Shown here in pieces: positions 1 through 42,668 of a DNA stretch of 42,668 nt. Origin of the DNA: Patescibacteria group bacterium UBA6816. Lineage in GTDB: Bacteria > Patescibacteriota > Patescibacteriia > UBA2591 > UBA6264. Each line of letters begins with the position of its first letter. Positions within the stretch are counted from its first letter, which is position 1. The position numbers were made by a program, and so were the translations under genes. The stretch lies in assembly GCA_002452615.1 (NCBI GenBank), contig DKES01000014.1, positions 1-42,668 of the forward strand, written 5' to 3'. The notes under the pieces were generated by a model. That model did not search any database and was not told the DNA's origin. It saw nothing but the letters and a program-made list of their open reading frames with translations.

Positions 1-20
1 GGGGTCAGACCCTGAATTAT

Positions 21-79
21 ATGTTTTTATGTTCTATGTTTTTATGTTCTATGTTTATATGTTTTATGTTTTTTGTTCT
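21..79. repeat. 15-bp tandem repeat ATGTTTTTATGTTCT x2 followed by degenerate copies, overlapping the 3' end of the recombinase gene
   Basis: Identical units at 21-35 and 36-50. Degenerate ATGTTT(A/T)T units continue to about 79. Confidence 0.8.
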
Positions 80-1011
80 CGGCGTTGTTTGCCGTGGAAA
101 GCTTGATAAACTTCTTTTAAGTGTTGGTCACTAATATGAGTATAAATTTGAGTAGTGGTGATATTTTTATGGCCAAGTAATTCTTGAACCGCTCTTAAGT
201 CAGCCCCACTAGAAAGAAGGTCAGTCGCATAGGAGTGACGCATACTATGCGGTGTAATTTTTTTAGTAATGCCAGCAATTTTAGAATATTTTTTAATTAA
301 TCTTTGGATTGAGCGTGGAGTTAATCCTAAGCTATCTTTTTTAGAAGATTGTTTTTTAGCGGCGCGGTCATAGCGAATAAATAAATTAGGTTCAGTGTCT
401 GGGCGGACTGATAAATATTTTTTTAACCAATAACGGGCTTGGTTAGAAAGAAAAACAATTCGCCAACGACTACCTTTACCCTGAACACTAAATTCGTTTT
501 TTTCTAAATTTATATCTTCTTTTTTTAAATTAGCTAGTTCTGAGACCCGTAAACCCGTGGAAAAAAATAATTCTAAAATAGCTTTGTCCCTGAATTTTAA
601 AATATCTTTTTGCTTTATTTCTAAGGGAGCTTGTAAAAGTTTTTCTAAATCATTTCCCTCTAAAAAAGAAATTTGGCGCTCTTGGGTTTTAGCTAAATCA
701 ATTTTTTCCGGGGCTAAAGTTTTAATATCTCTTTTGGCTAAATATTTAAGAAAAACCCGTAAAGCAATTAAGTGGTAATTTTGAGTTGCCGGGGATAAGT
801 TTCCTTGGCGCGGGCTTTTTAAGCGGGAAAGCCAAAGTCGCCATTGTCTTACTTTTTCCAAAGTAATTTCTGAGGGAGAATTAACTTGTGATTGCTGAAG
901 AAATCTTTTTAAATAAAAACGATAGTTGCGAATAGTTAATTTACTCGCTCCTTTTTCAATTTCCAAGTGTTCTAAAAAATCTTGAACTAATTGTTCTACA
1001 TTTTCCGACAT
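64..1011 (-). CDS. site-specific tyrosine recombinase, XerC/XerD family
   Basis: 315-aa ORF. Has an N-terminal core-binding domain and a C-terminal catalytic signature (RVSELANL ... HSMRHSYATDLL ... LLGHKNITTTQIYTH). Confidence 0.9.
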   Translation of the reverse strand: MSENVEQLVQDFLEHLEIEKGASKLTIRNYRFYLKRFLQQSQVNSPSEITLEKVRQWRLWLSRLKSPRQGNLSPATQNYHLIALRVFLKYLAKRDIKTLAPEKIDLAKTQERQISFLEGNDLEKLLQAPLEIKQKDILKFRDKAILELFFSTGLRVSELANLKKEDINLEKNEFSVQGKGSRWRIVFLSNQARYWLKKYLSVRPDTEPNLFIRYDRAAKKQSSKKDSLGLTPRSIQRLIKKYSKIAGITKKITPHSMRHSYATDLLSSGADLRAVQELLGHKNITTTQIYTHISDQHLKEVYQAFHGKQRREQKT

Positions 1012-1019
1012 ATATTTTT

Positions 1020-1048
1020 ATAATATTCTTTTTAAAAATAATTGTCAA
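1020..1048 (-). promoter_or_regulatory. sigma70-like promoter of the recombinase gene (TTGACA-N17-TATTAT)
   Basis: On the minus strand, TTGACA lies at 1048-1043 and TATTAT at 1025-1020. Only 8 nt separate the -10 box from the ATG at 1011-1009, which implies a leaderless or near-leaderless mRNA. Confidence 0.5.
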
Positions 1049-1095
1049 GATTTTGCGACGCTCGAAATTAAAATTTTAATATTTGATTTAGTATT

Positions 1096-1479
1096 TTAAT
1101 TTAAAAATTTTTTAAATTTATATTTGGATTCTAAAATTAAAGGCCAAAATAAATAACCTAGAAAAACTCCGGCAAAATCAAAACAAAGGTCAGCGAGACC
1201 AGGACTGCGTCCCGGAGTAAAACTTTGGTGCCATTCATCAGAAACAGCATAAAGTAAGCTAAGAATTAAAGCCCATTTTAATGATTTTTTTAAGGGTCGC
1301 GCTAAAAGCAGGAAAAGAACAGCAAAAACAAAGATATGGCCTATTTTTCTTAAAATAACATCCCAAAATTTTTCTAAACCACTGGATAAGTAAGGGACTG
1401 CGGAAAGATAGAAAATAAAACTAGCCCAAATTAAAACCGGGAGCCATAATTTAACAAATTTAGAAAAAAAATTAGACAT
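1096..1479 (-). CDS. VanZ-like family membrane protein
   Basis: 127 aa with four hydrophobic helices. The SDEWHQSFTPGRS motif resembles the VanZ-family DE.HQ...GR signature. Confidence 0.6.
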   Translation of the reverse strand: MSNFFSKFVKLWLPVLIWASFIFYLSAVPYLSSGLEKFWDVILRKIGHIFVFAVLFLLLARPLKKSLKWALILSLLYAVSDEWHQSFTPGRSPGLADLCFDFAGVFLGYLFWPLILESKYKFKKFLN

Positions 1480-1551
1480 GTTAAATTATCATAACAGAAA
1501 AATTATTTTTTTCAATAAGCAGAAAATGATTGGTTTAAAGAGTTTAAATAT

Positions 1552-1580
1552 TTGCCTTTTTTTTACTTTTTTGTTAAAAT
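1552..1580 (+). promoter_or_regulatory. promoter of rpsO (TTGCCT-N17-TAAAAT)
   Basis: Hexamers at 1552-1557 and 1575-1580. This places the TTG start of the ORF track (1552) upstream of the transcript. Confidence 0.5.
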
Positions 1581-1638
1581 AAGAAAGCAAAATTCAAAGG
1601 CGAAATTTAAAGCCAAAATTAAGAATATTTATAATTTT

Positions 1639-1905
1639 ATGAATAAAACAAAAAAACAAGAAAAAAAAGAAGTCATTGATGAGTTTAAAATTAATGAAAA
1701 AGACACGGGTTCTTCAGAAGCTCAAATTGGGATTTTGAGCAAAGAAATAAAAGAATTAACTGAACACTTAAGAACCCATATTCATGACTATTCTTCTCGG
1801 CGGGGCTTATTAAAAAAGGTCAGTCAGCGCCGTAAATTTTTAAAATATTTAAAAGCCCGCAAACCCAAGGCTTACGAGAAGATGATTAAAAAAATTAAAA
1901 AATAA
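1639..1905 (+). CDS. rpsO: 30S ribosomal protein S15
   Basis: Starts at the internal ATG at 1639 and is 88 aa. Carries S15 motifs GSSEAQIGILSKEIKELTEHLRTHIHDYSSRRGLLKKVSQRRKFLKYL. Confidence 0.9.
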   Translation: MNKTKKQEKKEVIDEFKINEKDTGSSEAQIGILSKEIKELTEHLRTHIHDYSSRRGLLKKVSQRRKFLKYLKARKPKAYEKMIKKIKK

Positions 1906-1910
1906 ACAAA

Positions 1911-2414
1911 ATGTTTAAATATAAAAATCAACGAGTAGGGGTTTTTGTAGATGTTGCTAATATGTATCATTCTGCTAAAAATCTTTACAAAACTAATGTT
2001 AATTTTGCCAAGGTTTTAGAAGTTGCTATTGCTAAACGTCAAATTATTCGTGCCATTGCTTACGTGGTAAAATCTGACACTAAAGAAGAAAAGCATTTTT
2101 TTGATGTGATTGCCAAACAGGGATTTGAAATCAATAGTAAGGATTTACAAATTTTCTCCGGAGGAATGAAAAAAGCAGATTGGGATGTGGGCTTAACCGT
2201 AGACGCGATTAAAATGGCGGACAAATTAGATGTGGTAGTTTTAGTTTCCGGAGACGGAGACTATATTCCCTTGGTTTCTTATTTAAAAAATAACAAGGGA
2301 TGTTTAGTGGAGGTAATGGCTTTTGGTGAAACAACTTCTTCAAAATTAATTGAAGAAGCAGACGAGTTCACTAATTTAAGTAAAAATAAGAAGAAATTCT
2401 TAATTAATAAATAA
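1911..2414 (+). CDS. NYN/LabA-like (PIN-like) domain protein, putative ribonuclease
   Basis: 167 aa. Shows the NYN pattern VGVFVDVANMY ... KADWDVGLTVDAI ... VVLVSGDGDYIPLV. Confidence 0.75.
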   Translation: MFKYKNQRVGVFVDVANMYHSAKNLYKTNVNFAKVLEVAIAKRQIIRAIAYVVKSDTKEEKHFFDVIAKQGFEINSKDLQIFSGGMKKADWDVGLTVDAIKMADKLDVVVLVSGDGDYIPLVSYLKNNKGCLVEVMAFGETTSSKLIEEADEFTNLSKNKKKFLINK

Positions 2415-2462
2415 AATCATCAGTACTTAAAATAAAACTGATTAATTATGAGGTAAATATTT

Positions 2463-4649
2463 ATGGAATTTAAAACCGAAATTGCCGGAAAAAACTTAAT
2501 TGTTAAAACTGATCAAATGGCTGGTCAGGCTAATGGAAGCTGTGTTATTCAATATGGTGAAACCACTGTTTTGGCCACCGCAGTCTTAGGAGCCCAAGAG
2601 GGAGAATTAGATTATTTTCCCCTTTCAGTTGAATATGAAGAACGTTTTTATGCGGCCGGGAAAATTAAAGGTTCTCGTTTTATTAAAAGAGAAACCCGAC
2701 CCCCAGAAGAAGCAATTTTAACGGCTCGTTTAATTGACCGCTCAATTCGACCGTTATTTAATCAAGATAGTCGACGAGCGGTTCAAATTGTTTTAACCGT
2801 ACTTTCTATTGATGGAGAAAATGATCCGGATATGGTTGCCTTTTGGGGAGCAGTAGTAGCTTTGTCTATTTCTGATATTGAATGGGACGGACCAATTGCC
2901 GGAGTTAGAACAAGTTTAGTTGCCGGAGAAAAAGAGACTAGTTCTCCAGAAAGAGGAGGAGAATGGGCTTTGAATCCGACCAATGAGACTCGCCAAAAAA
3001 GTTCTTTAGAATTAGTAATTTGCGGGCGTAATAATCGGGTAACCATGATTGAAGCAGAGGCCAAAGAAATTGAAAATAAAACAATTGTGGAAGCAACTGA
3101 ATTTAGTTTAAAGCACATTAATAAACTTAATGATTTTTTCCAACAAATCCAAGACAAAATAGGAAAAGAAAAAACTCCTTTAGTCAGAGTTTTAACTAAA
3201 GAAGAAGAGGAAGAAAAAAAAGAGTGGACTAAAATTACAGAAGAAATTATTAATCAAGAGTCAGAAAAGTATTTATTTAAAAAACCTTTGAAAACTAAAG
3301 CAGAAAGAATTCAAGCTTGTGATAAAATAAGAGAAAAGCTAGAAGAATTATTAATAGAAAAACAAATTGGCAAAGAAAAGCGGAAAAAGGCTGTTGATTA
3401 TGCTAATAAATTAATTTATCAACAGGTGAGTCAAAGAATTTTAGACCATCAAGAAAGAATTGATAGAAGAGCCCTTGATGAAATCCGAACCTTAAGTTGT
3501 CAGGTGGGAGTTTTGCCTCGGGTGCATGGTTCTGGACTTTTTTCTCGAGGAGAAACACAAATTCTTTCTATTGTTACTTTAGCTGAACCAGGCGCGGAAA
3601 AATATTTAGATACCATGGAAGAAAGTGGCAGAAAAAGATTTATGCATCATTACAATTTTCCCCCTTATTCAGTCGGAGAAGTGGGAAGAATTGGAACAGG
3701 ACGACGGGAAATTGGTCACGGCGCTTTAGTGGAAAAAGGATTTTTGCCTGTTTTAGCTGATAAAGAAGAATTTCCCTATACCATTAGAATTGTTTCTGAA
3801 TCATTGTCTTCTAATGGCTCTACTTCCATGGCTTCAGCTTGTGCTTCAACTTTAGCAGCAATGGATGCAGGAATTCCTATTAAAAGGCCGGTGGCAGGAA
3901 TTGCAATTGGTTTGGCTTCAGAAGAAGATAAAAAAGGATTTAAACGTTATCAAATAATTACTGATTTGCAAGACGTGGAAGATGGGCCCGGAGGCATGGA
4001 TTTTAAAGTCATTGGAACTACTAAAGGCATGACCGCAATTCAAATGGATACTAAAACAAAAGGAATTAATTTAGAAATAATTAAGCAAGCTTTAGAAGCT
4101 TCAACTAAAGGAATCAAACAAATTTTAGGAGAAATTGCTAAAGTTTTACCTGCTCCTCGGCCAGAACTTTCTTCTTATGCTCCGCGGGTTAAGATTTTTA
4201 AAATCAACCCAGATAAAATTAGAGACGTTATTGGTCCGGGTGGAAAAATTATTAATGAAATTATTAATCAAACCGGAGTGGCAATTGATATTGAAGATGA
4301 CGGAACAGTTTCTATTACCTCAGAAAGTAAAGAATCTTTAGAAAAAGCAATGCAATGGATTAAAGATATTACCCGAGAATTTAAAATAGGGGAAGTTTTT
4401 CAAGGGCGAGTAACAAGATTAATGGATTTTGGCGCTTTTGTAGAGATTGTCCCGGGACAAGAAGGCTTGGTTCATGTTTCAGATATGGCCCATCACTATG
4501 TTAAAACTCCGAGTTCTTTGGTTAAAACCGGAGATATTATTCCAGTAAGGATTATTGAAATTGACCGTCAGGGAAGAATTAATCTTTCCATGAAAGCCTT
4601 AAAAGATAAACCAGCGGATTTTAAGGAAAAAAATTCAGAAAGAAAATAA
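2463..4649 (+). CDS. pnp: polynucleotide phosphorylase (polyribonucleotide nucleotidyltransferase)
   Basis: 728 aa. Contains two RNase PH domains (RIDRRALDEIR, GSGLFSRGETQ, SNGSTSMASACASTLA), a KH domain (GPGGKIINEI) and a C-terminal S1 domain (GEVFQGRVTRLMDFGAFVEI). Confidence 0.95.
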   Translation: MEFKTEIAGKNLIVKTDQMAGQANGSCVIQYGETTVLATAVLGAQEGELDYFPLSVEYEERFYAAGKIKGSRFIKRETRPPEEAILTARLIDRSIRPLFNQDSRRAVQIVLTVLSIDGENDPDMVAFWGAVVALSISDIEWDGPIAGVRTSLVAGEKETSSPERGGEWALNPTNETRQKSSLELVICGRNNRVTMIEAEAKEIENKTIVEATEFSLKHINKLNDFFQQIQDKIGKEKTPLVRVLTKEEEEEKKEWTKITEEIINQESEKYLFKKPLKTKAERIQACDKIREKLEELLIEKQIGKEKRKKAVDYANKLIYQQVSQRILDHQERIDRRALDEIRTLSCQVGVLPRVHGSGLFSRGETQILSIVTLAEPGAEKYLDTMEESGRKRFMHHYNFPPYSVGEVGRIGTGRREIGHGALVEKGFLPVLADKEEFPYTIRIVSESLSSNGSTSMASACASTLAAMDAGIPIKRPVAGIAIGLASEEDKKGFKRYQIITDLQDVEDGPGGMDFKVIGTTKGMTAIQMDTKTKGINLEIIKQALEASTKGIKQILGEIAKVLPAPRPELSSYAPRVKIFKINPDKIRDVIGPGGKIINEIINQTGVAIDIEDDGTVSITSESKESLEKAMQWIKDITREFKIGEVFQGRVTRLMDFGAFVEIVPGQEGLVHVSDMAHHYVKTPSSLVKTGDIIPVRIIEIDRQGRINLSMKALKDKPADFKEKNSERK

Positions 4650-4698
4650 GAAAATTTTTTTCATTAGTTAATTAAAAATAATTTTTTAACATAAATTT

Positions 4699-5751
4699 AT
4701 GTTTTTTTCTAAAAGAAAAAAGTTTTATCCTGGTAAAACAAAAAACATTTTAATTACCGGAGGGGCTGGTTTTTTAGGGTCTCATTTAATCGACCGGTTA
4801 ATTGATGACGCTAATATTATTTGCGTTGATAGTCTTGTTGGAGATGGAAAGGTGAATAACATTAAACATCTTTTACAAAAACCTAATTTTCGTTTTTTAA
4901 AACAAAACATTAATCAACCTTTAGATTTAAGCCAGTTTCCTGAATTAAATGATTTTCGACTTGATATTCATGGTTTACAAGAAATTTATCATTTAGCTTG
5001 TCCGACTTCAGCCCAAAATTTTAATCAGTTAAGAATGGAAATCCTTTATGCTAATTCAATTGGGACAATTAATATTTTGGAATTAGCTCGTCAATATCAG
5101 GCAAAATTTCTTTTTGCTTCTTCAGCAGTGGTTTATGGTCCTAAAATGAAAGTTCAAGCCCCTTTTAAAGAAACTGATTTCGGGGAGGTAAATTTTACTG
5201 ATGCTCGAGCTTGTTATGATGAAGGAAAAAGATTTTCTGAAACCGCGATTATTAATTATCGCGATATTTATAGATTAGATACTAAAATTGCACGAATTTT
5301 TAGGACTTATGGTCCTCGGGAACCTCTTTTTGATGGACAAATGGTTCCTGATTTTATTTTACAAGCCTTGAACAACAAGCCTTTAATTATTTATGGCGAC
5401 CAAAATTTTGCCACTTCTCTTTGTTTTATTGATGATATGATAAATGGAATAATTAAATTAATGGAGTCAGAAGAAAAAGAACCTATTAATTTAGGGCACC
5501 CACAACAAAATAAGTTAGTTGATTTAGCAGAAAAAATTATTAAAATGACCGGGTCAAAATCTTCAGTAGAATTTAGAGGAGCCCTGCCCTTTATGAGAAC
5601 TTTGGGGTTGCCAGATATTTCTTTAGCCCGAGAAAAATTAGGTTGGTTTCCTATTATTAGATTAGAAGAAGGATTGGAAAAATTAATTGAATATATTAAG
5701 GCTAATCGCATGCTTTTACAGCCTCTAGTTCAGAAATATGACCAAGAATAA
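4699..5751 (+). CDS. NAD-dependent epimerase/dehydratase, UDP-glucuronate decarboxylase (UXS)-like
   Basis: 350 aa. Has the Rossmann motif ILITGGAGFLGSHL and the SDR catalytic motif YDEGKR, with UXS-like overall layout. Confidence 0.8.
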   Translation: MFFSKRKKFYPGKTKNILITGGAGFLGSHLIDRLIDDANIICVDSLVGDGKVNNIKHLLQKPNFRFLKQNINQPLDLSQFPELNDFRLDIHGLQEIYHLACPTSAQNFNQLRMEILYANSIGTINILELARQYQAKFLFASSAVVYGPKMKVQAPFKETDFGEVNFTDARACYDEGKRFSETAIINYRDIYRLDTKIARIFRTYGPREPLFDGQMVPDFILQALNNKPLIIYGDQNFATSLCFIDDMINGIIKLMESEEKEPINLGHPQQNKLVDLAEKIIKMTGSKSSVEFRGALPFMRTLGLPDISLAREKLGWFPIIRLEEGLEKLIEYIKANRMLLQPLVQKYDQE

Positions 5752-5772
5752 AAGTCATTAGAATATTAAAAC

Positions 5773-6453
5773 ATGGGAACATTAAAATATAAAAAAACCA
5801 TGGCGGTAATTCCCGCTTACAATGAAGAAAAAAATATTAAAAAAGTTTTAGAGGAGGTAAAGAATTATGTGGATGAAATAATTTTAGTAGATGATGGTTC
5901 AGTTGATAATACTTTTTCTTTAGCTCAAGAATCAGGAGTAATTGTGGTTAAACATTTAATTAATCGTGGGCAAGGAGCTTCTTTGCAAACAGGAAATGAA
6001 AAAGCTTTATCTCGAGGAGCGGAAATTATTGTTCACTTTGATGCTGATGGACAATTTTTAGCCAAAGAAATTCCTGAATTAGTTGCTTTGATTAAAAATA
6101 ATCAAGCCGAAGTAGTTTTTGGGTCTCGTTTTTTAGGTAAAAAATCTAATATGCCTTGGTTTAAAGAAAAAGTTATTATTCCTTTAGCTCATTTAGTAAA
6201 TAAAGTATTCTGGCAAGTTTCTTTAACTGACCCGCAAAGTGGTTTTCGGGTTTTAACTGCCAGCGTCGCCAGAAAAATAGAGATTATTAATGATCGCATG
6301 GCCCATAATAGTGAAATTATAGCTAAAGTTTTTAAAAATAATTTTAAAGTCAAAGAGGCACCGATTACTGTAATTTATCATCATTTTGGCCAAAACATTA
6401 GTCACGGCTTTAAGATTGTTAAAGATTTATTTTTAAACAAGTTAATTGATTAA
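5773..6453 (+). CDS. family 2 glycosyltransferase (polyprenol-phosphate sugar transferase-like)
   Basis: 226 aa with GT2 motifs AVIPAYNEE, LVDDGSVDNT and HFDADGQ. An alternative start at 5800 is possible. Confidence 0.85.
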   Translation: MGTLKYKKTMAVIPAYNEEKNIKKVLEEVKNYVDEIILVDDGSVDNTFSLAQESGVIVVKHLINRGQGASLQTGNEKALSRGAEIIVHFDADGQFLAKEIPELVALIKNNQAEVVFGSRFLGKKSNMPWFKEKVIIPLAHLVNKVFWQVSLTDPQSGFRVLTASVARKIEIINDRMAHNSEIIAKVFKNNFKVKEAPITVIYHHFGQNISHGFKIVKDLFLNKLID

Positions 6454-6462
6454 ATTATTATC

Positions 6463-6786
6463 ATGTTACAAAAGATATTAGCCCTTTTTGTCATTGCCTT
6501 GTTTTTGGGACGGCTTTTTTGGCAGAAACAAAAAAAACAAATTGGGGTTAATGAATTTATTTTTTGGTTGGTTTTTTGGTTTGGGGCTGGGTTTTTGATT
6601 TTAGCTCTAAAACAGATTGACCAATTAGCTCTTCGTCTGGGATTTTCCAGTTCAGGGATAGAAATTCTTCTTTATTTAGGAATCGTGATATTATTTTATT
6701 TTATTTTCCGATTACGTTTAAAAATAGAAAAAATAGAAAAGGATATTACTAAAATCGTAAGAAAAATTGCTTTAAAAGAAAAATAA
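6463..6786 (+). CDS. small membrane protein, DUF2304-like (typical GT2 partner)
   Basis: 107 aa with three hydrophobic helices and a basic tail. It lies immediately downstream of the GT2 gene, as DUF2304 genes usually do. Family assignment is from memory. Confidence 0.5.
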   Translation: MLQKILALFVIALFLGRLFWQKQKKQIGVNEFIFWLVFWFGAGFLILALKQIDQLALRLGFSSSGIEILLYLGIVILFYFIFRLRLKIEKIEKDITKIVRKIALKEK

Positions 6787-6789
6787 AAG

Positions 6790-7398
6790 ATGGGAAAATT
6801 TAAGAATTTAAAAGTTAAACTAAGAAATCGGAAAAAAAATATTTCTCCCTTTTTATCTTTAATTTTAGAGTTAGTTAAATTAGTGGTTTTAGCTTTTATT
6901 ATTGTTTTGCCTATTCATCGTTTTGTTTTTCAACCCTTTTATGTAGTTGGCCCGTCCATGGAACCAAATTTTTATGATAATGAATATCTAATTATTGAAA
7001 AAATAAATTATTATTTTAATGAACCAGTCAGAGGAGAGATAATTATTTTTACTCCATCTCATAATCCTCAAAATTATTTAATTAAAAGGGTGATTGGTTT
7101 ACCCGGAGAAAAAATAGTTATTCAGCGCGGCAAAGTTATGATTTATAATGAAAAATTTCCTCAGGGAATTACTTTAGACGAAAGAGATTATTTAACCCCC
7201 GGCACAAGAACACCAGGGGAAATTGAAGTAGAATTAGACAGTGAACAATATTATGTTTTAGGTGACAATAGGAATTTAAGTTTGGATTCTCGTAGTTTTG
7301 GTCCGATTAGTAAAGATGATATTGTGGGACGAGCCTGGCTAAGGGGCTGGCCGTTTAAAGTGGCTGGTTTAATTGAGTTGCCAGATTTTGTTTATTAA
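6790..7398 (+). CDS. lepB: signal peptidase I
   Basis: 202 aa with an N-terminal TM anchor. Has the catalytic Ser box GPSMEPNF, the Lys box LIKRVIGLPGE and GDNRNLSLDSR. Confidence 0.9.
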   Translation: MGKFKNLKVKLRNRKKNISPFLSLILELVKLVVLAFIIVLPIHRFVFQPFYVVGPSMEPNFYDNEYLIIEKINYYFNEPVRGEIIIFTPSHNPQNYLIKRVIGLPGEKIVIQRGKVMIYNEKFPQGITLDERDYLTPGTRTPGEIEVELDSEQYYVLGDNRNLSLDSRSFGPISKDDIVGRAWLRGWPFKVAGLIELPDFVY

Positions 7399-7415
7399 TT
7401 TTAAAACTAAAAAAT

Positions 7416-9014
7416 ATGCCTAAAAAGAAAAAAGTTTCACCTAAAAAAAGTAAAAAAAAGGTTTCACCTTCAAAAACAAAAAAAATAACTCAAGTTAAGC
7501 CTAAAAAGAAAAAAGTTTCACCTAAAAAAAGTAAAAAAAAGGTTTCATCTTCAAAAACAAAAAAATCAAAAACTAGGCGGCTTTTAAAGTCTCGGCGCGG
7601 AAGACCTCGTTTAACACAAAAGAAAACTCAGGACCAGCCAGAGAAAAAAAATAAAAAGAAATATCAGCCAGAAATTCTTAGAGGAATGAAAGATGTTTTA
7701 CCAGAAGAAACTAAGATTTGGAATTATGTTCTTAGAAGAGCCAGGGATTTAGCCAAGGAATATAGTTTTGAAGAAATTTTTTCTCCTATTCTTGAAGAAC
7801 AAGCCCTTTTTGAAAAGGCAACTGGATTGACTTCAGACATTGTGGAAAAACAAATGTATCAGTTTACTGACCGAGGAGGGAATAAAATAGTGCTTCGGCC
7901 AGAATTAACTCCCTCTATTGTCAGAGCTTATATTGAACAGGGAATGTTTAATCTTTCTCAACCAGTAAAAATATTTTATTTTGGGCCAGCTTTTCGTTAT
8001 GAAAGACCACAAGCCGGAAGAATGAGACAATTTTATCAGTTTGGGTTGGAAACAGTGGGGTCGGCTAACCCTTCGGTTGATGCTCAATTAATTTTATTTG
8101 CTCAAGTTTTGTTTAATTTATTAAATTTAAAAGTTAATATTCAAGTTAATAGTTTAGGGTGTCCGGTTTGTCGTCAGCCATATCGGAATAAATTAGTACG
8201 TTATTTAAAATCTCATCAAAAATCACTTTGTCCTGATTGTCAAAAGAGATTAAAAAGAAATCCTTTAAGGATTTTAGATTGTAAAAATGAAAAATGCCAA
8301 GAAATTATTCAGCAAGCCCCTCAATTAGTTGATGATATTTGTCCGGATTGTCGACAACATTTTGTAAAAGTTTTAGAGTATCTTGATGAAACTAATGTGG
8401 TTTATAAAGTTAATCCTTATTTGGTGCGAGGACTAGATTATTATACGCGGACAGTTTTTGAATTTTTACCTAATCGAGAAGGAATTAAAAAAGAAATTAT
8501 AACCTCGCCTCAAGTTGAGGAAGAAAAAAAAGAGCCGGTTAAAAAGGAAGAAAGGGAAATAAAAGAAGAAAAATTAGGGGCTCAATCCGCTTTAGGGGGA
8601 GGGGGAAGATATGATAATTTAGTAGAAAACCTGGGAGGACGACCTACTCCAGCGGCTGGTTTTGCTTGTGGTTTTGAGAGAATTATTGAAGAATTAAAAA
8701 TTCAAAGAGTAAGTGTTCCTCATTCTCGGCCACCACAAGTATTTTTAGCCCAAATTGGAGAAATTGCTTCTCGTCAAGCTTTAAGATTATTTGAAGAATT
8801 ACGACAACAAGGAATTAGAGTCAAGGAAAATGTAAATAAAACCAGCTTAAAAGCACAAATGGAAATGGCTAATAAGTTGGGAGTAAAAATGACTTTGATT
8901 CTTGGTCATCAAGAAGTTTTAGACCAAACCATTATTATTCGTAATATGCACACTGGTAATCAAGAAATTGTAGACCAGGAAAAAATAATTAAAGAATTAA
9001 AGAAAAGATTATAA
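7416..9014 (+). CDS. hisS: histidine--tRNA ligase with a Lys-rich N-terminal extension
   Basis: 532 aa. The class II HisRS core begins near ILRGMKDVLPEE. Other motifs: LRPELTPS, FRYERPQAGRMRQFYQFG, NPLRILDCK, GGGRYD and a C-terminal anticodon-binding domain. The first ~95 aa are poly-Lys/Ser/Pro. Confidence 0.92.
   Translation: MPKKKKVSPKKSKKKVSPSKTKKITQVKPKKKKVSPKKSKKKVSSSKTKKSKTRRLLKSRRGRPRLTQKKTQDQPEKKNKKKYQPEILRGMKDVLPEETKIWNYVLRRARDLAKEYSFEEIFSPILEEQALFEKATGLTSDIVEKQMYQFTDRGGNKIVLRPELTPSIVRAYIEQGMFNLSQPVKIFYFGPAFRYERPQAGRMRQFYQFGLETVGSANPSVDAQLILFAQVLFNLLNLKVNIQVNSLGCPVCRQPYRNKLVRYLKSHQKSLCPDCQKRLKRNPLRILDCKNEKCQEIIQQAPQLVDDICPDCRQHFVKVLEYLDETNVVYKVNPYLVRGLDYYTRTVFEFLPNREGIKKEIITSPQVEEEKKEPVKKEEREIKEEKLGAQSALGGGGRYDNLVENLGGRPTPAAGFACGFERIIEELKIQRVSVPHSRPPQVFLAQIGEIASRQALRLFEELRQQGIRVKENVNKTSLKAQMEMANKLGVKMTLILGHQEVLDQTIIIRNMHTGNQEIVDQEKIIKELKKRL
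7419..7567 (+). repeat. 81-bp in-frame tandem duplication inside the hisS 5' extension
   Basis: Copy 1 at 7419-7499 and copy 2 from 7500 are identical except for one C/T difference over about 67 nt. Both encode PKKKKVSPKKSKKKVS(P/S)SKTKK. Confidence 0.9.
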
Positions 9015-9015
9015 G

Positions 9016-10278
9016 ATGAAGGTTTATTTTTGTACTTTTGGTTGTAAGTTAAATCAAGCGGAAACTCAGATTTTAGAAAAAAAGTTTTCTCAGCAAGGTT
9101 GGGAAAAAACAAAAAATTTTTCCGAGGCAAAAATTTGTTTAATTAATTCTTGCGTGGTGACCCAAAAGGCAGCCAAAGAAGTCCGGCAAAAAATTCATCA
9201 AATTTTTGAGAAAAATCCCTCTTGTTTTTTAATCGTGGCCGGTTGTTTTACTCCAGAAATGAAAGAAAAGGAGAAAGAAAAAGTTAATCTATGGGTAAAA
9301 AATAAAGAGAAAGATAATTTAGACCAAAAATTAGCCCTTATTTTTAAAATCGCTCCAAAAAATAATTTGCCCCCAGAACATTTTCCTACCCGGGCTTTAA
9401 TAAAAATTCAATCAGGGTGTTTAAACTATTGTAGTTATTGTATTGTTCCTTGGATGAGAAATGAATTAATTAGCCGCCCGCAAAAAGACATTTTAGAAGA
9501 GATTATAGAAAAAGAAAAACAAGGATTTAAAGAAGTTGTTTTAGTGGGAACAAATATCGGTTTTTATTCTTGTCCCCAAAACAAAGTTGATTTAACCGGT
9601 CTTTTAAAAAATATTTTAGAGCAAACAGATAATTTAAGAATTCGTTTATCTTCTCTTTGGCCGACCCAGATTAAAAAGGATTTAATTTCTTTAATAAAAA
9701 AAGATCCGCGACTGTGTCACCATTTGCACCTTTCTATTCAGTCAGCCAGTAGTAAGGTTTTAAAAAAAATGAATAGAAATTATCAGGCCCCAGATTTAAA
9801 AAAAATAATTAAATCATTAAAAAAAATAAAGGACCTTAATCTAACTGCTGATTTTATTGTTGGTTTTCCCGGAGAAACAAAAAAAGACTTTAAAAAAACA
9901 AAAGATTTTGTTAAAAAAGGAGAGTTTTTAAAAATACATGTTTTTCGTTTTTCAGCCCGTCCCCAAACCAAAGCGGCTTTAATGAAAGAAATAGTGGCGG
10001 AGAAAGAAAAACACAAAAGAAGTCAAGAATTAATTCTTTTAGGAGAAGAAGTGAGTCGAAAAAGAAAAGAATTTTTTCTAAATAAAAAAGAATTAGTTTT
10101 ATTAGAACAAAAAAAGGGAGAGTATTGGCAAGGATTTACCTCTAATTATTTAAAAATTTTTATTCCGGAAAAAGATTTATTCAAAGTTGAATCTCAAAAT
10201 GATTTAAGAAATAAAATCAAAAAAGTTAAATTAACAGAAATTTTTTCAGGCGGGATTAAAGGAGAATTAATAAAGTAA
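9016..10278 (+). CDS. mtaB: radical SAM tRNA methylthiotransferase, MtaB/MiaB family
   Basis: 420 aa. Has the N-terminal UPF0004 cluster FGCKLNQAE and the radical SAM CxxxCxxC motif (GCLNYCSYCIVP). Start is coupled to the hisS stop. Confidence 0.75.
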   Translation: MKVYFCTFGCKLNQAETQILEKKFSQQGWEKTKNFSEAKICLINSCVVTQKAAKEVRQKIHQIFEKNPSCFLIVAGCFTPEMKEKEKEKVNLWVKNKEKDNLDQKLALIFKIAPKNNLPPEHFPTRALIKIQSGCLNYCSYCIVPWMRNELISRPQKDILEEIIEKEKQGFKEVVLVGTNIGFYSCPQNKVDLTGLLKNILEQTDNLRIRLSSLWPTQIKKDLISLIKKDPRLCHHLHLSIQSASSKVLKKMNRNYQAPDLKKIIKSLKKIKDLNLTADFIVGFPGETKKDFKKTKDFVKKGEFLKIHVFRFSARPQTKAALMKEIVAEKEKHKRSQELILLGEEVSRKRKEFFLNKKELVLLEQKKGEYWQGFTSNYLKIFIPEKDLFKVESQNDLRNKIKKVKLTEIFSGGIKGELIK

Positions 10279-10315
10279 AAACATAAATTATTAACCTAAA
10301 ATTAAAATAAATTTT

Positions 10316-11143
10316 ATGAATAAAGGAACGGCCAAAAATCCATTATCTAAAGACGGAAGCCAATATCATATTGGTTGCCGTCAAGGGGATTTAGCTCCTT
10401 ATGTTTTAATGCCCGGTGACCCTGGTCGCATTGAAAAAATTTCTCAAGACTGGAAAAAGAAAAAGCAAATTGCTTTTCAGCGAGAGTATAAATCTTTAAC
10501 CGGATTTTTTAAAAAAGTTAAAATTTCTTGCCTTTCTTCGGGAATTGGAGCCCCTTCTTTAGCTATTGCCGTGGAAGAAGCCGCCCGATTAAAAGTAAAA
10601 ACCTTTATCCGAGTAGGGAGTACTGGAGCCTTACAAAAAGGAGTTAATCCCGGAGATTTAATTATTAATACTGCCGGGGTTCGTTTAGAGGGAACATCAG
10701 AAAAATATGTGGCTAAAGAATATCCGGCCACGGCTAATTATGAAGTGGTCTTAGCTTTAATAGAAGCTTGTGAAAAATTAAAATACAAATATCATTTAGG
10801 AATTACTGCTTCCACTGATTCTTTTTATGTCGGAGAGGGAAGAAAAGGTTATCAAGGGTATGCTCCTTCTAATTTTGAAAATGTTTTACCAGATTTAAAA
10901 AAAGCTCAAGTTTTAAATTTAGAAATGGAAAGTTCAGCCTTGTTTGTTTTAGGAAATATTTATGGGTTAAGAACCGGAGCTATTTGCGCGGTTTTTGATA
11001 ATTTTACAACCAATCAATGGAAGGTTAAAGGAGAAGAAAAAGTTGGTCGCGCGGCCTCAGAAGCAGTTGTTATTTTAAATAAATGGGATAAAATAAAAAA
11101 GAGGAAGAATAAAAAATATATTTATCCTTCTTTAATCAATTAA
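10316..11143 (+). CDS. nucleoside phosphorylase (PNP/UDP family 1, uridine phosphorylase-like)
   Basis: 275 aa with motifs VLMPGDPGR, IRVGSTGAL and LNLEMESSALF, typical of the PNP_UDP_1 fold. Confidence 0.75.
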   Translation: MNKGTAKNPLSKDGSQYHIGCRQGDLAPYVLMPGDPGRIEKISQDWKKKKQIAFQREYKSLTGFFKKVKISCLSSGIGAPSLAIAVEEAARLKVKTFIRVGSTGALQKGVNPGDLIINTAGVRLEGTSEKYVAKEYPATANYEVVLALIEACEKLKYKYHLGITASTDSFYVGEGRKGYQGYAPSNFENVLPDLKKAQVLNLEMESSALFVLGNIYGLRTGAICAVFDNFTTNQWKVKGEEKVGRAASEAVVILNKWDKIKKRKNKKYIYPSLIN

Positions 11144-11162
11144 AAAAATAATTATTAAATTT

Positions 11163-11414
11163 ATGAAAAATTTTAAAAGATTTTTAAAGGTTGGAGCCTT
11201 AAGTACTTTTTTCGGTTCTATCTTAGGGGTTTTATTCGCTAAAAAATCAGGAAAAGAAACCAGAAAAGAATGGAGTAAAAAAGCGGACCAAGTTAAGGAT
11301 AAGGCCGTAGATTTAGGGAAAAAAATTGGGACTGAAAGTCAGGAAATAAAAGAAGAAGCACAAAAAACCTTAGAGGAGATTAAAGAGGCCTTTAAAGAAG
11401 AAAAGAAAAAATAA
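11163..11414 (+). CDS. YtxH-like small protein
   Basis: 83 aa. An N-terminal hydrophobic helix is followed by a charged helical region (SGKETRKEWSKKADQ), as in YtxH domains. Confidence 0.5.
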   Translation: MKNFKRFLKVGALSTFFGSILGVLFAKKSGKETRKEWSKKADQVKDKAVDLGKKIGTESQEIKEEAQKTLEEIKEAFKEEKKK

Positions 11415-11418
11415 AAAT

Positions 11419-11625
11419 ATGTTTAAGGTTAAATTAGACAAAGAAAAATGTATTGGTTGTGGAAGTTGTGCCGCTGTTTGCCCGGGAAACTTTACCATGG
11501 ATTCAGACAATAAAGCTAAAGTAATTAAAGAGGAAGTGGAGAGTTTGGGTTGTAATAAAATGGCCGAAGAAGTTTGTCCAGTTTCCGCGATTGAAGTTCA
11601 ACCAGTTAAAGAGGCAAAAATTTAA
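11419..11625 (+). CDS. 4Fe-4S ferredoxin
   Basis: 68 aa. Has CIGCGSCAAVCP plus a distal C...CP. Confidence 0.8.
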   Translation: MFKVKLDKEKCIGCGSCAAVCPGNFTMDSDNKAKVIKEEVESLGCNKMAEEVCPVSAIEVQPVKEAKI

Positions 11626-11679
11626 TTATTAAAAGAAAGGGGTTGGTGACCTTAAAAAACTTTTAAGATTTAGAAAATT

Positions 11680-12069
11680 ATGATTGTAGAAGTCAATAAA
11701 CTAGTTGAAGCCCGGGTTAGTAAAAAATTTATTTGTTCTCTTTTACAAAAAGCTCATCGCCAAATAAAACCCCAGAAAAAGATTAAAGAAATATCCGTAG
11801 CTTTAGTTGGTTCTAAGGAGATAAAATTATTAAATCGTCAATATCGAAAAGTCAACCAAGTGACTGATGTTTTGTCTTTTACTGACCCCGCTCAAATTGT
11901 TATTTGTTGGCCTCAAGTAGTGATTCAGTCTAAAAATCAAGGTCATAGTCAAAAAAAAGAATTAAGTTTTCTTTTGGTGCATGGATTTTTACATATTTTA
12001 GGGTATGAACATAAAACCAAAAAAGGAGAAAAAATAATGAATAAAAAAATAGAAAAAATTATTTCTTAA
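11680..12069 (+). CDS. ybeY: rRNA maturation endoribonuclease YbeY
   Basis: 129 aa. Has the zinc motif HGFLHILGYEH and the upstream TDVLSF motif. Confidence 0.85.
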   Translation: MIVEVNKLVEARVSKKFICSLLQKAHRQIKPQKKIKEISVALVGSKEIKLLNRQYRKVNQVTDVLSFTDPAQIVICWPQVVIQSKNQGHSQKKELSFLLVHGFLHILGYEHKTKKGEKIMNKKIEKIIS

Positions 12070-12087
12070 CTAATTAATTAATTTTTT

Positions 12088-13320
12088 ATGTCTCGACAAT
12101 CAATCATTACCGGGATTGACCTCGGTTCGTCCACAATTAGAATTGCAGTGGGGCAAATTCGACCAGAAGGAGATTTGCATATTATTGGTTTAGGAGAAGG
12201 TTCTTCTGATGGAATAAACAAAGGGGTTATTACGAGTATTGAAGATACGGTTTCTAGTATTTCTGCTTGTACGGAAAAAGTGGAAAGAATGATTGGTCAG
12301 AATATTGAAGATGTTTGTATTGGCATTTCTGGAACTCATATTATTTCTCAGGAAAGTCGAGGAGTAGTGGCTGTTTCTGGAGCAGACGGAGACATTAAAA
12401 GAGAGGATGTAGAAAGGGTTTTAGAGGCGGCGGAAAAAGTAGCCACCCCACCTAATTATGAAATTATTCATGTTTTGCCCCGCAGTTTTTCCGTAGACAA
12501 ACAAGTGGGAATTCTTGACCCCGTAGGCATGACCGGAGTGAGATTAGAAGTAGAGGCTCAAATTATTTTAGGATTATCTAATCAGATTAAAAATTTAAAT
12601 AAATGTTTTCATCGCGTCGGAATTGATGTTAATAAAACAGTTTTTACTGTTTTAGCCACTGCCGAAGCGGTTTTAGATAAGCAACAAAAAGAATTAGGAG
12701 CGGTGATAGTTAATATTGGCAGCGCTACCACTAGTTTTGCTGTTTTTGAAGAAGGAGACGTTTTAACGGCCAAAGTGTTACCTATTGGCGCTCGGCATAT
12801 TACCAATGATTTAGCCATTGGATTAAGAGTCCCGGTAGAGTTGGCAGAATTAATTAAAATTAATTATGGTACTTCTTTGCCAGAAAAAGCCGGGCGGAAT
12901 AAAATTATTAATTTTAAAGATTTAAGTGAAAAAGAAGAAGGAACTGTTTCTCAGAAAAAAGTCGCTCAAATTATTGAAGCCAGGTGTGAAGAGATTTTTA
13001 AAATGGTAGATAAAGAGTTAGCCGAAATTGGGAGAAAGAGTAAATTACCGGCTGGAGTTATTTTAACCGGGGCCGGAGCAAAATTAGACGGATTAGTAGA
13101 AACAGCTAAAAAGGTTTTTAAAACCCCGGCTTCATTAGGTTCTCCTCAAGGATTTATGAGTGGAATTAACAAGGCCTTTGACCCTAGTTTTTCTACAGCG
13201 GTGGGATTAGTTTTATGGGGAAAATCCGAGAACAAGCAAGAATTTTCTCGTCTTTCTTTTTCTTCAAGAAAAACAAAAGATTTTATTAAAAAAATTTTTA
13301 GAAAAATTTCTTCCACTTAA
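12088..13320 (+). CDS. ftsA: cell division protein FtsA
   Basis: 410 aa with an actin/HSP70 fold (GIDLGSSTIRIAV, VNIGSATTSFAVFE, ILTGAGAKLDGL). Lies directly upstream of ftsZ. Confidence 0.9.
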   Translation: MSRQSIITGIDLGSSTIRIAVGQIRPEGDLHIIGLGEGSSDGINKGVITSIEDTVSSISACTEKVERMIGQNIEDVCIGISGTHIISQESRGVVAVSGADGDIKREDVERVLEAAEKVATPPNYEIIHVLPRSFSVDKQVGILDPVGMTGVRLEVEAQIILGLSNQIKNLNKCFHRVGIDVNKTVFTVLATAEAVLDKQQKELGAVIVNIGSATTSFAVFEEGDVLTAKVLPIGARHITNDLAIGLRVPVELAELIKINYGTSLPEKAGRNKIINFKDLSEKEEGTVSQKKVAQIIEARCEEIFKMVDKELAEIGRKSKLPAGVILTGAGAKLDGLVETAKKVFKTPASLGSPQGFMSGINKAFDPSFSTAVGLVLWGKSENKQEFSRLSFSSRKTKDFIKKIFRKISST

Positions 13321-13340
13321 TTTTAAATTTATTGAAAGAT

Positions 13341-14528
13341 ATGGCTGAAAAAAAAACAAAAAAAACAACTTCTAGTAAAACAGGAACAGCAAAGATAAAA
13401 GTAGTGGGAGTGGGAGGAGCCGGAGGTTCGGCAATTCAAAGAATGGTGGCCGCTAAAATTTTAGGGGTAGAATATATTGCTATTAACACAGATAATCAAG
13501 CCCTGAGTAATTTAAGTAGAAATATAAAAAAAATTCGCATTGGCCAAATAACTAAAGGACAAGGAACAGGGTCTGATGTTAATTTAGGACAACAAGCAGT
13601 AGAAAAAAATGCGAGTGAAATTAAACGGGCTTTACAAGGAGCTGACGTTATTTTTTTAACCGCTGGTTTTGGAGGAGGAACTGGTACTGGAGGAACCATG
13701 GCCATCGCTGATTTATTAGAAAAAACCAAGGCCTTAACCGTAGCCATTGTGACAAAACCTTTTTCATTTGAGGGTTCACAAAAGAAGTCAATCGCGGAAA
13801 AGGGGATTAAAAAAATATCTAATCGGGTTGATTCTTTTATTCCTATTTTCAATGACAAGCTTTTACAAGTAATTGACCAATCCACGCCTCTTTTAGAGGC
13901 TTTTGATATTGCCGACGAAGTTTTAAAACAAGGGGTTCAAGGAATTTCTGATATTTTAAATATTCCAGGATTAATTAACATTGATTTTGCTGATGTTAAA
14001 CCAATTCTTCAAGGAGCAGGAAAAACCTTATTAGGGATTGGTTATGGACAAGGAGAAGAAAGGGTTAAACAAGCTGTTCAAGGCGCGCTTAAAAATTCCT
14101 TAATGAGTCTTTCCATTAAAGGAGCCACCGGAGTAGTTTTTGTAATCACTGGTTCACCTGATTTAAAAATGATGGAAGTTAATGAGATTGCTGAAATGAT
14201 TACAGAACAAGTTGACCCGCGAGCCAAAGTAGTTTTTGGGGCAGTGATTGATAAAAAATTAAAAGATAAACTTAAAATAACTTTAATTGCCACTGGATTT
14301 GACCGGGCTCATTACCATGGTTTTGAAGCCCAGGATTTAGAAGAAGAGGAAGAAGATGATTTTACTTCTCCAAGGATAATTTCTCAAGAAAAAGAAATTC
14401 ATGTTTATAAAAATGATGACTCATTAAACCAAGAAGACGAGAAAATAAAAACAGATTTAAAAACAGGCATAGAAGATGAATTAGAAATTCCAGCTTTTTT
14501 AAGAAAAAAATCTCGAAAAAATAAATAA
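13341..14528 (+). CDS. ftsZ: cell division GTPase FtsZ
   Basis: Has the tubulin signature GGGTGTGG, the NTDNQAL motif, an acidic linker and the conserved C-terminal peptide EIPAFLRKK. The ORF track starts at TTG 13332; the ATG at 13341 is preferred here. Confidence 0.95.
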   Translation: MAEKKTKKTTSSKTGTAKIKVVGVGGAGGSAIQRMVAAKILGVEYIAINTDNQALSNLSRNIKKIRIGQITKGQGTGSDVNLGQQAVEKNASEIKRALQGADVIFLTAGFGGGTGTGGTMAIADLLEKTKALTVAIVTKPFSFEGSQKKSIAEKGIKKISNRVDSFIPIFNDKLLQVIDQSTPLLEAFDIADEVLKQGVQGISDILNIPGLINIDFADVKPILQGAGKTLLGIGYGQGEERVKQAVQGALKNSLMSLSIKGATGVVFVITGSPDLKMMEVNEIAEMITEQVDPRAKVVFGAVIDKKLKDKLKITLIATGFDRAHYHGFEAQDLEEEEEDDFTSPRIISQEKEIHVYKNDDSLNQEDEKIKTDLKTGIEDELEIPAFLRKKSRKNK

Positions 14529-14564
14529 AAAAATCCTTTTTTATTTGTGGATAAATTTTATTTT

Positions 14565-14593
14565 ATACACCGGTTGAACCGGTGTATTTTTTA
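14565..14593 (+). terminator. rho-independent terminator after ftsZ
   Basis: ATACACCGG / CCGGTGTAT form a 9-bp stem with loop TTGAA, followed by TTTTTT. Confidence 0.8.
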
Positions 14594-14607
14594 ATAATTA
14601 AGTAAAA

Positions 14608-14636
14608 TTGACAAAAAAAGATTTTTGTGCTAATCT
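14608..14636 (+). promoter_or_regulatory. promoter (TTGACA-N17-TAATCT) for the 14678 ORF
   Basis: Hexamers at 14608-14613 and 14631-14636. Confidence 0.5.
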
Positions 14637-14677
14637 AATAAAAGATTAATTAATTTCTAATCAATAATAATAATCTT

Positions 14678-15001
14678 ATGACGGAAAAAAATTATTTAAA
14701 AGAAAACCTTATTTCTGCTTTAGGAATAGAATCTCTATCTGACGAAAAAAAAGCAAGTTTAATTGAAAAAATGGCTGAATTAACAGAAAAAAGAATTATT
14801 TTACGTTTAATGGAAGAATTACCTGAATCAGCCCACCAAGAGTTTGAAAAAATTGCTGGAGAAGGAGACCAAATAAAAATTCAATTTTTACAAGAACGAG
14901 TTCCTAATTTAAGGGAAATTATTCAAGAAGAAGTGGGAAAAGTAAAAAAAGAAATTTTAGAACAAGGAGAAAAAATAGACCAAGAATTAAAAGAGGCTTA
15001 A
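14678..15001 (+). CDS. hypothetical small acidic helical protein
   Basis: 107-aa ORF with its own promoter. Begins MTEKNY, like the next ORF. No family recognised with confidence. Confidence 0.6.
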   Translation: MTEKNYLKENLISALGIESLSDEKKASLIEKMAELTEKRIILRLMEELPESAHQEFEKIAGEGDQIKIQFLQERVPNLREIIQEEVGKVKKEILEQGEKIDQELKEA

Positions 15002-15049
15002 AACTATACTTATTATAATTATATATTTAATTTATTTTAATTTTTAAAT

Positions 15050-17683
15050 ATGACGGAAAAAGATTTTTTTAAAAATTTGTCAGACCAAGAATCAGATAAG
15101 GGGAAAGAAGAAGAAATAGAGGTTCCAGATTTAACAAAAGAAGAAATAGAAGAAGTAGAAAAGTTAGACAAAGAAAAAATAGAAGATTTAGAAAAAGAAA
15201 TAAATAAAGACCTAGAAAAAGAAAAGGTAGAAAAGGAAACAAAAAAAGAACCAGCAAAAGAAAAAGAAAGTGATAAAAAGGAAAAGACAGAAGAGAAAAA
15301 AGAAAGTAAAAAAGAGAAAACTTTTCAAGAACTTCAACAAGCCAGGGATAATTTAATTAAAGCTGAGATTAATTTTAAAAAATATCAAGGAATTAAAGGA
15401 TTTTTTAAATCAATTGGAGATGGTAAAGACAAGGTTGAACAAGAATATGAAAAAGCAAAAAAGGAATATGAAGGGAAAAAGGCAGAAATTTTTGGAGAAA
15501 ACCTCAATTCATTTTTAAATGAAAGATTAGTTTTAACAGATTTGCGGGCCCAAGAATATAATCAGGAAAAAGGATTTGGTCAAAAATTTTATGATAGCTA
15601 TAAAAAATTAGGGGAATGGAATATTGCCCGACTTTTAGGTAAAGAAACTATTGAAAAATTAGAAAGTCAAGAAGATGACCCCCGAGTTAAGAAAATTCTT
15701 AAAGGAACCGGAAGATTTTTAACCAAAACTCTTTCTGTTAGATTGGGAATTAGTTTTGGTTTATTAGGAGCGGGGTTTGCTTTTGGTGGGGGAATTGGTT
15801 TAGCTGGCGCATTAGCGGCTCGAAAAGGTTTAATTGGAGTAGGAACTGGTTTTGGTACTTATGATTTAATAAAAATGTTTGGTGAAAAAAAAGAATTAAA
15901 AAGGGGGATGAAAAAAGAATTAACCCCAGCAGAATTAGCAAAAATGAACAACGATGAAATTTTAGAAAGAATGACTTTTCTTGAACAAGAGGCCGAAAAT
16001 ACCGGAGAAGAATTAGGTCAGAAAAATAAATTATACAACTCTTTAAAAGAGCAATTTTTAAGAAATAATAAAGAAGTTGACCCTTCTGATAAATTTGATA
16101 TTTTAATAAAAGGGATGGATGAGAAATTAGAAGAAGCAAGAAAAAGGGCTCAAGAAAAAGATTTGAAAAGAAAGGGGATTGCCATAGGAGTGGGAACATT
16201 TATGGGTAGTGGTTTGTTTGGTCAGGCCCTGGGAGAGGGAAAGGACTTTATTTCAGATTTATTTAAAGGAGAAGCCGTTACAGCTGCAGCAACAGAAGAA
16301 TTTGTTTCTAATACCGCGACCGAAGGAGTAGATTTAGCATCAGAGGTTCCAGTTGAAGAAGTGCCAGTATCAGAGGCTCCTATTGAAGAATTAAGTGAAG
16401 AGCCTTTAACAGAATCAGAAATAGAAAAAGAAATAAAAGATTTAAAAGCGGAAAAAGAAGGAATTGCAGCTGGTTTAACTGCGGCCGCAGAAGAAAGTGA
16501 GGAAGTTTTTGTTCCAGAATCATTAGAATATCAAGGTGGAACAAGTATTTGGAAAGAAGTAGAAAATCAATTAAAAGAGAGAAGTGTTTTTAAACAAGTT
16601 TTTGAAGGAGCAGACCAAGCTGAACAGACTCATGCCATTGATTATTTTAAAGATAAAATTGCGGCTGACCCGCAAGAATATGGATTAGCTGAAGGAGTAG
16701 ACGTAGATGAATTAACCGCGGACCAAATGGAAAAAATTGATTGGAATAAATTAATGGAATTAGAAGACCCAGGAGAGGTTGATAAGGCTTTTCCTGAATT
16801 AAGTGATTCTGCCAAACAAAATATTATAGAGAATGATAAAATTTTACAAGAATATGGGCAAAAAACCGGGGAAGCACTAGACACTGATACGGTAGACCAA
16901 GTTTTAAATGATGTCAAAGAAGCGGGTGGAGTAGAAAATTATTTAAGGTCAGAACAGGTTAGTCAAGCCACTAGTTTAAGTGAATTAAATGAACTGGGGG
17001 TGGAAAATATGACTGAAGAACAAGAACGATTATGGGCAATCTATAATGAATACTTAGGAACTAATATTGATGATTATACTCCGGTTTCAGAAGGAGCTCA
17101 AAAAGGGGCCGAAGAATATTTAAATAGTTTAGACCCGGAACAATATGATCAATATTCAGATATTAAAGCGGCTGTTCAAGAAATTCGGGCGAATCACCTT
17201 AATGAAGAATTACAAAAAGGGCAAGGATTTTTACATTTTGGCCAGCCAGACCCGGAAAAATTAATAGAACATGTTCAGGCCCTAACAGAAACCTATAATT
17301 TAGGAGAAAAAGAACAAGCATTTTTTTCCCAATGGTTAGCCGGGGAAGACGGAGTTTTAAAAGCAGATGATTTTAAAGATTTTCTTAGCGGAGAAAAATT
17401 AGATAATTTTAATTTAGAGAAATTTGATGAATCCATTGAAATCTGGCAAGAAAAGGCTCAAAGTATTGAATTGCCCCAAGAAAATATTTGGGAGCCAAAA
17501 TATATTATAAATGAACAAGGTGAAAAACAACTAGTTAATATTAGAGCCGCAGAAGATGGTTATCAAATAGATAGTGTGGGAAACGGAGAAGCTGACGGCA
17601 ATATTTTTATTGGACACAGTAGCGGTTTTTATAAGGCAGATGAAATAAGACAAATTTTACCAGGAGCCCAAATAGAGGGCTAA
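15050..17683 (+). CDS. hypothetical large protein: K/E-rich coiled-coil N-terminus, Gly-zipper hydrophobic segments, long acidic C-terminal region
   Basis: 877-aa uninterrupted ORF. Hydrophobic Gly-rich stretches are encoded at about 15731-15880 and 16174-16240. No known catalytic motif recognised. Confidence 0.8.
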   Translation: MTEKDFFKNLSDQESDKGKEEEIEVPDLTKEEIEEVEKLDKEKIEDLEKEINKDLEKEKVEKETKKEPAKEKESDKKEKTEEKKESKKEKTFQELQQARDNLIKAEINFKKYQGIKGFFKSIGDGKDKVEQEYEKAKKEYEGKKAEIFGENLNSFLNERLVLTDLRAQEYNQEKGFGQKFYDSYKKLGEWNIARLLGKETIEKLESQEDDPRVKKILKGTGRFLTKTLSVRLGISFGLLGAGFAFGGGIGLAGALAARKGLIGVGTGFGTYDLIKMFGEKKELKRGMKKELTPAELAKMNNDEILERMTFLEQEAENTGEELGQKNKLYNSLKEQFLRNNKEVDPSDKFDILIKGMDEKLEEARKRAQEKDLKRKGIAIGVGTFMGSGLFGQALGEGKDFISDLFKGEAVTAAATEEFVSNTATEGVDLASEVPVEEVPVSEAPIEELSEEPLTESEIEKEIKDLKAEKEGIAAGLTAAAEESEEVFVPESLEYQGGTSIWKEVENQLKERSVFKQVFEGADQAEQTHAIDYFKDKIAADPQEYGLAEGVDVDELTADQMEKIDWNKLMELEDPGEVDKAFPELSDSAKQNIIENDKILQEYGQKTGEALDTDTVDQVLNDVKEAGGVENYLRSEQVSQATSLSELNELGVENMTEEQERLWAIYNEYLGTNIDDYTPVSEGAQKGAEEYLNSLDPEQYDQYSDIKAAVQEIRANHLNEELQKGQGFLHFGQPDPEKLIEHVQALTETYNLGEKEQAFFSQWLAGEDGVLKADDFKDFLSGEKLDNFNLEKFDESIEIWQEKAQSIELPQENIWEPKYIINEQGEKQLVNIRAAEDGYQIDSVGNGEADGNIFIGHSSGFYKADEIRQILPGAQIEG

Positions 17684-17803
17684 CCAGTCCAAGCAAGTAG
17701 TGTACCAGAATCAGTAGTAGCAGAAGAAGCTACAGAGACTGAACCAGCAGTTGAAGAAGAGGCTTCAGAATGGATTTTTAAAATAAATAGAACATAAAAA
17801 AAG

Positions 17804-17831
17804 AAAGGCGGACAATTTTTGTCCGCCTTTT
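17804..17831. terminator. bidirectional rho-independent terminator between convergent genes
   Basis: GGCGGAC / GTCCGCC stem at 17807-17813 and 17821-17827. An A-run lies upstream and TTTT downstream. Confidence 0.85.
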
Positions 17832-17835
17832 GGTA

Positions 17836-18462
17836 TTACCGGCGTTTTTTAGTGGAGCAATAAGCCTTTTCTAAACAAACCACCTTTTTTTCTAAATCAG
17901 CTACTTTTTTAACTTGGCTGATTTGTTCCGGGGTTAATTTAGCCAGGACTTTGTCCCACAATTCTTGGTTGCCACAGACCACGTATTGGTCAAAGACTTT
18001 TTTTCCCTCAGAGTTCCATTTAGCACCATAAGCGGCTTTAAAAATTAATTCCACCAGGTCATTGGTTTTTCGGCCGTGGGCGTGGAGAACTCTCTGAGTT
18101 TGTTCCAAATCTTTTTTTAATTCGACCAAAGCCTTATCCTGGGATTTTTGTTTTTCTTCCACAGAAGTAACTCGTTGTTCCAGGGGCTTTACTCTTAAGT
18201 CAGTATAACTGATTGAGGCGGCATAAACAGAATCAATTTTTTTATCAAGAACTTCCCACTGATTCTGCATTTTTTGGTCTAAAGATTTGGTTCTTTGGTC
18301 CAAGGTTCCAATACTTTTGGTGGTTTTTTTAGCCAGGTCAATGATTTCATTATCAAAATCATTTTTTACTGCCTTGAGCATGGGTCTGCTGACATAAAAA
18401 AACATAATGAAGATAATAGCAATACCTAAAATCCCCATTATCAGGAAATCTTTCTGTTTCAT
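17836..18462 (-). CDS. hypothetical membrane-anchored coiled-coil protein
   Basis: 208 aa with an N-terminal TM helix (FLIMGILGIAIIFIMFFYV), then heptad-rich K/E/Q sequence. A perfect SD AAGGAGG lies 8 nt upstream of the ATG. Confidence 0.75.
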   Translation of the reverse strand: MKQKDFLIMGILGIAIIFIMFFYVSRPMLKAVKNDFDNEIIDLAKKTTKSIGTLDQRTKSLDQKMQNQWEVLDKKIDSVYAASISYTDLRVKPLEQRVTSVEEKQKSQDKALVELKKDLEQTQRVLHAHGRKTNDLVELIFKAAYGAKWNSEGKKVFDQYVVCGNQELWDKVLAKLTPEQISQVKKVADLEKKVVCLEKAYCSTKKRR

Positions 18463-18489
18463 TTCTAAAACCTCCTTTTTGTTATTTTA

Positions 18490-18517
18490 AGTATAGCAAA
18501 TTTTCAGATTTTGTCAA
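18490..18517 (-). promoter_or_regulatory. promoter (TTGACA-N16-TATACT) of the 17836-18462 gene
   Basis: On the minus strand, TTGACA lies at 18517-18512 and TATACT at 18495-18490. Confidence 0.55.
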
Positions 18518-18571
18518 TCTTAAAACCCCTTTTCTAATAACCCGTGAAAAAACCTCTCACAGGAAACTTCT

Positions 18572-18604
18572 CACTTCCTCACAGGTGCGACCTGTGAGGA
18601 AGTG
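18572..18604. repeat. perfect inverted repeat, 15-bp arms with a 3-nt centre (CACTTCCTCACAGGT gcg ACCTGTGAGGAAGTG)
   Basis: Read directly from the sequence. A third CTCACAGG copy sits at 18556-18563. The element lies between two divergent promoters. Confidence 0.9.
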
Positions 18605-18644
18605 GGAATAGAGGAAAATTGATTAAATTAGGATTATTTTAGGC

Positions 18645-18673
18645 TTGTTTTATTTGTTTATTTTTGGTATAAT
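18645..18673 (+). promoter_or_regulatory. gyrB promoter (TTGTTT-N17-TGgTATAAT, extended -10)
   Basis: Hexamers at 18645-18650 and 18668-18673, with TG at 18665-18666. Confidence 0.55.
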
Positions 18674-18753
18674 AGATTAGGGATTGGGTGCTTGGGGATT
18701 GGGCAATAAATAGAAACATGAAAACATTAAAACATGAAAATATAAAAAATTAG

Positions 18754-20862
<2,109 letters not shown>

Positions 20863-20902
20863 TCTTGCCAAAAATAATTAAATCTGTTATCTTTTATGGG
20901 CT

Positions 20903-20922
20903 AGACCGCCTGCGGTCTTTTT
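20903..20922 (+). terminator. rho-independent terminator after gyrB
   Basis: AGACCG / CGGTCT stem with loop CCTG, followed by TTTT. Confidence 0.7.
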
Positions 20923-20978
20923 AAGAATCTGCTTGAGAACACTTTATCATTTTATTAAAAAAAATTAATTTAGATAAT

Positions 20979-21161
20979 ATGTTTGAAAAATTAAATAATT
21001 ATATTAAAAATTCCATTAAGGAGTTAAAAAGAGTTAGCTGGCCCACCAAAGACCAAGCGATTAAAAATACTTTTTTAGTGGTAGGAATTAGTTTAGGGGT
21101 GGCCGCCTTTTTGGGAATAGTTGATTTTTTTCTTACCAGAGTTTTACAATTAATAATTTAA
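20979..21161 (+). CDS. secE: preprotein translocase subunit SecE
   Basis: 60 aa with a single C-terminal TM helix and the ELKRVSWPTK motif. Lies directly upstream of nusG. Confidence 0.85.
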   Translation: MFEKLNNYIKNSIKELKRVSWPTKDQAIKNTFLVVGISLGVAAFLGIVDFFLTRVLQLII

Positions 21162-21199
21162 AATTAAGATTAAATTAGTTTAATAATCATTTTATAAAT

Positions 21200-21745
21200 A
21201 TGTCTAAACAAACACGAGAACAGGGTCGTCATTGGTATGCGATTCATGTTTATTCAGGATATGAGGAGACCGTGGCTGAAAATTTAAAACAAAGAGTTGA
21301 ATCCATGGATATGTCAGATAAAATTTTTAATATTTTAGTTCCGACTGAAAAAAGAATTAAAATTAAAAATGGCCGCCGAAAAACTATTAGGGAAAAAATT
21401 TTCCCCGGTTATGTTTTAGTAGAAATGATTGTTACTGATGATTCTTGGTATGTGGTAAGAAATACCCCTAATGTAACTGGTTTTATTGGTTCAGGGACTA
21501 CCCCAATTTCTTTAAATGAAGAAGAAATTAAGTCAATTCAAAAAAGAATGGGAGTGGAAGAGCCTAAATATAAGATAGACATTGACCCAGGAATGCCTGT
21601 TAGAATTATTGACGGACCTTTTAAGGGGTTTGAGGGCAAGGTTTCTAATGTAGACGAAGAAAGGGGACGGGTAAAAGTTTTAATTTCTGTTTTTGGGAGA
21701 GAAACACCTGCGGAATTAGACTTTCTTCAGATTAAAAAACTTTAA
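21200..21745 (+). CDS. nusG: transcription termination/antitermination factor NusG
   Basis: 181 aa. Has the NGN domain (HWYAIHVYSGYE, FPGYVLVEM) and the KOW motif (VRIIDGPFKGFEGKV). Confidence 0.95.
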   Translation: MSKQTREQGRHWYAIHVYSGYEETVAENLKQRVESMDMSDKIFNILVPTEKRIKIKNGRRKTIREKIFPGYVLVEMIVTDDSWYVVRNTPNVTGFIGSGTTPISLNEEEIKSIQKRMGVEEPKYKIDIDPGMPVRIIDGPFKGFEGKVSNVDEERGRVKVLISVFGRETPAELDFLQIKKL

Positions 21746-21764
21746 TTAGAATAAAAGATAAATA

Positions 21765-22190
21765 ATGGCTAAAAAAATAAAGACAATCTTAAAATTACAA
21801 ATTCCCGCTGGACAAGCTAATCCCGCTCCACCAGTTGGTCCGGCTTTGGGTCAACATGGTTTAAATATTGGTGAATTTTGTAAAAAATTTAATGACCAAA
21901 CTAAAGACCAAATGGGAAGTGTAATCCCAGTGGAAATAACTGTTTATGAAGACCGAACTTATGATTTTATTTTAAAAACTCCTTTAGCCGCGGAATTAAT
22001 TAAAAAAGCAGCCGGAATTGAAAAAGGTTCTGGCCAACCTTTACAAAAAAAAGTGGCTCGTATTAGCCGGAGCAAAATAAAAGAAATTGCCAAAGTAAAA
22101 TTACCAGATTTAAACACTGAAGACATTGACCAAGCAGCTAAAATTATTGAAGGAACGGCCCGACAAATGGGAGTAGAAGTTATTGATTAA
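21765..22190 (+). CDS. rplK: 50S ribosomal protein L11
   Basis: 141 aa with the motif [33 protein letters not shown]. Confidence 0.95.
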
Positions 22191-22288
22191 ATATTTAGGC
22201 ACTTAGGTAATTGGGCCACCAGTTAATTAGGATTTTATATTATTTAATCCCTAATTCCCAATCCCTAATCCTTAATTAACCAAATATT

Positions 22289-22963
22289 ATGCGTAGTAAA
22301 AAATATCAAGAAATTAAAAAAAAGATTGCCCCTAAAGATTATTCTTTAGAGGAAGCGATTGATTTTATTAAAGAAAATAAAGCGGCTAATTTTGAAGAGG
22401 CCGTAGAAATTCATTTTCGTTTAGGAATTAATCCTAAAAAAACAGAACAACAAGTTAAAGGGAGTTTAATTCTTCCTGGTGGAGAAGTGAAAAAGAAAAA
22501 AATTGCTGCTTTTGTTAGTCCGGAAAATGAAAAAGAGGCTCAAGAAGCAGGGGCTGATTTAGTCGGAGGAGGAGAATTAATTGAAAAAATTAAAAACGAA
22601 AAAAAGTGTGATTTTGATGTAGCTATTGCTGAACCCAAAATAATGAAAGATTTGTCTCAAATTGCCAAGATATTAGGTCCCCGAGGTTTAATGCCTAATC
22701 CTAAAACAAATACGGTTACCACAGACATAAAAAAAACAATGGCGGAGTTAAAACAAGGAAAAATTAATTTTAGAAATGATGCGGGAGGAAATATCCATCA
22801 AGCGATTGCTAAAGTTTCTTGGCCCAAAGAAAAAATTAAAGATAATATTGAGGCTTTTATTTTGGCAGTTAGAAAAGAAAAACCAGCCGGAGTAAAAGGA
22901 AATTTTATTAAAGGAATTACCTTGTCTTCTACTATGGGCCCAGGATTAAAAATAATATTTTAA
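22289..22963 (+). CDS. rplA: 50S ribosomal protein L1
   Basis: 224 aa with motifs FEEAVEIHFRLGINPKK, LGPRGLMPNPK and GKINFRND. Confidence 0.95.
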   Translation: MRSKKYQEIKKKIAPKDYSLEEAIDFIKENKAANFEEAVEIHFRLGINPKKTEQQVKGSLILPGGEVKKKKIAAFVSPENEKEAQEAGADLVGGGELIEKIKNEKKCDFDVAIAEPKIMKDLSQIAKILGPRGLMPNPKTNTVTTDIKKTMAELKQGKINFRNDAGGNIHQAIAKVSWPKEKIKDNIEAFILAVRKEKPAGVKGNFIKGITLSSTMGPGLKIIF

Positions 22964-22967
22964 AAAG

Positions 22968-23020
22968 TTTAGTCCGCCTTGTCTACCGGTAGGTAAGGTA
23001 GCTGGCGAACCAAGTTTTTT
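22968..23020 (+). terminator. structured GC-rich element with a T-run after rplA (probable operon terminator)
   Basis: An outer imperfect stem (GTCCGCC / GGCGAAC) encloses the CTACCGGTAG palindrome, followed by TTTTTT at 23014-23019. Confidence 0.4.
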
Positions 23021-23030
23021 CAAAGATAAT

Positions 23031-23726
23031 ATGAAAAAATTTAAAAAAGGGAAACTAATTATTCTAGAGGGAACAGATGGGTCAGGAAAAACAGTTCAAT
23101 TTGAACGTTTATTAAAACGTTTAAGAAAAATGAAAATTAAAGTTAAGAGTTTGGATTTTCCTCGTTATGATAAAGATTCTTCATATTTTGTAAAACAATA
23201 TTTAAATGGTAATTATGGAGATTGGAAAGAAGTGAGTGCTTATCGGGCTTCTCTTTTTTATGCTTTAGATAGGTTTGCAGCTCTTAATCAATTAAATAAA
23301 TGGTTAAAAGACGGAGAAGTAGTTATTGCTAATCGTTATGTGGCTTCTAATTTAGTTCATCAGGGTTTAAAAATTAAAAATAGTGCCGGACGAAAAAAAT
23401 TTTATCAATGGTTGTATAATTTAGAATATAATATTTTAGGTTTACCTTGTCCAGATTTAAATATTTTTTTACACGTTCCCGCGGAAATAGCCTTTAGATT
23501 AATTGACTATAAGAAAAAAAGAGAGTATTTGGGCAATAAAAAAAGAGATATCCATGAGCGGGATATCCTTCATTTAAAAAAGGCGGAAAAGATTTTTTGT
23601 GAAGTAGTTGATTTATATCCGCGAGATTTTAAAACCATTGAATGTACTCGTCAAGGGAAAATGTTATCTAAAGACGAGATTGAAAAAAAGACCTGGAAAT
23701 TAATTCAACGTATTTTAAAAAAGTAG
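23031..23726 (+). CDS. tmk: thymidylate (dTMP) kinase-like protein
   Basis: 231 aa. Has the P-loop ILEGTDGSGKT, a DRY-like NRYVASN motif and a lid-region arginine. Confidence 0.75.
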   Translation: MKKFKKGKLIILEGTDGSGKTVQFERLLKRLRKMKIKVKSLDFPRYDKDSSYFVKQYLNGNYGDWKEVSAYRASLFYALDRFAALNQLNKWLKDGEVVIANRYVASNLVHQGLKIKNSAGRKKFYQWLYNLEYNILGLPCPDLNIFLHVPAEIAFRLIDYKKKREYLGNKKRDIHERDILHLKKAEKIFCEVVDLYPRDFKTIECTRQGKMLSKDEIEKKTWKLIQRILKK

Positions 23727-23788
23727 GTGGCGTTAATTAAACTGATTTATCTTTTAATTTGGTTTATTTAAGGCCCTTTTTCTTTATA

Positions 23789-24718
23789 TTAAAGCCATTT
23801 TTTGTTTTTAAAGACGTGAAAAAGAAAAGCTAAAACAAGAATCATTAATCCAGTAATAAACCAAAAAGCAAAAGGATTATTAGAAAGGGGCATAAATTGT
23901 AAGTTCATACTAAAAATGCTGGCAATTAGAGTAATCGGAAGAATAATTGCAGAAATAGTGGTTAAAATTTTAATTACGTCATTTAATTGAAAAGAAATCA
24001 AAGAATTGTTAGTATTTTCAATAGCCTCAATGCTTTGTTTTAAATTTTCCACATTAGACCAAATATCTTCAGTACTTTCTAAAATTTCTTTAAGATATTC
24101 TTTATATTTAAGAGAAGGAAAAAATAATTCACCTTTGTTTGTTAGTTTCAAAATTACTGAACTATGAGCTTGCATTATTTTTCTAAAATTAACAATATTT
24201 GTTTTAGCAATTAAAATTTCTCGAACCATTTTTTTTTCGTAGCCTTTAAAAATATTTTCTTCAATACTGTTGATATTTGAATTAAGTGCATCAAGAATAG
24301 GAACACAATAATCAAAAAGATTCCGAAGAATTTCATAAAGAAGGACAGATGATTTTCCAGTTAAATACTTTTCCCGTTCCACAGAATTTATTTTACAGGA
24401 ATTGAAAAAATTCATAAGTGGATTTAATTCAGAACGATGAATCGTAATTAAATAATCAGGGCCAATAAAAAAATCTACCTCTGAGGGTTTAATTTTCCTT
24501 GTTTTTCTATTATAAACAGGGAAAAGAAGGACCATAAAAATGTAATTTTTTTCCAAGTCTAATTTAGGTCTTTGAATTTTAGAGAGACAATCATTAATGT
24601 GAGCCGAGCGCAAATCAAAATTTTGTTTTAAATGATGCATTTCCTCATAGTTGCACTGGGAAACATCTATCCAGGTAAAATTTTTATTTTTTATTTTTTG
24701 AATAGTAGGAGCATCCAT
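23789..24718 (-). CDS. corA: CorA-family divalent cation transporter (variant SMN pore motif)
   Basis: 309 aa. A cytoplasmic domain is followed by two C-terminal TM helices with F-SMN-LQFMP where YGMNF..MP is expected. Confidence 0.8.
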   Translation of the reverse strand: MDAPTIQKIKNKNFTWIDVSQCNYEEMHHLKQNFDLRSAHINDCLSKIQRPKLDLEKNYIFMVLLFPVYNRKTRKIKPSEVDFFIGPDYLITIHRSELNPLMNFFNSCKINSVEREKYLTGKSSVLLYEILRNLFDYCVPILDALNSNINSIEENIFKGYEKKMVREILIAKTNIVNFRKIMQAHSSVILKLTNKGELFFPSLKYKEYLKEILESTEDIWSNVENLKQSIEAIENTNNSLISFQLNDVIKILTTISAIILPITLIASIFSMNLQFMPLSNNPFAFWFITGLMILVLAFLFHVFKNKKWL

Positions 24719-24776
24719 ATAATTAAATTATTTTAGTTAATTATTATCCTTCTTTATTTTAACACTTTTTAATAGT

Positions 24777-24806
24777 TTGCCAAGATTAAAGAAAAAATGT
24801 TAAAAT
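24777..24806 (+). promoter_or_regulatory. promoter (TTGCCA-N18-TGtTAAAAT)
   Basis: Hexamers at 24777-24782 and 24801-24806. This argues against the TTG start at 24808. Confidence 0.5.
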
Positions 24807-24837
24807 ATTGCTGGAACATTCGTTTAGAATTTATTTT

Positions 24838-25515
24838 ATGATTTCTTCTCAATTTTTATCCTTCAAGATATATTTAATTGGCTTTTTAATTTTATTTTTA
24901 TTATTTTTTGTTTGTTGGTTTCCTTGGGCGGAAGTAAAATTAATAGTTAATCCTGAACCCTTGATTATGGATTTGGAAATTCAATTAGATACTCGGGCCC
25001 AAAAAATTTGTTTTAATCCGAGTATTTTACCGGCGCAAATAAGAGAAGAAAATCAAGAAGAATTTCCAGAATATTATTTTATCGAAAGTTTAAGAGAGGA
25101 GGGAAGTAATCGTATTTTTGTTTTTAAAAAAGAAGATTTAAAAGAATTGATTTCTTTGCAAACAGAAAAATTATTAAATAAAGAAAAGATGGAAAAACCA
25201 TTTAAAGACGGAAAAAGGGTTTTTTCTTTTCATCCAGAGCAATGGGAAATTAAATGTTTAAAAAAAGATTTTGTTTTAGAAAAAGCAACCATTAAAGTAA
25301 TTTTTTCAGAAGAAGTAGTCCCACGATATAATGAAGAACAACTTAAAAAGAAAATTCAATTTAAAAATATTTCTTGGGTTAGGGAAGAGTTAAAAAAATT
25401 TCCAGAAATAAAAGAAGTAGAAATTAATTCTTTTCCTAAGTTTTGGCCTCAAACCCCACTTTTTTCAAACCGGATTAATTTTTCCATTCAGTTATCAGAT
25501 AATCAAGATAATTAA
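24838..25515 (+). CDS. hypothetical membrane-anchored protein
   Basis: ATG at 24838 gives MISSQFLSFKIYLIGFLILFLLFFVCWF as the N-terminal TM segment. The rest is hydrophilic. No family recognised. Confidence 0.6.
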   Translation: MISSQFLSFKIYLIGFLILFLLFFVCWFPWAEVKLIVNPEPLIMDLEIQLDTRAQKICFNPSILPAQIREENQEEFPEYYFIESLREEGSNRIFVFKKEDLKELISLQTEKLLNKEKMEKPFKDGKRVFSFHPEQWEIKCLKKDFVLEKATIKVIFSEEVVPRYNEEQLKKKIQFKNISWVREELKKFPEIKEVEINSFPKFWPQTPLFSNRINFSIQLSDNQDN

Positions 25516-25523
25516 GAGTGGGG

Positions 25524-25551
25524 TTGACAGTATTTTTGAACCATGTAAAAT
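25524..25551 (+). promoter_or_regulatory. promoter of the infA-rpmJ-rpsM... operon (GGGTTGACA-N16-TAAAAT)
   Basis: Hexamers at 25524-25529 and 25546-25551. Confidence 0.55.
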
Positions 25552-25633
25552 AAATTGTACTTAAATAATAATTAATTAAACTAATTTTGAAAATTCTGAC
25601 AGAACAACAACTGTCAAGGTTTTACCACCTGGT

Positions 25634-25864
25634 ATGCCAGAAGGTCAAAAAACATCAAAAGATTTTTTAACTGCCGAAGGAATTGTAGAGGAATTATTGC
25701 CTGCTGCCACCTTTCGCGTTAAATTAGAAAATGGGAAAGAGATTTTAGCGCATCTTTCCGGAAAGATGCGCCTGCATCATATTAGAATATCTCCTGGGGA
25801 CCGGGTAAAATTAGAAATTAGTCCTTACGACTTAACTAAAGGTAGAATTGTTTACCGTAATTAA
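25634..25864 (+). CDS. infA: translation initiation factor IF-1
   Basis: 76 aa with the S1-like fold signature [49 protein letters not shown]. Confidence 0.93.
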
Positions 25865-25873
25865 ACGGCAATT

Positions 25874-25987
25874 ATGAAAGTAAGAGCTTCGGTTAAAAAG
25901 ATTTGTCGCTCGTGTAAAATAGTGCGACGTGGTAAAAGGCTTTACGTTGTTTGTAAAAATCCTAAACACAAACAAAGGCAAGGATAA
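25874..25987 (+). CDS. rpmJ: 50S ribosomal protein L36
   Basis: Not in the ORF track. The hand translation is [37 protein letters not shown] (37 aa), in the canonical position between infA and rpsM. Confidence 0.93.
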
Positions 25988-26029
25988 CCGTTATTAACGG
26001 AGCTTATTTTATTTGTTTAAATTATTTTT

Positions 26030-26416
26030 ATGGCCAGAATTGTTGGTGTTAATTTACCTCCCCAAAAAAGAATAGAAATAGGTCTAACCTATATTTTTGG
26101 TATTGGCCGTAGTCGGTCAAATAAAATTTTAGAAAAAGTTAAAATAAATAAAGATAAAAAAGTCAAAGACTTAAGTGTTGAAGAAATAGAAGAATTAAGA
26201 AAAGTGGTGGATAGTTATCGAACCGAAGGGGTTTTAAAAAGAGATGTGAGAAATGACATTAAAAGGTTAAAAGATATTGGTTCTTATCGTGGTTCTCGAC
26301 ATAGCAAAAGATTGCCAGTTCGGGGACAGCGAACTAAAACTAATAGCCGAACCATTCGGGGAAATATTAGAAAAACAGCGGGCAGTGGAAGACGTCCGGC
26401 CGCCAAAAAAACATAA
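26030..26416 (+). CDS. rpsM: 30S ribosomal protein S13
   Basis: 128 aa with motifs MARIVGVNLP, LTYIFGIG and GSYRGSRH. Confidence 0.95.
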   Translation: MARIVGVNLPPQKRIEIGLTYIFGIGRSRSNKILEKVKINKDKKVKDLSVEEIEELRKVVDSYRTEGVLKRDVRNDIKRLKDIGSYRGSRHSKRLPVRGQRTKTNSRTIRGNIRKTAGSGRRPAAKKT

Positions 26417-26469
26417 TTTTAATAAAGGTTTTATAATTTTAAATAAAGGTTTTATAATTTTAAATAAAG
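26413..26469 (+). repeat. about 21-bp tandem repeat (ATAATTTTAAATAAAGGTTTT, roughly 2.8 copies) filling the rpsM-rpsK spacer
   Basis: Copies at 26413-26432 (20 nt), 26433-26453 and 26454-26469 (partial). The array begins at the rpsM stop codon and ends 1 nt before the rpsK ATG. Confidence 0.9.
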
Positions 26470-26470
26470 A

Positions 26471-26845
26471 ATGGCAAAGAAAAAGAAAATAATTAAAAAT
26501 ATTTTACGGGGCCAAGTTTATATAAAGGCCACTTATAATAATACCATTGTGACAATTGCTGATTCTTCTGGCAATGTTTTAGCTTGGTCTAATGCCGGGA
26601 AAATGGGATTTAAGGGTCCTAAAAAAGCAACTCCTTATGCTGCCAGTGTGATTGTTAGAGACGTTGTTGAAAAAGTTAAAGAAACCGGATTAAAAGATGT
26701 TCAGGTTTTTGTTAAAGGAGTAGGAATGGGAAGAGAGTCTGCCGTGCGCTCGCTTTATGCCAGTGGTTTGAATATAATTTCTATTAAAGATATTACCCCC
26801 TTACCTCATAATGGCTGTCGACCAAGAAAACCAAGAAGGGTATAG
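26471..26845 (+). CDS. rpsK: 30S ribosomal protein S11
   Basis: 124 aa with motifs [33 protein letters not shown] and [15 protein letters not shown]. Confidence 0.95.
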
Positions 26846-26916
26846 CTATTGTTTTGCCACGGAAATAAAAAATAACAAATAATACCAAGTAACCAAAATT
26901 AAAAATTTAAAATGTT

Positions 26917-27543
26917 ATGTTAATTAATTCAAAGTGTAAAATTTGTCGCCGGGAAGGAAAAAAGCTCTTTTTAAAAGGAGAGCGTTGTTATAGTTCAAAG
27001 TGTGCTTTAATTAAAAGAAAATATCCCCCGGGAGCCCACGGACAAAAGGGTTACCCGCGTTTATCAGATTACGGTCGCCAATTAAGAGAAAAACAAAGTT
27101 TAAGGCGTTCTTATTATCTTTCAGAAAAACAATTTAAAGCTTATTTTGAAAAGGCAAAAAAAAGAGCTGGTAACACGGAAGAGAATTTTTTAAAGTTATT
27201 AGAACAAAGATTAGATAATGTTGTTTACCGGTCTGGTTTAGTAGATTCTCGCCGAGCGGCTCGACAAATAGTTTCTCATGGCAACATTTTGGTAAATGGC
27301 CGTAAAGTTAATATCCCTTCTTATCAAGTTAAAGTGGGGGATGAGATAAAAATTAAAGAAAAAAAGAACATTGTTAATCAAGTGAAAGAAAGAATGGGGA
27401 GTCATAAAAAAGAAAGCATTTTACCTCCGTGGTTAAGTTTAGATAGCAAAAAATATGAGATAAAAATTATTCAAGAACCAGACATTGAAAGTTTATTAAA
27501 AGAATATGAAATGGAATTAATTGTTGGTTATTATAGTCGATAA
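26917..27543 (+). CDS. rpsD: 30S ribosomal protein S4
   Basis: 208 aa. Has the N-terminal zinc ribbon CKICRREG...CYSSKC and an S4 RNA-binding domain (RLDNVVYRSGL...ARQIVSHGNILVNG). Confidence 0.95.
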   Translation: MLINSKCKICRREGKKLFLKGERCYSSKCALIKRKYPPGAHGQKGYPRLSDYGRQLREKQSLRRSYYLSEKQFKAYFEKAKKRAGNTEENFLKLLEQRLDNVVYRSGLVDSRRAARQIVSHGNILVNGRKVNIPSYQVKVGDEIKIKEKKNIVNQVKERMGSHKKESILPPWLSLDSKKYEIKIIQEPDIESLLKEYEMELIVGYYSR

Positions 27544-27611
27544 ATTATTTTATAGTCGATAAATTATTTTATAGTCGATAAATTATTTTATATATAGTTG
27601 ATAAATTATTT
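27532..27611 (+). repeat. 19-bp tandem repeat (TATAGTCGATAAATTATTT) x3 perfect plus one degenerate copy, spanning the rpsD stop codon
   Basis: Perfect copies at 27532-27550, 27551-27569 and 27570-27588. After a 4-nt TATA insert, a copy with one mismatch lies at 27593-27611. The first copy contains the last 3 codons and the stop of rpsD. Confidence 0.9.
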
Positions 27612-27624
27612 AATACATAAAAAT

Positions 27625-28491
27625 ATGAGAAAAAGTTTTTTTGCTAATAAAGTGGAATACCGCTTAGACAAAGAAAATAAAAATAAAGGAGAAATAATTA
27701 TTGAACCTTGTTGGCCGGGTTATGGTTTAACTTGGGGAAATTCTTTAAGAAGAGTTTTAATTACTTCTTTGCCCGGAGCAGCCGTGACCGCAGTGAGAAT
27801 TAAAGGGGTGAAATATGAATTTACAGCCGTAGATGGAATTAAAGAAGATATTTTGGACGTTATTTTAAATTTGAAATCTCTTCGTTTAAAAATTTTATCT
27901 GAGCAAAAAGAACCAATTAAATTAACCCTTAAAGCTAAAGGAGAAAAAAAGGTTATGGCTGGAGATATTGAAAAAAACGCAGAAGTAAAGATTTTTAATC
28001 CTGATTTACTTTTGGCCACCTTAACTAATAGTAAGGCTAGTTTAGAAATGGATATTTGGGTAAAGCCTGGTTATGGTTGGGTTCCCTCTGAGGAAAAATC
28101 TCGGGAAGGATTTGAATTAGATACTATTGTTACTGATTCTATTTTTAGTCCGGTAGTAAATGTTTCTGTTTCTGTAGAGAATATGCGGGTAGGAAAAAAG
28201 ACTGATTTTGACCGTCTTACTTTAGGAATAGAAACTGACGGCACTATTAATCCTTTAGAGGCTTTTTTACAGGCCAGTACTTTACTCTCAGAACAATTTC
28301 AAATTTTGTCTGATTTAGGAAAAAATATTATTAAACCAGAAAAAAAAGAAAAGATTAAAAAATCAACTGGCAAAAAACAAAAAAAGACAAATAAAAAATT
28401 AACCACGACTAAAAAATCCAAAACAATTAAAAAAGCGTCTAAGAAAAAAGCCCCTAAGAAAAAGGCGACAACAAAAAAGAAAAAGAAATAA
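27625..28491 (+). CDS. rpoA: DNA-directed RNA polymerase alpha subunit, N-terminal domain only, with a poly-Lys C-terminal tail
   Basis: ATG at 27625. Has alpha-NTD motifs (GYGLTWGNSLRRVLITSLPGAAVTAVRI, DFDRLTLGIETDGTINP). The last ~55 aa are KKxK low complexity, and no alpha-CTD helix-hairpin-helix is recognisable. Confidence 0.9.
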   Translation: MRKSFFANKVEYRLDKENKNKGEIIIEPCWPGYGLTWGNSLRRVLITSLPGAAVTAVRIKGVKYEFTAVDGIKEDILDVILNLKSLRLKILSEQKEPIKLTLKAKGEKKVMAGDIEKNAEVKIFNPDLLLATLTNSKASLEMDIWVKPGYGWVPSEEKSREGFELDTIVTDSIFSPVVNVSVSVENMRVGKKTDFDRLTLGIETDGTINPLEAFLQASTLLSEQFQILSDLGKNIIKPEKKEKIKKSTGKKQKKTNKKLTTTKKSKTIKKASKKKAPKKKATTKKKKK

Positions 28492-28497
28492 AAAAAT

Positions 28498-28848
28498 ATG
28501 CGTCATCGAAAAAAAGGAAAAATTCTCGGAAGGAAAATTGGCCCTCGGCGAGCTTTATTAAAGAGCTTAGCAGTAAATTTTTTATTAAAAGAAAAAATAA
28601 AAACTACTGAAGCTAAGGCTAAGGCCATAAAACCAATCGTGGAAAAATTAATTACTCGCGCTAAAAAAAATAATTTAGCTAATTATCGCGAAATTAATTC
28701 TTTTTTACAGAATCGCACCGCGACCAAGAAATTATTAGAAGAAATTGCCCCGCGCTATAAAGAAAGGTCAGGGGGTTATTGTCGCTTAATTAAATTAGGT
28801 CCTCGAAAAGGAGATGCTGCAGAAATGGTTATTTTAGAATTAGTTTAA
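28498..28848 (+). CDS. rplQ: 50S ribosomal protein L17
   Basis: 116 aa with motifs MRHRKKGKILGRKIGPRRALLKSL and GGYCRLIKLGPRKGD. Confidence 0.93.
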   Translation: MRHRKKGKILGRKIGPRRALLKSLAVNFLLKEKIKTTEAKAKAIKPIVEKLITRAKKNNLANYREINSFLQNRTATKKLLEEIAPRYKERSGGYCRLIKLGPRKGDAAEMVILELV

Positions 28849-28856
28849 TAATAAAT

Positions 28857-29213
28857 ATGGAAAAATCTTCTAAAAAAATACAAAAAATTGATGCAACGGA
28901 TAAGGTAGTAGGCCGCTTAGCAACAAAAATTGCCCAAATTTTAATGGGAAAAGATAAACCAGATTATCAACCCAACCTTGATAAGGGAGATTTGGTGATG
29001 GTGGAGAATGTTGATAAAATGAAATTCACTGGTAAAAAATTAGAACAAAAGTTATATTATCACCACAGCGGTTACCCCGGAGGATTAAAAGAAGAAAAAA
29101 TGGGAGTGGTTTTTAAAAAAAATCCCGCTGAAGTTTTAAAAAAGGCAGTTTGGAATATGTTACCTAAAAATAAATTAAGAAAGCCGCGGATTAAAAAATT
29201 AAAAATTCAATAA
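28857..29213 (+). CDS. rplM: 50S ribosomal protein L13 (short form)
   Basis: 118 aa with motifs VVGRLATKIAQILMGKDKPDY, GDLVMVENV, YYHHSGYPGGLK and MLPKNKL. Ends about 25 aa earlier than typical L13. Confidence 0.9.
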   Translation: MEKSSKKIQKIDATDKVVGRLATKIAQILMGKDKPDYQPNLDKGDLVMVENVDKMKFTGKKLEQKLYYHHSGYPGGLKEEKMGVVFKKNPAEVLKKAVWNMLPKNKLRKPRIKKLKIQ

Positions 29214-29242
29214 GTTTTTTAAATATAAACAAGGAGGGAAAA

Positions 29243-29560
29243 ATGAAAGCATTATTTATTACTCGGAGAGAAGAATTGATGCCTCTTTTTATACCAGTCT
29301 TAGTTCATTTATCCGGATTAAATGCCTTGAAAGTTCTTTGTTGTAAACCTCAAGAGGCTTTAGATAGTATTTTTAAAGAATCAGTTGATTATTTGTTTAT
29401 TGATTATCAAATTCAAAAGAAAATAATCAAAGCCCTGATTTATGCCGGAGAACAGAAAAATCTTAAAGTAATTGTAGTTGAATTTAATTTTCGAAAAGTG
29501 AGCAAGGAGGAAATTCTTTTTCCAGAAATTCCTTCTCCAGAAAAAAAATGTTTTAATTAA
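29243..29560 (+). CDS. hypothetical protein, weak receiver (CheY)-like alternation without the acidic pocket
   Basis: 105 aa with a strong SD (AAGGAGGG) 4 nt upstream of the ATG. The fold assignment is only an impression. Confidence 0.55.
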   Translation: MKALFITRREELMPLFIPVLVHLSGLNALKVLCCKPQEALDSIFKESVDYLFIDYQIQKKIIKALIYAGEQKNLKVIVVEFNFRKVSKEEILFPEIPSPEKKCFN

Positions 29561-29573
29561 TTTTTTTAAAACA

Positions 29574-29606
29574 AAAGAAGGGCTAACCGTCCTTCTTTTA
29601 TTTTTT
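29574..29606 (+). terminator. rho-independent terminator ending the infA-to-29560 transcription unit
   Basis: AAAGAAGG / CCTTCTTT stem followed by TTTTATTTTTT. Confidence 0.7.
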
Positions 29607-29608
29607 AG

Positions 29609-29636
29609 TTGTTTTTTTTGTAAAAATGGTTAAAAT
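29609..29636 (+). promoter_or_regulatory. def promoter (TTGTTT-N16-TAAAAT)
   Basis: The -10 box ends 6 nt before the def ATG, which implies a leaderless or near-leaderless mRNA. Confidence 0.45.
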
Positions 29637-29642
29637 AAGGAT

Positions 29643-30146
29643 ATGGAAAAACAAAAAATCAAATTTTATGGTGACCCGGTTTTAAGGAAAAAATGCCAAA
29701 AAGTGGAAAAAATTGACCAATCAGTCAGGGAATTTGCTCGAGAGATGTTAAAAACCATGTATCAAGAAGAAGGAGTGGGTTTAGCGGCTCCTCAAATAGG
29801 GGATACTAGACGAATTATTGTGGTGGATATAGGACAAGGTCCGCTTAGTTTAGTTAATCCTGAAATTATTAGTAAATCATTATCAAAAGAAAAAGAATAT
29901 GAAGGTTGCTTAAGCTTACCTAGTCTTAATTTAAAAATAAAAAGGTCAAAAGAGGTAATTTTAGAGGGTTATTTATTAGAAAAAGAGCAAAAAGTTCAAA
30001 TAAAAGCCAAGGGATTATTAGCCCGTGATTTTCAGCATGAAATAGACCACTTAAGCGGGGTTTTAATGATTGACCATGTTTCTCCTCTTAAAAAAATAAG
30101 AGCGATTAAAAAACTTAAAAAATTTTTAAAAAAATACCAAGTTTAA
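29643..30146 (+). CDS. def: peptide deformylase
   Basis: 167 aa with the three PDF motifs GVGLAAPQIG, EGCLSLP and HEIDHLSG. Confidence 0.93.
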   Translation: MEKQKIKFYGDPVLRKKCQKVEKIDQSVREFAREMLKTMYQEEGVGLAAPQIGDTRRIIVVDIGQGPLSLVNPEIISKSLSKEKEYEGCLSLPSLNLKIKRSKEVILEGYLLEKEQKVQIKAKGLLARDFQHEIDHLSGVLMIDHVSPLKKIRAIKKLKKFLKKYQV

Positions 30147-30179
30147 ATATCAAACATTTAAAAGAAAATAGTGGTATGG

Positions 30180-30251
30180 GCGAGTGTAATATAACGGCTA
30201 TTATATCTCCTTCCCAAGGAGAAGACGGCGGTTCGACTCCGCTCACTCGCT
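30180..30251 (+). tRNA. tRNA-Gly (anticodon CCC)
   Basis: Hand-folded. Acceptor GCGAGTG/CACTCGC; anticodon stem TCTCC/GGAGA with loop TTCCCAA; T arm GGCGG-TTCGACT-CCGCT. CCA is not encoded. Confidence 0.8.
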
Positions 30252-30306
30252 TTTTAAAACTTTACAGCAAAGATAAAACCAGAATTAATGTTTAAAATAC
30301 TATTGA

Positions 30307-30379
30307 GCCCACGTAGCTCAATCGGTAGAGCAATTGCTTCGTAAGCAAGAGGTTACTGGTTCGATTCCAGTCGTGGGCT
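30307..30379 (+). tRNA. tRNA-Thr (anticodon CGT)
   Basis: Hand-folded. Acceptor GCCCACG/CGTGGGC; D arm GCTC-AATCGGTA-GAGC; anticodon loop TTCGTAA; T arm ACTGG-TTCGATT-CCAGT. Confidence 0.9.
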
Positions 30380-30412
30380 TGTTTAAAAATTGAAAACTAT
30401 CTAAAAATTTTT

Positions 30413-31096
30413 ATGATTAAATTTGTTAATGTTACTAAATTTTATCCTCCTCAAACTTATGCTTTAAAAAAAGTTAGTTTTCATATTAAACCCCAGGAAT
30501 TTGTTTCTATTATTGGTCAATCCGGAGCCGGAAAAAGCACCATTATTAAATTATTAACCGCTGAGGAAAAAGTAACCAAAGGTAAGATTGTGGTGGGGGG
30601 TTGGGATATTACCAATGTTAAATCTAAAGAGATTCCGACTTTAAGAAGACAAATGGGAGTGGTTTTCCAAGATTTTAAATTATTAGAAAAAAAGACTGTT
30701 TTTGAAAATATTTCTTTTGCCCTGGAAGTAATTAATGTTTCCAGAAAAAAAATAGAAAGTACAGTGGAACAAGTTTTAAAAATTGTTGGCTTAAAAGAAA
30801 AGGCGGATTATTTTCCTTTACAGCTTTCTGCTGGAGAAGCTCAGCGAGTAGTAGTTGCCCGGGCTTTGGTTTATCGCCCTAAAATTTTAATTGCTGATGA
30901 GCCCACAGGAAATTTAGACCCGATTACCACTCGAGATATTGTGGAGCTTTTAGTTAAAATTAATGATTATGGGACCACGGTTCTCTTAGTTACTCATAAT
31001 CGAGAGATTGTTAATTTTTTTAAAAAAAGAGTTATTACCCTAGACCAAGGAAATATTATTGGTGACCAGTTTAGTCGAGGGAGATATGTTATTTAA
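30413..31096 (+). CDS. ftsE: cell division ABC ATPase FtsE
   Basis: 227 aa. Has Walker A GQSGAGKST, the FtsE-type FQDFKLL motif, the signature LSAGEAQR and Walker B ILIADEPTGNLD. Confidence 0.85.
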   Translation: MIKFVNVTKFYPPQTYALKKVSFHIKPQEFVSIIGQSGAGKSTIIKLLTAEEKVTKGKIVVGGWDITNVKSKEIPTLRRQMGVVFQDFKLLEKKTVFENISFALEVINVSRKKIESTVEQVLKIVGLKEKADYFPLQLSAGEAQRVVVARALVYRPKILIADEPTGNLDPITTRDIVELLVKINDYGTTVLLVTHNREIVNFFKKRVITLDQGNIIGDQFSRGRYVI

Positions 31097-31156
31097 GTTT
31101 TTTATGATATAATAAAAATAGGAGGAAATTAAAAAATAAGTCTTAAATTTTAACTT

Positions 31157-31417
31157 ATGGCTAAAGAAAAACAAATTGGAAAAATTACTCATTATTTTAA
31201 CAAAATTAATGTCGGGGTGATTGAATTATCCGAAGAGTTAAAAACCGGAGATAAAATTCATATTTTAGGAGGAGAAGAAAGGGATTTTGAACAAGAAGTT
31301 GAATCCATTCAAATTGAACATGAAAATGTAGAAAAAGCAGGGAAGGGAGAGGCGGTAGGCTTTAAGGTAGAGGAAGCAGTTAAGCCCGGCGATAAAGTTT
31401 TTAAAGTTTTAGAATAA
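31157..31417 (+). CDS. small beta-barrel protein, EF-Tu domain II-like (translation elongation factor-like protein)
   Basis: 86 aa. GDKIHILG ... GEAVGFKV ... PGDKVFKV resembles the translation-protein beta-barrel. Assignment is from memory. Confidence 0.5.
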   Translation: MAKEKQIGKITHYFNKINVGVIELSEELKTGDKIHILGGEERDFEQEVESIQIEHENVEKAGKGEAVGFKVEEAVKPGDKVFKVLE

Positions 31418-31442
31418 ATTAATTTTAATAGTTTTTTGAATT

Positions 31443-31664
31443 ATGCCTGAAAAATCTTCAGACAAGATTTCTATTTCTAAACAAAAATTAGTCATTATTG
31501 GCTTATTAATTGTTATTTTAAACCCGTTGCCGGCCGGATTAATATATGGGCTGGCTCTTTTAAAAGACCCAAAAACAAAAAAAGATGCAAAATTAATGAT
31601 TATTTTTTCTTTGTTTTGGGGGGCAATTTCTTTGTCTTTGGCCCAGCAATATCTTAATTATTAA
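31443..31664 (+). CDS. hypothetical small membrane protein (two TM helices)
   Basis: 73-aa ORF with two hydrophobic segments. No family recognised. Confidence 0.5.
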   Translation: MPEKSSDKISISKQKLVIIGLLIVILNPLPAGLIYGLALLKDPKTKKDAKLMIIFSLFWGAISLSLAQQYLNY

Positions 31665-31667
31665 TTT

Positions 31668-31997
31668 ATGCAAATAAAAATTTCTGGTTCAGGGATTAAT
31701 CCAGAACAATTAATTAAAAGATGTGGATATGCAGAGATTAGAACTCGTTTAGGAAAAAAAAGCTTTGTTCGGCGAATCAGAGGAGACCAATATCCTCGAT
31801 TTCATGTTTATATTAAAGAAAGGCCTTCTTCTAATTATCAATCCGGAGTAATTATTAATCTTCATTTAGACCAAAAAAGACCCCTTTATCAAGGAGTAAC
31901 CGCTCATAGCGGAGAATATGATAGTGAGGTAGTTAAAAAAGAAGGAGCAAGAATAAAAGAATTAATTGCAAAATATTCTTCGCCACTAAAAAAATAA
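31668..31997 (+). CDS. hypothetical protein
   Basis: 109-aa ORF, start-coupled to the preceding ORF. No family recognised. Confidence 0.55.
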   Translation: MQIKISGSGINPEQLIKRCGYAEIRTRLGKKSFVRRIRGDQYPRFHVYIKERPSSNYQSGVIINLHLDQKRPLYQGVTAHSGEYDSEVVKKEGARIKELIAKYSSPLKK

Positions 31998-32022
31998 ATT
32001 AAAATTCTTTTTAGTAGTTTTT

Positions 32023-32940
32023 ATGAAATATCCTCGTTATCTTAATTTAAGCACTCAAGAAATAAAAAAAAGAATAGCCCAAGCCAATGAGTTATTAAAA
32101 TTTTGTCGAGTTTGTCCTCGCCGTTGCGGGGCTAATCGCGCTCAAAATGAAAAGGGCTATTGTTATTTAGGCAAAAATCCAGTTATTTTTAAATCTCATT
32201 CAGATTTTGAAATGGAAAATTTTTTCACCGGAGAAAACGGTTCCGGGGCAATTGATTTTAATTATTGTAATCTTTCTTGTGTTTTTTGTCGCAGTTTTGA
32301 AATTAGCCAGTTGGAAAGAGGCAGAAAGGTGCCTCAAAAAGAAATGAACAGTAAAGAGTTAGCAAAAATAATGATTGATTTACAAAAAAGAGGTTGTCAT
32401 AATATTGACTTAGTTAATCCTACTTCTCAGGTCCCGCAAATTTTACAAGCCCTGCCCTTAGCAATTGACCAAGGATTAAAAATTCCTTTGATTTATAATA
32501 CTAATGCTTATGATTCAGTAGAAACGCTAAAATTATTAGAGGGAATAATTGATATTTATTTACCTGATTTAAAATATTCAGATGATAAAATTGCGGAAAA
32601 ATATTCTCACGTGCCACAATATTTTTATTTTGCCCAAAAAGCAATTATAGAAATGTACCGACAAGTAGGAAATTTAAAATTTAATGAAAATGGTTTAGTT
32701 AAATCAGGTCTTTTGGTGCGTCATTTAATTTTACCTAATAATATTTCTGGAGCAGAAAAGGTTTTTAAATTTTTAAAAAAAGAAGTCTCCCCCCAGGTCA
32801 GAATTAATATTATGAATCGTTATAATCCTTGTTGGCAAGCTAAAGATTATCATAAAATTAATCGACCGATTACTACTTCTGAGTATGAGAAAGTAGTTAA
32901 ATTAGCTGAAAAATATAAATTAAATTGGTTTACAGAATAA
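32023..32940 (+). CDS. radical SAM protein, PflX / pyruvate formate-lyase activase-like
   Basis: 305 aa. Has an N-terminal Cys cluster CRVCPRRCGANR...GYC and the radical SAM CxxxCxxC motif (CNLSCVFC). Confidence 0.85.
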   Translation: MKYPRYLNLSTQEIKKRIAQANELLKFCRVCPRRCGANRAQNEKGYCYLGKNPVIFKSHSDFEMENFFTGENGSGAIDFNYCNLSCVFCRSFEISQLERGRKVPQKEMNSKELAKIMIDLQKRGCHNIDLVNPTSQVPQILQALPLAIDQGLKIPLIYNTNAYDSVETLKLLEGIIDIYLPDLKYSDDKIAEKYSHVPQYFYFAQKAIIEMYRQVGNLKFNENGLVKSGLLVRHLILPNNISGAEKVFKFLKKEVSPQVRINIMNRYNPCWQAKDYHKINRPITTSEYEKVVKLAEKYKLNWFTE

Positions 32941-32970
32941 TTTAGGGCCTAATTCCAAATTTTTTTATAA

Positions 32971-34407
32971 ATGAAACAAGATAATTTTAAAAAACAACCA
33001 TTAATTAGAAAACCTGCTGTGGCTGGTTTTTTTTATCCAGCTAATTCAGAAGTGCTTGCTGGTCAAATAGAAGAATTATTAAATCAAGCTGAAAATAAAG
33101 GATTAAATAAAGAAATAAAAATGATGATTTTGCCCCACGCCGGATATGCGGCTTCAGGTTTGGTGGCCGCGACAGGATTTAAAAGTATTCAGGGAAAAAA
33201 TTTTAAAAATATTTTTATTATTAATCCCTCTCATCAAGATTGGTTTTCCGGAGTGGCGCTTGATAATCATGATTTTTGGCAAACTCCTTTGGGAAAAGTA
33301 AGGGTTAATCAAGATTTAAGGGAAAAATTAAATAAAGAGGCTCAAAATATTTTTATTCGAGAAAAAGCTCATTCTCAAGAACATGCTGCTGAAATTATGC
33401 TTCCTTTTTTACAAAAAATTTTAAATGATTTTAAAATTATTCCCCTTACTGTTGGGCAAATAAGTAAAAAGGAAATTTTTACTTTAGCCCAAGGTTTAAA
33501 AAAATATTTAACGGAAAAAGATTTAATAATTATTAGTTCTGATTTATCTCATTACCCGGATTATGAAACAGCTAATCAAGTGGACCAGCAGACTATTCAA
33601 ACAATTTTAAGCGGACAAGAGGAAAAATTTGAAAAAACAATTAAAAATTTACAAAGCCAAAATTTACCAGGTTTAGACACTTGTGCTTGCGGAGAAAACG
33701 CTATTAAAATAGGCTTAATTTTAGCTGATTTAATGAAATGGAAAAATATTGAATTATTAAAATATGCTAATTCTGGAGATATTTTAGAAGATAAAAGCAG
33801 GGTGGTAGGATATGCGAGTATAGCTTTTTCAATTGGAGATAAAGAGCCAAAGCTTTCTTTAAGGGCAAAGAAAAAATTAATAGAAATTGCCCGCGAAAGC
33901 ATTAAGGCTTGTTTTCGGGGAAAAGATTTTGAATTTAATAATATTTTTCAGGAAATAAAAACTCCTCAAGGAGCTTTTGTGACTTTAAAAAAGAATGGTC
34001 AGTTAAGAGGATGTTTAGGAAGGGTGATTGAAGAAAAACAACCTCTTTATAAGGTTGTGGCTGAAATGGCCCGGGCGGCGGCTTTTGAAGATAATCGTTT
34101 TACCTCCCTTCAAGAAGAAGAAATAGAAGAATTAGACATTGAAATTTCTGTTTTATCCCCGCTTAAAAAAATAAAAGACCCGAAAAAAGAAATTAAAATA
34201 GGCCAACATGGAGTTGTGGTTTCTCAAGGAGCTCAAGGCGGAGTTTTTCTTCCTCAAGTGGCCACAGAAAACAACTGGGATTTAGAAGAGTTTATGAATA
34301 ATCTTTGTCTGCATAAAGCAGGTTTAAATCCTGAGGCATGGAAAAGAGGAGAAGTTGATATTTATGTTTATACGGCTGAAATTTTTACTGAAAAAGATTT
34401 AGAATAA
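32971..34407 (+). CDS. fusion protein: Memo-like (AmmeMemoRadiSam protein B) N-terminal domain plus AMMECR1 (protein A) C-terminal domain
   Basis: 478 aa. Memo motifs: PAVAGFFYP, ILPHAGYAASG, IISSDLSHY and VVGYASIAF. AMMECR1 motifs from about residue 295: GAFVTLKKNGQLRGCLG and GGVFLPQVA. Confidence 0.85.
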   Translation: MKQDNFKKQPLIRKPAVAGFFYPANSEVLAGQIEELLNQAENKGLNKEIKMMILPHAGYAASGLVAATGFKSIQGKNFKNIFIINPSHQDWFSGVALDNHDFWQTPLGKVRVNQDLREKLNKEAQNIFIREKAHSQEHAAEIMLPFLQKILNDFKIIPLTVGQISKKEIFTLAQGLKKYLTEKDLIIISSDLSHYPDYETANQVDQQTIQTILSGQEEKFEKTIKNLQSQNLPGLDTCACGENAIKIGLILADLMKWKNIELLKYANSGDILEDKSRVVGYASIAFSIGDKEPKLSLRAKKKLIEIARESIKACFRGKDFEFNNIFQEIKTPQGAFVTLKKNGQLRGCLGRVIEEKQPLYKVVAEMARAAAFEDNRFTSLQEEEIEELDIEISVLSPLKKIKDPKKEIKIGQHGVVVSQGAQGGVFLPQVATENNWDLEEFMNNLCLHKAGLNPEAWKRGEVDIYVYTAEIFTEKDLE

Positions 34408-34430
34408 AAACGGATTTTTTAAAAAAGAAA

Positions 34431-34460
34431 AAGGCAAGAATTAATTCTCGCCTTTTATTT
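34431..34460 (+). terminator. rho-independent terminator after the Memo-AMMECR1 gene
   Basis: AAGGCAAGAATT / AATTCTCGCCTT stem with one mismatch, followed by TTATTTT. Confidence 0.7.
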
Positions 34461-34470
34461 TCCCCCTGAG

Positions 34471-34543
34471 AGGTGTTGGCAGGAATTGAACCTGCGTACA
34501 TGGCTTTGCAAGCCATGGCGTAACCTAGCTCCGCCACAACACC
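34471..34543 (-). tRNA. tRNA-Cys (anticodon GCA)
   Basis: Hand-folded on the minus strand. Acceptor GGTGTTG/CAACACC; anticodon stem ATGGC/GCCAT with loop TTGCAAA; T arm GCAGG-TTCAATT-CCTGC. Length 73 nt. Confidence 0.9.
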
Positions 34544-34556
34544 GTCTTTATTGTTT

Positions 34557-34584
34557 ATAATAAAGAGAAAAATATTTTTGTCAA
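34557..34584 (-). promoter_or_regulatory. promoter of tRNA-Cys (TTGACA-N16-TATTAT)
   Basis: On the minus strand, TTGACA lies at 34584-34579 and TATTAT at 34562-34557. The -10 box ends about 13 nt upstream of the tRNA 5' end. Confidence 0.5.
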
Positions 34585-34618
34585 TCTTTAATCAATTTTT
34601 AGAAATAAGGATAAAGTT

Positions 34619-35116
34619 CTAATTAGAGGGTTTTTTAAAAAATTTAAAACCTAATAATAAGATAATAAAAGCAGGGAGGATAAAAAAATAAGGGGAAATA
34701 GTTTTTTTAAGGGGGGTTGGCTCTGATAATGATATTTTTTCCAAAGGAGAAATACATTTTTGTGAGGCACACCTAATAACTGTTTGTCTAATATGGGTTT
34801 TAGTTGTGTTATTAAAGTTAGTAAAGGCTTGATTTTCAATAAAAATAACCGGGACTGAAATATCAGCGTTTAATTGATAGGCCTTTCTTAAAGAAAAATA
34901 TAATTGTTGAGAGGAAGAATTGCGAAAAGGCTGAAAAGATTTAATTTCTAGTTGAGGAAATTCAGCCTTTAATTGGCCTAAAAATTTTTGGGCCGCAAAG
35001 CAAACTGGACATTCAGGGTCATAAAAAAGATAGACCTCTAAATTATTTGTTTGGGCCCAGGAAATAATCGGGGTAAAAATTAAAAATAAAAAAAGAATTA
35101 AACCTATTTTTTTCAT
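34619..35116 (-). CDS. secreted/membrane-anchored thioredoxin-fold protein (CPVC active site)
   Basis: 165 aa. Has a signal peptide (MKKIGLILFLFLIFTPIISWA), the motif YDPECPVCFAAQ and a C-terminal TM helix. Confidence 0.65.
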   Translation of the reverse strand: MKKIGLILFLFLIFTPIISWAQTNNLEVYLFYDPECPVCFAAQKFLGQLKAEFPQLEIKSFQPFRNSSSQQLYFSLRKAYQLNADISVPVIFIENQAFTNFNNTTKTHIRQTVIRCASQKCISPLEKISLSEPTPLKKTISPYFFILPAFIILLLGFKFFKKPSN

Positions 35117-35168
35117 AATTATATTTTAACATTTTTTAAGTTTTTATAAAGAGAAAGTTATTAGATTC

Positions 35169-35196
35169 TTGACATTTTTTTATATTTCATTAGAAT
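35169..35196 (+). promoter_or_regulatory. groES-groEL promoter (TTGACA-N16-TAGAAT)
   Basis: Hexamers at 35169-35174 and 35191-35196. Confidence 0.55.
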
Positions 35197-35269
35197 TTTA
35201 TTCTAGGGGGGAGATGATTTATTCATCTTTTTACAAAAAGGTCGTTTTTACTATTAAAAATCAAAATAA

Positions 35270-35581
35270 ATGAGAAAAAATATGAGCAAACTTAAATTAA
35301 AGCCATTAGGCAGTCGTTTAATTATTAAACCTATTGTTGAAAATGAGGTTACTAAAGCTGGTATTATTTTGCCAGATACAGCGGATAAAGGAAGACCAGT
35401 CCGCGGTGAAGTTTTGGCAATTGGTCCAGGGAAAACCCTGGAGAATGGTCAAAGAGAAAAGATTGATTTAAAGGTCGGAGATAAAATTTTATTTGAAAAA
35501 TACGGCGCTGACGAATACAAGGTTGATAACGAAGAATTTTTAGTGATTGACTATGAAAAAGTAGTCGCCGTAATTAAATAA
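35270..35581 (+). CDS. groES: co-chaperonin GroES
   Basis: Has motifs LKPLGSRLIIKP, GIILPDTA and GEVLAIGPG. An alternative ATG at 35282 would give a more typical 99-aa protein. Confidence 0.93.
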   Translation: MRKNMSKLKLKPLGSRLIIKPIVENEVTKAGIILPDTADKGRPVRGEVLAIGPGKTLENGQREKIDLKVGDKILFEKYGADEYKVDNEEFLVIDYEKVVAVIK

Positions 35582-35632
35582 TTTAAATCGGAAATTAGTA
35601 ATTAAACTAATTTCCATTAATTAACTAGTTGA

Positions 35633-37297
<1,665 letters not shown>

Positions 37298-37310
37298 TAA
37301 TCTTAAAATA

Positions 37311-37339
37311 AAAAAGACCCCGTGTTTAGGGGTCTTTTT
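37311..37339. terminator. bidirectional rho-independent terminator shared by groEL and the convergent membrane-protein gene
   Basis: AAAAAGACCCC / GGGGTCTTTTT stem with loop GTGTTTA. The stop codon of the minus-strand ORF (37326-37328) lies in the loop. Confidence 0.85.
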
Positions 37340-37775
37340 GATTATTGGGTTTGTTAGGGATAGATAGGGTTCCCCCGAGAGTGCCTAAAATAAGGCCGGC
37401 GATAACCCCTGTTCTAAAAAGATAATAAAAATACAGATTTGGTTCAGGGTGGTCTAGAATTACTTTTGGTACTATAAAAATACCAATTAAAGGCCCGATA
37501 ATAATCAGTCCAGCAAGGAAAAGAAAACAAAAATAGGTATTAAATAAAAAAAGAATTTCCCATTTTTTTTCTTTTTTATAATAATAAGTCACTCCCCACC
37601 AAATCAACGAGGTGATTATTGCCCAAAAAAATGCTCCCACGGTTTTAGTCATTAAACCAATAAAGATTATTAGCAAAGGAAAAATAATAACTAAAAGTGG
37701 GGGATAGAATTTTTCTCTATTTTTAATCCAATAATAAAGAAAAATTATAACTAGCAATGATAGTAAATATTTCAC
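37326..37775 (-). CDS. hypothetical integral membrane protein
   Basis: 149 aa with four or five TM helices. GTG start, preceded by AAGGAGG 5 nt upstream. Confidence 0.7.
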   Translation of the reverse strand: MKYLLSLLVIIFLYYWIKNREKFYPPLLVIIFPLLIIFIGLMTKTVGAFFWAIITSLIWWGVTYYYKKEKKWEILFLFNTYFCFLFLAGLIIIGPLIGIFIVPKVILDHPEPNLYFYYLFRTGVIAGLILGTLGGTLSIPNKPNNQKDP

Positions 37776-37805
37776 AATATCCTCCTTTTTTTATGAACTG
37801 TCTAA

Positions 37806-37834
37806 ATAATAGCAAATTTAAGGCCCTTTGTCAA
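37806..37834 (-). promoter_or_regulatory. promoter (TTGACA-N17-TATTAT) of the 37326-37775 gene
   Basis: On the minus strand, TTGACA lies at 37834-37829 and TATTAT at 37811-37806. Confidence 0.55.
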
Positions 37835-37970
37835 CCTTTGCGGGTTTGACGTGTAGAAAGGGGCTCTCCGAGTTCTAGATGTTTTGGCCCGTAAGGGGTG
37901 AATTTTTTCCATGACAAAACATAAAATAAATGTTATTATTATTAGTAATAATAAACTTTAATTTATTTTT

Positions 37971-38330
37971 ATGGAAAAAGATAATGTTGTTCATAAAATT
38001 GAATCAGTAGTCGCGGCCACTAAAAATAAAAGAATTATTGTTCGTTTATTAGGAGCAATTGCTTATTTAGGAGTTTTTTGTTTAATCCCCTTGATTATAA
38101 AATCGAAAAATGATTTTATTCGTTTTCACGCTCGCCAAGGATTAATTCTTTTTTTAGCGGAAATTATTTTCACTTTAATTTTAATTATTCCTTTTTTTGG
38201 TTGGTTAATTAGCCTTTTAGGTTGGTTTGTTTGTGGGCTAGTGTCTATCACCGCAATAATTAAAACCTTGCAAGGAAAATCTTGGAAAATTCCAGTTTTA
38301 AATAAATTTTCTTATAAAATAAATTTTTAA
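37971..38330 (+). CDS. hypothetical membrane protein (DUF4870-like impression)
   Basis: 119 aa with three TM helices. The RFHARQGLILF motif is reminiscent of DUF4870-type proteins. Low certainty. Confidence 0.5.
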   Translation: MEKDNVVHKIESVVAATKNKRIIVRLLGAIAYLGVFCLIPLIIKSKNDFIRFHARQGLILFLAEIIFTLILIIPFFGWLISLLGWFVCGLVSITAIIKTLQGKSWKIPVLNKFSYKINF

Positions 38331-38340
38331 ATAAAAAAAT

Positions 38341-41300
38341 ATGAAAATGATTAGATGGTTTAAAGAAATATCAATTAAAAATGTTCCTCAAGTTGGAGGT
38401 AAAAATGCCTCTTTAGGGGAAATGTATCAACGTTTAACCAGAAGGGGAGTAAAAATTCCCAATGGTTTTGCCACCACTGCAGAGGCTTATTGGTATTTTT
38501 TAAAAGAGGCGGGATTAAAAGAAAAAATTACTCAAATTTTAAAGGAATTAGATGTAAAAAATGTGGCTAAATTAAAAAAGGCCGGAGTAGAGATAAGAAA
38601 AATGATTTTAAGCGCTTCTTTACCAGAAGATTTTAAAAAACAAATTGTTCAAGCTTATCAAAAACTTTCTCAAGAATCAGGAGTGAAAAATTTAGATGTG
38701 GCGGTGCGGAGTTCTGCTACGGCCGAGGACATGCCCACGGCTAGTTTTGCCGGACAAATGGAAACTTATCTAAATATTAAAGGAGAAAAAGAACTGTTAA
38801 AAGTAGTACAAAAATGTATTGCTTCTTTATTTACTAACCGAGCTATTGTTTATCGCGAAGAAAAAGGATTTGACCATATGAAAGTGGCTCTTTCTGTTTG
38901 TGTCCAAAAAATGATTCGTTCTGATTTAGCTTGTTCCGGAGTTATTTTCTCTTGTCACACTGACTCTGGTTTTGCTGATGCAAGTGTGATTACTTCTTCT
39001 TGGGGTTTAGGAGAGAACATTGTTCAGGGAAAAGTAAGTCCTGATGAATTTATTGTTTATGAGCCCCTTTTAGAGAATTATCGGCCAATTGTCAGTAAAA
39101 ATTTAGGAGCTAAAGAATGGACCATGATTTATAATCCTCGAGGAAAAAAACCAGTTAAAAATATTAGGACTCCTAAAAACAAGAGAAATAAATTTACTTT
39201 AACTGATGATGAGATTTTAGAACTGGGAAAATATTCAGTGATTATTGAAAAATATTATAGTCGGTCCATGGACATGGAATGGGCTAAAGACGGTCAAGAC
39301 CAACAACTTTATATTCTTCAGGCCCGTCCAGAGACAGTTCATTCCCAGCGTTCTTTAGACGTTTTAGAAGAGTATGTTTTTTTACCTCAAGCAAAAAAAG
39401 AAACAGGAAATTCAGTTAAAGACAAACTTATTATTTCCGGGGTAGCGGTGGGTTCTAAAATTTCCCAAGGCCAGGCAAATATAATTGAAAACGTTAAAGA
39501 TATTTCTCAATTTAAACCGGGACAAATTTTAGTAACAGAAATGACTGACCCAGATTGGTTGCCTATTATGAAAAGAGCTAAAGGAATTGTTACTAATGCC
39601 GGAGGCCGCACGTGTTTTACTGGTGAAACTAAAATATTAACCAATAAAGGATTTTTATCAATAAAGGAAATTGTTGGTAAATATAAAAAAGAGGATTACA
39701 AGGTTCTTTCGCTTAATAAAGAAAGTTTAAAAATGGAATGGAAAAAGGTAATTGATGGCATGGAAAGAAAATCTAAACCTATTTCTGTAGATATTTCTCA
39801 AACCGGAAAAATGAAGGGTAATATTTTAAAAGTTACACCAGACCATAAATTTTTAACTTTTAAAAATAGAAAATTAATTTCAAAAGAATTAAATGATTTA
39901 TTAAGAGATAATGAGTCAATTTTAAGCTCTACTAAAATACCAGTTGAAAAACAAAAAAACATCAAGACTGAACTCGGCTATTTTTTAGGAGGAATAATGA
40001 CTGATGGAAGTATTTATCTTAGTAAAAGTCATGGAGAAATACAGTTTATCCAAAAAAACACCTCTAAAAAGGCAGATTTCATAAAAAAAATGAATAAATG
40101 TTTAAAAAGTGTTTTTAATTATTCATTTCATGTTTCAATAAAAAAATATTCTAATGGTTTTATTCGTAATAAATTTGTCTGTGGGCAAGCTAATGCTTAT
40201 CGATGTCACAGTAAATCTATAGCAGAAGAAATGTTAAAACAAGAGAAAAATATTGTTTCGTCTCTATTATATTCTTCTAAAGAATTTGTCTATAATTTTT
40301 TGGCGGGAGTAATTGATGGTGATGGTTCTTATAGAAATAATAGTAATAGAATAAATATTTATATTTCTAAAGATAACTTACTTCAGGCCGTAACCACTGC
40401 CTGCCTAAGATTGGGCATTGATTTTCAGGTTTCTTCTAATCGCAGTATTCATAATTTTCAAATAGTTAGCGGGATAGAAGATTTATTTAAATATACGACC
40501 AGGGTTAAGGGAAATTATAGAAAACGAATTAAATTTGGGACAAGATTTTTGGCTGCTAAGCAAGTGTTAGAAGACATCAAAGAAAAGATAAATTATAAAG
40601 GAAGAATAATTCCTTATCTTAATAAAAATCTTTTAATAGATGTTCAAAAAATAAAAAATTATCTTATTCCAATGATTGCCGGTCAGAAAGAAAATCATGA
40701 ATTAACCAAGATTATTAGTTCGGATTTGAAAATGTTAAGAGTTAAAAAGGTTGATTCTTTAAATCACCAAAATGTTTATAATATTACCGTAGAAGATAAT
40801 CATAATTATGTTGTTTTTACAGAAAGATATACTCCAGTTGTTGTAAATAATTGTCATGCGGCGATTGTTTCTCGAGAATTAGGAATTCCTTGTGTAGTTG
40901 GAACAGGAAGGGCTACGGCTTTAGTCAAAAAAAATCAAAAAGTGACTATTTCTTGTGCTGAAGGGGAAGTGGGTCATGTTTATAAAGGTTTATTGCCTTT
41001 TGAAATAAAAAAAACCAGGATTAAAAATTTTAAACACCCGCGGACAAAAATAATGATGAATGTGGGCGAACCAGAACAAGCGTTCACTTTTTCTTTTATC
41101 CCTAATCAAGGAGTGGGTTTAGCGCGAGAAGAATTTATTATTAATAATTATATTAAAATTCATCCTTTAGCCTTGATTAATTATGCCCGATTAAAAGACC
41201 AGAAAACAAAAAAACAAATTGATCAAATTACCGCTGGTTATGATAATAAAAAACAATTTTATATTGATAAGTTAGCAGAAGGAATTGCGCGAATTGCTGC

Positions 41301-42000
41301 AGCTTTTTACCCCAAAGAAGTAATTGTTCGTTTTTCTGATTTTAAAACCAATGAATACGCTAATTTAATTGGGGGAAAATTATTTGAACCCCAAGAAGAA
41401 AATCCTATGATTGGTTGGCGGGGAGCTAGTCGTTATTATGCTCCTGATTTTGCCCAAGCTTTTATTTTAGAATGCCGAGCCATTAAAAAAGTAAGAGAAG
41501 AAATGGGACTAGATAACGTTGTGGTGATGGTCCCTTTTTGTCGAACAATTGAAGAAGGAAAAAAAGTTTTAAAAATTATTGACCAGCAAGGATTAAGAGA
41601 TAAAAGAAAAAAGATTAAACCTTTATTAGTTTATGTTATGTGTGAAATTCCAGCCAATGTTTTATTAGGAAAAGAGTTTGCTAAAATTTTTGACGGATTT
41701 TCTATTGGGAGCAATGATTTAACTCAATTAACTTTGGGTTTAGACCGAGATTCTAGTTTAGTGGCTCATATTTTTAATGAAAGAAATGAGGCGGTTAAAA
41801 AAATGATTAGGCAAATTATTAAAATTGCCCACCAACATAAGAAAAAAGTTGGTATTTGCGGCCAAGCCCCTAGTGATTTTCCTGATTTTGCCCAATTTTT
41901 AGTTAGAGAGGGAATTGATTCTATTTCTTTAACTCCAGATACTGTCATTAAAACCAGTTTAGAGATTTTAAAAACAGAAAAGAAAATGAATAAGAAATAA
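38341..42000 (+). CDS. ppsA: phosphoenolpyruvate synthase (pyruvate, water dikinase), intein-containing precursor
   Basis: 1219 aa. Has an N-terminal ATP-grasp domain (VGGKNASLGEM, VAVRSSATAEDMPTASFAGQ, MDMEWAKDG). The phosphohistidine loop GGRT/CHAAIVSRELGIP is split by 413 aa. The C-terminal PEP-utilising TIM barrel carries FSIGSNDLTQL. Confidence 0.93.
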   Translation: MKMIRWFKEISIKNVPQVGGKNASLGEMYQRLTRRGVKIPNGFATTAEAYWYFLKEAGLKEKITQILKELDVKNVAKLKKAGVEIRKMILSASLPEDFKKQIVQAYQKLSQESGVKNLDVAVRSSATAEDMPTASFAGQMETYLNIKGEKELLKVVQKCIASLFTNRAIVYREEKGFDHMKVALSVCVQKMIRSDLACSGVIFSCHTDSGFADASVITSSWGLGENIVQGKVSPDEFIVYEPLLENYRPIVSKNLGAKEWTMIYNPRGKKPVKNIRTPKNKRNKFTLTDDEILELGKYSVIIEKYYSRSMDMEWAKDGQDQQLYILQARPETVHSQRSLDVLEEYVFLPQAKKETGNSVKDKLIISGVAVGSKISQGQANIIENVKDISQFKPGQILVTEMTDPDWLPIMKRAKGIVTNAGGRTCFTGETKILTNKGFLSIKEIVGKYKKEDYKVLSLNKESLKMEWKKVIDGMERKSKPISVDISQTGKMKGNILKVTPDHKFLTFKNRKLISKELNDLLRDNESILSSTKIPVEKQKNIKTELGYFLGGIMTDGSIYLSKSHGEIQFIQKNTSKKADFIKKMNKCLKSVFNYSFHVSIKKYSNGFIRNKFVCGQANAYRCHSKSIAEEMLKQEKNIVSSLLYSSKEFVYNFLAGVIDGDGSYRNNSNRINIYISKDNLLQAVTTACLRLGIDFQVSSNRSIHNFQIVSGIEDLFKYTTRVKGNYRKRIKFGTRFLAAKQVLEDIKEKINYKGRIIPYLNKNLLIDVQKIKNYLIPMIAGQKENHELTKIISSDLKMLRVKKVDSLNHQNVYNITVEDNHNYVVFTERYTPVVVNNCHAAIVSRELGIPCVVGTGRATALVKKNQKVTISCAEGEVGHVYKGLLPFEIKKTRIKNFKHPRTKIMMNVGEPEQAFTFSFIPNQGVGLAREEFIINNYIKIHPLALINYARLKDQKTKKQIDQITAGYDNKKQFYIDKLAEGIARIAAAFYPKEVIVRFSDFKTNEYANLIGGKLFEPQEENPMIGWRGASRYYAPDFAQAFILECRAIKKVREEMGLDNVVVMVPFCRTIEEGKKVLKIIDQQGLRDKRKKIKPLLVYVMCEIPANVLLGKEFAKIFDGFSIGSNDLTQLTLGLDRDSSLVAHIFNERNEAVKKMIRQIIKIAHQHKKKVGICGQAPSDFPDFAQFLVREGIDSISLTPDTVIKTSLEILKTEKKMNKK
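39613..40851 (+). mobile_element. intein with a LAGLIDADG homing-endonuclease domain (413 aa) inside ppsA
   Basis: Block A is CFTGETKILT and block B is TPDH. LAGLIDADG motifs: LGYFLGGIMTDGSIY and FLAGVIDGDGSY. Block F is VYNITVEDNHNYVV. The C-terminus is VVVNN, followed by the +1 Cys at 40852. Confidence 0.85.
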
Positions 42001-42125
42001 GGGTTGACCCCGCACCTTTTAGCTTTAAAATATAACTAACGTCTTTTCGATCCCTTTTCGGTTAGGTTTTTTATGAGTTAACCAGTGTGGCTACGGTTAG
42101 ATTATATATGAGTTGATGCGCGGGG

Positions 42126-42153
42126 TTGACAAAAGAATATTTTTTGCTATAAT
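42126..42153 (+). promoter_or_regulatory. near-consensus promoter (GGGTTGACA-N16-TATAAT) of the 42178 ORF
   Basis: Hexamers at 42126-42131 and 42148-42153. Confidence 0.6.
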
Positions 42154-42177
42154 TTATTTAAAATAAAGGAGGTTTTA

Positions 42178-42450
42178 ATGAAATTGGTTTTCTTTTTAAC
42201 GTCTTTTTCCAAAAGAAAAATCCAAGGACAACCGGCAAATAAATGGCTGGCTTCCTTGAATGAAATTCAGATTCAGCCGCGTGAAGACGGGGTCTTGGTC
42301 AAGAACATTTGTTGCCCTGACCTTCAGGTAGCAGAAAAAGAAAAAAAGAAGTATGTTCCTTTAGCGGGAAGTGTTTTATTGATTCCGGAAAAAAATTCGG
42401 TAGTTTTTATTCACGGCCATACTTTTAAGGTGGTCGGAAAAAATCAATAA
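42178..42450 (+). CDS. hypothetical protein
   Basis: 90-aa ORF flanked by a consensus promoter, a perfect SD (AAGGAGG at 42166-42172) and a terminator. No family recognised. Confidence 0.6.
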   Translation: MKLVFFLTSFSKRKIQGQPANKWLASLNEIQIQPREDGVLVKNICCPDLQVAEKEKKKYVPLAGSVLLIPEKNSVVFIHGHTFKVVGKNQ

Positions 42451-42458
42451 AAAACAGA

Positions 42459-42485
42459 GGGTCTCTTTGAGGCCCTTTTTCTTTT
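42459..42485 (+). terminator. rho-independent terminator
   Basis: GGGTCTC / GAGGCCC stem with one G-T pair and loop TTT, followed by TTTTTCTTTT. Confidence 0.75.
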
Positions 42486-42494
42486 ATTTTAATT

Positions 42495-42503
42495 TGTTAT
42501 AAT
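42495..42503 (+). promoter_or_regulatory. extended -10 element TGtTATAAT upstream of the tRNA-Ser locus
   Basis: TG at 42495-42496 and TATAAT at 42498-42503. The predicted start falls at about 42510-42512, i.e. at the first GGAGAGG. Confidence 0.45.
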
Positions 42504-42511
42504 CTTTATAT

Positions 42512-42572
42512 GGAGAGGTGGCTGAGTCCTGCCTGTCGGCAGGCAGGGGTCGAAGTAATGTTTTTTAAACAA
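42512..42572 (+). other. tRNA 5'-half-like leader: decoy acceptor strand GGAGAGGT, D-arm-like GCTGAGT, a perfect 8-bp hairpin and a T6 run
   Basis: GGAGAGGT at 42512-42519 duplicates the true acceptor 5' strand at 42573-42580. The hairpin is CCTGCCTG-TCGG-CAGGCAGG at 42528-42547. TTTTTT lies at 42561-42566. Confidence 0.5.
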
Positions 42573-42659
42573 GGAGAGGTCGGATAATGGTTATTCCACC
42601 AGTTTGGAGAACTGGCGTCCTTTTTGGACTTGAGGGTTCGAATCCCTTCCTCTCCGCCA
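42573..42659 (+). tRNA. tRNA-Ser (anticodon GGA), CCA encoded
   Basis: Hand-folded. Acceptor GGAGAGG/CCTCTCC; D arm GGA-TAATGGTTAT-TCC; anticodon stem CCAGT/ACTGG with loop TTGGAGA; long variable arm GTCC-TTTTT-GGAC; T arm GAGGG-TTCGAAT-CCCTT; discriminator G followed by CCA. Confidence 0.9.
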
Positions 42660-42668
42660 TTAAACTTC

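Follow-up and report, generated by a model that had tools for sequence, protein, structure and literature searches.

The window, by which we mean the whole stretch of 42,668 nucleotides analysed, carries the rpoA gene for the RNA polymerase alpha subunit, the features of which are collected in Table 1 together with Lys-rich segments of two other proteins. The open frame of rpoA covers 27598..28491 (+) and already begins at a TTG at 27598; the start codon is likely to be the ATG at 27625, which agrees with the N-terminus of the homologue consensus. A single match to PF01000 was obtained in the whole genome, giving a copy number of one. By eye, we take the neighbours of rpoA for the ribosomal protein genes of S11, S4, L17 and L13, and the gene following rpoA is presumably that of L17. 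As only 6 nt separate the rpoA stop codon from the next ATG, there is no space for a separate gene encoding a C-terminal domain of alpha (alpha-CTD) between the two. Upstream of rpoA, we observed a perfect 19-bp tandem repeat (27531-27592, 3.3 copies, TTATAGTCGATAAATTATT), which covers the stop codon of a gene judged by eye to be S4-like and the spacer before rpoA.

Table 1. Location of rpoA, its parts and other features in the window
Feature	Position	Strand	Description
HisRS N-terminal extension	7416..7607	+	27 Lys in residues 1-60, RGRP at 61-64
GyrB Lys-rich mixed-charge insert	20521..20643	+	residues ~585-625, between Toprim (443-554) and GyrB_C (626-686)
rpoA coding sequence	27625..28491	+	288 aa, TAA stop at 28489-28491; start codon likely
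Alpha N-terminal domain (NTD)	27625..28320	+	residues 1-232; PF01193 with PF01000 insert; ends in helix 210-236
Disordered polycationic tail of alpha	28321..28488	+	residues 233-288, at the place of linker and alpha-CTD
Imperfect 15-bp tandem repeat within the tail	28429..28479	+	3.5 copies, 78% matches; encodes KKASKKKAPKKKATTKK
Next gene	28498..28848	+	116 aa; ATG 6 nt past the rpoA stop codon

The first-pass annotation of this DNA had described a normal NTD followed by a basic tail, without a recognisable alpha-CTD, in a protein about 40 aa shorter than the alpha subunit of E. coli. This description proved to be correct, the actual difference in length being 41 aa (288 versus 329 aa). A Pfam search with the RpoA protein detected PF01193 at residues 27-225 (4e-19) and PF01000 at residues 57-175 (2.9e-27). 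The NCBIfam equivalog model for rpoA, TIGR02027, was passed with 243.4 bits at a cut-off of 227.8, and the match covered only positions 2-237 of the 298 positions of the model. None of the 60 solved alpha chains that were found aligns past query residue ~253; residues 20-245 of the 329-aa E. coli chain align to query residues 18-243, and residues 20-234 of the 235-aa chain 1bdf_A to query residues 18-231. In an AlphaFold2 model based on 50 homologues, the pLDDT of the NTD was mostly >90 (at least 90 for 185 residues), whereas residues 241-288 showed values <50 and no secondary structure.

The tail comprises 56 residues and reads KNIIKPEKKEK...KKKKK. The first-pass annotation had assigned it to 28330-28491, an interval that begins at codon 236 and takes in the stop codon. 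Its composition is 29 K, 8 T, 4 I, 3 S, 3 A, 2 P and 2 E, with no R, no D and no aromatic residue, resulting in a net charge of +27. Other residues that AT bias would favour are rare in it (2 N, 4 I, 1 L and no F, Y or W). In composition, the tail agrees with the Lys-rich tail of histone H1. The AT-hook core RGRP is absent from the alpha tail of this genome, which is a plain polycation without a G-R-P core. At the DNA level, 65% of the bases in the tail are A, and nine A-runs extend over 6-8 bases each; the local GC content at the rpoA locus is 0.298 and the GC content of the genome 31%. The imperfect 15-bp repeat within the tail reads as a trace of growth via short duplications. Of the 29 Lys codons in the tail 7 are AAG, compared to 13% genome-wide. 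The idea that this codon use is a sign of selection against slippage was dropped, the difference being too small.

The lack of the alpha-CTD was analyzed with the Pfam model PF03118. This model was not found in the RpoA protein even at E<=10, and a search through all six frames of the genome (588,989 bases in 32 contigs, 90.56% complete, about 9% unassembled) likewise gave zero matches at E<=10; the same type of search was positive in 14 of 14 control genomes. That no alpha-CTD is present anywhere in the genome is strongly supported by these results, and a separate CTD gene in this genome was rejected on the basis of the empty six-frame search. The many A-runs in the tail region are prone to sequencing error, and the 3'-end of rpoA might in principle be the product of an assembly or frameshift error in a gene that truly bears a CTD, a possibility raised already in the first-pass annotation. 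The other two frames across 28301-28493 are, however, closed by 2 and 8 stop codons, the next gene begins immediately behind the rpoA stop codon, and PF03118 is missing from all six frames of the assembled genome. Moreover, the same architecture is common to 148 of 148 independently assembled genomes of the class and to 115 of 120 database homologues. An artefact of this kind was consequently rejected, and its probability is negligible.

To the absence in one genome can be added its distribution in relatives. Of 61 genomes drawn from the family, order and class of this organism, only one gave a PF03118 match above the cut-off, and this match lies outside rpoA, in an ORF of 244 aa. PF03118 was missing from 115 of the best 120 database homologues of the RpoA protein; the CTD-bearing homologues P0095, P0096, P0105, P0112 and P0116 have a long E/K-rich linker. 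In a sample of the phylum, 339 of 401 genomes contained PF03118 at E<=1e-5 (a tally that takes in G210, flagged as unpublished, as one matching genome), and the misses concentrate in this class. From the class itself, 161 evenly drawn genomes were searched, and PF01000 was present in 157 of them. We read 148 of the 150 rpoA loci listed, with this genome and a second copy in G519 set aside and nine further matches lying beyond the list. Among the matches listed, the NTD was present in 148 of 148 and the CTD in none, and the tails measured at most 80 aa (median, 38 aa), none of them being long enough for, or similar to, a CTD. Five genomes without a PF03118 match, which belong to other families in the phylum, were checked, and all five have a CTD-less alpha subunit with a tail of 22-53 aa. 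Judged from these genes, the CTD-less alpha subunit is evidently not the quirk of one genome, a point that the first-pass annotation had left unsaid, and loss of the CTD characterizes the class as a whole as well as certain neighbouring families.

Family f44, which belongs to another class, was considered as a second case of loss, with PF03118 at E<=1e-5 in 0 of 15 genomes. This candidate was rejected: four of five rpoA loci were read (L037-L040, 309-328 aa), and these full-length ORFs retain a degenerate CTD-like helix-hairpin-helix. As this family keeps a CTD-like fold that PF03118 fails to match, the lack of a PF03118 match does not always equal the lack of the domain.

Orphan ORFs with an alpha-CTD-like domain were observed in five class genomes (L009 in G105, L190 and L193 in G154, L191 in G429, L192 in G277, and L002 in G028). 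Their lengths range from 110 aa, in an ORF truncated by a contig start, to 467 aa, and they carry the domain at the C-terminus (PF03118, 4.8e-11 to 2.7e-22) without linkage to rpoA. The 467-aa ORF contains a stretch that by eye we take to resemble sigma-70 region 4. In G105 and G154, the orphan-bearing genomes whose rpoA was read, the alpha subunit is CTD-less. As a replacement for the lost alpha-CTD, the orphan ORFs are not a general solution.

The tails that stand in place of the CTD were compared at two levels of relatedness. Within the best 120 database homologues, 61 share at least 60% identity in the NTD, and 52 of these have tails that are Lys-rich throughout; the remaining nine comprise four hook-like tails, four with a basic end and one with RGRP. 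The tails of the 61 close homologues have a median net charge of +23 and a length of 24-84 aa. Their sequences are unrelated and unalignable and often contain short repeats such as KKxVKKxAKK. In close relatives, the tail stays polycationic although its sequence has turned over, partly by short tandem duplications.

At the level of the class, 147 complete tails were typed, one of the 148 being cut by a contig end. The most frequent type was acidic or mixed with a basic end (60 tails), followed by acidic or neutral tails without a basic end (34), tails with a canonical AT-hook, that is, RGRP (23), AT-hook-like tails (14), the lack of any tail (at most 12 aa; 11 cases), and tails that are Lys-rich throughout (5). 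RGRP always occurred in a KKKRGRPKK-like context, 3-8 residues before the C-terminus. Shuffling of the tails gave RGRP in a mean of 0.009 tails and in one at most. As the observed number lies far above this level, selection clearly acts on the alpha C-terminus in part of the class, and it favours a peptide known mainly as a reader of the minor groove in AT-rich DNA. Conversely, 45 of the 147 class members have either no basic end or no tail, so that class polymerases evidently can work without a basic tail. The Lys fraction of the tail was negatively related to the local GC content (Spearman -0.51, n=136 class members, uncorrected for phylogeny), and the Lys-rich members belong to the lowest-GC genomes, with a median local GC of 0.317. 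This rise of Lys content with falling GC indicates that mutational bias explains part of the tail composition. Some low-GC class members have tails that are K-rich yet near-neutral, as in the case of L167 (GC 0.296, net charge +1).

Lys-rich segments are found in other proteins of this genome as well. Of the 562 ORFs called (10.1% Lys, 91% coding), 10 have a segment with 13 or more K in 30 aa, whereas 20 rounds of within-protein shuffling gave 2.1 such ORFs on average and never more than 5. According to Pfam, eight of the ten ORFs encode alpha, NusA, L21, S9, SmpB, HisRS, an RNase H-like zinc-finger protein and Hsp20, and the other two belong to no family; the first seven of those named handle nucleic acids. 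In S9, the Lys-rich segment lies in the N-terminal 64 aa. For HisRS (gene 7416-9014), the N-terminal Lys-rich extension described in the first-pass annotation was found ahead of the catalytic domain, which begins at residue 90. The sequence SRRGRPRL directly past this extension contains the sole RGRP among the 562 ORFs. The insert reported for GyrB (gene 18769-20862) is Lys-rich and lies where it had been placed, but it is of mixed charge and stays below 13 K in 30 aa. The suggestion that the genome has a habit of attaching basic tails to nucleic-acid-handling proteins thus holds in a weakened form, the excess over shuffled proteins being real but modest. As most carriers of Lys-rich segments handle RNA, the alpha tail might instead bind RNA.

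Several observations in this genome (G000) touch on the same subject. NusA (L194, contig C7:5881-7107) has a 40-residue C-terminal tail with 20 Lys behind its KH domains, which is an appendage of the same kind on a second transcription protein. Internal Lys-rich segments were seen in the ORF at 15050-17683 (877 aa) of the window and in an ORF on contig C24 (18571-20634, L200, 687 aa), neither of which matches a Pfam family at E<=0.001. The DNA-binding domains of classical activators, i.e., OmpR-type PF00486, CRP-type PF13545, AraC-type PF12833 and LysR-type PF00126, gave 0 matches in this 90.6% complete genome. The simplified activation repertoire predicted in the first-pass annotation is consistent with this result as far as these four families are concerned.

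The alpha-NTD and the linker are located near upstream DNA, and AT-hooks and Lys-rich tails prefer the minor groove of AT-rich DNA. Against this background, we favour the reading, at a probability of roughly 0.55, that the rpoA product is a natural, clade-wide CTD-less alpha subunit whose polycationic tail contacts upstream AT-rich DNA sequence-independently. The DNA-contact function of the tail is what we infer from its sequence and position. The tail would exit the NTD at the usual position of the alpha linker, where the polymerase faces upstream DNA. With such an exit, both tails of an alpha dimer, which together would carry a charge of ~+54, could contact AT-rich DNA lying upstream of the -35 region through electrostatic or minor-groove interactions that do not depend on sequence. 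The outcome would be a generic, unregulated form of the UP-element contact, and class I activation, in which activators make contact through alpha, would be gone. In other families of the class, the AT-hook that occupies this C-terminal position might represent another, more specific version of such a solution.

This proposed DNA contact is supported indirectly by the conservation of the polycationic character in 52 of 61 close homologues despite the change in sequence, and by 23 of 147 class tails in which a DNA-reading peptide, the AT-hook, occupies the corresponding C-terminal position. The predicted disorder of the tail, its scarcity of other residues favoured by AT bias and the lack of the four activator families also count in favour of it. 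On the other hand, the 34 class tails without a basic end and the 11 of at most 12 residues speak against a necessary role, the own tail has no AT-hook while the only RGRP of the proteome is attached to the RNA-binding HisRS, and the tails on NusA, L21, S9, SmpB and HisRS would fit RNA binding equally well. The tail might also have no function at all and be a harmless leftover of the linker after an old CTD deletion, shaped by AT bias and by slippage within AAA/AAG codons. The long E/K-rich linker already present in CTD-bearing homologues, the correlation of tail Lys with GC, the low GC of Lys-rich members and of this locus, the A-runs and imperfect 15-bp repeat in the tail DNA, the unalignable tails even between close relatives, and the 45 class members without basic end or tail are all in line with drift. 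We nevertheless regard drift, the main competing reading, as unlikely, since the net positive charge is maintained in the close homologues, tails of the L167 type are K-rich but near-neutral at similarly low GC, and N, I, F, Y and L, which AT bias should favour, are scarce in the tail. In addition, the reading frame is held through many A-runs up to a stop codon 6 nt before the next gene, and the AT-hook that relatives carry in the corresponding place, far past chance, shows that the C-terminus is under selection in the class.

A positively charged tail could also serve another ligand, such as RNA (nascent or ribosomal), an acidic partner protein or, with a role in localisation or crowding, the nucleoid as a whole, as one instance of Lys tags distributed over the proteome. 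The excess of ORFs with Lys-rich segments over the shuffled proteins, most of them acting on RNA, and the location of the sole AT-hook core of the proteome on HisRS would agree with this explanation. It is nevertheless rather improbable in view of the alpha C-terminus, which lies on the upstream DNA face and far from the RNA exit, and of the AT-hook of relatives, which is best known as a reader of the DNA minor groove. If the contact with upstream DNA by the polycationic tail is extended to all relatives, the class and some neighbouring families would initiate transcription without an alpha-CTD, with minimal disordered grips for DNA evolved at the C-terminus of alpha, namely, a polylysine histone-like tail here and an acidic tether tipped by an AT-hook elsewhere, which hold on to AT-rich upstream DNA without sequence-specific UP elements or class I activators. 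This wider proposal is tentative, and we consider it somewhat doubtful in its full extent.

The alpha-CTD is a textbook part of bacterial RNA polymerase. A large uncultured class without alpha-CTD shows that UP-element recognition and alpha-mediated activation are dispensable in nature, and a CTD-less alpha subunit agrees with the finding that classical activators are nearly absent from these genomes. As basic or AT-hook C-termini recur, a folded DNA-binding domain may have been replaced by a minimal peptide. If the tails do grip DNA, the contact between alpha and DNA would be more fundamental than the alpha-CTD fold and could be rebuilt from a peptide. For practical purposes, PF03118 is unfit as a universal single-copy marker of completeness in Patescibacteria.

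Loss of the CTD has precedents in the literature. In the accessible part of PMC8321222, it is described for Hodgkinia and Tremblaya, and one sentence extends it to Parcubacteria and to microalgal chloroplasts; polylysine or AT-hook replacements on alpha are not mentioned in that part. Nelson and Stegen 2015 (PMC4508563) was considered as the source of the statement on Parcubacteria, but the statement was not found there: the main text, as accessible, does not contain the word 'polymerase', and the four supplements list only the presence of rpoA. In a paper from 2025 (PMC12531629), a passage calls the alpha-CTD 'ubiquitously present across all Bacteria', and in the accessible text of PMC12641261 its loss is not mentioned. 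Within its reach, our full-text literature search yielded neither a description of alpha tails made of polylysine or an AT-hook nor, beyond the single sentence in PMC8321222, a dedicated account of CTD loss in Parcubacteria. It is well supported that a known kind of loss, the CTD-less alpha subunit, is combined here with a replacement that is undescribed in the literature searched, and that this is common to a very large uncultured clade.

In Hodgkinia, Tremblaya and the chloroplasts of Euglena, the CTD was lost and the NTD kept in very small genomes (PMC8321222, in the part accessible), and likewise here: the NTD is intact, the CTD is missing from gene and genome, and the relatives are alike. 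These examples are intracellular symbionts or organelles, whereas the present case concerns a large free or epibiotic class.

Comparison of the tail itself leads to AT-hook peptides of the HMGA type, which consist of an R-G-R-P core with Lys/Arg flanks. The tail of this alpha subunit shares with the hook of its relatives the position, the basicity and the disorder, but not the core. Lys-rich disordered DNA-binding tails are known from the C-terminal domain of linker histone H1, the Lys/Ala/Pro repeats of mycobacterial HupB, and the Lys repeats of actinobacterial topoisomerase I. The tail described here resembles them in composition (K, T, S, A and P), disorder, short repeats and fast turnover, which is an analogy by composition and not homology.

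The closest comparison is that with E. coli RpoA, a protein of 329 aa composed of the NTD, a flexible linker and PF03118. Its NTD is orthologous to that of the alpha subunit analyzed here, and rpoA seems, by eye, to lie at its usual place among ribosomal protein genes; the alpha subunit of this genome, however, lacks the CTD determinants for UP-element DNA, sigma region 4 and class I activators. The same domain content is present in the laboratory truncations of E. coli alpha, 1-235 and 1-256, and in the NTD structure 1BDF. In the work of Igarashi and Ishihama (1991) and Ross et al. (1993), enzymes with truncated alpha reportedly assembled and carried out basal transcription, while the responses to UP elements and class I activators were lost. 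The laboratory truncations were engineered in a host that depends on the CTD, whereas the alpha subunit described here represents a natural, old and clade-wide form to which a basic tail has been added.

Follow-up and report, generated by a model that had tools for sequence, protein, structure and literature searches.

The PEP synthase intein of Methanocaldococcus jannaschii, the 'Mja PEP' of InBase, is reported to splice without a penultimate His (Chen, Benner and Perler 2000). Our search of the literature on this intein returned nothing usable. In the same family, Methanocaldococcaceae, Methanotorris formicicus encodes an 'intein-containing phosphoenolpyruvate synthase' whose junctions read DDGGLT/CIEGD...IVVFN/CHAAI (slashes mark splice junctions or insertion points throughout). 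Gallot-Lavallee et al. (PNAS 2023; PMC10710043) named 'prokaryotic PEPS inteins' at GG[TRM]T/CHAA in passing, as neighbours of a eukaryotic RtcB intein, and cited an approximate allelic threshold of about 30% intein identity; three other papers mention inteins solely in other genes (PMC3655853, PMC5498576, PMC517821). About 5% of functional inteins are without the penultimate His, and putting this residue back can even impair splicing (PMC4031507).

We analysed a window of 42,668 nucleotides, the whole stretch of DNA considered here, in which the ORF list, Pfam and orthologue identity place a ppsA precursor ORF of 1219 aa plus stop at 38341..42000 on the + strand, as for all features given below. 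The ORF is open across 3.66 kb, with a GC content of 31%. As the preliminary description had noticed, it is about 410 aa over-long, intein-free orthologues measuring 791-814 aa and E. coli PpsA 792 aa. The precursor matched PPDK_N (2.7e-123), PEP-utilizers (5.1e-23) and PEP-utilizers_C (9.8e-64) in Pfam, and the match to the mobile PEP-utilizers domain falls in two stretches, either side of an insert. The N-extein (aa 1-424, 38341..39612, ending ...IVTNAGGRT; translation and 2OLS alignment) and the C-extein (aa 838-1219 plus stop, 40852..42000, starting CHAAIVSRELGIP; translation, Pfam and 2OLS alignment) are 77-78% identical to Patescibacteria PpsA. In E. coli PpsA, His421 is the catalytic phospho-His. 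Removing 39613-40851 in silico joined GGRT to CHAAIVSRELGIP, the same arrangement as GGRT-C420-H421 of the E. coli enzyme, and the joined stretch was free of gaps against the solved N. meningitidis PpsA (2OLS) and against residues 416-430 of E. coli PpsA. By translation and alignment to E. coli PpsA, the codons at 40852..40857 are those of the +1 Cys (C420) and of the phospho-His (H421), and excision therefore recreates the phosphorylation-site motif with its His one residue after the +1 Cys, as had been proposed. Judged from its sequence, the host protein is a PEP synthase / pyruvate,water dikinase with one intein. For annotation, ppsA should be recorded as an intact gene giving an enzyme of about 806 aa after predicted splicing, and the labels fusion, pseudogene and oversized protein should be avoided. 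In the Rfam and tRNA scans, four tRNAs were the sole RNA genes of the window, and none lies at the ppsA locus.

The insert itself is an intein of 413 aa (precursor aa 425-837, 39613..40851), recognised by translation, Pfam, homologues and a structure model as a Hint domain split by a LAGLIDADG endonuclease domain. It starts with CFTGETKILT and ends with TPVVVNN, preceded by ...VTNAGGRT and followed by CHAAIVSRELGIP. Motif mapping located block A, CFTGETKILTNKG, at 39613..39651, with Cys1 as the predicted step-1 nucleophile and the CF start of the family. Block B, TPDH (intein Thr75...His78; motif mapping and alignments), lies at 39835..39846. The first LAGLIDADG motif, LGYFLGGIMTDGSIY, occupies 39973..40017 (motif mapping and family alignment), with Asp131-Gly132 invariant, and the second, FLAGVIDGDGSY, occupies 40297..40332 (Pfam and family alignment), with F229-G232 and D235-G238 invariant. 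Block F, VYNITVEDNHNYVV, at 40774..40815 (motif mapping and alignment), has Asn390 and keeps His397; we take Asn390, by its match to the usual block F, to stand at the position that holds Asp in many inteins. Finally, block G, TPVVVNN, at 40831..40851 (translation and motif mapping), carries the terminal Asn413 and the penultimate Asn412. These boundaries and motifs, from the CFTGETKILT start through TPDH, two LAGLIDADG motifs and block F to the VVVNN end, are exactly those that the preliminary description had read.

Domain models applied to the insert gave Intein_splicing (E 6.7e-17, 62 bits, cut-off 35.8) and LAGLIDADG_3 (PF14528; E 2e-7, 31.6-35.2 bits, cut-off 22.5, on intein residues 225-276), both above cut-off as had been anticipated, so that one LAGLIDADG lobe of the two has a Pfam match; Hom_end (PF05204) was borderline, with 20.1 bits for the whole protein and 22.6 bits for the intein alone (cut-off 21.1). 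On these scores, the Pfam matches are not due to chance. As a PDB sequence search with the intein gave no match at E<=0.01, kinship to solved inteins could be seen only by way of a structure model. The AF2 model of the intein (pLDDT 92.4, pTM 0.91) matched PI-PfuI best among PDB entries in Foldseek (1dq3, E 1.9e-20), with further matches to the TliVMA/PhoVMA inteins (7qss/7qst), PI-TkoII (2cw7) and PI-SceI, and its endonuclease lobe matched I-DmoI (TM(target) 0.65-0.71). As modelled, the intein has the Hint fold. Domain models, homologues, structure model and motif restoration together bear out the central claim, a full-length LAGLIDADG intein between the Thr and the Cys-His of the GGRTCH motif.

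The residues expected of a class 1 intein are present, namely Cys at position 1 (precursor Cys425, codon 39613-39615), T-x-x-H in block B, and the C-terminal Asn followed by Cys at +1. The penultimate His is absent, its place being taken by Asn412; this does not disqualify the intein from class 1, since about 5% of functional inteins do without it (PMC4031507). One may ask whether the insert splices at all, or has instead become a fixed domain or an insertion that disables the protein, which would leave ppsA a pseudogene or its product a protein of new function, considering that the penultimate His is missing, that Asn stands at the usual block-F Asp position, and that splicing of this copy is a prediction. 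We consider this extremely improbable. Cys1, Asn413, Cys+1 and the block B T..H are intact, and they are invariant across 81 family members, where the CF start and the terminal Asn occur in 81 of 81, while 80 have Cys at +1 and one has Ser. The penultimate residue is not His in 80 of these 81 (the final two residues being NN in 44, CN in 26 and HN in 1), a condition compatible with splicing in other inteins as noted above. The ORF is uninterrupted over its 3.66 kb, and exteins of intein-bearing genes are under strong purifying selection (dN/dS 0.03-0.12 for clean full-length pairs, up to about 0.25 for some others; comparisons with truncated loci were unusable). Moreover, unspliced PpsA should be dead, because the insert parts the catalytic His from the GGRT loop, yet the gene is retained in well over 100 species genomes.

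We then looked at how widely this element occurs. Among GTDB species genomes, 148 loci were confirmed by tblastn, and among the best 80 of the 148, which were inspected, 80 of 80 carry a homologous intein at the same PpsA site, with the junction GG[RKSM]T/CF...N/[CS]HAAI; a profile search returned 52 representative proteins at E<=1e-30. Hosts of the same-site intein include Patescibacteria, DPANN archaea, cyanobacteria, Burkholderiales and Methylococcaceae. Identities of the window intein are 40-69% to the 80 inspected homologues and 31% to the M. formicicus intein, thus at or above the approximate allelic threshold of 30%. Judged from these alignments, the window intein is an ordinary further copy of an element known from well over 100 bacterial and archaeal species. 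The element is neither rare nor unusual: it is a widespread allele with a prior description in the literature. Separately, relatives of the PpsA intein are carried by RtcB proteins, and a second intein site exists in PpsA.

Two features that had been singled out in the window copy belong to the family as a whole. The penultimate Asn is real and had been called unusual, which it is not among its relatives. The richness in Asn, Lys and Ile is likewise real when the intein is compared with the exteins (N 8.5 vs 4.3%, K 13.6 vs 11.0%, I 9.7 vs 8.9%), as is the lower GC (26.3% vs 34.0%), but of about 70 hosts every one except L027 has an intein poorer in GC than its exteins, the gap being 1-17 points and typically 3-9, and intein GC follows host GC from 0.23 to 0.63. 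A recent foreign origin of the intein on the basis of its low GC was therefore rejected. In the light of the family sequences, penultimate Asn, low GC and Asn/Lys/Ile richness are family-wide, not peculiar to the window copy, and the composition is no mark of recent import.

The position of the intein, directly adjoining the catalytic His, also raises the idea that splicing, and with it PpsA activity, is gated by redox or another signal, for example through a Cys1/Cys+1 disulfide, as a form of co-opted regulation. In line with this idea, Cys1 and Cys+1 are nearly universal in the family, the intein has persisted for long in lineages such as cyanobacteria and Burkholderiales, and conditional protein splicing has been discussed for other inteins (PMC4031507). 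We nonetheless regard such a switch as very unlikely here: nothing specific to it was found at the window locus, insertion into catalytic motifs is a general rule for inteins that selfish persistence explains, the closest relatives manage without the intein, and variants with Ser at +1 (P0005, L079, P0160) speak against an obligatory disulfide. A related proposal, which we also hold to be highly doubtful, states that the a-site intein gates PpsA maturation (by redox or temperature) and, separately, that the family was exchanged between Patescibacteria and DPANN and jumps to RtcB. Gating of maturation would be possible because the intein lies one residue from the phosphohistidine and the flanking Cys are almost always kept, and it could concern organisms that depend on PpsA at the PEP-pyruvate node. 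For the exchange, Patescibacteria and DPANN co-occur, and the RtcB site (x/CH) appears similar. If true, the intein family would lend itself to tracing gene flow between two episymbiont radiations, Patescibacteria and DPANN.

Concerning mobility, both LAGLIDADG motifs end in an acidic residue followed by Gly (...IMTD131G and ...IDGD237G), invariant in a 13-sequence alignment, and the window copy has all the invariant LAGLIDADG residues, in agreement with the earlier view that the endonuclease motifs are intact. Within the family, the endonuclease domain is, according to dN/dS values of 0.04-0.38 in 63 close pairs, under purifying selection. Several pairs show nucleotide similarity higher for inteins than for exteins; two of these pairs are Patescibacteria-like, namely L011/L012, where both carry the label Patescibacteria, and L014/L072, where L072 is labelled just 'bacterium'. 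Both observations speak indirectly for site-specific cleavage of intein-less alleles within the family. The nearest relative of the window intein among the inspected loci, L001, is 69% identical in the intein and 78% in the exteins at the amino acid level, and 71% and 77%, respectively, in nucleotides. An intein less similar than its exteins fits vertical descent, and nothing in this pair of sequences points directly to homing in the recent past. Such co-divergence would also suit an intein that is splicing-competent with an endonuclease now inactive in this lineage, resident and immobile late in the homing cycle, a reading that we find unlikely; equally unlikely in our opinion is its corollary that the intein is retained solely as imprecise loss would ruin the PpsA active site. 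The window intein differs from the family at 3 of 80 columns conserved at 90% or more, and two of these three changes, A122G and G186N, lie close to motif 1 within the endonuclease domain; activity, in addition, cannot be revealed by a sequence by itself. On the contrary, both catalytic Asp-Gly pairs are kept together with all invariant family residues, the alignments show a full-length endonuclease domain that has lost no segment compared with the family, its lobe is confidently modelled, purifying selection acts elsewhere in the family, and three deviations are the low end of the range of 3-8 seen in Patescibacteria-like copies.

Presence or absence of the intein is polymorphic among relatives of this ppsA. 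By extein sequence, the closest relatives (77-78% identity) carry no intein, and their gene order, GroES-GroEL-x-DUF4870-ppsA, is that of the window locus. The extein of the intein-bearing P0024, encoded by L001, is 94.9% identical in amino acids to intein-free P0017, encoded by L086, the exteins being 91% identical in DNA. The empty ppsA site in L084/L086 reads ...GCCGGAGGAAGAACA/TGCCATGCGGC... (also given as ...ACTAATGCCGGAGGAAGAACA/TGCCATGCGGCTATC...). When L001, which bears the intein, was compared with L086, which lacks it, mismatch density around the junction showed no clear co-conversion tract. In the phylogeny that the preliminary description had proposed as a check, built by neighbour-joining without support values, the window copy groups with L001: in the intein tree as in the extein tree, the two form a sister pair within a clade of Patescibacteria. 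Given this placement, nothing suggests that the window copy was recently imported from an archaeon, and a recent archaeal donor was rejected. Cross-domain traffic, which had been suggested earlier, thus holds in that the allele is common to Bacteria and Archaea, but not as a recent arrival in this genome.

Taken together, we think it probable that the Patescibacteria (CPR) ppsA carries a class-1 intein with an endonuclease, belonging to the PpsA 'GGxT/CH' allele, that is self-splicing and probably homing. Its anatomy, homology, insertion site and fold are established, as are the presence/absence polymorphism and, for the family, purifying selection on the endonuclease; splicing and DNA cleavage by the window copy are inferred. 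Translation would yield the 1219-aa precursor, in which the insert interrupts the swivelling phosphohistidine domain one residue ahead of the catalytic His. Cys1 would form a thioester at the Thr424-Cys425 bond, Cys838 (+1) would attack it to give a branched intermediate, cyclisation of Asn837 would release the intein, and an S-to-N shift would leave ...GGRT-CHAAIVSR... in active PpsA of about 806 aa, with block B Thr75/His78 and the block-F His as presumed assisting residues; across the family, splicing would proceed without a penultimate His. The freed intein would be a two-motif LAGLIDADG endonuclease (Asp131, Asp237) whose target is probably intein-free ppsA in the GGxGGxAGxACx/TGYCAYGC region, and repair off an intein-bearing copy would spread the element. 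The window copy was seemingly inherited in a Patescibacteria sub-lineage that includes the L001 genome, and close relatives have lost the intein or never acquired it. The locus adds one more Patescibacteria host for an intein allele spanning both prokaryotic domains. Intein specialists may find some use in the by-products, namely a penultimate His missing throughout the family, an endonuclease under purifying selection, several pairs in which the intein is younger than the gene that hosts it, the RtcB relatives and the second PpsA site, none of them peculiar to the window and none upsetting current understanding.

Compared with solved inteins, the window intein shares with PI-PfuI, the Tli/Pho VMA inteins, PI-TkoII and PI-SceI the Hint horseshoe and the LAGLIDADG alpha-beta-beta-alpha-beta-beta-alpha double lobe (Foldseek E 1.9e-20 to 1e-10, TM 0.5-0.72), whereas those inteins sit in ribonucleotide reductase, V-ATPase and DNA polymerase and are 11-17% identical to it. 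Its junction GGRT/CHAA falls inside the consensus published for PEPS inteins (PMC10710043), and the RtcB link made there recurs in our data (P0007, P0151, P0288); that paper gives no account of the window Patescibacteria copy or of the distribution found here. A protein search with the M. formicicus intein and its flanks returned 7 matches, 0 of them methanococcal, the word index being swamped by extein words. The direct comparison is clearer: over its full length the M. formicicus intein matches the window intein (31% identity, E 3e-51), and the earlier supposition of a methanococcal PEP synthase intein at the same site holds for this confamilial of M. jannaschii. The two share the host enzyme, the insertion point GGxT/C...N/CHAAI, the Hint plus two-motif LAGLIDADG endonuclease architecture, a VYN...NHNY block F and nearly the same length (411 vs 413 aa), and both are without the penultimate His, with Phe in M. 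formicicus and Asn in the window intein. They differ in their start, CI vs CF, and in their hosts, a hyperthermophilic methanogen on the one side and a mesophilic-type, low-GC member of the Patescibacteria with a bacterial-type PpsA on the other.

The ppsA precursor ORF (38341-42000, + strand) encodes 1219 aa and is interrupted by a 413-aa block, CFTGETKILT...TPVVVNN (39613-40851, + strand), which in the translation of the window stands between ...IVTNAGGRT and CHAAIVSRELGIP. Pfam revealed the three domains of a PEP synthase (PPDK_N, 2.7e-123; PEP-utilizers, 5.1e-23; PEP-utilizers_C, 9.8e-64), the PEP-utilizers match being broken into two stretches by the insert. Inside the insert, Intein_splicing (6.7e-17, 62 bits vs a cut-off of 35.8) and LAGLIDADG_3 (2e-7, 31.6 bits vs 22.5) were above cut-off and Hom_end was borderline. 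Translation and Pfam thus agree on the intein that the preliminary description had placed in ppsA, exact to the base, and all the motifs it quoted were found in place. The higher share of Asn, Lys and Ile in the intein than in the exteins (the flanking PpsA parts) also holds, and GC is 26.3% in the intein vs 34.0% in the exteins.

As the window encodes PNPase, HisRS, an MtaB-like protein, FtsA, FtsZ, GyrB and GroEL, it is bacterial. The best matches of the spliced PpsA (intein removed in silico) were PpsA proteins labelled by NCBI as Patescibacteria group (77-78% identity, 100% of the length); therefore, the host is a CPR/Patescibacteria bacterium, which fits the reduced genome assumed beforehand. 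Elsewhere in the window, HisRS (7416-9014) carries an N-terminal extension of ~85 aa ahead of the hisS model start, and the left edge holds a gene of the tyrosine recombinase/phage-integrase family (64-1011, - strand). An 877-aa ORF (15050-17683, + strand) had no match in NCBIfam or Pfam, and a radical-SAM ORF (32023-32940, + strand) is followed by a 478-aa ORF fusing AmmeMemoRadiSam system proteins B and A (32971-34407, + strand), the two together covering 32023-34407.

E. coli PpsA reads ...TNRGGRT-C420-H421-AAIIARELGIP, where His421 is the phosphorylated catalytic residue. The spliced junction of the window aligned without gaps to the N. meningitidis PpsA structure 2OLS; therefore, the intein splits the phosphohistidine loop between its Thr and its Cys-His (site a, GGxT|CH), and excision restores the phosphohistidine motif, as had been proposed. 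Unspliced PpsA should be inactive. Following the class-1 intein pathway, Cys1 would form a thioester that Cys+1 would attack by transesterification, cyclisation of Asn413 would free the intein, and an S-to-N shift would yield active PpsA with the junction GGRT-CHAAIVSR. We predict with high confidence that the window intein splices. A non-splicing insert is very unlikely because the nucleophiles are intact and the exteins of intein-bearing genes are under purifying selection. A role of the intein as a conditional switch is highly improbable, and so is a regulatory gating of PpsA or the use of the intein as a tracer of Patescibacteria-DPANN exchange. In a few members of the family (homologous a-site inteins; P0005, L079 and P0160), Ser replaces the +1 Cys (N|SHAAI). 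The PpsA P0049, whose a-site is empty, reads GGRT-A-HAAI, and the +1 Cys is therefore not essential to the enzyme.

An AlphaFold2 model of the intein, with 13 family sequences as input, was confident (pLDDT 92.4, pTM 0.91). Its top PDB matches were endonuclease-bearing inteins (PI-PfuI, E 1.9e-20; further, the Tli and Pho VMA inteins, PI-TkoII and PI-SceI), and its central lobe matched I-DmoI, a monomeric LAGLIDADG enzyme. In the family alignment, the Asp-Gly pairs ending the two motifs (D131-G132 and D237-G238) do not vary. Of the 80 columns conserved to >=90%, the window copy deviates at only 3, at the bottom of the range of other Patescibacteria-like copies (3-8). The LAGLIDADG motifs are intact, as first described, and considering the model, its PDB matches, the invariant pairs and the few deviations, the insert is a full-length, undecayed and, by prediction, bifunctional intein.

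Scanning a single genome for each GTDB species, we found 148 loci encoding a relative. The best 80 of these showed 40-69% identity over all 413 residues, and all 80 lie within PpsA at GG[RKSM]T|CF...N|[CS]HAAI. By record title, the hosts include Patescibacteria (Liptonbacteria, Nealsonbacteria, Buchananbacteria, Parcubacteria), DPANN archaea (Woesearchaeota, Nanoarchaeota, Forterrea, 'ainarchaeum'), many cyanobacteria (Nostoc, Synechocystis, Scytonema, Crocosphaera), Usitatibacter and other Burkholderiales, and Methylococcaceae. When a profile was run against 1.84 billion representative proteins, 52 matched at E<=1e-30, below which similarity fell abruptly to that of generic inteins. The window intein is a further member of a known, widespread PpsA intein allele. 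Some MAG titles among L001, L007, L013, L021, L027, L070 and L077 ('uncultured Gammaproteobacteria', 'Methanosarcinales', 'Thermoplasmatales', 'Acetobacteraceae') conflict with the PpsA and intein trees, which place these loci among CPR, DPANN or Nostoc sequences; the titles look unreliable, or the contigs mis-binned.

The intein is missing from the nearest orthologues (P0015-P0017, 77-78% identical in the exteins), and among the 119 closest PpsA clusters only 5 carry one at site a besides the window PpsA. In the contigs of P0016 and P0017, those compared for synteny, the neighbourhood is that of the window (GroES-GroEL-small ORF-DUF4870-ppsA). The extein of intein-bearing P0024 (L001 type) is 94.9% identical in aa to intein-free P0017, and their loci, L001 and L086, share 91% DNA identity; the intein is thus polymorphic in presence between close relatives. 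In several pairs, inteins clearly exceed exteins in nt identity (L030/L042, 97 vs 92%; L056/L058, 96 vs 77-88%; L034/L059, 96 vs 87-91%; among Patescibacteria-like pairs, L011/L012, 85.5 vs 76.5%, and L014/L072, 83 vs 78%), and in the closest pairs intein dS is 3-8 times below extein dS. This greater likeness indicates recent transfer between related hosts. The dN/dS of the endonuclease domain, 0.04-0.38 over 63 close pairs, is similar to that of the Hint domain; the endonuclease is therefore kept by selection in the family. We consider it rather probable that the endonuclease of the window copy is still active, in which case the LAGLIDADG domain of the freed intein would probably cleave empty ppsA sites, and repair would copy the intein in. 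An immobile resident intein is unlikely.

In this genome, the window intein is less similar to that of L001 than the exteins are (71 vs 77% nt identity), and the two are sisters in both intein and extein NJ trees, which nest the window copy inside a Patescibacteria clade and, having no support values, should be read with caution. The window copy therefore looks vertically inherited since its common ancestor with L001. DPANN and bacterial inteins interleave. Eight DPANN loci (L017, L024, L029, L053, L069, L073, L078, L080) have divergent archaeal-type PpsA with exteins 39-44% identical to the window, and their inteins are 42-51% identical, as high as inteins in bacterial-type PpsA; in L017, L024, L029 and L053, the intein is closer to the window than the extein. 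The sharing of the allele across domains, which had been suspected, is thus real, but nothing in the intein and extein NJ trees pointed to a recent archaeal donor for the window genome.

Block F of the window intein (40774-40815), which we take to match the standard block F, reads VYN...NHNY, with an Asn nearly invariant across the family where many inteins hold Asp. Of 81 family inteins, 44 end in NN, 26 in CN and a single one in HN. The penultimate Asn noted earlier is thus present, but the non-His residue is a family trait and not a peculiarity of the window copy; together with the block F Asn, it makes the assisting residues of the family unusual. The penultimate His is absent in ~5% of functional inteins, and putting it back can even impair splicing (PMC4031507). 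In about 70 hosts, with one exception, intein GC is below extein GC (gap of 1-17 points, typically 3-9), and it tracks host GC from 0.23 to 0.63. Low GC was therefore rejected as a mark of recent import.

A second PpsA site (site b), in the ATP-grasp domain, is occupied in P0049, P0064, P0136 and P0142 (AEDxP|SISE...THN|[ST]ASFAGQ). Its intein has Ser1, ends in the canonical His-Asn and seems not to be related to that of site a. Both sites are filled in P0136 and P0142, and P0136 has a much shorter insert at site b. Site a is in print as 'PEPS: GG[TRM]T/CHAA', and one RtcB intein clusters with PEPS inteins (PMC10710043). Inteins in the RNA ligase RtcB (P0007, P0151, P0288; ...T[VT]|CFPG...N|CHGAGRTMS) are 33-38% identical to the PpsA family and are non-allelic relatives with a similar x|CH junction. 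Archaeal members are already named 'intein-containing phosphoenolpyruvate synthase' by NCBI, and one representative cluster includes that of Methanotorris formicicus (Methanocaldococcaceae). Its intein, ending in FN, occupies the same site as that of the window (DDGGLT|CIEGD...IVVFN|CHAAI) and is 31% identical to it over the full length (E 3e-51). The methanococcal counterpart expected from M. jannaschii is thus found at this site in its confamilial M. formicicus.
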